A DNA stretch of 46,044 nucleotides from an uncultured bacterium. GTDB lineage: Bacteria > Patescibacteriota > Minisyncoccia > Moranbacterales > UBA2206. Shown piece after piece: positions 1 through 46,044 of this stretch (positions are counted from its first letter, which is position 1; each line of letters opens with the position of its first letter). The DNA lies in contig CAIMLT010000029.1 of assembly GCA_903842445.1 (NCBI GenBank), positions 1 through 46,044 of the forward strand, read 5' to 3'. A model generated the notes under the pieces. It was given only the letters and a program-made list of their open reading frames with translations. It searched no databases and was not told where the DNA came from. The position numbers and the translations under genes are program-made.

Positions 1-39
1 CGAAGAGGTGGTTAGAAAATAACAGCTGCTTAAGTAGCG

Positions 40-84
40 ATAATCCCTTTCTGCAGAACTTTGCTGGAAGGGATTATTTATTTT
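40..84 (+). terminator. Terminator-like hairpin, probably for an upstream gene ending at the window edge
   Basis: Perfect 10-bp stem ATAATCCCTT (40-49) / AAGGGATTAT (68-77), followed by TTATTTT. The 18-nt loop is large for an intrinsic terminator. A possible in-frame stop lies at 20-22. Confidence 0.35.
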
Positions 85-140
85 GCCGGGATGTTTGAAC
101 TTTGGTATACTAGTAGTATAAGAATTAAAAAAAACAAACT

Positions 141-641
141 ATGCAAAAAACAACCGAAAATTTAAAATCAGCGTTTGCTGGGGAATCACAAGCTAATCGG
201 CGTTATTTAGCTTTTGCTAAAAAAGCCCAGAGTGAGGGAAAAATAGGAATCGCAAAACTTTTTCGCGCGGCGGCAGAAGGCGAAACTGTGCATGCCTTGC
301 GACATTTGCAAACATTAGGAGAGGTGAAAGATACGGTAGAAAATTTGAAAGCGGCTGTTAGTGGTGAGACCTATGAAATTGATACGATGTATCCCGGATT
401 TATTTCTGAGGCGCAAGAAGAAAAAGAAAGTGGCGCAGAAATATCTTTCAAAAATGCGCTTAGCGTGGAAATGATTCACCAAGAACTTTTTCGCGAAGCG
501 CTTGAGAAAATGGAAAAGGGGGATGATCTCGAAGATTTTGACTATTATATTTGTCCAGTTTGCGGTTATCCGGCTATCTCTGAAATTCCAGATTCTTGCC
601 CAATTTGCCACACACCAAAAGACAAATTTGAAAAAATCTAA
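141..641 (+). CDS. rbr: Rubrerythrin (diiron four-helix bundle plus C-terminal rubredoxin-like domain)
   Basis: N-terminal GESQANRRYLAFA and EGETVHA ferritin-like motifs. C-terminal CPVCG...CPICH rubredoxin-type CxxC pairs. 166 aa. Confidence 0.9.
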   Translation: MQKTTENLKSAFAGESQANRRYLAFAKKAQSEGKIGIAKLFRAAAEGETVHALRHLQTLGEVKDTVENLKAAVSGETYEIDTMYPGFISEAQEEKESGAEISFKNALSVEMIHQELFREALEKMEKGDDLEDFDYYICPVCGYPAISEIPDSCPICHTPKDKFEKI

Positions 642-805
642 GCTTGCACAATTTTTCAAAAAAGACTATAATTAAAAAATGCTATAATAGCTCAAGATAA
701 GCAAAAAGTAAAGCTTTTTTTGTCTTGTTTTTTCTTGCTATGGCAGATTTATGAGTTTTCAGTGTAAAGGTGAACTTCGTTAAAATTGTAGTGTAAAATA
801 AACAA

Positions 806-1183
806 ATGGTACCACGAGGTTATCTTTGGTTAGTAAGAATAATTGGTTTTGTTTCTCTTTTAGCTTGGGGTTTTCTTGTTACTCAAGTTGAGCCGGAAAA
901 AAACTATTGGATGAAAGTAGCTTTTTATTTAACATTTTTTTTATTTCTTGTCTCTTTGTTCAATTTATTCTTATTGAGATTGCGAAAGCGGGTGATGCGA
1001 GGAGAAGCTGTGGGTGAAAACATAATTCTTAGTTTTCGTCAGGGAACTCTTTTGGCACTTTTGGCGACAAGTTTGCTTGTTCTTCAAGGATTGCGGATGC
1101 TTCTATGGTGGGATGGGCTTTTGGTTGTTGCTGGAATATTTCTAATTGAGCTTTATTTCCTTTCCAGAAATAATGATGATTGA
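806..1183 (+). CDS. Hypothetical small integral membrane protein
   Basis: 125-aa ORF with about 4 hydrophobic segments and no recognisable motif. Ends with TGA at 1181-1183. Confidence 0.55.
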   Translation: MVPRGYLWLVRIIGFVSLLAWGFLVTQVEPEKNYWMKVAFYLTFFLFLVSLFNLFLLRLRKRVMRGEAVGENIILSFRQGTLLALLATSLLVLQGLRMLLWWDGLLVVAGIFLIELYFLSRNNDD

Positions 1184-1229
1184 TTAAGATAATTTTATAA
1201 CGTAGCTAAGATATCAATTTTAAAAACAT

Positions 1230-3281
1230 ATGGCAGAAGATAAAAAAAAGGAAAAAAATAATGGGGATTATACCGCCAAGTCTATTCAAGTTCTTGAGGG
1301 TCTGGAGCCGGTCAGGAAGCGACCGGGAATGTATATTGGCGGAACGTCTGTTGATGGATTGCATCATTTGATTTGGGAAGTGGTAAATAACTCCATTGAT
1401 GAAGCGATGGCTGGATATTGTGAAAACATTACCGTGAAACTTTTACCGGATAACATGATCGAAATGGAAGATGATGGACGTGGTATTCCCGTCGAAAAGC
1501 ATCCTCAAACCAAAAAATCCACATTGGAAACGGTGCTCACGGTGCTTCACGCAGGAGGAAAATTTGGCGGTAACGGTTATAAGATTTCAGGAGGACTGCA
1601 TGGCGTAGGCGTTTCAGTGGTGAATGCGCTTTCGGTTTATTTGAGAGCGGAAGTGAAAAGAGATGGAAAAATATATGCAATGGAATTTGAAAGAGGCAAA
1701 CCAAAAAGTAAAGAGCCAATTGTGGTTGGAAAATCCAAAGAAACTGGCACGAAAATTATTTTTCAGGCTGATCCGCAAATTTTTTCAGAGATAAAGTATT
1801 CCTGGGAAAGAATTCTGGCTTATCTTCGTCAACAATCATATCTAACCAAGGGCATTAGTGTTAAGATTTATGATACGCGTGAAGTGGAAAAAGAGAGAGC
1901 CTATGGGTTTTTATTTGATGGTGGTTTGGTCTCTTATATTAAATTTTTGAACCGTGGCAAGGAGATTAAAAACGAAATGCCATTTTATGTGCGCAAAGAA
2001 CAGGATGATACATTGGTCGAGGTAGCGGTGCAATATACTGATTCCTACAAAGAGCATATCTTTTCTTTTGCTAATAATATTTCCACTCCGGAAGGTGGAA
2101 TGCATGAGGCTGGTTTTCGTAGCGCGTTGACAAGAGTTATTAACTCTTATGCCAAAAAATCCGGACTCTTGAAAGAAAAAGATGATAATTTTACAGCGGA
2201 AGATTTCCAAGAAGGTTTAACAGCTGTAATAAGTGTTAAGCTCAGAAATCCGCAATTCGAAGGACAAACCAAGGCTAAGCTGGGCAATGGTGAAATTAGA
2301 GGAATTGTTTCGTCAGCTGTTGCAGAGGCTTTGTTTGAGTATCTGGAAGCACATCCTAATAATGCCAAGGCGATTATTTCCAAAATTTCCTTAACTTCAC
2401 GCGCACGTCTGGCGGCTCGTGCCGCTAAGGATGCGGTGATTCGCAAAGGTGCGTTGGAAGGGATGACTCTTCCTGGAAAATTAGCTGATTGTTCTAGTCG
2501 GGACGCTTCACAATCAGAGATCTATATCGTAGAGGGAGACTCGGCTGGTGGTTCGGCCAAGCAAGGACGCAATCGACGTTTTCAAGCGATTTTGCCACTC
2601 CGCGGAAAACTGGTAAATGTGGAAAAAGCTACACTTGATAAGGTGGTTAAGTCTGATACACTAAAGCCAATTATTATTGCACTTGGGGCTGGAATCGGAG
2701 ATAGCTTGGATATTGCCAAACTACGTTATCACAAAGTAATTATAATGGCTGATGCTGATGTTGACGGATCGCATATTCGCACTTTGCTTTTGACTTTTTT
2801 CTATCGCTATTTCGAACCCCTTATTCGCAATGGTCATATCTATATTGCTCAACCGCCACTCTATCGTTTGCAAAAGGGCAAAGAGGTTAATTATGCTTTT
2901 ACTGATCAGGGCAGGGATAAAATTATTGAAGAAATGAAAAAGAAGAGTGAAGTAAATAAGAGGGATAAGGCGGAAAAAACACTCAAGAAAAAAACAGAAG
3001 AAGCGTTACCTGAAATTGTGATCGAAACAGATGAGGATGGAGAAGTTAAAGAAGAAGTTTCTGGCATCACCATCCAGCGCTATAAAGGTTTGGGAGAAAT
3101 GAATCCAACGCAACTTTGGGAAACGACTATGGATCCAACAACGAGGATGATGATGCAAGTGAATATTGAAGATGCCGAGGCGGCCGACAAGATGTTTGAC
3201 ATTTTGATGGGCACCGAGGTTGAGCCACGTCGACGCTTTATTCAAACTCATGCCAAGAGTGTGAAGAACCTGGATGTATAG
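1230..3281 (+). CDS. gyrB: DNA gyrase subunit B
   Basis: Motifs LEGLEPVRKRPGMYIGG, GLHHLIWEVVNNSIDE, GGLHGVG, EGDSAGG, PLRGK, IMADADVDGSHI and QRYKGLGEMNP. Confidence 0.97.
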   Translation: MAEDKKKEKNNGDYTAKSIQVLEGLEPVRKRPGMYIGGTSVDGLHHLIWEVVNNSIDEAMAGYCENITVKLLPDNMIEMEDDGRGIPVEKHPQTKKSTLETVLTVLHAGGKFGGNGYKISGGLHGVGVSVVNALSVYLRAEVKRDGKIYAMEFERGKPKSKEPIVVGKSKETGTKIIFQADPQIFSEIKYSWERILAYLRQQSYLTKGISVKIYDTREVEKERAYGFLFDGGLVSYIKFLNRGKEIKNEMPFYVRKEQDDTLVEVAVQYTDSYKEHIFSFANNISTPEGGMHEAGFRSALTRVINSYAKKSGLLKEKDDNFTAEDFQEGLTAVISVKLRNPQFEGQTKAKLGNGEIRGIVSSAVAEALFEYLEAHPNNAKAIISKISLTSRARLAARAAKDAVIRKGALEGMTLPGKLADCSSRDASQSEIYIVEGDSAGGSAKQGRNRRFQAILPLRGKLVNVEKATLDKVVKSDTLKPIIIALGAGIGDSLDIAKLRYHKVIIMADADVDGSHIRTLLLTFFYRYFEPLIRNGHIYIAQPPLYRLQKGKEVNYAFTDQGRDKIIEEMKKKSEVNKRDKAEKTLKKKTEEALPEIVIETDEDGEVKEEVSGITIQRYKGLGEMNPTQLWETTMDPTTRMMMQVNIEDAEAADKMFDILMGTEVEPRRRFIQTHAKSVKNLDV

Positions 3282-3329
3282 TAGTTTTTTAGTTTTGTAA
3301 ATATAAAAATCTAAGCGAAAATAAACTTT

Positions 3330-4367
3330 ATGCAATTGAGAAAAATACAAGACGCTGATCTTGAAAATAAAAAAGTATTGCTGAGGGTCGATTTTAATGT
3401 TTCCTTGGAAGATGGGAAAGTGAAGGAAACTTTCAAAATTTCGGCTGCCAAAGAGTCGATCGATTATCTGCTCCGCAAGAATTGCAAGGTCGCACTTCTG
3501 ACTCATTTAGGCCGGCCTGATGGCAAAGTTAATTCGGAATTTTCGGTGCAACAGATTGTCGATGATGCGGAAATGGTTTTGGCAAGCAAGATTACTTTTA
3601 TTCCTGATTGTGTCGGTGAAAAAGTTAAAGAAGCACTTGATAGTCTGAGCGACGGGATCTTGCTTTTGGAAAATGTCAGGTTTTATGCGGGGGATGAGAA
3701 AAATGACGAAGAATTTTCCAAAAAATTGGCGGAAAATTTCGATATTTTTGTGAACGATGCATTCAGTGCGTCGCATCGAGACCATGCTTCTATCACGGGT
3801 GTCGCGAAAATATTGCCGAGTTATGCCGGCTGTTGCCTTCAAGAAGAGATCCACGAGATGTCGATCATCAAAGATCATCCGGTGCATCCGGCGGTGGCGA
3901 TCATTGGCGGTGCGAAAATCGAAACCAAGCTCCCAGTTATCAAATTCTTTGAAGATAAATATGATCATATCCTGGTCGGCGGTAAAATTGCCAATGAGGC
4001 GATTGATCAGCATGTCCAATTTTCCGAAAAAGTTATTTTGCCGATTGATTTCGTGGATGATCGCCTAGACATCGGACCGAAAACCATTGAAAAATTCAAA
4101 GAGATCATTGCCTCAGCCAAGATGATCGCTTGGAACGGACCGACGGGAAAATTCGAAGATGAGAGATATGCCAAGAGTTCCAAAGAAATTCTCGAAGCAG
4201 TCATCAGGAGCGGCGCTTTTGTCCTGGTTGGCGGCGGAGAAACTCTGGAAATTTTGGAAAGAAATGATGCGATGCACCGAGTATCTTTCGTTTCAACCGG
4301 CGGAGGCGCGATGTTGGATTTTCTCTCTGGCGAAAAGATGCCAGGAATCGAGATGCTGGAGAGTTAA
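3330..4367 (+). CDS. pgk: Phosphoglycerate kinase (compact, 345 aa)
   Basis: Motifs KKVLLRVDFNV, THLGRP, FVNDAFSASHR, IIGGAKIETK, WNGPTGKFE and STGGGAMLDFL. Confidence 0.93.
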   Translation: MQLRKIQDADLENKKVLLRVDFNVSLEDGKVKETFKISAAKESIDYLLRKNCKVALLTHLGRPDGKVNSEFSVQQIVDDAEMVLASKITFIPDCVGEKVKEALDSLSDGILLLENVRFYAGDEKNDEEFSKKLAENFDIFVNDAFSASHRDHASITGVAKILPSYAGCCLQEEIHEMSIIKDHPVHPAVAIIGGAKIETKLPVIKFFEDKYDHILVGGKIANEAIDQHVQFSEKVILPIDFVDDRLDIGPKTIEKFKEIIASAKMIAWNGPTGKFEDERYAKSSKEILEAVIRSGAFVLVGGGETLEILERNDAMHRVSFVSTGGGAMLDFLSGEKMPGIEMLES

Positions 4368-4389
4368 GAAAGTATTTTTTTAAATTTAT

Positions 4390-4911
4390 ATGAAGCAGAT
4401 TGAGACCGCAAAGTTTATACTTAGAAATATTGCGAAGGGCGATGAGTTTGCGATTGCGAAAAATATCAATGATAAGACCATTTCCCGCAACACGGCGACT
4501 ATCCCATATCCGTATAAGCTTAAGGATGCTGAAGATTGGATCAAGGTGTGTCTCGATAGAGAAAAAGAGAAGGATCCTACGGAGTTGGCCTTGGCTGTTG
4601 TTATTGATGGTGAAGTTTGTGGGGCTGTTAGTCTTCATAAGATTAAAAAAAATCACAAAGCAGAAATCGGTTATTGGCTGGCAAAAAAATACTGGGGCAG
4701 AGGAATTTTTTCCGAAGTGATTAAGATTGTGACCGAACTTAGTTTTAAGAAATTCAAGCTAAGGCGAATATACGCCGGAGTGTATTCGTTTAATCCGGCC
4801 TCAATGAAGGTCCTTATCAAGAATGGCTATGTGCTCGAAGGAGTATTAAAAAAAGATATAAAAAAAGGAGGGAGGCTTTTTGATAAGCATATTTATGCTA
4901 AAGTGAAGTAA
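4390..4911 (+). CDS. GNAT family N-acetyltransferase (RimJ/RimL-like)
   Basis: 173 aa. IGYWLAKKYWGRG acetyl-CoA-binding-type motif and a typical GNAT length and layout. Confidence 0.85.
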   Translation: MKQIETAKFILRNIAKGDEFAIAKNINDKTISRNTATIPYPYKLKDAEDWIKVCLDREKEKDPTELALAVVIDGEVCGAVSLHKIKKNHKAEIGYWLAKKYWGRGIFSEVIKIVTELSFKKFKLRRIYAGVYSFNPASMKVLIKNGYVLEGVLKKDIKKGGRLFDKHIYAKVK

Positions 4912-5025
4912 GTTTAAAAGTGGAATTGATTAAAAACCGCGCTGAAAATTAGGCGCTTTTGTTTTTTTATAAATAGCGGTATAATTAAGCAAACTGCATC
5001 ATTTAACCAATGTAATTTTTAAACT

Positions 5026-6279
5026 ATGTCAAAAATTAAAAAGATTTATGCACGCGAAATTTTGGACTCTCGTGGTAATCCGACTGTGGAAGTTGAGGTG
5101 AGCCTTGAGTCCGGATCGATTGGAAACTTTATGGTGCCATCGGGCGCATCAACCGGGACGCATGAAGCTCTGGAACTTCGAGATGGGGACAAGACACGCT
5201 ATAACGGCTTAGGTGTAAAAACGGCTGTTGCCAATGTAAATGAAAAAATTCAAGGAGCGCTTTTGGGAATGGAAGCTGGAAATCAAAAAGAAATAGATAA
5301 AGCGATGATAGCGCTTGATGGAACTGAGAATAAAACTAATTTGGGGGCGAATGCGATCTTGGGAGTTTCTATAGCGGTTTGCCGAGCAATGGCAAAAGAG
5401 CTTGATATTCCATTGTATAAATATATTGCAGAGACATTTAAATTGTCGAAAAAATTCAAATTGCCAATTCCAATGTTCAATATCATTAATGGTGGACAAC
5501 ATAGCGATTCCGGGCTTTCTATTCAAGAATATAAGCTAGTGCCAAATGGAATTAGAGAATTTAGTAAACAACTTCGTGCTGGCAGTGAAATATTTCATGA
5601 GCTGAAAAAGCTTTTATCCTCCGAAGGCTTTAGTGTTTCCGTGGGAGATGAGGGTGGCTTTGCGCCAAAACTTGAAAGCAACGCTAAAGCCCTGGAGTTG
5701 ATTAACCTGGCGATTGAAAAAGCTGGTTATAAAAAAGGACAAGAAGTCAATCTGGGGATTGACGCAGCTGCGAGTTCTTTTTTTGACGAAACAGAAAAAC
5801 AGTATGTTTTCAAGCCTGAAAATGCCGTGCTTAGTCCAGATGCTTTGATCAATATTTATGCCGAATGGATTAAAAAATATAATGTTATTTCCGTGGAAGA
5901 TGGTCTCATGGAAGACGATTTTTCTGGTTGGACAAAGATGGAAAAAAAAATAGGAGAAAAAGTGATGACAATTGGCGATGATCTTTTAGTGACAAATGTT
6001 AAAAGACTCAAAATGGCAATAGCTAAAAAAGCCTGTAACGCTGTGCTAATTAAAGTTAACCAAATCGGAACGCTAACGGAAACGATCGATTGCATGAAAT
6101 TGGCTAAGAAAAATAAAATGAAAGTAGTCGTGTCTCATCGTAGTGGAGAAACCACGGATGATTTTATCGCTGATTTGGCAGTTGGTGCTTCTGCTGATTA
6201 TATTAAATCTGGTTCGCTTTCCAGAGGAGAGCGAATTTGTAAGTATAATCGATTGCTTAGAATTGAAGAAGAAATTTAA
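5026..6279 (+). CDS. eno: Enolase (phosphopyruvate hydratase)
   Basis: Motifs AREILDSRGNPTVEVEV, PSGASTGTHEALELRD, SVEDGL, LIKVNQIGTLTET and SHRSGETTD. Confidence 0.97.
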   Translation: MSKIKKIYAREILDSRGNPTVEVEVSLESGSIGNFMVPSGASTGTHEALELRDGDKTRYNGLGVKTAVANVNEKIQGALLGMEAGNQKEIDKAMIALDGTENKTNLGANAILGVSIAVCRAMAKELDIPLYKYIAETFKLSKKFKLPIPMFNIINGGQHSDSGLSIQEYKLVPNGIREFSKQLRAGSEIFHELKKLLSSEGFSVSVGDEGGFAPKLESNAKALELINLAIEKAGYKKGQEVNLGIDAAASSFFDETEKQYVFKPENAVLSPDALINIYAEWIKKYNVISVEDGLMEDDFSGWTKMEKKIGEKVMTIGDDLLVTNVKRLKMAIAKKACNAVLIKVNQIGTLTETIDCMKLAKKNKMKVVVSHRSGETTDDFIADLAVGASADYIKSGSLSRGERICKYNRLLRIEEEI

Positions 6280-6376
6280 TCAGAACCACTGATTATCACT
6301 GAGAACACTGGTTTCACTGATTTTAAAATTCAATCAGGTGTAATCAGGAAAATCATGCGCTAATCATGTGGTTCAG
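6277..6376. repeat. Array of nine TAATCAG / CTGATTA heptamer copies at about 10-bp phasing, filling the eno-gpmI spacer
   Basis: Perfect palindrome TAATCAG-N5-CTGATTA at 6277-6295. CACTG(A/G) at 6287, 6297, 6306 and 6315. (C/T/A)AATCA(G/T) at 6331, 6341, 6350 and 6361. Outer arms GAACCAC (6283-6289) / GTGGTTC (6368-6374). Confidence 0.7.
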
Positions 6377-6381
6377 ATATT

Positions 6382-7929
6382 ATGAAAATCCCAACACTTC
6401 TTGTGATCCTCGACGGTTATGGCGTTGCTCCACCGGGAAAAGGCAATGCGATAACTTTAGCTAAAAAACCGACAATTGATCGGTTGTTTAAAGTTTATCC
6501 TTCAACAACTCTCTGCGCGACGGGGAATTGTGTTGGATTAGAAAGTCATAAGATGAGTGGGTCGGAAGCCGGACACATGAATATTGGAGCGGGTAGAATT
6601 GTGCCACAAGATTCAAAGTATATTACTGATAGCATAAAAGATGGTAGTTTTTTTATGAATCCGATAATGATTGGTGCTATGAAGCAGGTGAAAGATTTAG
6701 GAGGCAATTTTCATGTTATGGGTTTAATGGGAAATGGAGACAGTCCGCATAGTGATCCGGAGCATTTCAGGGCGATTCTTCGATTGGCCAAGAAGAATAA
6801 TATTAAAGAAGTTTATTGTCATCTTTTTACGGATGGTCGTGATTCCTATCCAAAAAGTGCTCTCACGCATTTGAAGTATTTCCAAAGAATTATACAAGAA
6901 GAAGGTATCGGAAAAATAGCGACGCTTTCAGGTCGATTTTATGCAATGGATAGGGCAAAAAATTGGAAAAGACTTACCTTGGCTTATGATGTTTCAGTAT
7001 TTGCTCGTGGAGAAAAAGCGAATTCGGCCGAAGAAGCAATCCAAAAAGCCTATGAAGCTGATTTGACTGATGAATATCTTTTGCCGACAGTTATTTTCGA
7101 AAATGGAGTGCCAGTTGCTCAAATTAAAAAAAATGACTCAGTGGTCTTTTATAATTTTCGTTCAGATAGAGCAAGGCAATTCAGTAAGTTGTTCATTGCG
7201 ATAGACGAAAAGAGCATTTTAAATGATAACATGCCAATACTTGATAAAATCAAGAACTTATATTTTGTTGCGCTGACTGATTTTGGTCCTGGGCTGGATG
7301 AACACACGGCCTTTCCTGAACATACGATTTCTGCCACTTTGCCGATGGTCTTGGGTAAGCTTAAGCAACTCTATATCGCCGAATCGGAAAAGTTTGCTCA
7401 TGTAACATATTTTTTAAATGGTGGCTATGCTGATTCAGTCAGTGGGGAAACGCGACTTATGGTTGAATCTCCCGTAGTCGATTCTTACAAAAATATGCCG
7501 GAAATGTCCGCTGAACTTATAACAGATACGGTGCTTAAGGCTTTAAAAAAAAATGAATATGATTTTATTGCGATTAATTATGCCAATGCGGATATGGTTG
7601 GACATACGGGTGATTTGCCAGCCACGATAAAAGCAGTTGAGTTCTTGGATAAGCAATTAGAAAAATTAACGAGTGCAGTCTTAAAATTAAAAGGAAATTT
7701 GATTGTTACGGCCGATCATGGCAATGCGGATGATATGATAGATTTCGAGAGTGATCAGCCTAATACTTATCATACCAAAAATCCTGTGCCATTTTTAATT
7801 ATTTCTGAAAAATTTAAAGACAAGAAACTGCGTGATGATGGCGTATTGGGAAATATTGCTCCGACTATTTTGGATATTCTTGATATCGAAAAACCCAAGC
7901 TGATGGATAAAAATTCATTATTAAAATAA
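6382..7929 (+). CDS. gpmI: 2,3-bisphosphoglycerate-independent phosphoglycerate mutase
   Basis: Motifs LVILDGYG, SGSEAGHMNIGAGR, HLFTDGRD, ANADMVGHTG and TADHGNA. 515 aa. Confidence 0.95.
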   Translation: MKIPTLLVILDGYGVAPPGKGNAITLAKKPTIDRLFKVYPSTTLCATGNCVGLESHKMSGSEAGHMNIGAGRIVPQDSKYITDSIKDGSFFMNPIMIGAMKQVKDLGGNFHVMGLMGNGDSPHSDPEHFRAILRLAKKNNIKEVYCHLFTDGRDSYPKSALTHLKYFQRIIQEEGIGKIATLSGRFYAMDRAKNWKRLTLAYDVSVFARGEKANSAEEAIQKAYEADLTDEYLLPTVIFENGVPVAQIKKNDSVVFYNFRSDRARQFSKLFIAIDEKSILNDNMPILDKIKNLYFVALTDFGPGLDEHTAFPEHTISATLPMVLGKLKQLYIAESEKFAHVTYFLNGGYADSVSGETRLMVESPVVDSYKNMPEMSAELITDTVLKALKKNEYDFIAINYANADMVGHTGDLPATIKAVEFLDKQLEKLTSAVLKLKGNLIVTADHGNADDMIDFESDQPNTYHTKNPVPFLIISEKFKDKKLRDDGVLGNIAPTILDILDIEKPKLMDKNSLLK

Positions 7930-7941
7930 TCTTAAAACAAT

Positions 7942-8943
7942 ATGCATAAAATAGTTTGTGTTGGTTCGGCTTGCAAGGATATTTTTTTTCCGACTCTTGA
8001 AGGAAAAATAATTGAAACGCCGAATGAAATATTGAGTCAAAAGAAGATTGAATTTGAATTGGGAGCAAAGTATAAAATTGAAGATCGATTTGAAGCTTTG
8101 GGTGGTTGCGCCGCTAATGTGGCAGTGGGACTTTCTCGTTTAGGAATTTCTGCTGCATGTTACGCGCATATTGGCAATGATCAAATGGCTGATTGGATTC
8201 TCTCGGAACTTGAGAAAAATAATATTGGAACCGATTTAATAACAAAAGATAAAGATTTGCCAAGTGATATGTCAGCGATTATTATTGACAAAAATTCTGG
8301 CGAAAGAGTAATTTTTTCCAATCAGAAAGCCAATACGAACTTAACCATAATTCCTGAAAAAATAAATTCCGCAGAGTGGATTTTTATCGGTGATTTGCAT
8401 GGCAATTGGCAAGATCACTTAGATTTGATTTTCAATCTAGCTCGAGAAAATAAAATCAAATTAGCTTACAATCCACGACAAATAAATATTCACGATGATG
8501 TTAAAAAAATAATTGAAAAAATAGCCCAAGCGCAAGTTTTATTTCTCAATAAAGATGAAGCACTGGAAATCATTTCTCAAGTTGGTGATTTTTCGGCGGA
8601 AGATTTGGAGGATGAGAAGTTCTTGCTTAATGAGCTGAAAAAAATAGGAGCAGAGTTGGTGATTATCACCGATGGAGTGCGCGGTGCTTTTGCGAGTAAT
8701 GGTGGTGAGATATTTTTTATTCCTGGAAAAAAGGTTAAGGCAGTTGATTCAACCGGCGCGGGTGATGCTTTTGCGAGCGGTTTTCTTGGAGCTTTTCTCA
8801 AGGGAAAAACGCTAGAAGACTGTCTGAATTGGGGGATTATTAATAGCTCAAGCGAGGTGCAATTTTATGGATCAATTGATGGGCTTCTTTTTGAAGAAGG
8901 AATTTTAGAAAAATCCAAAGTTTTTGAAATTAAAGAGGTTTAA
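7942..8943 (+). CDS. PfkB-family carbohydrate/nucleoside kinase; substrate not assignable
   Basis: GGCAANVAVGLSRLG N-terminal motif and DSTGAGDAFASGFL (DTxGAGD) C-terminal motif of the ribokinase/PfkB superfamily. Confidence 0.85.
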   Translation: MHKIVCVGSACKDIFFPTLEGKIIETPNEILSQKKIEFELGAKYKIEDRFEALGGCAANVAVGLSRLGISAACYAHIGNDQMADWILSELEKNNIGTDLITKDKDLPSDMSAIIIDKNSGERVIFSNQKANTNLTIIPEKINSAEWIFIGDLHGNWQDHLDLIFNLARENKIKLAYNPRQINIHDDVKKIIEKIAQAQVLFLNKDEALEIISQVGDFSAEDLEDEKFLLNELKKIGAELVIITDGVRGAFASNGGEIFFIPGKKVKAVDSTGAGDAFASGFLGAFLKGKTLEDCLNWGIINSSSEVQFYGSIDGLLFEEGILEKSKVFEIKEV

Positions 8944-8974
8944 CAAAATATTTTTATTGTTTAACTTTATTTTT

Positions 8975-11044
8975 ATGAATCTTGAAAAACTTTTTAATCC
9001 ACAGTCGATTGCAATTTTGGGGGCTTCAGAAGAAGTTGGAAAAGTCGGCAATGTAATTTCTAAAAATATCCTAGAGTTAGGATATGCAGGAAAAGTCTAT
9101 TTGGTTAATCCGAAATATGATCAAATTTTTGGAAATAAATGTTACAAAAAACTTTTGGAAGTTGAGGGTGAAATTGATTTGGTAATTGTGGCGATTCCAG
9201 CTAAATTTGTGACCAATGAAATTCGAGAAAATATGCATAAAGTTAAAAACTTTGTGATTGTTTCTGCGGGTTTTTCGGAAACAGGGGAGGAAGGAAGGGC
9301 GCGAGAAAAAGAACTTTTACAATTAGCCGCAGAGAATAATTTGAATATTTTGGGTCCGAATTGCCTTGGGTTTATTATCCCAAAGCTAAAACTCAACGCT
9401 TCTTTTGCTGGTGGTCTTCCGGAAGAGGGCAATGTGGCTTTCGTGACGCAATCAGGCGCGCTGGCTGTTGCGCTGACTGATTTGGCTAAATCTGAAAAAA
9501 TCTATTTCTCAAAGATAGTTTCCATTGGCAATAAAATGAATATTTCCGAAACTGAGATGCTAACATATTTGGAAAAAGATGAGGATACGGCGGTAATTGG
9601 GATGTATCTGGAAGGAATTAAAAATGGAGTTGAATTTATAAAAATCGCCAGTCGGGTTTCGCAAAAAAAGCCAATCGTTATCCTGAAAGCTGGAAAAACA
9701 GAGCGCTCGCAAAAAGCAATTGCCTCACACACCGGAGCGCTGGCCGGTAGCGATGAAATTATGAATGCGGCTTTTCAAAAAGCTGGAATCCTGCGTGCCA
9801 ATGATTTGGAAGAATTTTTCAATTTGATTGGGTTTATTTCGCACAATAAAGCGATGGTGAAAAATAAAGTAGCAGTCATCACTAATGCCGGAGGATTAGG
9901 CGTTCTTGCCACTGATGCTTTTGCAAAAAAAGAGATAGTTCTCGCTGAAATTAGTGAAAAAACAAAAACAGCTCTTCGAAAAATTTTGCCGGAAGAATCT
10001 TCAGTTGAAAATCCAATTGATCTTTTGGGTGATGCCAAGGAAGATCGCTATAAAAAAGTTTTGCAAATTATTGAAAAAGATCCTGAAATTGGCGCAATCA
10101 TCTGTCTGCTTACTCCACAGGATCAAACTCCAGTGGAAAAAATTGCTCAAGCAGTGGATAAGTTTAATATTAAAAGTGGCAAAGTGATTGTGGCGTCTTT
10201 TGTCGGTGGAAAAAAAGTTGAGAAAGGAATTCGAAAATTGAGAATAAGGGATATCTTTAATTTTTCTTTTCCGGAAAGCGCAGTAGCTGTCCTAGACGCA
10301 TATTATCGTTGGAATTTTAAGGAGAAAAATTTGGAGGAGAAATTGACGTTGGATATAAATTTAAATAAAGAACGCAAAAAAAATGTGGCGGGGATTATTG
10401 CCACAGCTAAGAAAGATAATCGGCATGCACTCTATTTTTCAGAAAGCCAAAAGATTATGCAATTATATGGCATCAAGACGATTCCTACTTGTGAAATAAA
10501 TTCCAAAGAAAATTTGCCAGTGAGGAGTGATTTTCCGTTAGTTCTTAAGGTTGATAGTGATGAAGTTTTGCATAAAACAGACAAACAAGGGTTAATTTTA
10601 AACTTAAAAAATCAAACTGAATTGGAAAGTGCGTTTCAAAAAATGCGTAATAATTTTCCTGGTGCAAAATTAATTATCCAGCCAATGCTTGCGCGTGATA
10701 TGGAAATAATTTTGGGGATAAAAAAAGACGTCAACTTCGGGCCGGTGATTGTTTATGGCTTAGGTGGAATTTATACTGAAGTTTTTAAATTAGTCGAAAT
10801 GATTCTGCCACCATTTTCGAAAGAGTTCGTGGAAAAATCTTTGCGAGAAGGAAAGTTGGGATTTCTTTTTGTGCAAACTCGCGGACAAAAGATATATAAC
10901 ATCTCAGAACTCGCACAAATTATTTGTGCCTTAGGTGAGTTTTCGGAAGATCTGGGCGATATCTCCGAATTTGATATTAATCCACTTTTAATTTATAATA
11001 ATGGAAATGAAGCGACTGCTGTGGATGTTAAGGTAATTATTTAA
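8975..11044 (+). CDS. Acetate--CoA ligase (ADP-forming), fused alpha/beta type
   Basis: CoA-binding N-terminus (PQSIAILGASEEVGKVGN), succinyl-CoA-synthetase-like ligase domain (GPNCLG, VTQSGAL, HTGALAG) and a C-terminal ATP-grasp. ATG at 8975 is chosen over 8924, which overlaps the PfkB gene and adds a non-homologous extension. Confidence 0.88.
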   Translation: MNLEKLFNPQSIAILGASEEVGKVGNVISKNILELGYAGKVYLVNPKYDQIFGNKCYKKLLEVEGEIDLVIVAIPAKFVTNEIRENMHKVKNFVIVSAGFSETGEEGRAREKELLQLAAENNLNILGPNCLGFIIPKLKLNASFAGGLPEEGNVAFVTQSGALAVALTDLAKSEKIYFSKIVSIGNKMNISETEMLTYLEKDEDTAVIGMYLEGIKNGVEFIKIASRVSQKKPIVILKAGKTERSQKAIASHTGALAGSDEIMNAAFQKAGILRANDLEEFFNLIGFISHNKAMVKNKVAVITNAGGLGVLATDAFAKKEIVLAEISEKTKTALRKILPEESSVENPIDLLGDAKEDRYKKVLQIIEKDPEIGAIICLLTPQDQTPVEKIAQAVDKFNIKSGKVIVASFVGGKKVEKGIRKLRIRDIFNFSFPESAVAVLDAYYRWNFKEKNLEEKLTLDINLNKERKKNVAGIIATAKKDNRHALYFSESQKIMQLYGIKTIPTCEINSKENLPVRSDFPLVLKVDSDEVLHKTDKQGLILNLKNQTELESAFQKMRNNFPGAKLIIQPMLARDMEIILGIKKDVNFGPVIVYGLGGIYTEVFKLVEMILPPFSKEFVEKSLREGKLGFLFVQTRGQKIYNISELAQIICALGEFSEDLGDISEFDINPLLIYNNGNEATAVDVKVII

Positions 11045-11053
11045 ATTTAATAT

Positions 11054-11614
11054 ATGAAAAAAGATTATAAAATTTTAATTGTTGATGATGACGCTGAAGC
11101 GCGAAGCCTTTATGTGGAGATTTTTAAATCTGAGGGTTTTGAGGTGACTGAGGCGGTGGATGGAATTGATGGCATGGATAAGGCAACTGCAAGTATTCCC
11201 GATGTTATTTTTACGGGAATTATTATGCCTCGAATGGATGGATTTGGTCTTAAAGAAGCTTTAGCAAAAAATGTGGCTACAAGTAATATTCCAGTGGTGA
11301 TGTCATCACATATGGGGCGGGAAGAAGATCGAAAAAAGGCGATGGAAGTCGGAGTAAGGGATTTTTTTGTAGTCGGCATGATTACGCCGAGAGAAGTTGT
11401 ATCGAGAATTTTGGATTTATTTAGTGCAGAAAAATATAGACTTTATATATCCACCAAGGGAGACGTTTCTCGCTTAGTGAGAGATTTACGCTTGAAGGGT
11501 GATTTCTCTTGCGTGGTTTGCGGAGATGAGCTGGCGCTGGATTTGAAAATAACCAACATCGAGAAGTGGGAATTTACAGGAAAAATAATTTGCCCAAGAT
11601 GCGAGGCTAAATAG
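11054..11614 (+). CDS. Orphan response regulator: receiver domain plus C-terminal CxxC...CxxC zinc-ribbon-like tail
   Basis: KILIVDDD, phospho-acceptor context DVIFTGIIMPRMDG, and conserved S/K positions (VVMSSH). The tail has CVVCGDE...CPRCEAK. No histidine kinase is in the window. Confidence 0.85.
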   Translation: MKKDYKILIVDDDAEARSLYVEIFKSEGFEVTEAVDGIDGMDKATASIPDVIFTGIIMPRMDGFGLKEALAKNVATSNIPVVMSSHMGREEDRKKAMEVGVRDFFVVGMITPREVVSRILDLFSAEKYRLYISTKGDVSRLVRDLRLKGDFSCVVCGDELALDLKITNIEKWEFTGKIICPRCEAK

Positions 11615-11618
11615 AACA

Positions 11619-13331
11619 ATGCAAAAAAAATGGGAGTTGAGAGATAAAAGCATTTCCGCTTTCGCCATGTCGGAAAAATATAGTCCCCAATTTTTGGAAT
11701 TATTAGCCAGTCGAGGTGTCTCGTCTCAAAAAGAAATTGAGGATTTTTTTTGTTCTAGTTATTCTGTTTCTAATGATCTTTTAAAAATATCCGGAATGAT
11801 CGAAGCGATTGAAAGAATTGTCAAAGCTTTTGAAAGAAAAGAAAGGATTGCAATTTTTGGAGATTATGATGCTGATGGTGTTACGGCGACAGCACTTCTT
11901 CTTGAAGTCTTGGAAAGCCTGGGAGGTTCAAGTTTAACTTATTATATTCCAGATCGACAATTGGAAGGTTATGGGATGAATGATTTGGCGATTGAATTTT
12001 TGGCGCGTGATGGTGTAAAGCTGATTGTTACTGTTGATTCGGGAATTACTAACGTCGATGAAGTGGAAAAAGCTAGAGCCCTTGGAATAGATGTGATTAT
12101 TACCGATCATCACCATCCCTTAGAAGTTTTGCCAGCTGCAATGGCTATTATTAATCCACATTTAGAAAATTCCGGATTTGAATTCTCTGATCTTGCCGGT
12201 GTGGGGGTGGCGTTTAAGTTAGCCCAAGCGCTGTATCAAAAAATTGCTCCGAAAGAGATTGATAAGCTGAAATGGATGCTTGATCTTGTGGCGATTGGAA
12301 CGGTTGCGGATTGCGTAACACTTCTTGGAGAAAATAGAACGCTTACGAAATACGGACTCGTGGTGCTTTCTAAGACACGTCGTGTTGGATTGACAGAAAT
12401 GTTTAAAGTTGGAAGAATTGAGATTTCAGAAAATAATATTCCGGATACTCAGAAAGTTGCCTATCAGATTGCGCCACGAATCAATGCCGCCGGTCGGATG
12501 GATCATGCTAGTGTGGCTTATAAACTAATTATGGAAAAAGATCAAATACAAGCGCGGATATTAGCACTTGAGGTAGAGGAAAAAAATCAAGAAAGACAAA
12601 AGATAACCGCAGAAATTGTTAAAGAAATCGAAGAAATTGCCATGCGTGATTTTTCCGAAAAAAAATTTATTTTTGCTAAGAATGAGCATTGGCCGGTTGG
12701 AATTTTGGGACTTGTGGCTGGCAAGGTGGCGGAAAAATTTCAAAAACCCGTGGTTGTTTTTCAAATTCAACAAAAGGAATATGTTGGGTCGCTTCGTAGC
12801 ATCCCAGAAATAAATATTGTAAAATGTTTGGAAAAATGTGCCGACTTACTTACTAAATTTGGCGGACATTCGCAAGCAGCTGGTGTGCGTATTCTGCCGG
12901 AAAATGTTGATAAATTTTGTCAGAAAATGACAGAATTGATCGAGACGGAGCTTTTTGGAAAAGAAATAATTTCAACATTAACAGTTGATTTGGAATTAAA
13001 AGCTGAAAATATAGATTGGCAATTTATGCAGAACTTAAAGAAAATGGAGCCTTTCGGGATGGGGAATAAAGAGCCGATTTTTTTGCTTAGAGATATGCAA
13101 ATTAGTGATGTGCGAATGGTTGGTAATGGCAGCAAGCATCTCAAGCTGGCGATTAAGGCGGCAAACAGCAATCCAAAAATATTTGATGCAATCGGATTTA
13201 AATTAGGCTCGGAATTTCCTAATCTGGAAAAAGACAACTTGATTGACGTAGTTTTTAATCTGGAAGAAGACTCTTGGAATGGGAATAAGAAAATTCAATT
13301 AAAATTAATTGATTTGAAATTGGTTAGCTAA
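11619..13331 (+). CDS. recJ: Single-stranded-DNA-specific exonuclease RecJ
   Basis: DHH-family motifs IFGDYDADGVT, VDSGI, ITDHHHP and GHSQAAG (DHHA1). 570 aa. Confidence 0.93.
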   Translation: MQKKWELRDKSISAFAMSEKYSPQFLELLASRGVSSQKEIEDFFCSSYSVSNDLLKISGMIEAIERIVKAFERKERIAIFGDYDADGVTATALLLEVLESLGGSSLTYYIPDRQLEGYGMNDLAIEFLARDGVKLIVTVDSGITNVDEVEKARALGIDVIITDHHHPLEVLPAAMAIINPHLENSGFEFSDLAGVGVAFKLAQALYQKIAPKEIDKLKWMLDLVAIGTVADCVTLLGENRTLTKYGLVVLSKTRRVGLTEMFKVGRIEISENNIPDTQKVAYQIAPRINAAGRMDHASVAYKLIMEKDQIQARILALEVEEKNQERQKITAEIVKEIEEIAMRDFSEKKFIFAKNEHWPVGILGLVAGKVAEKFQKPVVVFQIQQKEYVGSLRSIPEINIVKCLEKCADLLTKFGGHSQAAGVRILPENVDKFCQKMTELIETELFGKEIISTLTVDLELKAENIDWQFMQNLKKMEPFGMGNKEPIFLLRDMQISDVRMVGNGSKHLKLAIKAANSNPKIFDAIGFKLGSEFPNLEKDNLIDVVFNLEEDSWNGNKKIQLKLIDLKLVS

Positions 13332-13352
13332 ATCTTAACTTTATAAAAATTT

Positions 13353-13784
13353 ATGTCCAATAAAGTCGTAATGTTTACCGATGGTGGATCGCGAGGAAAC
13401 CCGGGACCAGCAGGCATTGGAGTCTGGATAGAGACATTGGGAAAAAAATATGGCGAATGCATTGGAATTGCTACGAATAATGTGGCCGAGTATGCTGCGC
13501 TAATTTTCGGTCTTAAGAAATTGAAACAGCTCTTGGGAAAAGATAAGATACGACAACATGAAATTGAGTGCTATCTGGATTCAGAGTTAGTTGTGAAACA
13601 GCTCAATCACGAGTATAAATTAAAAGAAGAATATATCCAAAAAAATTTTATTGAAATTTGGAATTTGATGCTTGATTTTAAGTCAGTTAAGTTTTATCAT
13701 ATACCTAGAGAAAAGAATGTCATCGCAGATGCCTTGGTTAATGAGGCATTGGATGGAGAAAAATGTCAAAAGGCATTAATATAA
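13353..13784 (+). CDS. rnhA: Ribonuclease H (RNase HI-type)
   Basis: Motifs FTDGGSRGNPGPAGIG, NNVAEYAALIFGL, DSELVVKQL and REKNVIADALVN. The DEDD catalytic layout of type-1 RNase H is present. Confidence 0.85.
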   Translation: MSNKVVMFTDGGSRGNPGPAGIGVWIETLGKKYGECIGIATNNVAEYAALIFGLKKLKQLLGKDKIRQHEIECYLDSELVVKQLNHEYKLKEEYIQKNFIEIWNLMLDFKSVKFYHIPREKNVIADALVNEALDGEKCQKALI

Positions 13785-15088
13785 ATTCTATGTTTAAATA
13801 TAAGAAAACTATTTTTTTCATCTTGATCTTGATTATTGCAGGTGGGTATTTTTTCTATATAAAATCCAAAAAAGCTACAGTTGAATATACGACAGCGACA
13901 GTGCTGAGGGGTAATCTTTCGCAAACGGTTTCTGCAACGGGTGATCTCAAAGATGACTCTGAAATCGTTTTGAATTTTGAATTAGGTGGAAGGATTAGTA
14001 GGGTTTTCATCAAAAAAGGCAATAAGGTGGCTGCTGGTGATTCAATCGCGATGCTGGATAATGAGAATTTATCCGGGCAAGCTGAACAGGCAAAAGCAAC
14101 TCTTGAAAAAGCAATAGCAGATGCCGGATCGAATGAAGATACGATTCGCGAATCAGAAGTTTTAGTCAAAAATGCGGAAAATTATCTCGAAGAAACTAAA
14201 GACCTGGAAGATCAGAAAGTTGAGGCAGCCAAAACAGCTCTTGATAATGCCAAGGATTATTATGATGACGCATTGGATTTCTATAATAGTGATGTGTCGA
14301 AAGCAAATAAATTGACCATAACAACAGCGCTAAATAGCAAAAAAGCGGCTGAGGAATCGTTGGATACGACAAAAAAGTCGAGAGATTTAGCCATAACTTC
14401 AGCTGAAAATTCTCTCGATTCAGCCAGCGCCAGACTGAAAACTACAAAATCTGATTTCACGATTAACTCAAGAAATGCGTTGGTGGATAATGCCAAGGCC
14501 GGATATGAAATCGCGCTTAACAATCTTTCAAAAGCTGTACTCAAAGCGCCGGTTTCTGGCACGATTGTTGAAGTTAATAACAAAGTTGGAGAAATCTTGG
14601 GCACGGGTGTGATTAAGGAATCTTTTGCCAGAATCATTGCAGATGATTTTATTGTAGAATCCAATATTCCAGAATCGGATATTGTGAAGTTGAAACTTGG
14701 ACAACTTGCCAAGATTACCTTTGATGCACTTCCAAGTGGTGAGGAATATGTTGCAGAACTAATTGAAATTAACCCGGCAGAAACTATTATTCAAGATGTT
14801 GTTTATTACGGAATAAAATTGAAACTTTCCGCTATTGATCAAAGACTGAAGCCCGGAATGAGTGTTACTATCGATGTGCGGACAAATGAAAAAACGGATG
14901 TGCTTATGATTCCGCTTCGGGCAATTAAAACAAGAAGCGGAGAAAAGTTTGTAGATATCTTGAAGGCGGATAATATAACACAAGAAGTGAAAATCACAAC
15001 TGGCCTTGAAGGTGATGGTGGAATGATTGAGGTGAAATCAGCTCTGAAAGAAGGTGATAATGTCGTAACTTTCACGAAAGATATTTAG
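13763..15088 (+). CDS. HlyD/MacA-type efflux adaptor (membrane fusion) protein
   Basis: N-terminal TM helix, long Ala/Lys/Glu coiled-coil, beta-barrel motifs (LKAPVSGTIVEVN; PGMSVTIDV). An alternative ATG at 13790 would remove the 22-nt overlap with rnhA. Confidence 0.85.
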   Translation: MSKGININSMFKYKKTIFFILILIIAGGYFFYIKSKKATVEYTTATVLRGNLSQTVSATGDLKDDSEIVLNFELGGRISRVFIKKGNKVAAGDSIAMLDNENLSGQAEQAKATLEKAIADAGSNEDTIRESEVLVKNAENYLEETKDLEDQKVEAAKTALDNAKDYYDDALDFYNSDVSKANKLTITTALNSKKAAEESLDTTKKSRDLAITSAENSLDSASARLKTTKSDFTINSRNALVDNAKAGYEIALNNLSKAVLKAPVSGTIVEVNNKVGEILGTGVIKESFARIIADDFIVESNIPESDIVKLKLGQLAKITFDALPSGEEYVAELIEINPAETIIQDVVYYGIKLKLSAIDQRLKPGMSVTIDVRTNEKTDVLMIPLRAIKTRSGEKFVDILKADNITQEVKITTGLEGDGGMIEVKSALKEGDNVVTFTKDI

Positions 15089-15095
15089 ATTTTTT

Positions 15096-15824
15096 ATGCC
15101 AAATCAGCTTATTCAAGTTCAAAATCTTTGCAAGACTTATTTTAGTGAGGGCGTGGAGACACGAGCTCTTTGTGGGGCTACTTTTGAAATCGAGAAGGGC
15201 GAATTCATCTCTATTATGGGGCCATCTGGTTCAGGCAAGTCAACATTAATGCAAATCTTGGGCTTTCTTGATCGTCCAACAGAAGGAAAATACTTTTTTG
15301 AAGGCTCGGATACTTTTTCTTTTGATGATGATGCTTTGGCGAAAGTTAGAAATAAGAAAATCGGTTTTGTTTTTCAATCTTTTAATTTACTTTCTCGGAC
15401 ATCGGTTTTCGAAAATGTCGAGTTGCCTTTGCTTTATGATGAAAAAATAGGTAAGAATAATAAAAAAAAAGTAATGGATGCACTTATTTCAGTTGGGATG
15501 GAACATCGAGCCAATTATTTTTCCAACCAACTCTCTGGTGGAGAAAAACAACGGGTGGCGATTGCGAGGGCGCTGGTTAATGATCCGGAAATAATTTTTG
15601 CTGATGAGCCAACTGGAAATTTGGATTCTAAATCAGGGCTTCAAGTCATGAAGATCTTGCAAAAGCTCAACGATTCCGGGCGCACTGTGATTTTGGTAAC
15701 TCACGAGACTTATACGGCAGAACATGCTAAAAGAATAATCTATGTTAAAGATGGAAGTATCGTTGCTGATGATCCAGTCAGGCGCCGAAGAATCGCCGAT
15801 AGCGAAAGCGAGTTATTGAAATAA
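15096..15824 (+). CDS. ABC transporter ATP-binding protein (MacB/LolD-type)
   Basis: Walker [10 protein letters not shown], signature [15 protein letters not shown], Walker [14 protein letters not shown]-loop VTHE. Confidence 0.95.
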
Positions 15825-15941
15825 ATTTATAATTATATGAAAAAAAAATAAAATCAGGGATATTGATCAGAAGGAATATGCCAAGGCATTATTAGTATTG
15901 AGCAAGAATTCTTTATTAATAAGGGTAGTTGGTGGAAATTT

Positions 15942-15964
15942 TTGGTAATTATTGGTAATTATTG
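15942..15964 (+). repeat. 10-bp tandem direct repeat TTGGTAATTA x2 plus partial copy
   Basis: 15942-15951 and 15952-15961 are identical, followed by TTG. It lies in the 180-bp gap between the ABC ATPase and the first permease. Confidence 0.8.
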
Positions 15965-15980
15965 TTGCAGAGGCTATATT
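15952..15980 (+). promoter_or_regulatory. Candidate internal sigma70-like promoter for the permease genes
   Basis: TTGGTA (15952-15957), 17-nt spacer, TATATT (15975-15980), 24 nt upstream of the ATG at 16005. AT-rich background makes chance matches likely. Confidence 0.3.
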
Positions 15981-16004
15981 GCTTGGCGTGTTTAGACTTT
16001 AATT

Positions 16005-17246
16005 ATGCGTATCATCGATCCTATAAAAATTTCGTATAAGAATTTGATGGCGGCGAAGCTCCGCTCTTTTTTGACAATTTTGGGGATTATTATTGGCATC
16101 GCCTCTGTAATCGTAGTGATGGCAATTGGGGGGAGCGCGCAAAAGTTAATCTTGAATCAAGTTTCTGGTGTTGGTTCAAATCTAGTGGGCGTTTTGCCCG
16201 GGGCATCAGATGAAAAAGGTCCGCCAGCATCTGCCATGGGAATTATAGTAACGACTTTAAAATTCACTGATTTGAAAGCTTTGACGGAAAAAAGAAATGT
16301 GCCAAATTTGGTTGATATCGTTGCGTATGTTACTGGTTCTGCGACAGTGAAAAGTAAAAATGGATCATATCAAACCAGTTATCAAGGTGTTACAGCCAGT
16401 CTTTTAAACGTTGAAGATATCAAGTTGAAATCTGGCCGGTTTTTCATAAAAGAAGAAGATACAAATATGGCGCGTGTGGCTGTTTTAGGATCAAATCGAG
16501 CAAAGGATCTTTTTCCGAATGAAGATCCAGTTGGCAAAACAATCAATCTTAAAGATCTAAGCTTTACTATTATCGGTGTTCTTTCTGAGCGCGGATCGGT
16601 TGGATTTTCAAATACTGATGACATGATCTATGTTCCTCTTTTTAGTGGGCAAAAGTTGTTGCTAGGTATCGATTATGTCAACTTTATGCGGATAAAAATT
16701 GATTTTAAGGATAATATCGATCGGGCAGTCATTGATGTTAAAAAAACTTTACGCGAAAAACATCGAATAAAAAATGACGCAAGTGATGATTTTTCGGTGC
16801 GGAGCAGTGCTCAGGCAATCGAAACATTAACAACCGTTACTAATGTCTTAAAATATTTTCTGGTAGCAGTAGCGGCTATTTCTCTCGTTGTCGGCGGAGT
16901 TGGCATTATGAATATCATGCTTATTTCCGTGCATCAAAGAGTGAGAGAAGTTGGTCTTAGAAAAGCCGTTGGTGCAAAAAACGGACATATTATTTCACAA
17001 TTTTTGATTGAATCAGTTTTTGTTACAGTAATTGGTGGAATTTTTGGAATAATTTTTGGTACGCTGGTTGCTTTTTTGGTGGCTGTTATTATCAAAAACC
17101 TCGGTTATGATTGGGAGTTTATTATTACGCTAAGTGCCATAGTTTTGGCAACGTCAGTTTCAGTATTTATCGGGCTTGTCTTTGGAATCTACCCAGCTAT
17201 TAAAGCTTCGCGCATTTCACCAATGGAAGCCCTGAGATATGAATAA
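16005..17246 (+). CDS. ABC transporter permease, MacB/FtsX-type (paralogue 1)
   Basis: N-terminal TM (RSFLTILGIIIGIASV), large extracytoplasmic MacB_PCD-like domain, C-terminal FtsX domain (VVGGVGIMNIMLISVHQRVREVGLRKAVGA). Confidence 0.92.
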   Translation: MRIIDPIKISYKNLMAAKLRSFLTILGIIIGIASVIVVMAIGGSAQKLILNQVSGVGSNLVGVLPGASDEKGPPASAMGIIVTTLKFTDLKALTEKRNVPNLVDIVAYVTGSATVKSKNGSYQTSYQGVTASLLNVEDIKLKSGRFFIKEEDTNMARVAVLGSNRAKDLFPNEDPVGKTINLKDLSFTIIGVLSERGSVGFSNTDDMIYVPLFSGQKLLLGIDYVNFMRIKIDFKDNIDRAVIDVKKTLREKHRIKNDASDDFSVRSSAQAIETLTTVTNVLKYFLVAVAAISLVVGGVGIMNIMLISVHQRVREVGLRKAVGAKNGHIISQFLIESVFVTVIGGIFGIIFGTLVAFLVAVIIKNLGYDWEFIITLSAIVLATSVSVFIGLVFGIYPAIKASRISPMEALRYE

Positions 17247-17256
17247 TTTTTTTTGT

Positions 17257-18510
17257 ATGCAAGAAGTAATCGTTTCAGTTAAATTAGCTTTTAAAAATCT
17301 TCGTTCAAATGTAGGTCGGACAATTTTAACTTTGACCGGAGTTGTTATCGGCGTGGTAGCTGTTATTTTGGTGAGCTCTCTTGGCCAGGGAGTCAAAGGA
17401 TTTATTCTTGGGCAAGTCGGTGCTTTTGGTACGGATTTAATTCAAATTGAAGTCAAGGTTCCGGCAACTGGTAAGGCGTCAACTCAAAACGCGATTGGTC
17501 AAGCAACAGGAATTCAAATTACAACCATGACAATTTCTGATGCTAAGGAAATTGGCAAACTTCCAAATGTTTCTGCTTATGCTCCTGGAACAATGACGCA
17601 GGAACTGGCGAGCTATCAAGAAACAAATAAACGAGTTTTTCTTTTTGGTGTTGGGGCGCAGTATAATCAAATTGACCAAAATACTAAACTTTCAGAAGGA
17701 GCATTTTTTTCGCAGAGTGATGATGAAAGCTTAGCCCAAGTGGCAATAATTGGAAGCAATATCAAAGAAGCTTTTTTTGGCGAAGATAATCCATTGGGAA
17801 AAAATATCAAGATTAAAAATCAAAATTACAAAGTGGTTGGGCTGGCGGCGGAGCGTGGAGCAGTTGCTGGGTTTAATTATGATGATCTTATCTACGTTCC
17901 TGTTCAAACAATGCAAAAAAAGATTATCGGAATTGATTATATCCGTTTTATTATGGTTAAGGTGAAAAATGAAAAGTTGATTGATGTAACGGTGGCCGAG
18001 TTAACAAGTGAAATGCGGAGATTGCATAGAATAAATGATTCAAATAGGGATGATTTTGGAATAACTTCGATTAAAGAAGCGCAAGTGACAATTGAAAATG
18101 TTTTCAAAACAATTAATATCTTACTTTTAGCTTTGACTTCAATTTCTTTGGTTGTCGGTGGGGTCGGAATTATGAACGTGATGTATGTGGCGGTGGCTGA
18201 GCGGACATTTGAAATTGGTCTTCGGAAAGCAGTTGGTGCCAAGGCGAAAAATATTTTACGTCAATTTCTTTGGGAAGCAATTTTTATCACTTTTTTTGGT
18301 GGGTTAGTGGGAATTATCTTGGGCTATCTTTTACTTCTGGTGCTTTCTTATGTGGCTATTTATTTTGGTTTTCCAATCAAGTTTGGTCTTAGCATTAATG
18401 CTATCAGTTTGGCTGTGGGGTTTTCTGTGGCAACGGGTGTTATTTTCGGCTATTATCCGGCTCGCGCAGCTTCACGACTTAGTCCGATAGAGGCGCTCAG
18501 GAAAGATTAG
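17257..18510 (+). CDS. ABC transporter permease, MacB/FtsX-type (paralogue 2)
   Basis: Same architecture as the upstream permease (VVGGVGIMNVMYVAVAERTFEIGLRKAVGA). ATG 17257 aligns its N-terminus with paralogue 1. An alternative ATG at 17239 overlaps the upstream gene by 8 nt. Confidence 0.9.
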   Translation: MQEVIVSVKLAFKNLRSNVGRTILTLTGVVIGVVAVILVSSLGQGVKGFILGQVGAFGTDLIQIEVKVPATGKASTQNAIGQATGIQITTMTISDAKEIGKLPNVSAYAPGTMTQELASYQETNKRVFLFGVGAQYNQIDQNTKLSEGAFFSQSDDESLAQVAIIGSNIKEAFFGEDNPLGKNIKIKNQNYKVVGLAAERGAVAGFNYDDLIYVPVQTMQKKIIGIDYIRFIMVKVKNEKLIDVTVAELTSEMRRLHRINDSNRDDFGITSIKEAQVTIENVFKTINILLLALTSISLVVGGVGIMNVMYVAVAERTFEIGLRKAVGAKAKNILRQFLWEAIFITFFGGLVGIILGYLLLLVLSYVAIYFGFPIKFGLSINAISLAVGFSVATGVIFGYYPARAASRLSPIEALRKD

Positions 18511-18537
18511 CATTAAAATATTAGACAATAAATCATT

Positions 18538-18565
18538 AAAAGCGCAAGTTGTAGCGCTTTTTTGT
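18538..18565 (+). terminator. Rho-independent terminator after the ABC transporter operon
   Basis: Stem AAAAGCGC (18538-18545) / GCGCTTTT (18554-18561), 8-nt loop, T-run. Confidence 0.7.
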
Positions 18566-18617
18566 TTGTGGTAGACTTTTTTACAGAGGTAGGCAATAAG
18601 TAATAGATTTAAACTTT

Positions 18618-18992
18618 ATGGAAAATAATGAGGAAAATAAGATTCAGGATGGTGAAACTTTTGAAGAGATTGAATCGGAAAAACTGCAAGAAGAAGATAT
18701 AGCTAAAAAATCCAAGCCTGGATTTCGTTCGCGACTCGTTTTGATTTTCATTCTGGGGCTGCTGATTGGCATAGCCGTTAAAACTGAAGCACTCAAAAAG
18801 ATAACCATTGGTTATGACGATTATTTAATGAAAATAAGAATGCAAAGTTATAATATCAATGGAATTCAAGCAGAATTGCAAAAAGCAAGAGAAAAATCGG
18901 AAAAGACACAAGAGCAACAGGGCAATGCCGTTAGTAATTTGGAAAACAAACAAAATAATCAGGGAGAAATAAGTGATCAAATTGAAAATTGA
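18618..18992 (+). CDS. Hypothetical single-pass membrane protein with acidic N-terminus and Gln/Asn/Glu-rich C-terminus
   Basis: 124-aa ORF with one TM (LVLIFILGLLIGIAV) and no recognisable catalytic motif. Confidence 0.55.
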   Translation: MENNEENKIQDGETFEEIESEKLQEEDIAKKSKPGFRSRLVLIFILGLLIGIAVKTEALKKITIGYDDYLMKIRMQSYNINGIQAELQKAREKSEKTQEQQGNAVSNLENKQNNQGEISDQIEN

Positions 18993-19028
18993 GATTTTTT
19001 AAATAATAAGTTAAGTTAATTTAATTTT

Positions 19029-20081
19029 ATGGAAGAAGATATTTTTAAAGAAATTGAAGCCGAAGAGCAGGCCGAACAAAAAAAGAAAACACAGAATTTG
19101 ATTTCCGCTGTTATTTTGCTTTTGGGAATGTTTCTGGGTAGTCTTTTTGTTGATACGGCACAACTTTTTAAAAAAAGCGGGTATTCTGTTAAAAATCTTA
19201 ATAAATCAGATATTTTTGAGGCGAGTGGAAAAACTTGGGTGGCTTATACCGAATCGGCTGTCGGGATGCAAGTAATTAGTGATGAAACTTGTGAAAAATG
19301 TGATGTTTCAGAGGTTTTAGTTTGGCTCCGTCGCATTGTGCCAACCATCTCAACTGAAAAGATTGATTTTAAATCTGATGAAGGGAGAGACTTAATTGAC
19401 AGATTTGGCATTAAAACATTGCCGGCTTTTATTTTTGATGATTCTGTTATGAAAACCGATTTTTATACTCAAGCTAAAATTCTTTTTGATCAAAAAGAGA
19501 ATAAGCTTTCTTTGCGAACGCAAGACATTGGCATTCCAGTGGGAAAGTATCTTATGACCCCTGAAATAAATGACGGCGATGCATTGACTGGAGCTAAAGA
19601 GGCAAAAGTTAGGGTTGTCGTGTTTTCTGATTTCCAATGTCCTTATTGCAAGCTTTTTCATAAAGTGATGCAAGATGCCATTAAGAATTATGGCGATAGG
19701 ATAATCTTTGATTATAAATTTTTGCCGCTAGAGATTCATCCGCAAGCCAATAGTGCTGCCCTGGCGGCAACTTGCGCTTTGGAGCAGGGAAAATTTTGGG
19801 AATATGCTGACAAGCTTTATGCAGATCAAACGATTTGGGGAGGAAAAAAAGATACGAATAAGTTCAAAGAATATTCCAGAATATTGAAGTTGGATGGAGC
19901 TAAATTCAGTCAATGTTTGGATAGCAAAAAATATCAAGAAAAAATTGATAAGGATATCGAAGAGGCTAATAGTTTTAGTATTTCTGGAACGCCAGGCGTG
20001 TTCGTGAACGACCAATTTCAAGAAGGTGCAATTTCTTATGAACAAGTGAAAGAAGCAATTGATGGTGAATTGGCGAAATAA
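19029..20081 (+). CDS. Membrane-anchored DsbA-family thiol:disulfide oxidoreductase with two CxxC modules
   Basis: N-terminal TM. First thioredoxin-like module has CEKC. The second has the DsbA-type FSDFQCPYCKLF plus GTPGVFVN (cis-Pro loop). Confidence 0.85.
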   Translation: MEEDIFKEIEAEEQAEQKKKTQNLISAVILLLGMFLGSLFVDTAQLFKKSGYSVKNLNKSDIFEASGKTWVAYTESAVGMQVISDETCEKCDVSEVLVWLRRIVPTISTEKIDFKSDEGRDLIDRFGIKTLPAFIFDDSVMKTDFYTQAKILFDQKENKLSLRTQDIGIPVGKYLMTPEINDGDALTGAKEAKVRVVVFSDFQCPYCKLFHKVMQDAIKNYGDRIIFDYKFLPLEIHPQANSAALAATCALEQGKFWEYADKLYADQTIWGGKKDTNKFKEYSRILKLDGAKFSQCLDSKKYQEKIDKDIEEANSFSISGTPGVFVNDQFQEGAISYEQVKEAIDGELAK

Positions 20082-20104
20082 AAAAAATAGTTGATTGAAT
20101 TTGT

Positions 20105-20133
20105 AAAGACGTCCTGCTCGGGCGTCTTTTTGC
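20105..20133 (+). terminator. Rho-independent terminator after the dsbA-like gene
   Basis: Stem AAAGACGTCC (20105-20114) / GGGCGTCTTT (20120-20129) with one G-U pair, 5-nt loop, then TTT. Confidence 0.75.
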
Positions 20134-20149
20134 ATTGTGATAAAAAAAC

Positions 20150-20211
20150 TTGACAATCCTAGACGCCCCAACGGGTCGTCTCTACAATCAGATTAAATTT
20201 TATGCTATACT
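20150..20211 (+). promoter_or_regulatory. Candidate por operon promoter region with an embedded GC-rich hairpin
   Basis: TTGACA at 20150-20155. Hairpin AGACGCCCC-AAC-GGGTCGTCT at 20161-20181. Extended -10 TGcTATACT at 20203-20211 ends 6 nt before the ATG at 20218. Confidence 0.4.
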
Positions 20212-20217
20212 AATCCT

Positions 20218-20787
20218 ATGAAATATCATAAAGATACAATGGAATTTATCTTTTTTGCGCGGGGTGGGCAAGGAGCAAAAACCGCTGCGGAAATTATTGC
20301 GCAGGCTGCGGTGGCTGAAGGTAATTTCGTGCAAACTTTCCCTAATTTCGGACCTGAGCGCAGTGGTGCGCCAACCAAAACTTATTTGCGTATTTCTGAT
20401 AAGGCTATTCGCACCAAGGAACCAGTTATTGATCCGGACGTAGTGGTTGTTTTAGATGACACGCTTCTTTCAAGCCAGAAAGTAACTGAAGGGTTGGACA
20501 AAAATGAAGCGCTGATTATTAATTCTACGAAGCATTCACATGAGATTAGGAACACCATTCGTTTTGATGGTAAAATTCATGCTGTTGACGCTAATGGAAT
20601 TTCAATGGAAGTTGTTGGACAGCTCAGACCAAACACAGTGATTTTGGGGAAAATTATTAAAGTTACAGAAATTGTGAAATTGGAAAGTATTCTAGAAGAA
20701 TTTCGCAAAATTTTTGAAGAAAAAATCGGCAAAGAGAATTGTGAAAAAAACATTTTGGCAATTGAAAAGGCGTATGATAGTATTTAA
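20218..20787 (+). CDS. porG: Pyruvate/2-oxoacid:ferredoxin oxidoreductase, gamma subunit
   Basis: Motifs FFARGGQGAKTAAEIIAQAA and GPERSGAP. 189 aa. First gene of a gamma-delta-alpha-beta order. Confidence 0.9.
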   Translation: MKYHKDTMEFIFFARGGQGAKTAAEIIAQAAVAEGNFVQTFPNFGPERSGAPTKTYLRISDKAIRTKEPVIDPDVVVVLDDTLLSSQKVTEGLDKNEALIINSTKHSHEIRNTIRFDGKIHAVDANGISMEVVGQLRPNTVILGKIIKVTEIVKLESILEEFRKIFEEKIGKENCEKNILAIEKAYDSI

Positions 20788-20798
20788 CTGAAATTTTT

Positions 20799-21080
20799 AT
20801 GGAAAAAGGCGCAATCATCAAGCATGATATCAAAAAATCTCCCCGGACCGGTTCTTGGCGATATATGAAACCGGAAGTGGATAAAGATAAGTGTATTGGC
20901 TGCGCGACTTGCGTGCCGTTTTGTCCTGAAGCTTCGATAACAGTGAACAGTGAACAAAAGTCAGTGAACAATAAAAAAAAATCAAAAGGTGTTGCTGAAA
21001 TAGATTATGAATTTTGCAAAGGTTGCGGAGTGTGCGCGCAAGTTTGTCCGGTAAAAGCAATTTTAATGAAAAAGAATTAG
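20799..21080 (+). CDS. porD: Pyruvate:ferredoxin oxidoreductase, delta subunit (2x[4Fe-4S] ferredoxin)
   Basis: Two CxxCxxCxxxCP clusters: CIGCATCVPFCP and CKGCGVCAQVCP. 93 aa. Confidence 0.9.
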   Translation: MEKGAIIKHDIKKSPRTGSWRYMKPEVDKDKCIGCATCVPFCPEASITVNSEQKSVNNKKKSKGVAEIDYEFCKGCGVCAQVCPVKAILMKKN

Positions 21081-21083
21081 CTT

Positions 21084-22226
21084 ATGACAAATAATAAAAA
21101 AAACAAATTGGCTTTGACCGGTGGATATGCGGTTGCCTATGCATTGAGGCAAATTGAGCCTGATGTTATGCCGATCTATCCGATCACTCCGCAAACTCCA
21201 ATTATTGAAACTTATGCCAAATTTGTGGCGGATGGCGAAGTTATGACAGAAATGATTGAAGTTGAATCGGAGCATAGCGCGATGAGTGCGGCAATTGGGG
21301 CGTCAGCTGCCGGAGCACGCACAGCGACGGCGACAAGTTCGCAAGGACTTGCCTATATGCATGAAATGCTCTATATCGCATCTGGCATGCGCCTGCCAAT
21401 TCTCATGGTAGTGGCAGCTAGGGCACTTTCAGCGCCACTTAGCATTCACGGTGATCACAGTGATGTAATGGGAAGTCGCGATGCCGGTTGGGTGCAGATT
21501 TTTTGCGAAAATCCACAAGAGGTCTATGACAAAACAATCATCGGGATGAAACTGGCGGAACGTGTCGGACTACCGGTGATGGTGATTATGGATGGATTCA
21601 ACACTTCGCATTCCGTGGAAAATTTGGAGATTTTGGATGCGAAACTCGTCAAAAAATTTATTGGAGAATATCTTCCTGAGCACTCATTGCTTGACATTGA
21701 AAATCCGGTGACGTATGGACCGGTGGCGCTTCAAGAATCTTATTTTGAATTCAAAATTGATCAAGAAGAGGCGATGGCGAAAGTGGCGGAAGAATATTTG
21801 AAGATTTCCAGGGAGTATGAAAAAATCAGTGGAAGAAAATATGGTTTTTTTGAAGAGTATCGCTTGGAAGATGCCGAGAAAGTTTTAGTGCTTATCGGCT
21901 CAGTTGCCGGAACCGCAAAAGATGCGGTTGATGAGCTGCGAAAGAAAGGTGAAAAAGTTGGGTTAATTAAGATTGAACTGTTTCGTCAGTTTCCATTTGC
22001 CAAAATTGCCAATGCGCTAAAAAATGCTAAAGAAATAATCGTGATGGATCGAGCTCAATCAATCGGTTCACATCCGCCACTATATTCAGAAATCATGGTT
22101 GGTCTAAGGGATAGGAGTGATATGAAAATTTCCAGTATTATCTATGGTCTGGGTGGACGAGATGTTTTTAAAAAACAATTTGAAAATATTCTGGAGGGGA
22201 AATTTGATAATAAGTATTTAATTTAA
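21084..22226 (+). CDS. porA: Pyruvate:ferredoxin oxidoreductase, alpha subunit
   Basis: Motifs GGYAVAYALRQIEPDVMPIYPITPQT, ESEHSAMSAAIGASAAGAR and ATSSQGL. 380 aa. Confidence 0.92.
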   Translation: MTNNKKNKLALTGGYAVAYALRQIEPDVMPIYPITPQTPIIETYAKFVADGEVMTEMIEVESEHSAMSAAIGASAAGARTATATSSQGLAYMHEMLYIASGMRLPILMVVAARALSAPLSIHGDHSDVMGSRDAGWVQIFCENPQEVYDKTIIGMKLAERVGLPVMVIMDGFNTSHSVENLEILDAKLVKKFIGEYLPEHSLLDIENPVTYGPVALQESYFEFKIDQEEAMAKVAEEYLKISREYEKISGRKYGFFEEYRLEDAEKVLVLIGSVAGTAKDAVDELRKKGEKVGLIKIELFRQFPFAKIANALKNAKEIIVMDRAQSIGSHPPLYSEIMVGLRDRSDMKISSIIYGLGGRDVFKKQFENILEGKFDNKYLI

Positions 22227-22233
22227 AGGTAAT

Positions 22234-22482
22234 ATGATGAATTTTGTTCCTTGGCAGTTTCATTTTATTTCTCTTGGGGCTGTGGGATTTTGGTTTTTGT
22301 ACTGGGGAATGAAACAGCAAGCAGAATTTAAAGAAGAGCATTTAAACAGCACTACTTGGCTTGGGATTATTTTAGTTCTGATTTCTATCACATCCGTTTT
22401 TTATTCGCAAGGTGTTATTTTTGGGAGTGTATATCTGATTGTGGCTATAATCATTGGAAAATCATATTTTAATGTGATTTAG
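22234..22482 (+). CDS. Small hypothetical membrane protein inserted between porA and porB
   Basis: 82-aa ORF with 2-3 hydrophobic helices, 7 nt after the porA stop and 10 nt before the porB start. No known motif. Confidence 0.5.
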   Translation: MMNFVPWQFHFISLGAVGFWFLYWGMKQQAEFKEEHLNSTTWLGIILVLISITSVFYSQGVIFGSVYLIVAIIIGKSYFNVI

Positions 22483-22492
22483 ATAATTTATT

Positions 22493-23401
22493 ATGAACAA
22501 AAATTTATCAAAACATTTGGCGCCAGGTCATAGCGCTTGCGCAGGATGCGCGTTCCCCTCAATTGTGCGAACGATTCTGGGTGAAGCGACCACGCCGGTG
22601 GTGATTTCCAATGCAACGGGTTGTCTTGAGGTAACTTCAACCATCTATCCCTACACAGCTTGGAATGTGCCCTATATTCATAGTGCTTTTGAAAATGCGG
22701 CGGCAACTATTTCTGGTGTGGAGAGAGCCTATCTGGCGATGAAAAAAAAAGGAAAAATAAAAAAGAAAATTAAGTTTGTAGTGTTTGGCGGAGATGGAGG
22801 TACCTATGATATTGGTCTTCAAAGTTTGTCTGGAGCACTTGAGCGCGGACATGATTTTCTTTATGTTTGCTATGATAACGGTGGCTACATGAACACGGGC
22901 AATCAAAGATCATCAGCTACGCCTTATGGCGCGGGAACAGAAACGACGCCACTAGGAAAAGAATCTTTTGGAAAAGTAGAAACGCGTAAAAGCTTAATGG
23001 AGATAGTTGCGGCGCACAGAATTTCATATGCCGCGCAAGCTAATGTTTCCAATCTAGCTGATCTTAAGACGAAAGCCAAAAAAGCTCTGTCAGTTTCCGG
23101 GCCGTCATTTCTCCTGGTTTTTTCGCCTTGCACAAATAATTGGAAATTTCCAACTTCGCAGTATGTCGCAATTTCTAAGCTGGCGTCTGAAACAAATTTT
23201 TGGCCGCTCTATGAAATTGAAAATGGAAAATACAAACTAAACTTTGAACCAAAGACGCTAAAACCGGTTGCTGAATTTTTGAAAACCCAGGGGCGGTTCA
23301 AGCATTTGTTTTCTGAGAAAAATAAATTGGTTCTAGGGCAAATTCAAAAAAAGGTGAATTCTGAATTTGCGAAAATCGCCAGTCTCTGCGGGCTTCTTTA
23401 A
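22493..23401 (+). CDS. porB: Pyruvate:ferredoxin oxidoreductase, beta subunit (TPP-binding)
   Basis: Motifs GHSACAGCA (cluster Cys) and GGDGGTYDIGLQSL...YDNGGYMNTGNQ (TPP GDG...N motif). 302 aa. Confidence 0.93.
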   Translation: MNKNLSKHLAPGHSACAGCAFPSIVRTILGEATTPVVISNATGCLEVTSTIYPYTAWNVPYIHSAFENAAATISGVERAYLAMKKKGKIKKKIKFVVFGGDGGTYDIGLQSLSGALERGHDFLYVCYDNGGYMNTGNQRSSATPYGAGTETTPLGKESFGKVETRKSLMEIVAAHRISYAAQANVSNLADLKTKAKKALSVSGPSFLLVFSPCTNNWKFPTSQYVAISKLASETNFWPLYEIENGKYKLNFEPKTLKPVAEFLKTQGRFKHLFSEKNKLVLGQIQKKVNSEFAKIASLCGLL

Positions 23402-23402
23402 G

Positions 23403-23735
23403 ATGAAAAGCTTTTCTACAAATATCTCCAAATCTTTCTCTGAATTGGTTTATGCTAAAACTAAACTTGTTCCACGTGGGAGAGTAACGACTTATGGTCA
23501 AATTGCTAAGGCAATTGGAAAACCAAAATCTTCTCGAGCAGTGGGTAACGCGCTAAATTGCAATCCCTATGCGCCAGTCGTTCCCTGTCATCGCGTGGTG
23601 AGAAGCGACGGGAAAATAGGAGGTTTTGCTTATGGTGCAAAAGCTAAAGCTGGACTTTTGGCGAAAGAAGGAGTAAAAGTAATAGACGGAAAGATTATGG
23701 ATTTTCCGAAAAAATTGTTTAAATTTGGAAAATAA
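23403..23735 (+). CDS. ogt: Methylated-DNA--protein-cysteine methyltransferase, single-domain (MGMT/Ogt C-terminal domain only)
   Basis: Motifs GRVTTYGQIA, RAVGNAL and active-site PCHRVV. ATG 23403 lies 1 nt after the porB stop. The ORF-track start at 23367 overlaps porB. Confidence 0.88.
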   Translation: MKSFSTNISKSFSELVYAKTKLVPRGRVTTYGQIAKAIGKPKSSRAVGNALNCNPYAPVVPCHRVVRSDGKIGGFAYGAKAKAGLLAKEGVKVIDGKIMDFPKKLFKFGK

Positions 23736-23758
23736 TTTTGTGATTTTTCAGTATTTCT

Positions 23759-23790
23759 AGTGTCATCCTTGTGAAGGCGGGGATCCAGGG
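23759..23790 (+). repeat. GC-rich palindromic element, short form (GTCATCC...GGCGGGGATCCAGG)
   Basis: AGTGTCATCC (23759-23768) and GGCGGGGATCCAGG (23776-23789) are perfect reverse complements of 23944-23953 and 23901-23914. Confidence 0.8.
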
Positions 23791-23900
23791 TCCCCTATCT
23801 ACAAACTCTGAAAAATCAAACTGTAAGCACAATAATCTTTCCAATTAAGTAGGTCTTAAATTTTAATAATCCGCCTTTTCTTTATTTTAAGCTTGAGGTG

Positions 23901-23953
23901 CCTGGATCCCCGCCGGAGTTTATCCTCGTGAAAACGGGGGCGGGGATGACACT
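23901..23953 (-). repeat. GC-rich palindromic element, long form (about 50 nt), inverted relative to the 31108 copy
   Basis: The reverse complement TGTCATCCCCGCCCCCGTTTTCACGAGGATAAACTCCGGCGGGGATCCAG matches 31108-31157 at 47 of 50 positions. It contains an internal 9-bp stem ATCCCCGCC / GGCGGGGAT. Confidence 0.85.
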
Positions 23954-23973
23954 GAATTTACGAAATTTATTTT

Positions 23974-25011
23974 ATGCAAATCGAAAAATTAAAAAAAATT
24001 CTAATTGAAAATGGTGAACCGAAATTTCGTTTAAGCCAGATTAAAAAAGCCATCTATCAAGATGGCGTTTCTGCTTTTTCGGAAATTTCAACTATTTCCA
24101 AAAATTTGCGTGAACTGCTGGAGAAGGAAGTTGAGATTCTGTCATTTGAGGTGGAAAAAGTTTTAGCTTCCAAGGACGGACTATCTCTAAAAGCACTCTT
24201 CAAATTAGTAGACGGAAGTAGAATTGAATCGGTTTTGCTTTCGCCGATAGAAAATAAATGGTCAGTTTGTATTTCTTCCCAAGTTGGATGCCAGTTGAAT
24301 TGCGGTTTTTGCGCAACCGGAAAAAATGGATTTCAAAGAAATCTAACTGCCGAAGAAATTAGCGACCAAGTTTTATTTTGGAGGCAGCACCTACAAAAAA
24401 ATTTCAAATTTAAAATTTCAAATTTAAAATTGACAAACGTCGTCTACATGGGAATGGGGGAGCCGTTTTTGAATTGGGATGAGGTCAGAAAAAGCCTCAA
24501 AGATTTAACAGATAAGGATTTATTTGCTTTCGGTTCGCGAAGTATTTCCGTTTCGACAGCTGGAATACCCGATGGAATTCAAAAACTTGCAGAAGAATTT
24601 CCACAAATTAATTTGGCAATCTCCTTGCATTTTGCAAGTGATGTTAAAAGAAACCAATTTATGCCGATTAATAAAAAATATAATTTAGAAGAATTGAAAA
24701 TGGCTCTCCGCGATTATTTCTCTAAAACCAAAAGGCAAGTTTTTATTGAGTATCTGATGCTATCTGGGATTAATGATAGCGAAGAAGACGCTTACGCACT
24801 TTCAACGTATCTAAAATCAATTGGTAATCGCCAACTTTTGCATGTCAACCTGATTGCCTATAACGAAACAGGCAATTCTTTCAAAGCTTCTTCCGGCAAC
24901 AAAACTCATTTGTTCAAAAACTATCTGGAAAACGGAGGACTTAGCGTAACAATCAGAAAAAGTCTTGGGCAAGAAGTTTCGGGTGCTTGTGGGCAATTGG
25001 CAGGTAAATGA
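23974..25011 (+). CDS. rlmN: 23S rRNA (adenine2503-C2)/tRNA methyltransferase RlmN (radical SAM)
   Basis: Motifs FRLSQI, CISSQVGCQLNCGFCATG, MGMGEPFLN, SVSTAG and the C-terminal Cys in GACGQL. Confidence 0.93.
   Translation: MQIEKLKKILIENGEPKFRLSQIKKAIYQDGVSAFSEISTISKNLRELLEKEVEILSFEVEKVLASKDGLSLKALFKLVDGSRIESVLLSPIENKWSVCISSQVGCQLNCGFCATGKNGFQRNLTAEEISDQVLFWRQHLQKNFKFKISNLKLTNVVYMGMGEPFLNWDEVRKSLKDLTDKDLFAFGSRSISVSTAGIPDGIQKLAEEFPQINLAISLHFASDVKRNQFMPINKKYNLEELKMALRDYFSKTKRQVFIEYLMLSGINDSEEDAYALSTYLKSIGNRQLLHVNLIAYNETGNSFKASSGNKTHLFKNYLENGGLSVTIRKSLGQEVSGACGQLAGK
24401..24431 (+). repeat. 14-bp perfect tandem duplication inside rlmN
   Basis: ATTTCAAATTTAAA at 24401-24414 and again at 24415-24428, then ATT. 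It encodes NFKFKISNLKL. Confidence 0.85.
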
Positions 25012-25017
25012 TTAGAT

Positions 25018-26622
25018 TTAAAGCTTTTTTACCATATAGCTATCTTTCAAGTGATAACCCAATTTTCGATAGTATCCGCGTGCACCGATGCCTGAAATTA
25101 CGGCGATTTTCTTGAGGCCGAATTCATCGTGTGCGATTCGTTCAGCTTCCAAGATTAATTTTTTGCCAAGGCCGATGTGTTGTGGGGAATTTTTGTCGGA
25201 TTTATTAATGCTTGTTAGCTTGCCATAAGTATGCACTTCGCGGATGATGGCGGAATTTTTGAGGACTGATATGACTGGATTCCCGTCTGCACGGGAATGA
25301 CAAAAAGAGGGAATGCGGAGACGAAGAAGTGCGAAAAGTTTTTTATTGTCTCTTGTTGCGTATTCTAGAAAAATTTCTTTTCCATCACTTGCGTCATAAT
25401 CAATGCGGTTGAGAATTATGCTTTCTTTGGGTTTGAAATCTCCACCTACTTCACGGCAACGGATACACTGGCACATTGACTCTTTCTCGATGTTTTGACG
25501 GAGATTGGAAATTGTCGGACCGGCGAGAATGGAAGTTGTCGGCACATCACGCACAAGCCTTGCGATTCTGACATAGGGCGGAATAATATTTTTTTTAATT
25601 TTCAAAATAAATTTGGCAAACTCAATGTCGCCCAGTGGTTGGTATTTTCTTTTTTGGAAAAGTCGATGGAGCGCGGTGTTTTTAGTAACAACAGTCGGAT
25701 AAATTTTTAGCATATCCGGTTGAAAGTTAGAACTTCTGAATAATTCTTGAAACATCTCGTAGTCTCTTTTGAGATTTGAGCCGGGAAGTCCGGGCATAAT
25801 ATGATAATTAATTTTAAAGCCGGCATCTTTTAGGAGTTTAGTAGCCTCAATAGTCGCTTGAATAGAATGTCCGCGCTTATTTATTTTCAAAACATCATCA
25901 AAAATGCTTTGCACGCCAAGTTCAACTCGTGTGCAACCCAGCTTTCGAAAATTCACAATTTCTTCTTCATTAATATAATCCGGGCGAGTTTCCAAGGTTA
26001 AGCCGATAATTCGACATGCGGCTTTTTCGTTGCGGTTTTGTTCTTTTTCTAACGCGGTAGAGACGCGATTAATCGCGTCTCTACGATTAATGTGATAATC
26101 ATTACACGCGCGAAAACATTCCGTGATGAATTTTTTTTGGTAATTTTTTGGAAAATAGGAAAAGGTTCCACCCATCACTATGAGTTCTACTTTTTCAATT
26201 TTATGGCCATTAAGTTCCAGGGCGCGCAGACGCCTTTGAACTTGCCGATGTGGATTAAATTTGGCGGAAATCGCGCGCATAACCGCCGGTTCGTTTGAGA
26301 GATAGCTTTTGGGCATTTCTTTTTCACTTGGGCAATAGATGCATTTTCCAGGACACGGGTATGGCTTAGTGAGAACGGCAACTACAGCCACGCCAGACTG
26401 CGTGCGCATTTTTTTGCTAAGCAAAATTTTTTCAAAGTTAAAGTTTCTTTCAATTTCTTTTTTTGCAATCATTTTTTCGTAATATTCCCGAACGTCGGCA
26501 TTGGTTGGTGGCTGAACAGCAAGTTTTTTGCAGATATCTTTTTTGAGACGCGAAAAATCTGCAGGATCTTCAATATTTGCTTCCATTGCTAATTTTATGA
26601 AATTGTCATAGGATTTAAGCAT
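25018..26622 (-). CDS. elp3: ELP3-family radical-SAM / GNAT acetyltransferase-fold enzyme (tRNA uridine-34 carboxymethyl synthase homologue)
   Basis: Radical-SAM cluster CPGKCIYCP, then LTLETRPDY, ELGVQS and IMPGLPG. C-terminal GNAT: IREVHTYG, QHIGLGKKL and GARGYYRKLGY. 534 aa. Confidence 0.88.
   Translation of the reverse strand: MLKSYDNFIKLAMEANIEDPADFSRLKKDICKKLAVQPPTNADVREYYEKMIAKKEIERNFNFEKILLSKKMRTQSGVAVVAVLTKPYPCPGKCIYCPSEKEMPKSYLSNEPAVMRAISAKFNPHRQVQRRLRALELNGHKIEKVELIVMGGTFSYFPKNYQKKFITECFRACNDYHINRRDAINRVSTALEKEQNRNEKAACRIIGLTLETRPDYINEEEIVNFRKLGCTRVELGVQSIFDDVLKINKRGHSIQATIEATKLLKDAGFKINYHIMPGLPGSNLKRDYEMFQELFRSSNFQPDMLKIYPTVVTKNTALHRLFQKRKYQPLGDIEFAKFILKIKKNIIPPYVRIARLVRDVPTTSILAGPTISNLRQNIEKESMCQCIRCREVGGDFKPKESIILNRIDYDASDGKEIFLEYATRDNKKLFALLRLRIPSFCHSRADGNPVISVLKNSAIIREVHTYGKLTSINKSDKNSPQHIGLGKKLILEAERIAHDEFGLKKIAVISGIGARGYYRKLGYHLKDSYMVKKL
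25277..25301 (-). repeat. Short palindromic element GTCATTCCCG-TGCAGA-CGGGAATCC lying in-frame inside the elp3-like gene
   Basis: 7-bp stem ATTCCCG / CGGGAAT (25279-25298). Both termini are identical to those of the 31108-31158 element. It encodes CHSRADGNPV. Confidence 0.75.
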
Positions 26623-27361
26623 GCGCTTAATTTCTCAAGATTATTTTTTTATGCGTCCGGAAATTATAAATAAAATTCTTCGTGAAACTGAAATTGGTTA
26701 TGACCAGATGGCGGAAAAGTTCTCCAGCACTCGAAAAAATTTTTGGGGCGAATTGGCTTTTATTGCTGATTATATTAAGGATGGGGATAAGATTTTGGAT
26801 TATGGTTGTGGCAATGGTCGGCTTTTGGAAATTCTCAAGAATAAAAAAATTGAGTATGTCGGAATGGATGTCTCTCAAAAGTTGATTGATCTGGCAAAGG
26901 CGAAATATCCTGAGCGCGTTGAGTCTTTTTCTAAAATCACCAGTCAAGCCAGTCTAGCATTTCCGGATAATTTTTTCAATAGAATTATCGCTGTGGCAGT
27001 TTTTCATCATTTTCCGGAAAAATACGCCAAAGAGATGGGAAAAGAATTATTTCGTATTACAAGGCCGGGTGGCACAATAGTTGTTACCGCCTGGAATCTT
27101 TGGCAAAATAAAAGACGCAAAAATATTTTTAATTTTTCAGCTATTTTTGGAAAAATTTTTCAAGTTGGAATATATCGCGGATATTGTCTTTTAGATATTT
27201 TGGTGCCGTTTCGTGATAATCATGGTGGTGTTTTCAAGCGCTATCATCGGGTGTATAATAAAAAAAGCTTAACTGATATTTTCTTGTTTGCCGGTTTTGA
27301 TGTCGAAAAATGCTTTTTGGAAAATGGAAAGAATATTGTTTTAGTTGCAAGAAAAAAATAA
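26621..27361 (+). CDS. Class I SAM-dependent methyltransferase, Trm9/ALKBH8-like motif pattern
   Basis: Motifs FSSTR, SAM motif I LDYGCGNGRL, AVAVFHHF, RPGGTIVVTAWNLWQ, VPF and KRYHRVY. An alternative ATG lies at 26651. Confidence 0.8.
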   Translation: MRLISQDYFFMRPEIINKILRETEIGYDQMAEKFSSTRKNFWGELAFIADYIKDGDKILDYGCGNGRLLEILKNKKIEYVGMDVSQKLIDLAKAKYPERVESFSKITSQASLAFPDNFFNRIIAVAVFHHFPEKYAKEMGKELFRITRPGGTIVVTAWNLWQNKRRKNIFNFSAIFGKIFQVGIYRGYCLLDILVPFRDNHGGVFKRYHRVYNKKSLTDIFLFAGFDVEKCFLENGKNIVLVARKK

Positions 27362-27378
27362 TTTTTTTGGTGTGAATT

Positions 27379-27834
27379 ATGAAATTGAAAGTAGAAATAA
27401 ATAATACTGACAAGAGTCCAGTAAAAAAAAATTTTATCAAAAAAGTTGTTATGTTGACATTAAAAAAAAATGGTTGCTTAGAATTGGCTAAAAAAAATGT
27501 AACACTTAGTTTTGCTTGGGTTTCGGAAAATGAAATGCATCGAATTAATAAGCAATATCGCAAAAAAGACAAGGCGACCGATGTTTTGTCTTTTTGCGAA
27601 TTTGAAGATATTGAAAAGTTGAAAAAAACAACAGATCCCGAGCTGTTTCTCGGCGAATTAATTTTGTGTTATAATTATATTAAAGAATCTGCCAGGGAGT
27701 GTCTCTCTGAAATTGATTTGCAAAAAGAGTTGGCAAGAATCATTGCCCATGGTGTTTTACATTTGTTGGGGTATTCACATAGTCAAAAAATGTTTGCTAT
27801 TCAAGACGCTGTGAAAAAAGAGATTGTTATTTGA
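27379..27834 (+). CDS. ybeY: rRNA maturation endoribonuclease YbeY
   Basis: Zinc motif HGVLHLLGYSH. 151 aa. Confidence 0.9.
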   Translation: MKLKVEINNTDKSPVKKNFIKKVVMLTLKKNGCLELAKKNVTLSFAWVSENEMHRINKQYRKKDKATDVLSFCEFEDIEKLKKTTDPELFLGELILCYNYIKESARECLSEIDLQKELARIIAHGVLHLLGYSHSQKMFAIQDAVKKEIVI

Positions 27835-27867
27835 ATTTTTTGAAGATAAATTTATAAAATTGTTAAA

Positions 27868-28239
27868 ATGAATAGAATCAAACAATTTGCAAAAAGCATT
27901 TCTTGTGCAATGCGTGGGCTGGTGCATGTTGTTCGAAATGAAAAAAATTTTCAAAATGAGTTGATAATCGCTTTTGTTGTTGTTTTAGCGATGGTTTATT
28001 TCGAAGTTACGCGCACAGAAGCAGTTGCGCTGGTTATAGTAATCGCAGGGGTTTTAATCATGGAACTTCTAAACACTGTCGTAGAAAGAGTAGTTGACAT
28101 TTTGAAGCCAAGAATTCATCCGTATGCGAGATTAATCAAGGATTTAATGGCGGCAGTTGTTCTCATATCCTCGATTTTTGCGCTGGTAATCGGATTTATT
28201 ATTTTTTTGCCGTATGTTTTTGCGCTTTGGAATTTTTGA
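27868..28239 (+). CDS. dgkA: Diacylglycerol kinase / undecaprenol kinase family membrane protein
   Basis: 123 aa with 3 TM helices. NFQNE and ELLNTVVERVVD motifs of prokaryotic DAGK. Confidence 0.85.
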   Translation: MNRIKQFAKSISCAMRGLVHVVRNEKNFQNELIIAFVVVLAMVYFEVTRTEAVALVIVIAGVLIMELLNTVVERVVDILKPRIHPYARLIKDLMAAVVLISSIFALVIGFIIFLPYVFALWNF

Positions 28240-28241
28240 TG

Positions 28242-28270
28242 TTGTCGATTATGGCTAAGTGTAATATAAT
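28242..28270 (+). promoter_or_regulatory. Candidate sigma70-like promoter for ftsA
   Basis: TTGTCG (28242-28247), 17-nt spacer, consensus TATAAT (28265-28270), 33 nt upstream of the ATG at 28304. Confidence 0.4.
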
Positions 28271-28303
28271 TTAAGTTGTGAGTTAAAAAATAAAAATGAA
28301 AGC

Positions 28304-29569
28304 ATGTCGAAAAAAGAAATCATTGTTGGTCTAGATATCGGATCTTCTTATGTTAGAACAGTTATTGCTCAGATTGTTCCTTCTGAGGAAAATTTGCGTG
28401 TGATTGGCGTGGGGATGGCACCGGCTTTTGGTGTGAGACGGGGGATTATAGTTGATCTTGAAGAGATCATAAAATCAATTAGTGAATCTATGAATTTAGC
28501 TGAAAGAACAGCTGGTGTAGAAGCTAAATATGCCATAACTGGAATTGGTGGAAACCATATTTCTTCTCAATATTCAAAAGGAGTTATCGCTGTTGGCCGG
28601 GCAGATGGTGAGGTTGTGCCTGATGATATCTCTCGGGTGATTAATGCCGCCCAAGCTATTTCAATTCCTCCTAATAAGGAGATAATTCATATTATTCCAA
28701 AAAGCTACTCATTGGACGATCAAAAGAATATCCGTGATCCACTGGGGATGAGTGGAGTAAGATTGGAAGTGGATGCCATGATTATTGAGGGTTCAACCCC
28801 GCATATTAAAAATCTGAATAAATGTATCGAGGAAGCTGGATTGATCGCTGAAAGTTTCGTTCTTTCTCCTCTGGCAGCTGCTAAGGCTGTGCTTTCGAAA
28901 AGACAAAAAGAGCTCGGCGTGGTGCTTGTTGATATTGGAGGTGGCTCAACTTCAGTGGCAGTTTTTGAGGAGAATGATTTGCTCCGCGTTTCTGTTATTC
29001 CAGTTGGCGGAAACCACATTACTAACGATATTGCGATTGGTCTTCGCACATCAATTGATGTAGCCGAAAAGATAAAATTAGAGTTCGGAAATGCTAGTCC
29101 TAAAGAAATTGGCAAAAAGGAGAATATCGACTTATCCCAGCTCGATTCAAATGAAGAAGGCATAGTTTCTCGTCATCATGTAGCCGAAATAATTGAGGCG
29201 CGAATGGAAGAAATTTTTATAATGGTAAACAAAGAGTTGCAGCTTATTGGAAAAGAGCGCTTGCTTCCGGCTGGAGCAGTTATTACGGGTGGAACTGCAA
29301 AATTGCCGGGCTGTGTTGATTTGGCGAAAAATATCCTTGCTCTTCCGTCACAAACTGGTTTTCCGGTGCCATTGGGTGGTTTAGTTGATAAAATTGATGA
29401 TCCGGCCTTTGCAACAGTAATTGGGTTGATTTTGTGGGGTCAAGATGAGCAACAGGGGCAAAAAAAAGGTGGAAATGGGCTTGGAAATAAGATGATTAGT
29501 GGGGTTGTTTCGGAAATAGGAGGAAAAATGGAAGGTGTAAAAAAATGGCTTGGAAAATTCTTGCCTTAA
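28304..29569 (+). CDS. ftsA: Cell division protein FtsA
   Basis: Actin-fold motifs VGLDIGSSYVR, VDIGGGSTSVAVF and ITGGTAKLPG. C-terminal amphipathic helix KKWLGKFLP. Confidence 0.93.
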   Translation: MSKKEIIVGLDIGSSYVRTVIAQIVPSEENLRVIGVGMAPAFGVRRGIIVDLEEIIKSISESMNLAERTAGVEAKYAITGIGGNHISSQYSKGVIAVGRADGEVVPDDISRVINAAQAISIPPNKEIIHIIPKSYSLDDQKNIRDPLGMSGVRLEVDAMIIEGSTPHIKNLNKCIEEAGLIAESFVLSPLAAAKAVLSKRQKELGVVLVDIGGGSTSVAVFEENDLLRVSVIPVGGNHITNDIAIGLRTSIDVAEKIKLEFGNASPKEIGKKENIDLSQLDSNEEGIVSRHHVAEIIEARMEEIFIMVNKELQLIGKERLLPAGAVITGGTAKLPGCVDLAKNILALPSQTGFPVPLGGLVDKIDDPAFATVIGLILWGQDEQQGQKKGGNGLGNKMISGVVSEIGGKMEGVKKWLGKFLP

Positions 29570-29612
29570 AAATATAGCCCAGATTTGTTGTTAGGCATCT
29601 TTAATTCTCTGT

Positions 29613-29642
29613 TTGACATCTATTAAGCTATTATGCTAGATT
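29613..29642 (+). promoter_or_regulatory. Candidate promoter for ftsZ
   Basis: Consensus TTGACA (29613-29618), 18-nt spacer, extended -10 TGcTAGATT (29634-29642). Confidence 0.4.
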
Positions 29643-29784
29643 TAATTAATGAAAAAGAGGCAAAGTGCCGATGCCAATTGGCAGTAAATAAAACCAAAAC
29701 AAAAAATAAAATTTTCAAAAATAGATTTTAAAAAATCTGTGGTTTTGTTTATTTAAATTTTTTCTATTAAACCCTAAAAAATAT

Positions 29785-31014
29785 ATGGCAGAAATAAAAC
29801 CACCAGTAGAAACTTTTGCGCGCATCAAAGTGATTGGTGTGGGTGGATCAGGAGGACATGGAATTAGTCGCATGATTGAAACCAAGATAAAAGGCGTTGA
29901 GTTCGTGGCGATTAATACAGATGCGCAGGATTTGCATCATAACAAAGCGCCTGAAAAAGTGCATATCGGAAAGAATTTGACTAAAGGATTGGGTGCAGGA
30001 ATGAATCCGGATATTGGTCGTCAAGCGGCAGAAGAAAATCGTGATGAAATTCAAGAAGTCTTGAAGGGTGCAGATATGGTTTTTGTTACTTGCGGACTTG
30101 GCGGAGGAACTGGAACCGGAGCTGCTCCAATTGTGGCTGAGGCTGCAAAAGAACTTGGAGCTTTGACTGTAGCTGTTGTGACGAAGCCATTTAGTTTTGA
30201 AGGTGCGCAAAGAAGATCTATTGCCGAGGAAGGCCTAGCGAATTTACGAGAGCGTGTGGATACACTTATAACTATTCCTAACGACAAGCTTTTGCAAATT
30301 ATTGATAAGAAAACAACGCTTATAAATTCTTTTAAGATTGTGGATGATGTGCTTCGTCAAGGCGTACAAGGAATTTCTGATCTAATTACCAAGCCAGGCA
30401 TTGTCAATGTTGACTTTGCTGATGTGCGTGCAATTATGAGCAATAGTGGATCAGCGCTGATGGGAATTGGAATCGGTACGGGTGAAAATCGAGCAGCTGA
30501 AGCAGCCAAAGCAGCAATCAACAGTCCGCTTCTAGAACTTTCAATTGATGGAGCCAAAGGGGTTCTTTTCAATGTTTCCGGTTCTTCAGATCTTACAATG
30601 CTAGAGATTAACGAAGCGGCCAACATCATCACTGAGGCGATTGATCCAAATGCTAAAGTTATTTTTGGTGCCGTGGTTGATGAGACGCTTAAGAAAGGAG
30701 AAGTGCAAATTACGGTTGTGGCGACCGGATTTGACGAGGAAAAAGTTAGTGAATCGCGTATGTCTCCAATGGAAAGACTTACAAGAGCTAAGATGGCTGA
30801 AGATGTAATCTCTGATGTGGATAATTCTCCAGAAGATGATTTGAAAAATACTTTTTCCGTAAGAGAAGAACCAAGAATGATTATCGAAGAAAAAGTACCA
30901 CCGAAAATACAAAGAACAACAGCTTTTATGCAGAAGGATAAGGCACTAACCGATGAAGATGATGACGATGAATTGGAAATCCCGGCTTTTATTCGAAGAA
31001 AGATGGGAAAATAG
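29785..31014 (+). CDS. ftsZ: Cell division GTPase FtsZ
   Basis: Motifs [11 protein letters not shown], tubulin signature [10 protein letters not shown] and NVDFADV. C-terminal conserved peptide [10 protein letters not shown]. Confidence 0.97.
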
Positions 31015-31040
31015 GCAGGGTAAATTATTATGTTGTTTTT

Positions 31041-31071
31041 AAAATTCAGGCCAAGAGGCCTGAATTTTTTT
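31041..31071 (+). terminator. Rho-independent terminator after ftsZ
   Basis: 12-bp stem AAAATTCAGGCC (31041-31052) / GGCCTGAATTTT (31057-31068), loop AAGA, T-run. Confidence 0.85.
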
Positions 31072-31107
31072 GCCAAAGTGGTTATTTTGTAATATGATTT
31101 AATCACC

Positions 31108-31158
31108 TGTCATTCCCGCCCCCGTTTTCACGAGGATAAAATCCGGCGGGAATCCAGT
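31108..31158 (+). repeat. GC-rich palindromic element, long form
   Basis: TGTCATTCCCGCCCCCGTTTTCACGAGGATAAAATCCGGCGGGAATCCAG. Matches the inverted copy at 23901-23953 at 47/50. Two of the three differences are paired (C-G to T-A) in the internal stem. Confidence 0.85.
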
Positions 31159-31243
31159 GCATAAACCAAGAGTTACAATACTAGCTTGCGCTGTTTTTGC
31201 AGTTTGGGAAATATGGGGGTTGTTGGTTTTTAGAAGATATATT

Positions 31244-31314
31244 TCGGAGATCGTCTAACGGTAGGACAACAGACTCTGACTCTGTTAATTGGGGTTCGAA
31301 TCCCTATCTCCGAA
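31244..31314 (+). tRNA. tRNA-Gln (anticodon CTG)
   Basis: Hand-folded cloverleaf. Acceptor TCGGAGA/TCTCCGA with U1-A72, D stem GTCT/GGAC, anticodon stem ACAGA/TCTGT, loop CTCTGAC, T arm TGGGG-TTCGAAT-CCCTA, discriminator A. No encoded CCA. Confidence 0.9.
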
Positions 31315-31332
31315 CAAATTTATTTTATTCTT

Positions 31333-32169
31333 ATGGAAATAAAAATTGCTGCGCACGCTGGATTTTGTTTCGGAGTTCGGCGCGCGGTTCAAATGGCGGA
31401 AAAAGCACTGGAAGATGGGCGCAAAGTCTATTGTCTAGGATCTTTGATCCATAATCAAAAAGTCATCGAAAAGCTAGAAAAGAAAGGTCTGGTAACAGTT
31501 ACTAATCCCTCTGAAATTCCAATGGGAAGCCTTTTCCTCATCCGCAGTCATGGAATTGATCCAAAAATTGTGGAAAATATTATCTCGCAAGGTGGGGAAA
31601 TTTTAGACGCCACTTGTCCTTTTGTCAGGCGCGCGCAACTTGTCGCAAAAAAATTTCATGATGACGGATACGAAATTGTTATTTGTGGTGATCCGAAGCA
31701 CGCTGAAGTTATCGGCATTAATGCCTGGGCTGATAATACGGCAAAAATAGTAGAGAGCGCGAGCGAGATAAAAAACTTGAAATTTAAGGGAATAATTGGT
31801 GTTCTTAGTCAGACCACGCAAAAAATTAAACTTCTAGAAGAAGTAGTAGTGGAGTTGCTTCAAAAAACAAAGAGTTTAGTAATTGAAAATACGATATGCC
31901 TCGACAGTTCGACTAAACAAGCGGAAATCGTGGCTTTGGCAAAAGAAGTTGATTTGGTGATTGTGATTGGTGGAAAAAATTCCAGCAATACCGGAAAACT
32001 AGTTCAGCTCAGTGAGGCGCAAGAAAAGCCGACTTACCACATTGAAACGGCTGAAGAATTGCAAACTGAGTGGTTTTCTGGCGTCAAAAAAGTTGGCATT
32101 GCCGCTGGCGCATCAACTGCAAAGTTTTTGATTGATGAGGTGGTGGACAAAATCAACTCTTTGTGCTAA
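31333..32169 (+). CDS. ispH: 4-hydroxy-3-methylbut-2-enyl diphosphate reductase
   Basis: Motifs HAGFCFGVRRAV (Cys1), DATCPFV (Cys2), NTICLDS (Cys3), SHG and SSNT. 278 aa. Confidence 0.92.
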   Translation: MEIKIAAHAGFCFGVRRAVQMAEKALEDGRKVYCLGSLIHNQKVIEKLEKKGLVTVTNPSEIPMGSLFLIRSHGIDPKIVENIISQGGEILDATCPFVRRAQLVAKKFHDDGYEIVICGDPKHAEVIGINAWADNTAKIVESASEIKNLKFKGIIGVLSQTTQKIKLLEEVVVELLQKTKSLVIENTICLDSSTKQAEIVALAKEVDLVIVIGGKNSSNTGKLVQLSEAQEKPTYHIETAEELQTEWFSGVKKVGIAAGASTAKFLIDEVVDKINSLC

Positions 32170-32201
32170 GCTAAGTCTTCAAGTATTTTTAACCGAATTA
32201 A

Positions 32202-32933
32202 ATGAAAAAAGAAATAGTTTATCCGATAAGGATTAATAAGTATCTGGCTTACAATAATTTTTGCACTCGTCGCGCGGCAGATGAAATTATCAAATCCGGC
32301 CGAGTGAAAATAAATGGGCAGATTGCTGTGCTTGGTGTCAGGGTTAACGAATCTGACGAAGTAACGATTGACAAGGATATTCGGCGAAATAAAAAATTAG
32401 TTTATTTGGCTTATAATAAACCGCAAGGCATCGTAACCCATAGTCCGCAAAAAGGTGAGAAGAGTATTGAAGATATTTTCAATTATTCGCAAAAAGTTTT
32501 TCCAGTGGGCAGGCTTGATAAGGATTCTCACGGGCTTATTATCCTAACTAATGATGGCCGAGTAACAGATCGCTTGCTCAATCCTGACCACTATCACGAA
32601 AAAGAATATTTGGTCAAAGTTGACAGAACAATTAGTCCCGGGTTTATCAAAAACATGTCCGAGGGAGTGGTTTTAGACGATGGGTATAAAACTAGGAATT
32701 GCGAGGTAAAGAAAATTAATGACTTGGCTTTTTCTATTGTTCTCACAGAAGGTAAAAAAAGGCAAATTAGAAGAATGTGTGAAAAATTAGAGCGCAGAGT
32801 AGCTGAACTTAAGCGAGTCCGAATTATGAATATCAGTCTGGGTGGTTTAAAAACGCGAGAATATCGCGAAATTGAAGGTCAGGAGCAGCAAGATTTACTG
32901 AAAAGCATTGGCATAGATCAGGCAGAAATTTAG
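32202..32933 (+). CDS. RsuA/RluB-family pseudouridine synthase with N-terminal S4 domain
   Basis: S4 motif RINKYLAYNNFCTRRAADEII. Catalytic GRLDKDSHGLIILTNDG. KKRQIRRM. Confidence 0.9.
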   Translation: MKKEIVYPIRINKYLAYNNFCTRRAADEIIKSGRVKINGQIAVLGVRVNESDEVTIDKDIRRNKKLVYLAYNKPQGIVTHSPQKGEKSIEDIFNYSQKVFPVGRLDKDSHGLIILTNDGRVTDRLLNPDHYHEKEYLVKVDRTISPGFIKNMSEGVVLDDGYKTRNCEVKKINDLAFSIVLTEGKKRQIRRMCEKLERRVAELKRVRIMNISLGGLKTREYREIEGQEQQDLLKSIGIDQAEI

Positions 32934-32973
32934 CGTTTATATTCGGTTTTTCGCTTAAGGCGGACTAATGAGT

Positions 32974-33002
32974 TTGACAGAGGTCAAAAAGTGCGGTATA
33001 TT
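32974..33002 (+). promoter_or_regulatory. Candidate sigma70-like promoter for rplU
   Basis: Consensus TTGACA (32974-32979), 17-nt spacer, TATATT (32997-33002). The -35 sits within the 6-bp inverted repeat TTTGAC-AGAG-GTCAAA. Confidence 0.5.
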
Positions 33003-33046
33003 AGCTAAGTTAAAGCTTCTAATTAAATAGTGAAATTATATATATT

Positions 33047-33355
33047 ATGTTGGCAATTATCAAAACTGGCGGTAAGCAGTATAAAGTCAAAGTAGGGGAT
33101 AAGGTTAAAATTGAAAAATTGGAAGATGCTATTGGAAGCACAATTGTTTTTCCGGAGGTGCTTTTCGTGGGCGATGAGAAAGAAATCAAGGTCGGAACGC
33201 CGTTTCTTGCTGATACAAAAGTAGAAGGCAAGATTCTTCGCACAGAACAAGGCGACAAAGTAACTGGAATTAAGTTCAAAGCTAAAAAAAGATACAAAGT
33301 TAAATTTGGACATCGTCAAATTTTCACGGAAGTTGAAATTACTAAAATCGCTTAG
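33047..33355 (+). CDS. rplU: 50S ribosomal protein L21
   Basis: MLAIIKTGGKQYKVKVGD, FKAKKRYKVKFGHRQ. 102 aa. Confidence 0.96.
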   Translation: MLAIIKTGGKQYKVKVGDKVKIEKLEDAIGSTIVFPEVLFVGDEKEIKVGTPFLADTKVEGKILRTEQGDKVTGIKFKAKKRYKVKFGHRQIFTEVEITKIA

Positions 33356-33378
33356 TTTTTCTTTGAAATATTAAAAAT

Positions 33379-33407
33379 CCGAGCTTTGACTGGCTCGGGT
33401 TTTTTTT
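33379..33407. terminator. Bidirectional intrinsic terminator shared by convergent rplU and recR
   Basis: Stem CCGAGC (33379-33384) / GCTCGG (33393-33398). T-run 33400-33407 on the plus strand and an A-run (T-run on the minus strand) at 33373-33377. Confidence 0.75.
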
Positions 33408-33430
33408 GTGATAATCTTTTCCGGTTGCTT

Positions 33431-34018
33431 TTATTTACGATTGAGTATTGCCGAACTCAGGGTTAACTCGTCAGCGTGCTCAATGTCAGCGCCAGTTGAA
33501 AGTCCGCGCGCAAAGCGAGTGATTTTTACCTCCAGTGGTTTTAAGATGCGCATAAGATAGAGCGCAGTGGCATCGCCTTCGGTAGTTGGGTTAGTCGCGA
33601 GAATGACTTCAGTAATTTTTTCTTTTTCCACTCTTTTTTCCAAATCTTTAAAATGCAAATTATCCGATCCGACCATTCTTGTTGGATTAAGCACGCCACC
33701 AAGAACGTGATAAATCCCGTTGTATTTTTTAGTTTTTTCAATGGCGAAAACATCCAATGCGTCTTCTACGACGCAAATAATTTTTTGTTCGCGTAAACTA
33801 TCTTTGCAAATAGTACAAAGCTTTTCCTCGCTGATATTCCAACATTTTTCACAATGTCTGAGATTTTTTTTGAAATCTTCAAGATTTCTGGCAAAATCAG
33901 ACAGTTTTTGATTATCTTCTTTAAATAAAAATAAAACCAAACGCTCAGCCATTTTTGGACCGATTGATGGCAGAGCGGCGAAATTATCGATTAATTTTTT
34001 GAATGATTTTGGATACAT
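33431..34018 (-). CDS. recR: Recombination protein RecR
   Basis: LPSIGPKMAERL helix-hairpin-helix, zinc finger CEKCWNISEEKLCTIC, Toprim VVEDALD. 195 aa. Confidence 0.94.
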   Translation of the reverse strand: MYPKSFKKLIDNFAALPSIGPKMAERLVLFLFKEDNQKLSDFARNLEDFKKNLRHCEKCWNISEEKLCTICKDSLREQKIICVVEDALDVFAIEKTKKYNGIYHVLGGVLNPTRMVGSDNLHFKDLEKRVEKEKITEVILATNPTTEGDATALYLMRILKPLEVKITRFARGLSTGADIEHADELTLSSAILNRK

Positions 34019-34044
34019 TGAGTATAATTTTTTTAATTGAGAAT

Positions 34045-35409
34045 TTACTGCTCTGAGTGCACTCTCTCGAGTGATTTAAAAGTTGTGGAAGCCTCGTCAA
34101 AATAGAGAGACATTTTTCCGACTGGGCCGTTTCTATGTTTGGCAATATGCACTTCAACAATATTTTTGTTCGGTGTGTCTGGTTTCTCTCGGTCTTCACG
34201 ATAGAGAAACATTACAATGTCGGCATCTTGCTCAATCGAACCAGATTCGCGGAGATCGGAAAGCTTTGGGATTTGTGGGCTACGTGATTCTACGGCACGA
34301 GAAAGCTGGGAAAGAGCAATAACCGGAACATTAAGTTCACGAGCGAGTTGTTTTAGGGAGCGAGAAATTTCTGAAATTTCATTGACGCGGTTGTCTCCGC
34401 CGGACGAACGTCCTTCCATGAGTTGCAGATAGTCGATAATGATGAGGCCGACATTATGTTCCATCTGGAGGCGTCTGGCCATTGTTCTAATTTCCATGAT
34501 ATTAGCCGAACCGGCATCATCGATGAAAATCGGGGCTTCAGAGAGAACGCCCATTGCTTCGCCGATTCGCTGAAAATCATCATCGCCTTCACCGGTCTTG
34601 AGTCGTCCGGTGCGTAAACGCCATAAATCAACGCCGGATTCTGCCGCAAGCATTCTGTCGATCAATTGATCGGATGACATTTCTAGAGAGAAGATGCCAA
34701 TTGGAACTTTTTCTTTGACAGCAATTTTGCGGGCAAAATCCAAAGCGAGAGTGGTCTTTCCGATACTAGGTCGCGCGGCCAAAATGACGAGGTCAGATTT
34801 TTGAAAACCAGCTAGGATGTTATTGAGGTCAGTGTAGCCTGTCGGAATTCCGCGTAACTGATGGTCGCCTTTGTGTAACTCATCGATGCGATTGAAAGCG
34901 GCTTCCAAAATGGAGCGGATCGGCACGAAATCTTGTTTGATATATTTTTGCGAAACAGCGAATAATTTTTGTTCTGCCTCATCGAGCAATTTATCCACAT
35001 CTTCTTCTTCGTGATAACCGAGTTCCACAATTTCGCTAGCGGTTTCAATCAGTTTTCGTAAAGTGGATTTTTTTTGCACCACTTTGGCATAGTGCGAAAC
35101 ATTTGAGCTGGAGGGAACAGTATTGACAAGGGTGGCGAGATAGCTTGATCCGCCGATGGCATCAAGCTGACCTTTTTCTTCTAAGCGGTTAGAAAGGCTA
35201 AGCACATCAATCGGCTCTCTTTTTTCATAGAGATCGAGCATTGTTTCGTAAATTAGATTATGAATGTCTTTATAGAAGTCCCCCAGGCGAATTAGGTTTG
35301 CCACGCGGATAATGGCATCTTTGTCCAGCATCAAAGCACCGAGCACGGATTTTTCCGCGTCGATGTTTTGGGGTGGAAGCTTGAGGTCTTTGTTTTCAGT
35401 GTTGCCCAT
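34045..35409 (-). CDS. dnaB: Replicative DNA helicase DnaB
   Basis: Motifs PPQNIDAEKSVLGA, Walker A ARPSIGKTTLAL, IIDYLQLM and IALSQLSR. 454 aa, no intein. Confidence 0.96.
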   Translation of the reverse strand: MGNTENKDLKLPPQNIDAEKSVLGALMLDKDAIIRVANLIRLGDFYKDIHNLIYETMLDLYEKREPIDVLSLSNRLEEKGQLDAIGGSSYLATLVNTVPSSSNVSHYAKVVQKKSTLRKLIETASEIVELGYHEEEDVDKLLDEAEQKLFAVSQKYIKQDFVPIRSILEAAFNRIDELHKGDHQLRGIPTGYTDLNNILAGFQKSDLVILAARPSIGKTTLALDFARKIAVKEKVPIGIFSLEMSSDQLIDRMLAAESGVDLWRLRTGRLKTGEGDDDFQRIGEAMGVLSEAPIFIDDAGSANIMEIRTMARRLQMEHNVGLIIIDYLQLMEGRSSGGDNRVNEISEISRSLKQLARELNVPVIALSQLSRAVESRSPQIPKLSDLRESGSIEQDADIVMFLYREDREKPDTPNKNIVEVHIAKHRNGPVGKMSLYFDEASTTFKSLERVHSEQ

Positions 35410-35418
35410 AGTTTCCCT

Positions 35419-35447
35419 ATTGTATCAAAAGAAAATCGAACAAGCAA
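35419..35447 (-). promoter_or_regulatory. Candidate promoter for dnaB
   Basis: Minus strand: TTGCTT (35447-35442), 17-nt spacer, TACAAT (35424-35419). The -10 ends 9 nt before the dnaB ATG, implying a very short or absent leader. Confidence 0.4.
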
Positions 35448-35477
35448 CTTGTAAATTTGCTCAGTTTATGCACAAGC

Positions 35478-36521
35478 TTATTTTAGAGTTTCTTTTATTT
35501 CTTTAACGCTTTGTGCGCGGACTAATCTCTGGCGAAGTTCTGCGGCACCGGGAAAACCTTTGATATACCAGACTAAATGCTTTCTGATTTCAAAAAGGCC
35601 GAAATCTTTTTTATCGGCAAAAATCAATTCGGCGTGTTTTATTATAATTTTTTTGATTTTAGAAAAAGGATAGTTTGGATATGTGGGATTTTGCAAAATA
35701 GGTTTACTAGAGGTGCTAGCTGGCAGATCCCTGCCTGCCGGCAGGCAGGCTTCGACCCCATTTCTACACTCAGGATGACAGTATGCTGTCATTTTTTTAA
35801 TTTGATCAAAGAGATACGGCTTGCCCCAAGCGCCGCGAGCGATACCGAGGCCGTCCAAGAGGGGATAATTTTTCAATATTTCTACAGCGTCTTTTGCAGT
35901 ATTTATTCCACCGTTGGCAAGAACAATTTTTTCCGGAATTATTTTTTTAACTTCTTCGCAAATCGAAAAATCAACCGGTCCGGAAAAGCCACCTTCATAT
36001 GTCCGGCCATGAATCATTACGGCGGAAAAGTTTAGGTCTTTCACATTTTCAATAAATTCCAGCGCGTCAATATTTTTGTTTTTTATGCCAGCCCTAATTT
36101 TGATGGAAACCGGCAAATCTGTATTTTCACACACGGCTGAAATTATTTCGCGCGCTAATTCGATTTGAGGCATCAGTGCGCAACCAGAACCGTGTTTGAA
36201 AACTTTTTTAGCCGGACAGCCAAAATTGATGTCGATTCCGTCAGGCCTTATTTCTTTGGTGACAATTCTCGTGGCCACGGCAAAATGTTCTGGATTGTTA
36301 CCAAAAAGTTGCACAACATATGGCCTTTCTTTTTTATTAAATCTAACAAGATCCAGTGTTTTTTGTGGTTTATAGAAAAGTGCACTGACGCTAGCCATTT
36401 CTGAATAGGTAACGTCCGCGCCATATTTACGACAAATCTGCCGAAAAGCACTGTCTGTAATTCCGGCCATCGGTGCCAATGCCAAAATTGGTTTTTCAAT
36501 TTTCTGCCAGAAATTTTTCAT
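35478..36521 (-). CDS. dus: tRNA-dihydrouridine synthase (Dus family) carrying an in-frame palindromic-element insertion
   Basis: Motifs LAPMAGITDSAFR, VQLFG, DINFGCP (catalytic Cys), HGRT and GIARGAWGKPYLF. There are about 25 extra residues (CHPECRNGVEACLPAGRDLPAS...) between the barrel and the helical domain. Confidence 0.9.
   Translation of the reverse strand: MKNFWQKIEKPILALAPMAGITDSAFRQICRKYGADVTYSEMASVSALFYKPQKTLDLVRFNKKERPYVVQLFGNNPEHFAVATRIVTKEIRPDGIDINFGCPAKKVFKHGSGCALMPQIELAREIISAVCENTDLPVSIKIRAGIKNKNIDALEFIENVKDLNFSAVMIHGRTYEGGFSGPVDFSICEEVKKIIPEKIVLANGGINTAKDAVEILKNYPLLDGLGIARGAWGKPYLFDQIKKMTAYCHPECRNGVEACLPAGRDLPASTSSKPILQNPTYPNYPFSKIKKIIIKHAELIFADKKDFGLFEIRKHLVWYIKGFPGAAELRQRLVRAQSVKEIKETLK
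35724..35780 (-). repeat. Palindromic element in-frame inside dus
   Basis: Minus strand reads TGTCATCCTGAGTGTAGAAATGGGGTCGAAGCCTGCCTGCCGGCAGGCAGGGATCTGCC. It contains a perfect 20-bp palindrome CCTGCCTGCCGGCAGGCAGG (35730-35749). It starts with the TGTCATCC terminus seen in the other elements. Confidence 0.7.
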
Positions 36522-36802
36522 TACAGGGTAACTCTTATTCCCTTTGCGGTATTTTCTAGTTTAAAACCTAAACTCTCAATAGCTTTTTTTAGTTTTTCAA
36601 CTTTTTTAACCGCCATAGCTTCGGCGTCCTTGTCCGCCGAAGCTTTAGCGAAGGAGGAGGCGTCTTCATCATCAGAAACTTCGCCTGAATCATCAGAAGA
36701 CGTAGTCGTGGCTGTGTCGTCATTTCCATTAGCTGGTAAAACTATTTCCTCATCTCCACTGCAATGATGTGGGCATTGTGAGCAATCGCAAAAATCATCC
36801 AT
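36521..36802 (-). CDS. Hypothetical small acidic protein with N-terminal Cys/His cluster
   Basis: 93-aa ORF. N-terminal DFCDCSQCPHHC, Asp/Ser/Thr-rich middle, basic C-terminal about 30 aa. Its TAA stop overlaps the dus ATG by 1 nt (TAATG). It starts 9 nt after the cysS stop. Confidence 0.5.
   Translation of the reverse strand: MDDFCDCSQCPHHCSGDEEIVLPANGNDDTATTTSSDDSGEVSDDEDASSFAKASADKDAEAMAVKKVEKLKKAIESLGFKLENTAKGIRVTL
36617..36644. repeat. Perfect 10-bp-stem palindrome inside the small acidic ORF
   Basis: AGCTTCGGCG (36617-36626), TCCTTGTC, CGCCGAAGCT (36635-36644). It encodes ASADKDAEA in the minus-strand frame. Confidence 0.8.
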
Positions 36803-36811
36803 AATATTTTT

Positions 36812-38233
36812 TTATAATTTTTTAATTAAATAGTCATTGCCTTTTAGATCTTCCATGACATAACCTAATCTTTCAATTTCTTTGCGTAAATCGTCAGAGA
36901 GTTGAAAGTCTTTTTCTTCTCTGGCTTGTTTTCTTCTTTTGGCGATGAGGATTAAATTTTCTGGAATTTTTTCTTGATCAGAAATAATAAGCCCAAAAAC
37001 TTTATTAATCCGATTCCAAAAAAACAAAATTTCCTTGGCAGTAGCCGGAGAAAGTTTATTTTCTGAAAGCAACTTATTGGTTTCACTAATTAAATCATAA
37101 ATTGCGCTAAGTGCAAGTGGAGTATTGAAGTCATCATTCATTGAGTCTTCAAAGCGTTTTTGATAGATGTGCGTGAAACTGATTTCAGATTTTTCCCCAG
37201 GAGCATTAGCTGAGATATTTTGCAAAGTATTAATCCATTCTGTGATTTTTTTCAAATTGGTTTTGGCCTGAGAAAGTGAATTTTCAGCATAATCAACGAT
37301 GCTTCTGTAATGCGAGCTGATGATCCAAAGGCGTGCAACCATCGGGTCATATTCAGCAAGGATTTTTTTAATTGTTGTGTGGTTGTTTTTGGATTTGGAC
37401 ATTTTTTCTCCATTGATATTGACCATGTTCCAAAGTGTCCAATAGTTGGCCATTTTCTTGCCGAGACTCGCTTCGCTCTGCGCAATTTCGTTTTCATTGT
37501 GCGGAAAAATATTTTCATTGCCTCCGCCGTGAATATCAAAGGTGTCTTGACCAAGAAGATCGGAAGACATGACGGAACATTCAATGTGCCATCCCGGGTA
37601 GCCCAAACTCCAAGGACTTTTCCACTTCAAGATATGAATATATTCTGCCTTAATCCAAAGCGCAAAATCCATCGGATTTTTCTTTTCCGGATTAATTTCT
37701 ACACGCGCTCCCTCAAGTAGTTCGTCCGTTTTTCGTCCGGAAAGCTTTCCATATTCTGGAAATTTTTCCACGGAAAAATAGACCGAGCCATTGACGGCGT
37801 AGGCATAACCTTTTCGGATCAAATCCTCAATAAATTTAATTATTTGGGCGATATATTGTGTTGGTCTGGGATAGAAATTAGCCGGTTTGACATTCAGGGC
37901 TTCAAAATCTTCCTTGGACGACTCAATATATCTTTCCACAATCTCCAGCGGGTCAATTTTTTCCAACTTGGCCTTTTTTTGAATTTTATCTTCGCCAACC
38001 TCGGCGTTATTGACAAGATGTCCTACATCAGTGTAATTCATAATAAATCTCACTTCATATCCAGAATATTCTAAGTATCTTCTGATTATATCCATAGCAA
38101 CATATCCACGAGCGTGTCCGATATGACAATGATCATAAACTGTTGGGCCGCAAGTATAGAAACCAACTTTGCCAGGGTGAATCGGTTTAAATTCTTCTTT
38201 ACGTTTAGTGAGAGTGTTATAGAGTTTTAACAT
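36812..38233 (-). CDS. cysS: Cysteine--tRNA ligase
   Basis: Motifs MLKLYNTLT, CGPTVYDHCHIGHARGY (HIGH), GWHIECS and KMSKS. Start at 38233 is chosen. The ORF-track extension to 38326 would overlap the corA 3' end by 83 nt. Confidence 0.95.
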   Translation of the reverse strand: MLKLYNTLTKRKEEFKPIHPGKVGFYTCGPTVYDHCHIGHARGYVAMDIIRRYLEYSGYEVRFIMNYTDVGHLVNNAEVGEDKIQKKAKLEKIDPLEIVERYIESSKEDFEALNVKPANFYPRPTQYIAQIIKFIEDLIRKGYAYAVNGSVYFSVEKFPEYGKLSGRKTDELLEGARVEINPEKKNPMDFALWIKAEYIHILKWKSPWSLGYPGWHIECSVMSSDLLGQDTFDIHGGGNENIFPHNENEIAQSEASLGKKMANYWTLWNMVNINGEKMSKSKNNHTTIKKILAEYDPMVARLWIISSHYRSIVDYAENSLSQAKTNLKKITEWINTLQNISANAPGEKSEISFTHIYQKRFEDSMNDDFNTPLALSAIYDLISETNKLLSENKLSPATAKEILFFWNRINKVFGLIISDQEKIPENLILIAKRRKQAREEKDFQLSDDLRKEIERLGYVMEDLKGNDYLIKKL

Positions 38234-38243
38234 ACAGGATAAG

Positions 38244-39152
38244 TTATAACCATTTACGCATTTTAAAAACAGAAATTGTAAAACCGGATAGAGCAAACAT
38301 AATGACCAAGTGAATCCAAAAGCCATACGGACTCTTTCCGAAGGGAATATCGGCGCTCATGGCAAGGATATTGGAATAGACGGTCATTGGAAGCATAACG
38401 GCGGAAAAAATGGTGAGCACTTTCATGGTCATATCAAGTTGATTGGACAAAAGGGAATTGTTAGTTTCTTCAAGCGATTCGATTGTTTCTTTGGCGCTTT
38501 CTAGCATATTCCAAATGCGAATGTTGGTGCCAATCAAATCTTGGAAATAGGGACTTAGCTCTCTCTCGATGTATTTGTGATTTTCTTGGGTGAGTGATTC
38601 AAAAACGCTGCGCTGCGGTTTCATGGTGCGGCGGAAATTGAGAATATCTCTTTTGACAACTGAAATTTCAAAAACCATTTCTTTCTCATGCTGGGCAAAA
38701 ATTTCTCTTTCAATGTTGTCCAGCTTTTTGGAAATATGATCTAGGCGCGGAAAACAGGATTCCAAAAGCATTTCAAGAATATAGCGCAAGAGCGCTCCGG
38801 GACTTTGTTTCATGTAAAGTTCGCGCTTTTTTTTATTTTTCTTGATTTCATTAAAAAAATCAGTTAACTGGTAGATTTCCACGTCATGAGAAGTAATTAG
38901 GGTATTTTCGCAAATTACGATATCTAGTTCTCCGGGGTAGGTAGTTTTGTCTTCGTTGTTGTAGAGTGGAATGTGAATGGCCAGATAAACGCAATTATCG
39001 TATTCGGCTGCTTTTGGTCTGAGGGTTGGAGTGGAAAATTCCTCAATAACTAGAGGATGCAAGTTGAATCTTTTTTGAATTTTCATGACATCATCAGCAT
39101 TTGGCTCTTGAAAATCAATCCAGTTAAATTTTTCTGTTTTTATTTCTTGCAT
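38244..39152 (-). CDS. corA: CorA-family divalent-cation transporter with non-canonical AMS in place of GMN
   Basis: CorA layout: cytoplasmic alpha/beta domain, MKVLTIFSAVMLPMTVYSNILAMSADIP (TM1 plus signature position), second TM, C-terminal KMRKWL. 302 aa. Confidence 0.85.
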   Translation of the reverse strand: MQEIKTEKFNWIDFQEPNADDVMKIQKRFNLHPLVIEEFSTPTLRPKAAEYDNCVYLAIHIPLYNNEDKTTYPGELDIVICENTLITSHDVEIYQLTDFFNEIKKNKKKRELYMKQSPGALLRYILEMLLESCFPRLDHISKKLDNIEREIFAQHEKEMVFEISVVKRDILNFRRTMKPQRSVFESLTQENHKYIERELSPYFQDLIGTNIRIWNMLESAKETIESLEETNNSLLSNQLDMTMKVLTIFSAVMLPMTVYSNILAMSADIPFGKSPYGFWIHLVIMFALSGFTISVFKMRKWL

Positions 39153-39359
39153 ATTGAATTTCTCAATTTATTTTTTTAATATGGATATTATAGCAGTGAA
39201 ATCGTGATTTGACAAAAAATCTCCAGACTGGAATATTTCTCAAAAGTGTAGTAGAATAATAATGCAATTTTGAGTGGATGAATTTAGCAGAAAAATAATT
39301 TTTTCAAATAGAAATGGGTTAATGTTTGTGCCTACTGATGGGTGGGTTTCGTGATTTTT

Positions 39360-41723
39360 ATGTTTCTTAAGAAGCTGGAAATTAATGGTTTTAAATCTTT
39401 TGCAACGAAAACGGTGTTGGATTTTTCGGCATCCGCAAATGATGGAGGGGCCCGGGGGGTTACTGCAATTGTTGGTCCAAATGGTTCTGGCAAATCAAAT
39501 ATTGCGGATGCGATGCGCTGGGTGATTGGTGAGCAATCAATGAAAAATCTACGCAGCAAGAAATCTGAGGATATTATTTTTGCCGGATCTGGAAAAAAAT
39601 CTAAATTAGGGAGCGCCCAGGTTTCACTCTATTTTGATAACAGCGAAAAAAGATTACCCTTAGAGTTCGATGAAGTAGTAATTTCTCGAAAAATTTTTCG
39701 CAGTGGGGAAAGCGAGTATTTGGTTAATGGCTCGCGTGTGCGCTTGCAAGATATCGTGGATATTCTAGCTAAGGCCGGAGTTGGCAAGGAAAGCCATGCA
39801 ATCATTAACCAAGGTATGGCCGATTCAGTTCTTAACGCCACGCCGCTTGAGAGGCGTTTTGTGATTGAAGAAGCGGCTGGAGTGAAACAATATCAAATCA
39901 AAAAAGAACGCTCACTGCGTAAACTGGAAACAACTAAAACAAATTTAGTGCGAGTTGGGGAACTTATTGACGAAATCAGGCCACATCTCAAGGTGCTAAA
40001 AAGGCAAGCGGAAAAAGCCGCTCAAAGCGAAATTGTAGCCAAAGATCTCAAGGAAAAACAAACCAAACTCTATACTTATCTTTGGAATAAATTTAATGCT
40101 GATAAAATAAATTTAAATGAAGAGAAAGACACGCTGGGAGCCAAGATGATGAATATTCAACGGGAAGCGGATAAGCTTTTAGACGAAGTTAATCGACGCT
40201 CTAAGGAAGAAAAAGTTAATGAGACTTTGCAAGAACTGGAAAAAATCCAAAGAGAAAAAAGAGCTAAAATAAATGATCTGGAAAGAGAGCTTATCATTTC
40301 CGAAGGTCGGATTGAGCTCGAAAAAGAAAAGCAAAAAAGTATTCAAATTATTGAAGAAATTAAGATTCAAAGCCAGCCGGTTGATTTGAGTTATGTCAAA
40401 GGTAATTTGGAAGAGATCAGACGTGATCAGGAAATGCTGGTGCAAAAATTAAATGTCGCTAAGGATTTAAAAGACATTGAGGCGGTGCGTGAATTAGCGC
40501 GCAAGATTCAGCAAAAATTAACCGAGCTTAAGGGCGATATCGAAAAAGGAAAAAAAGATAATCCGGTTCCAGAGAAAAAAAATGAAGTAAAGCCGGTTCC
40601 GGTTAGCACTTCAATTGAAGCACAAGCAATAATTGATCTCAAAGCTAAATCATTTCAGGTTCGTGAAGAAATAAAAACACTAGAAGCGGATTTGCAAAAA
40701 ATAGTTAAAGAAATTCAGGCTGAAATTTCGCTAGATCGAAATAGGCGTCAGCAATTTTTTCAAACTGAACGCGAATTGCGCTTGAGGCAAGATGAGGCTA
40801 ACTCTTTTAAGGATAAGTATAATGATTTTAAGATTTCTCTGGCTAAAATCGAGGTGCGCGAAGAAGATTTGCGAGCGCGTATCTTGGAGGAATTAAAAAT
40901 AGATGTTGAACTTCTTGCAAAGAGTTCGGAGGTGGTTGATCAATTTTCACTGGAGCGAGATATTGCCAAATTAAAATTTCAGATGGAACAAATCGGTGGA
41001 ATCGATCCATTAGTTATGACAGAATATGATGAAACAGAAAAACGCTTTCAATTTTTGACGACTGAGTCTGCTGATTTGGAAAATGCTCTTGTTTCGCTTC
41101 GTGAAGTAATCAAAGAGATGGAGAAAAAAGTAAACGAGAAATTTCACGAAACATTTGATGAAATTAATCGGGAATTTTCGAAATATTTTCGAATAATTTT
41201 TGGTGGTGGAGACGCGCATTTGACCAAAGTTAAAATAAAAGCTCGTCGCACGAAAGAGGATGTTTTATCAGGAGAAGAAGATGAAGTAGGCCAATCGATA
41301 GATGGAGAATCTAAGTTAGATCAGTCGGCCAACGGAGAAGATGATAATGATGAAATTGGTATTGATATTTCCGCCTGCCCGGCTGGTAAGCGAATTAGCA
41401 ATCTGTCTATTCTTTCCGGTGGTGAACGCTCACTTACATCCCTGGCTCTTCTTTTTGCGATAATTTCTCATAATCCACCGCCATTTTCAATTCTGGATGA
41501 AGTGGAGGCGGCGCTGGATGAGGCCAACTCAAAACGTTTTGGGCGAATTATTCAAGAGCTTTCCGATAGCACGCAGTTTGTGATCATCACTCACAACAGA
41601 GAAACGATGCGCCAAGCCTCTTTGCTTTACGGAGTAACAATGGGAGAAGATGGAATCTCAAAATTGCTTTCAGTTAAAATTGATCAGGTTGGTAAGGGTG
41701 GGAAGATAATCGAGCAGATTTAG
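39360..41723 (+). CDS. smc: SMC-family chromosome partition ATPase, short form (about 787 aa) without recognisable hinge domain
   Basis: N-head MFLKKLEINGFKSF, Walker A GPNGSGKSNIADA, EEAAGVKQY. C-head IGGIDPLVMTEYDE, signature LSGGERSLTSLALLFAI, Walker B FSILDEVEAALDEAN, ITHN. ATG 39360 is preferred over GTG 39342. Confidence 0.9.
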   Translation: MFLKKLEINGFKSFATKTVLDFSASANDGGARGVTAIVGPNGSGKSNIADAMRWVIGEQSMKNLRSKKSEDIIFAGSGKKSKLGSAQVSLYFDNSEKRLPLEFDEVVISRKIFRSGESEYLVNGSRVRLQDIVDILAKAGVGKESHAIINQGMADSVLNATPLERRFVIEEAAGVKQYQIKKERSLRKLETTKTNLVRVGELIDEIRPHLKVLKRQAEKAAQSEIVAKDLKEKQTKLYTYLWNKFNADKINLNEEKDTLGAKMMNIQREADKLLDEVNRRSKEEKVNETLQELEKIQREKRAKINDLERELIISEGRIELEKEKQKSIQIIEEIKIQSQPVDLSYVKGNLEEIRRDQEMLVQKLNVAKDLKDIEAVRELARKIQQKLTELKGDIEKGKKDNPVPEKKNEVKPVPVSTSIEAQAIIDLKAKSFQVREEIKTLEADLQKIVKEIQAEISLDRNRRQQFFQTERELRLRQDEANSFKDKYNDFKISLAKIEVREEDLRARILEELKIDVELLAKSSEVVDQFSLERDIAKLKFQMEQIGGIDPLVMTEYDETEKRFQFLTTESADLENALVSLREVIKEMEKKVNEKFHETFDEINREFSKYFRIIFGGGDAHLTKVKIKARRTKEDVLSGEEDEVGQSIDGESKLDQSANGEDDNDEIGIDISACPAGKRISNLSILSGGERSLTSLALLFAIISHNPPPFSILDEVEAALDEANSKRFGRIIQELSDSTQFVIITHNRETMRQASLLYGVTMGEDGISKLLSVKIDQVGKGGKIIEQI

Positions 41724-41860
41724 GACTTACGCATTTGCCTAAAAAAGTTCCTAAAAGCAAAGTTTTCTAGTTTTGGTCAACCCTCTCTTTATTTATCAAA
41801 GGCCTTCCATGCTAATAAAAAAAACGTGCGGAACTATTTTTCGACAAACGCGTAAGTCCT
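41722..41860. repeat. Long-range inverted repeat bracketing the smc-glycosyltransferase spacer
   Basis: AGGACTTACGCATTTG (41722-41737) versus CAAACGCGTAAGTCCT (41845-41860): 15 of 16 complementary, with an 11-bp perfect core. The left arm overlaps the smc stop and the right arm ends 6 nt before the ATG at 41867. Confidence 0.75.
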
Positions 41861-41866
41861 GAGATT

Positions 41867-43519
41867 ATGCAAAAAAAAGACACTAAAATATTTTATCTTT
41901 TGATCATCTTGATTCTCGCCACGGGAATTTTTTTGCGTTTTTGGAAGCTTGGCTCTATTCCTCCTGGCATTCAATATGATGAAGCGTATAATGGTATCGA
42001 CGCAATCCGCGCTCTAGAAACAGGGGAGTATAAGATTTTTTATCCCGAAAATACCGGCAGAGAAGGTTTACATATTAATATTACTGCTTTTTTTATTAAA
42101 ATTTTTGGAGTAAGTAGTCTTTCACTTCGGATTGCGAATGCACTTTGGGGATCTTTCACGCTCATTGGTTTCTATTTTTTGCTTCGCGAGCTTAAGCTTT
42201 CTCGTATTTCTGTGCTTCTTGGCACATTTATGCTCTCTTTTTCTTTTTGGCATCTAGATTTTTCTCGCACAGCCTTTCGAGCGATTATGGTTCCATTTTG
42301 CATTATCTGGGCACTTTATTTTCTTTTGCATGGGCTAAATAAAAAGAAATATTTGTTTTTTATACTTTCAGGAATTTTTCTTGGTTTGGGTTTTTATTCT
42401 TATATAGCTTTTCGGGTTGCGCCACTAATTTTTGTTATTTTTGGTTTAGCTTATAGCCTATTTGAAAAGGGATGGCTGAAAAAAAACTGGAAGGTTATTT
42501 TGATTTTTATCTCAGCAAGTATCCTTTGCGCTTTGCCGATCTTCTTTTATTTTTACGCGCATTGGAACGAATTCTTATTCAGAAGTCAAGCAGTTTCCGT
42601 TTTTCATTCAGGGAAACTGACTCCCTTTCAGGCGCTTTCCAAAAGCCTTTGGATTCATCTGCAAGCCTTTTTTGTGCATGGAGATAACAACCCACGTCAT
42701 AATTATAATGGTCAGCCACTTATTCCTTCTGGTTGGGTTGCTTTCTTTGTTCTCGGTTTCATTATCAGCGTGAAAGAAATTGCGGAAAATATAGTTAAGA
42801 AAATACGCTCAAAAAAAGATATATTAAAAGGACGATTTTTTAAGCTTTCAGGTCTGTTCTATCCTTCAATTTTGGCGCAAAGCATTTTTTGGACAATGCT
42901 TATTCCGGGAGCGCTGAGTATTGAAGGCATTCCACATTCTTTGCGGATAATTGGCATGATTCCAGGGGTTTTCCTTTTTTGTGTTTTTCCGATGGAATAT
43001 ATTTTGCGGATTTATCGCAAAATGCGTGATTCGAGCGACTTGACTTTGCGGGTAAGCGGAACCAATCTGACGCTGACTTTCATGATTGGGCTTGTGGCGG
43101 TAATCTTAGTTAGTGGATTTTTGCAAGTCTATGTCTATTTTGGTCCTTGGGCAAAAGATCTTCGAACAGCCGGAGGATTTGAAAGGAAGCTTTATTTAAT
43201 GGGAACACTTATTGGAAATCTGGATGTTCACAAAAATAACTATGTAATTACTGCCTATAATACGTCGATTAAGGGAGGCGGAAAGGATACTAGTCTCAAA
43301 ACGACAGAATATATTGCTTATCCGAAAATAAAAAACTATCTATTTTATCGCCCGTTAGATGGGCTAAATCAAGTTAATTGCGAGGATATTCAGCTTGTTT
43401 TTCAAGAATCTGACCAGTGGATCCGCGATCAATATCGGGCAAAATGTCCTAATTTAATAACAGACAAATATACATTTAACGATAGTAAATATATTTTTTA
43501 TGTGATGTCGGTTAGATAG
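41867..43519 (+). CDS. ArnT/PMT-like (GT39/GT83-type) polyprenyl-phosphate-dependent glycosyltransferase, polytopic membrane protein
   Basis: 550 aa with more than 10 TM helices. First extracytoplasmic loop has the YDEAYN (DE) motif after RFWKLGSIP, typical of family-C glycosyltransferases. Confidence 0.8.
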   Translation: MQKKDTKIFYLLIILILATGIFLRFWKLGSIPPGIQYDEAYNGIDAIRALETGEYKIFYPENTGREGLHINITAFFIKIFGVSSLSLRIANALWGSFTLIGFYFLLRELKLSRISVLLGTFMLSFSFWHLDFSRTAFRAIMVPFCIIWALYFLLHGLNKKKYLFFILSGIFLGLGFYSYIAFRVAPLIFVIFGLAYSLFEKGWLKKNWKVILIFISASILCALPIFFYFYAHWNEFLFRSQAVSVFHSGKLTPFQALSKSLWIHLQAFFVHGDNNPRHNYNGQPLIPSGWVAFFVLGFIISVKEIAENIVKKIRSKKDILKGRFFKLSGLFYPSILAQSIFWTMLIPGALSIEGIPHSLRIIGMIPGVFLFCVFPMEYILRIYRKMRDSSDLTLRVSGTNLTLTFMIGLVAVILVSGFLQVYVYFGPWAKDLRTAGGFERKLYLMGTLIGNLDVHKNNYVITAYNTSIKGGGKDTSLKTTEYIAYPKIKNYLFYRPLDGLNQVNCEDIQLVFQESDQWIRDQYRAKCPNLITDKYTFNDSKYIFYVMSVR

Positions 43520-43579
43520 TAACTGTTACTTTGCTTGATAATTTTTTTAATTACTGATAAGCTAAGTTTTGAAGATTTT

Positions 43580-43651
43580 GGCCTCATCGTCTAGCGGCTA
43601 GGACATCAGGTTCTCATCCTGGAAACAGGGGTTCGATTCCCCTTGAGGCTA
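43580..43651 (+). tRNA. tRNA-Glu (anticodon CTC)
   Basis: Hand-folded cloverleaf. Acceptor GGCCTCA/TGAGGCT (G1-U72 wobble), D arm GTCT-AGCGGCTA-GGAC, anticodon stem TCAGG/CCTGG, loop TTCTCAT, T arm AGGGG-TTCGATT-CCCCT, discriminator A. No encoded CCA. Confidence 0.88.
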
Positions 43652-43685
43652 CAAGAACTAAGCTTGAATATTTGAATTTACTTAT

Positions 43686-43910
43686 TTATTGGTTTGCCTC
43701 AAGAATCGTTAACATTTTTTCTGCTTGGGTTATGTATCTCTTAGGATCGTGATAAAGTGCATCATGCGTTCCTTGCATGAAATGAATTGCATCGGCGTGT
43801 TTTTGAGTTAGATTTTCCCTAATTTTATCAACGGGAAGAAAGTGGGTGCTAAATATACGAGCACACGAAGACCAGTTGAGCTTGTCTATTTTCGGAGATT
43901 TGAAAATCGT
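43686..43910 (-). pseudogene. Open frame of 74 codons with no canonical start codon until codon 45; possible gene remnant next to tRNA-Glu
   Basis: Minus-strand frame TIFKSPKIDKLNWSSCARIFSTHFLPVDKIRENLTQKHADAIHFMQGTHDALYHDPKRYITQAEKMLTILEANQ*, bounded upstream by TGA (43911-43913). It lies in an unusually long (344-bp) non-coding gap. Confidence 0.25.
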
Positions 43911-43995
43911 TCAGTTGCTTCTAGGGAAGAAGCGCGAATTAAAAAATTATCAAGAAAAGAAAAAATAGATTTAATCAATTTAAGCACTAAAAATA

Positions 43996-44724
43996 ATGGA
44001 TAAATTAAATCTGATATTTCTCGACACCGAAACAACCGGCATCGGCTCGGAAGATCGTTTATGCCAAGTGGCATATAAATTTCAGGGAATTGAGAAGGAG
44101 GCTCTTTTTAAGCCCCCAATATCCATTGGAATTGATGCAATGGCCGTGGCGCATATTACTAATAAAATGGTTGCTGATAAGGAGCAATTTTTAGATTCTC
44201 AGATGTATAGAGATCTAGCAGGAATTTTTTCCAGTGAACATATTCTGGTGGCTCACAATGCAGGGTTTGACGTGGAAATGCTCAGGCGTGAAAAACTGAA
44301 GCCAAAAAAGACAATTGATACTTTCAAGTTAGCACAATATTTTGACGCGGCAGGAGAAGTTCCAAAATACGCCTTGCAATATTTGCGCTATTATTATGAT
44401 CTTGAAGTGCTAAATGCACCAGCGCATGATGCTCTTGGAGATATCCGAGTCTTGGAGAAGTTATTTTATTATTATTTTGAAAAAATGTTAATTGGCTCAA
44501 AAGATGAGATGGCGATAATTCAAGAGATGCTGGATGTTTCTGCACGTCCAGTTTTGGTTAAAAAGTTTAACTTTGGAAAATATATTGGCATAAGCGTTTC
44601 TGATGTAGCTATGAAGGATCGTGGTTATTTGCAATGGCTCCTAAATGAAAAAGTCAGAGCTAGAGATCAAGAAGAAAATAACGATGAAAACTGGATCTAT
44701 ACGCTGGAGCACTATTTGCTTTAA
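43996..44724 (+). CDS. DnaQ/ExoX-like DEDDh 3'-5' exonuclease with C-terminal DUF3820-like domain
   Basis: Exo I FLDTETTG, Exo II VAHNAGFDVEML, Exo III HDALGD. C-terminal FGKYIGISVSDV...GYLQWLL. Confidence 0.85.
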   Translation: MDKLNLIFLDTETTGIGSEDRLCQVAYKFQGIEKEALFKPPISIGIDAMAVAHITNKMVADKEQFLDSQMYRDLAGIFSSEHILVAHNAGFDVEMLRREKLKPKKTIDTFKLAQYFDAAGEVPKYALQYLRYYYDLEVLNAPAHDALGDIRVLEKLFYYYFEKMLIGSKDEMAIIQEMLDVSARPVLVKKFNFGKYIGISVSDVAMKDRGYLQWLLNEKVRARDQEENNDENWIYTLEHYLL

Positions 44725-44758
44725 ATGCTGGGCGTTTATAATTTAATCAGTTGTTTTC

Positions 44759-44787
44759 TCGACATATAGTTGATTTTCTAGTATATT
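44759..44787 (+). promoter_or_regulatory. Candidate promoter for the polyprenyl synthase / uppS genes
   Basis: TCGACA (44759-44764), 17-nt spacer, TATATT (44782-44787). Confidence 0.35.
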
Positions 44788-44824
44788 ATAAAATAGCTGA
44801 AAATAAACCTTAATAGACAACGGA

Positions 44825-45916
44825 ATGAAAAGTGATTTGATTGTCGTTGAAATGCTAAAAGAATACAAGGAGCGACTTGATCCATATCTGAGAGAATATT
44901 TTTCAGCAAGAATGATTCAGGCTAAAAAAATCGATCCACTGGCAGTAGAAACAATTAAAATTATTGAGAGATTTGTCCTTTCTGGTGGAAAAAGAGTTCG
45001 TCCGGCGCTGGTCTACTATGGTTATCTGGCTTCAGGCGGAGAGGATGGAGAAAAAATAATCAAATCCTCAATGGCAATAGAATTGGCGCATGCTTTTCTT
45101 TTGATTCACGATGACATTATCGATCGCGACTCCACGCGTCATGGAATCGAAACAGTGCATGAGACATATAGGGCGTATGGCAAGAAATTAAATCTTTCTG
45201 AAAGCGAGGCTGTTCATTTCGGCAACTCTTTGGCGATTACGGCTGGTGACTATACGCATACAATGGCCAGTGAAATTTTGTATGATATTGATTTTGAACC
45301 GGAAATAATTTTGGACGCTTTAAAAAAAATTCAAGCGATTGTGGCGCGAACCATTCCAGGCGAAATGCTGGATATCCTGATGTGTGCGAAAGGAGTAGCC
45401 ACGGAAAGAGAAATAGCTCGAATGCATGAAGGCAAAACTGCTCGCTATACTTTCGAGGGGCCGTTGCATCTAGGTGCAGTTCTTGCAGGGCAGAAAAAAA
45501 ATATTAAATTATTGAAAGCGTTTTCCGCTTACTCCTTGCCAGTTGGAAGAGCCTTTCAAATTCAGGATGATATTTTGGGAATTTTTGGAAATAAAGAAAA
45601 GCTAGGAAAATCCGTAGGAGCTGATATAATAGAGGGGAAGCAGACTCTCCTAGTTTTGAAGGCTAAAGAGAAAGGCAATGAGAAACAAAAAAAAGTGATA
45701 AAGGAATTGCTTGGCAAAAAGGATTTAACAGAATCGGAAGCAAGTAATTTTCGTGAGATCATTAGAGAAACCGGATCATTGGAATATTCACAAAAGTTGG
45801 CAGAAAAGTTTGTGGCACAATCACTTTTGGCCATAAAGGAAGTGGAATTTAAGAATATTGAAGCGAAAAAATTTCTTGAAGGGATCGCAGAATATATCAT
45901 AAAAAGAGAAGTGTAG
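44825..45916 (+). CDS. Polyprenyl (geranylgeranyl/farnesyl-type) diphosphate synthase
   Basis: First Asp-rich motif LIHDDIIDRD (DDxxxxD), second FQIQDDILG (DDxxD), GKRVRP. 363 aa. Confidence 0.9.
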   Translation: MKSDLIVVEMLKEYKERLDPYLREYFSARMIQAKKIDPLAVETIKIIERFVLSGGKRVRPALVYYGYLASGGEDGEKIIKSSMAIELAHAFLLIHDDIIDRDSTRHGIETVHETYRAYGKKLNLSESEAVHFGNSLAITAGDYTHTMASEILYDIDFEPEIILDALKKIQAIVARTIPGEMLDILMCAKGVATEREIARMHEGKTARYTFEGPLHLGAVLAGQKKNIKLLKAFSAYSLPVGRAFQIQDDILGIFGNKEKLGKSVGADIIEGKQTLLVLKAKEKGNEKQKKVIKELLGKKDLTESEASNFREIIRETGSLEYSQKLAEKFVAQSLLAIKEVEFKNIEAKKFLEGIAEYIIKREV

Positions 45917-45928
45917 ATTAAATATATT

Positions 45929-46044
45929 ATGGAAAATGAATTGGAAAATTTGCCTTCGCATATTGCAATTATTCCTGATGCTAATCGGCGTTGGGCGAAA
46001 GAGCGTGGGCTTTCTCCTTGGAAGGGGCATGAAGCTGGGGCGGA
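45929..46044 (+). CDS. uppS: Undecaprenyl (cis-prenyl) diphosphate synthase, N-terminal fragment running off the window
   Basis: [38 protein letters not shown] matches the UppS N-terminal HxAIIxDGNRRWA...GH..G motif, with DAN in place of DGN. Confidence 0.8.

Follow-up and report, generated by a model that had tools for sequence, protein, structure and literature searches.

Does a bacterial Elp3 act together with a dedicated methyltransferase to build a wobble uridine of the archaeal and eukaryotic type? The question is raised by two adjacent genes in a 46,044-nucleotide stretch of DNA (here called the window), one encoding an Elp3-like protein on the minus strand and the other a class I SAM-dependent methyltransferase on the plus strand. 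The initial annotation of the window had proposed that the two genes specify a complete two-step, eukaryote-style pathway for U34 modification in a bacterium that is probably of the CPR type. The latter suggestion was borne out: the DNA is patescibacterial and Moraniibacteriota-like, and the nearest homologues of the methyltransferase (77 to 81% identity) come from such MAGs. According to published reviews, no bacterium has a detectable homologue of the Trm112-dependent methyltransferases, Trm9 included (PMC5372719), Elp3 is a Dehalococcoides curiosity among bacteria, and cm5U-derived nucleosides have not been demonstrated directly in any bacterium (PMC7663514). Our literature search found no published account of the pair, with an earlier mention of the neighboring gene possible in the paper describing the DmcElp3 structure (Glatt 2016), and searches for patescibacterial (CPR) Elp3 or Trm9 and for patescibacterial MnmE/MnmG returned nothing relevant. 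We propose, with a probability of roughly 0.7, that the gene pair is a module that modifies tRNA U34 in two steps, in the archaeal/eukaryotic manner, a reading that is supported in silico by the family match of the Elp3, the Trm9 profiles, the active-site residues, and the linkage of the two genes.

Both open reading frames lie where the initial annotation had placed them. The elp3 gene occupies positions 25018 to 26622 of the minus strand and encodes a long-form protein of 534 amino acids, predicted to be a radical-SAM plus GNAT/KAT tRNA U34 cm5U synthase. The maximal open reading frame of the methyltransferase gene extends from 26621 to 27361 on the plus strand (246 amino acids), and the sequence CATG at 26620-26623 is common to both maximal frames. 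Homologues of the methyltransferase are approximately 236 amino acids long and begin at the position of M11 in the window protein, and the start codon is therefore most likely at 26651, so that positions 26651 to 27361 (+) would encode a 236-residue Trm9-like enzyme (a predicted cm5U34 carboxyl O-methyltransferase). With this start, the divergent spacer between the two start codons, as read from the sequence, is about 28 bp (26623 to 26650). The genes had been described as back-to-back; they are indeed adjacent, but the orientation implied by that term does not hold, as they are arranged head-to-head (divergently). In related loci, the start-to-start spacing mostly ranges from overlapping to about 250 bp and is 0 to 30 bp in roughly one-third. 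Scanning the spacer region for consensus promoters was uninformative (three sites, versus 1.4 expected). The near-zero spacer and the head-to-head order suggest that the two genes are coregulated via overlapping divergent promoters.

Profile searches confirm, at the level of sequence, that the minus-strand protein is a full-length Elp3 with intact catalytic motifs. It scored 550.8 bits against the NCBIfam model TIGR01211 (cutoff, 350), with residues 13-534 aligned to positions 7-522 of 522, thus placing the whole chain on the model and upholding the proposed ELP3 layout of a radical-SAM domain followed by a C-terminal GNAT domain. Pfam identified Radical_SAM (72.4 bits) and Radical_SAM_C (66.3 bits); its GNAT matches fell under the cutoff (19.0 versus 23.6), but the KAT domain aligns continuously to those of MinElp3 from Methanocaldococcus infernus (6IA8) and DmcElp3 from Dehalococcoides mccartyi (5L7J). 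These two structures, which share the domain layout, Fe-S triad, Zn site, and acetyl-CoA motifs of the window protein, were matched in the PDB with 394.6 bits (6ia8) and 383.3 bits (5l7j). The protein had been called divergent, a description at odds with these scores, which are those of an ordinary member of the family. All the Elp3 motifs previously noted were found in the translation (CPGKCIYCP, LTLETRPDY, ELGVQS, IREVHTYG, QHIGLGKKL, and GARGYYRKLGY). Among them, the three-Cys radical-SAM motif CPGKCIYCP, which provides the Fe-S site, is identical in DmcElp3, and the acetyl-CoA motifs of the KAT domain, QHIGLGKKL and GARGYYRKLGY, align to QH.G.G..L and.YYR.LGY. In the linker, CQCIRCREVG aligns to CRCIRCRE.G at the Zn site, a three-Cys site of the prokaryote type having been described for Elp3 (PMC6367351). 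The window protein and four other sampled patescibacterial Elp3s carry an N-terminal extension of roughly 70 to 85 residues (about 69 in the window protein), which is present in MinElp3 and absent from DmcElp3 and for which a role in the binding of tRNA has been reported (PMC6367351, PMC7663514).

The methyltransferase required a broader comparison. The motifs attributed to it are all present in the translation (FSSTR, LDYGCGNGRL, AVAVFHHF, RPGGTIVVTAWNLWQ, VPF, and KRYHRVY), and the set is not a product of chance, because the same residues are invariant in 81/81 family copies. The initial annotation had assigned this motif order, with some caution, to the Trm9/ALKBH8 methyltransferase domain, and the caution was justified because single sequences fail to distinguish Trm9 from generic enzymes. 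Pfam matches were to the generic class I models Methyltransf_11/23/25 only, and no NCBIfam model scored above its cutoff (the best, TIGR01934, reached 49.1 bits against a cutoff of 158.35, with the rest far below). In single-sequence searches of the PDB, Trm9 came only marginally first with the window protein (44.5 versus 42.0 bits), second with P0260, and seventh with the Dehalococcoides methyltransferase. Single-sequence classification (Pfam, NCBIfam, and phmmer against the PDB), which yielded generic matches or near-ties, was dropped as a test of membership. A narrow family profile of 32 sequences (A1) left Trm9 tied with the generic PH0226, and in its place we rely on a profile of the broad family (A2; 51 sequences) and one of the C-terminal substrate-binding module only (A3). 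The top PDB match of A2 was Yarrowia lipolytica Trm9 (5cm2_Z), aligned end to end (profile 25-231, chain 2-194) with 106.4 bits and an E value of 1.4e-29, and the following matches scored 84.4 and 83.7 bits. When A3 was searched against the PDB (177,635 sequences), 5cm2_Z was the sole significant match (E value of 2.1e-6; runner-up, 0.39). An AF2 model of the methyltransferase (pLDDT of 90.9) likewise retrieved 5cm2_Z first in Foldseek, and this structure was the best match by target-normalized TM score (0.80), by rmsd (2.9 Å), and by sequence identity (24%). In this model, strands 192-198 and 204-210 lie at the site of the two-stranded beta lid of Trm9, between beta5 and alphaE, and align to DVMVPW...RYRYYHLY of 5cm2_Z.

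Between Trm9 and UbiE/SmtA-type enzymes, both profiles and the structural comparison thus favor Trm9. Together with the conserved active site discussed below, they bear out this assignment of the motif order and support the view that the plus-strand protein is Trm9-like, with Trm9 as its nearest characterized relative. Like the Yarrowia enzyme (5CM2, with Trm112), it has a class I fold with a two-stranded lid after beta5 and aligns over the whole profile, and it shares with eukaryotic Trm9 the motifs FSxTR..W, DxGCGNG, AVxHH, VWxLxQ, P[W/F], and R-[YF]-x-H, as well as a C-terminal Asn. It differs from the eukaryotic enzymes in being only about 24% identical and in having no RRM or AlkB domains. 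The family, which was found in 344 genomes, comprises at least 647 sequence clusters (representatives search, E value of ≤1e-30); the best 150 of the 647 are all family members, with no next-nearest family in view, and they provided the distant members considered below.

The adjacency of the two genes noted in the window is conserved in relatives. Elp3 is the divergent neighbor of the methyltransferase in 77 of 80 patescibacterial species-level loci; the YbeY/DgkA/FtsA synteny downstream is kept in only 14 of these 80. Five of eight distant family members are also linked to Elp3, in unrelated contexts, and the Elp3s concerned are only 44 to 61% identical to one another. The methyltransferase does not adjoin Elp3 in the remaining loci (3/80 close and 3/8 distant family members). 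The pair is also present, in the same head-to-head order, in Dehalococcoides mccartyi (CP019867.1) and on two related contigs, and three of four Dehalococcoidia-type Elp3 loci have a methyltransferase neighbor; the Dehalococcoides methyltransferase scores 129 to 140 bits on the patescibacterial profile. Clustering of the open reading frames in the 80 loci identified no further conserved partner enzyme with the pair. The tRNA thiolation gene mnmA was considered as a third member and ruled out as a regular one, since MnmA abuts the pair in one locus only (L084) and lies about 7 kb away in another (L071).

Every Trm9 or ALKBH8 enzyme characterized so far depends on Trm112 to be soluble and active (PMC4678810, PMC6144793). 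The strongest rival to a self-sufficient enzyme keeps the same pathway and makes the methyltransferase, like its eukaryotic and Haloferax counterparts, an obligate heterodimer, whose second subunit would be a Trm112-like zinc-knuckle protein from another part of the genome. Short Trm112 (YcaR-type) proteins are widespread in bacteria and have no known partner (PMC5372719). The initial annotation had noted no Trm112-like partner in the window. A Trm112 regular expression gave zero matches, which is weak evidence, and a Pfam scan of small and unassigned open reading frames and open reading frame clustering of the 80 loci were therefore added; neither the window nor the 16-kb flanks of the 80 relatives contain a Trm112-like open reading frame, and none travels with the pair in these loci. 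The interface itself also appears altered. Of the central hydrophobic residues of Yarrowia Trm9 that are buried by Trm112, V59 is replaced by a Lys/Arg-type residue (polar in 80/81 copies) and F78 by a Glu/Asp-type residue (polar in 81/81), and a near-invariant Lys105 is located on the edge (zipper) strand. The equivalents of A113, P115, and F119 are retained, as the heterodimer would predict, but the stretch holding these positions is conserved in many class I methyltransferases. We infer, with less confidence than for the identity of the enzyme, that the methyltransferase probably works without a Trm112 partner, and we regard the obligate heterodimer as unlikely, albeit the best placed of the alternatives.

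What the two enzymes would do can be outlined from their relatives. In the first step, the [4Fe-4S]/SAM radical and acetyl-CoA KAT domains of Elp3 would place a carboxymethyl group on C5 of U34, forming cm5U34; this reaction is established for the Elp3 family and by extension would be that of the window protein. In the second, the Trm9-type methyltransferase would use SAM to methyl-esterify the carboxylate of cm5U34, giving mcm5U34, and in tRNAs 2-thiolated by MnmA the product would be mcm5s2U34. The second step can be examined residue by residue, since alanine mutants of eight residues of Saccharomyces Trm9 (ScTrm9) abolish or cripple activity (PMC4678810). Residues were mapped in the 51-sequence alignment, in which every Yarrowia residue agrees with the published numbering, and counted in 81 Moranbacteria-type copies. 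ScTrm9 R29, D72, H116, W145, R241, and N271 correspond to R38, D83, H130, W158, R207, and N238 of the window protein, which are invariant in 81/81 close copies and kept in 46 to 51 of the 51 members of the broad family, and Trm9 H115 corresponds to H129, likewise invariant in 81/81. With the model of Yarrowia Trm9 as a guide, the carboxylate would be positioned by R38 and H130 and the uracil read by H129 and N238, while W158 would stack on U34 and F197 on a neighboring base.

Two substrate-facing positions differ from Trm9, namely, W168, which is F197, and Y243, which is H209, substitutions that are fixed in the window protein and in 81/81 close copies, that is, in the Moranbacteria lineage. 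Both W168 and Y243 are needed for full ScTrm9 activity (PMC4678810). Throughout the broad family (n = 51) the W168 position is aromatic (29 W, 19 F, and 3 Y), the Y243 position is variable (15 Y, 11 H, 9 F, 6 C, and 6 L), and distant members have the canonical PW and RYYH motifs. The differences at F197 and H209 and the variability at Y243 leave some room for a methyltransferase that acts after Elp3 on tRNA and yields a different end product, for example, a methyl ester en route to an amide or hydroxy derivative, or methylation of another atom of the xm5U34 side chain or the anticodon loop, and Haloferax and yeast cells that lack Trm9 readily convert cm5U to other derivatives (PMC6144793). We consider a different product improbable, given that there is no variation in the R/H dyad for the carboxylate, in the H and N that read the uracil, or in the W that stacks and that no further conserved partner enzyme lies beside the pair. 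Least probable is a generic class I enzyme (UbiE/SmtA-like) that acts on a small molecule or another RNA and adjoins Elp3 through inherited synteny with no functional coupling: Pfam, NCBIfam, and many source annotations do say UbiE-like or generic, the single-sequence PDB ranking is ambiguous, and some members are not linked to Elp3, but the pairing outlasts full turnover of both flanks, the divergence of Elp3 to 44 to 61% identity, and a jump between phyla, the C-terminal module matches Trm9 alone, and the Trm9-specific catalytic residues beyond the SAM site are invariant.

The two-step module resembles several known systems. One analogy is archaeal. In Haloferax volcanii, Trm9 (HVO_1032) with Trm112 converts cm5U to mcm5U (PMC6144793), and in Sulfolobus solfataricus the Elp3 and Trm9 genes are clustered (PMC2584109). 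Compared by description, not by sequence, these systems share with the window an Elongator-free prokaryotic Elp3, a Trm9, and, in Sulfolobus, the clustering of the genes; the archaeal enzyme requires Trm112, whereas that of the window probably does not. Archaeal Trm9 has been reported only in Sulfolobales and Halobacteriales (PMC5372719). The bacterial MnmE-MnmG pathway (with MnmC), which makes (c)mnm5U34, likewise modifies C5 of U34 in the same class of tRNAs and is combined with MnmA thiolation, but its enzymes are unrelated, with a GTPase and FAD/folate chemistry using glycine in place of radical SAM and acetyl-CoA. A third comparison is with Escherichia coli CmoM (formerly SmtA), a stand-alone class I methyltransferase that converts cmo5U to mcmo5U by methyl esterification of the U34 side-chain carboxyl. 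The substrate of CmoM is made by CmoA/CmoB, not Elp3, and no CmoM-like structure was among the best PDB matches of profile A2.

The presence of a Trm9-like enzyme as the conserved divergent neighbor of Elp3 in hundreds of patescibacterial genomes and in D. mccartyi challenges the review statements on bacterial Trm9, bacterial Elp3, and cm5U-derived nucleosides with which we began (PMC5372719, PMC7663514). It would give a functional name to at least 647 clusters now labeled UbiE, trans-aconitate methyltransferase, or "class I SAM-dependent methyltransferase." With two small genes, the pair makes the in vivo role of bacterial Elp3 and the fate of its product experimentally tractable, and it gives structural biology and enzymology a Trm9 that may not depend on Trm112. 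The long-form bacterial Elp3s may also have a higher affinity for tRNA than DmcElp3, whose activity is weak. Tentatively, and well short of the confidence that we place in the module itself, Patescibacteria and Dehalococcoidia may not use the canonical bacterial MnmE/MnmG route, or may have replaced it, and may decode with mcm5(s2)U34 made by Elp3 and a Trm112-independent Trm9 encoded by the conserved head-to-head pair. If so, wobble chemistry of the mcm5U type would be recorded in Bacteria for the first time, and this would suggest that the Elp3-Trm9 pathway either crossed between domains in ancient times or arose before LUCA.

Mechanical ORF listing of the window gives an Elp3 ORF of 534 amino acids on the minus strand (25018..26622) and a maximal methyltransferase ORF of 246 amino acids on the plus strand (26621..27361), with the same coordinates and lengths as in the initial annotation, and all of the motifs quoted there for the two proteins were found in them. 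The genes had been described as back-to-back; they are in fact divergent and head-to-head, and their maximal start codons share a CATG at 26620-26623. Because homologues of the methyltransferase are ~236 amino acids long, with starts equivalent to M11, its true start probably lies at 26651, which would leave a spacer of ~28 bp between the two genes. Divergent starts abut or overlap at 26620-26623 and also in the related loci L016, L017, L055, L058, L060, and L070. Start spacers of 0-30 bp imply that the promoter and ribosome-binding site of each gene lie inside the coding sequence of the other; a scan of the divergent region for consensus sigma-70 promoters was uninformative.

Elp3 uses a 5'-deoxyadenosyl radical and acetyl-CoA-derived acetate to place a carboxymethyl group on C5 of U34 (PMC13315578, PMC6367351), and Trm9 converts the resulting cm5U to mcm5U by methyl esterification (PMC4678810, PMC6144793). 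We put at roughly 0.7 the probability that the window pair specifies such a two-step wobble pathway, a prediction made from sequence, in which Elp3 would convert U34 to cm5U34 in a bacterium, the Trm9-like methyltransferase would convert cm5U34 to mcm5U34, and tRNAs also acted on by MnmA would carry mcm5s2U.

The window Elp3, which had been called divergent, is canonical: its 550.8-bit match to NCBIfam TIGR01211 (cutoff 350) spans nearly the entire model, its motifs are intact, and its assignment as an ELP3 is borne out. Among solved Elp3s, it scores 394.6 bits against archaeal MinElp3 (Methanocaldococcus infernus), 383.3 bits against bacterial DmcElp3 (Dehalococcoides mccartyi), and 321-329 bits against the eukaryotic enzymes. 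Alignment to these proteins identifies CPGKCIYCP as the Fe-S triad, CQCIRCREVG as a Zn site of prokaryotic type, and QHIGLGKKL and GYYRKLGY as the motifs for acetyl-CoA. The window protein is longer than DmcElp3 by ~69 N-terminal residues, part of which aligns to the N terminus of MinElp3, and a similar extension is found in four other Patescibacteria Elp3s. The N-terminal extension has been tied to tRNA binding, and the weak activity of DmcElp3 to the lack of it (PMC6367351, PMC7663514).

From simple searches alone, membership of the methyltransferase in the Trm9 family would stay undecided. Pfam returned generic class I models only (Methyltransf_11, 63 bits), and none of the NCBIfam models came near its cutoff. 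In a single-sequence PDB search, Yarrowia Trm9 (YlTrm9; 5cm2 chain Z) was the top match by a narrow lead (44.5 versus 42.0 bits), and it ranked second and seventh when two other family members were used; with a profile of 32 close relatives, Trm9 tied with the uncharacterised Pyrococcus protein PH0226. An exhaustive profile search revealed a large family (647 clusters at 50% identity, E <= 1e-30) and supplied distant members, several of which carry canonical Trm9 motifs, such as WIPW...LRYYHIF and FLPW...KRYYHAF. A broad profile of 51 sequences matched 5cm2_Z in the PDB at 106.4 bits (E 1.4e-29; profile positions 25-231, chain residues 2-194), and the next structures scored 84.4 and 83.7 bits. 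When the SAM-binding core was excluded and only the last 91 positions (lid plus beta6-beta7) were compared with 177,635 PDB sequences, 5cm2_Z was the sole significant match (E 2.1e-6; next E 0.39). In line with these results, a Foldseek search with an AlphaFold model of the methyltransferase (pLDDT 90.9) also placed 5cm2_Z first, with the highest target-normalised TM-score (0.80) and identity (24%) and the lowest rmsd (2.9 A), at a small E-value margin. Thus, the broad profile, the C-terminal profile, and Foldseek all favour the proposed Trm9 type over a generic UbiE/SmtA type. Within the family, the N terminus of P0154 is extended by a hydrophobic stretch of 88 aa, and in P0181, P0186, and P0239 an extra 40-100 aa separate the VWNLWQ motif from the PW lid.

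Mutagenesis of S. cerevisiae Trm9 (ScTrm9) by Letoquart et al. showed that R29, D72, H116, W145, W168, R241, Y243, and N271 are required; H115 and Q149 are conserved (PMC4678810). The YlTrm9 sequence was read back from the alignment, and the residue identities in that paper served to check its register. In the window protein, R29 corresponds to R38, D72 to D83, H115 and H116 to H129 and H130, W145 to W158, Q149 to Q162, W168 to F197, R241 to R207, Y243 to H209, and N271 to N238. With the exception of Q162, these positions are identical in 81/81 Moranbacteria-type copies, and the R, D, H, H, W, R, and N positions are kept in 46-51 of the 51 broad-family sequences. The spacing of 11 residues from Y27 to R38 equals that from ScTrm9 Y18 to R29, a match by published numbering alone, as the Y18 region is missing from the crystal construct. 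The Moranbacteria-type lineage therefore differs from ScTrm9 at two defining residues (W168 to F197 and Y243 to H209). Across the broad family the W168 position is aromatic throughout and the Y243 position is variable, and both substitutions belong to a continuum that reaches canonical Trm9 forms.

Every characterised Trm9 requires Trm112 (PMC4678810, PMC6144793), and the strongest of three alternatives is that the same pathway operates here with a Trm112 partner encoded at a distance. A110, P112, and F116 at the Trm112 interface are kept. As initially reported, there was no Trm112 family match among the window genes or intergenic small ORFs; no small conserved ORF accompanies the pair across the 80 related loci, and a zinc-knuckle motif regex search gave no match. 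The N terminus of a 93-aa ORF lying between Dus and CysRS (36521-36802, minus strand) is rich in Cys/His (CDCSQCPHHC) and leads into an acidic low-complexity stretch; the ORF gave no Pfam match and is not Trm112-like by Pfam. Trm112 buries six hydrophobic residues of YlTrm9, of which V59 is replaced by K57 (polar in 80/81) and F78 by E78 (polar in 81/81), and K105 on the zipper strand is near-invariant. At most, these features hint at a stand-alone, Trm112-free methyltransferase, and we consider Trm112 independence within the two-step pathway to have about even odds.

The adjacency of the two genes, predicted to be conserved in relatives, proved to be so. Scanning species-representative genomes turned up 344 relatives. 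In the best 80 of these 344 loci, all from Patescibacteria MAGs, mostly Moraniibacteriota, that are phylogenetically related to each other, an opposite-strand Elp3 lies upstream of the methyltransferase in 77. The 5' ends are within ~260 bp in 72 of the 77 linked loci, three others have the 5' ends of the two matches 1.8-2.6 kb apart, and called ORF starts are 0-30 bp apart in about one-third of loci. No Elp3 was found within 8 kb in 3/80 loci (L056, L061, and L062); in at least L056 (6742-8759), the methyltransferase is immediately preceded, on its own strand, by a FAD enzyme of the TIGR00275 'aminoacetone oxidase family' (453 bits). Of a small sample of eight distant members looked up singly, five pair head-to-head with an Elp3, in unrelated gene contexts, and two of these Elp3s match TIGR01211 at 549 and 574 bits; no partner was seen in the other three, two of which are on very short contigs. 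Identity among the linked Elp3s is only 44-61%. Since the downstream YbeY/DgkA/FtsA block is kept in only 14/80 loci, and is elsewhere replaced by UppP, ParA/ParB, or other genes, the pairing is more than synteny. That a generic methyltransferase is merely held beside Elp3 by synteny is unlikely, as the flanks turn over while the pair persists and the C-terminal module matches Trm9 only.

One distant-member locus from Patescibacteria (L084, 4393-7795) is a U34-modification cluster of Elp3 (minus), the Trm9-like gene (plus), and MnmA (minus); this 2-thiouridylase (373 bits, cutoff 284) is convergent with the methyltransferase, whose 3' end it overlaps, suggesting an mcm5s2U-type product. MnmA is an occasional neighbour only, the one other case (L071) being ~7 kb away. 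That the methyltransferase instead gives a different end product carries less weight than a distant Trm112 and more than simple synteny of a generic methyltransferase. Thirteen contigs labelled 'uncultured Bdellovibrionales bacterium' (L018, L019, L021, L046, L053, L061, L071, L073, L075, L076, and L078-L080) encode methyltransferases 43-54% identical to the window protein, with an Elp3 partner in all except L061, and L021 has RlmN, YbeY, DgkA, and FtsA as neighbours, as in the window; these labels look wrong.

Starting from a DmcElp3 sequence reconstructed out of the PDB alignment, we collected homologues and inspected four gene contexts. In Dehalococcoides mccartyi CP019867.1 (L089, 5283-7380), Elp3 and a class I methyltransferase of 224 aa are head-to-head, 43 bp apart, a second Dehalococcoidia-type genome (L090, 5252-7386) has the same pair with a 74-bp spacer, and a third contig (L092, 1-1527), cut 153 bp upstream of Elp3, retains a matching methyltransferase N terminus on the opposite strand; the fourth context lacked a methyltransferase partner. 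L092 carries an Elp3 with 66% identity to DmcElp3, and its 'Bacteroidota bacterium' label may also be mistaken. On the Patescibacteria profile, the two full-length proteins align over their whole length, at 135 (L089) and 140 bits, compared with 106 for YlTrm9, and their motifs are SFHH, VWN.LQ, VPW, RYY[RH]L, and RNI; the VPW and RYY motifs of L089 are of the canonical form. Elp3 loci from at least two bacterial phyla therefore feature the pair. D. mccartyi, the model bacterial Elp3 organism, itself has it.

The window flanks are ordinary Patescibacteria housekeeping genes, among them rubrerythrin, GyrB, glycolytic enzymes, ADP-forming acetyl-CoA synthetase, PFOR subunits, Ogt, RlmN, YbeY, DgkA, FtsA, FtsZ, IspH, pseudouridine synthase, L21, RecR, DnaB, Dus, CysRS, CorA, SMC, tRNA-Gln(CUG), and tRNA-Glu(CUC). 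MnmE, MnmG, MnmA, and Trm112 were not among the window ORFs scanned. RlmN (23974-25011, plus strand; TIGR00048, 316 bits) is convergent with Elp3 and ends 6 bp from its 3' end, and in 46/80 related loci an RlmN homologue is no more than 8 kb away, beyond the 3' end of Elp3. This second radical-SAM RNA modifier is kept close to Elp3, more loosely than the methyltransferase, and this proximity may be plain synteny. The acetyl-CoA synthetase (8924-11044) and a four-subunit-type (gamma, delta-ferredoxin, alpha, beta) 2-oxoacid:ferredoxin oxidoreductase (20218-23401) are likely sources of Elp3's acetyl-CoA/acetate and low-potential electrons, with no linkage claimed. The genome is small (38% GC), and the window has no U34 tRNA genes; speculatively, the C34 isoacceptors for G-ending codons (tRNA-Gln(CUG), 31244-31315; tRNA-Glu(CUC), 43580-43652) would fit decoding with restricted U34 tRNAs, like eukaryotic mcm5s2U.

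Elp3 is already known in some bacteria, and NCBI names these proteins Elp3. It has been described as limited to one bacterial clade, Dehalococcoides, with direct evidence for xcm5U34 derivatives wanting (PMC7663514), and the literature searched held nothing relevant on Elp3 together with Patescibacteria or CPR. For Trm112-partner methyltransferases, no similar bacterial genes were said to be detectable, with archaeal Trm9 confined to Sulfolobales and Halobacteriales (PMC5372719); a predicted bacterial Trm9 is contrary to such published statements in the literature searched. Because the JGI automatic pipeline labels some family members TRM9/ALKBH8 (and others UbiE; NCBI names are generic), the signal is visible to KO models, yet it is undescribed in that literature. 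Our analysis predicts that the Elp3-Trm9 pathway extends to Bacteria, possibly in a variant form that is Trm112-free and carries the F and H substitutions.
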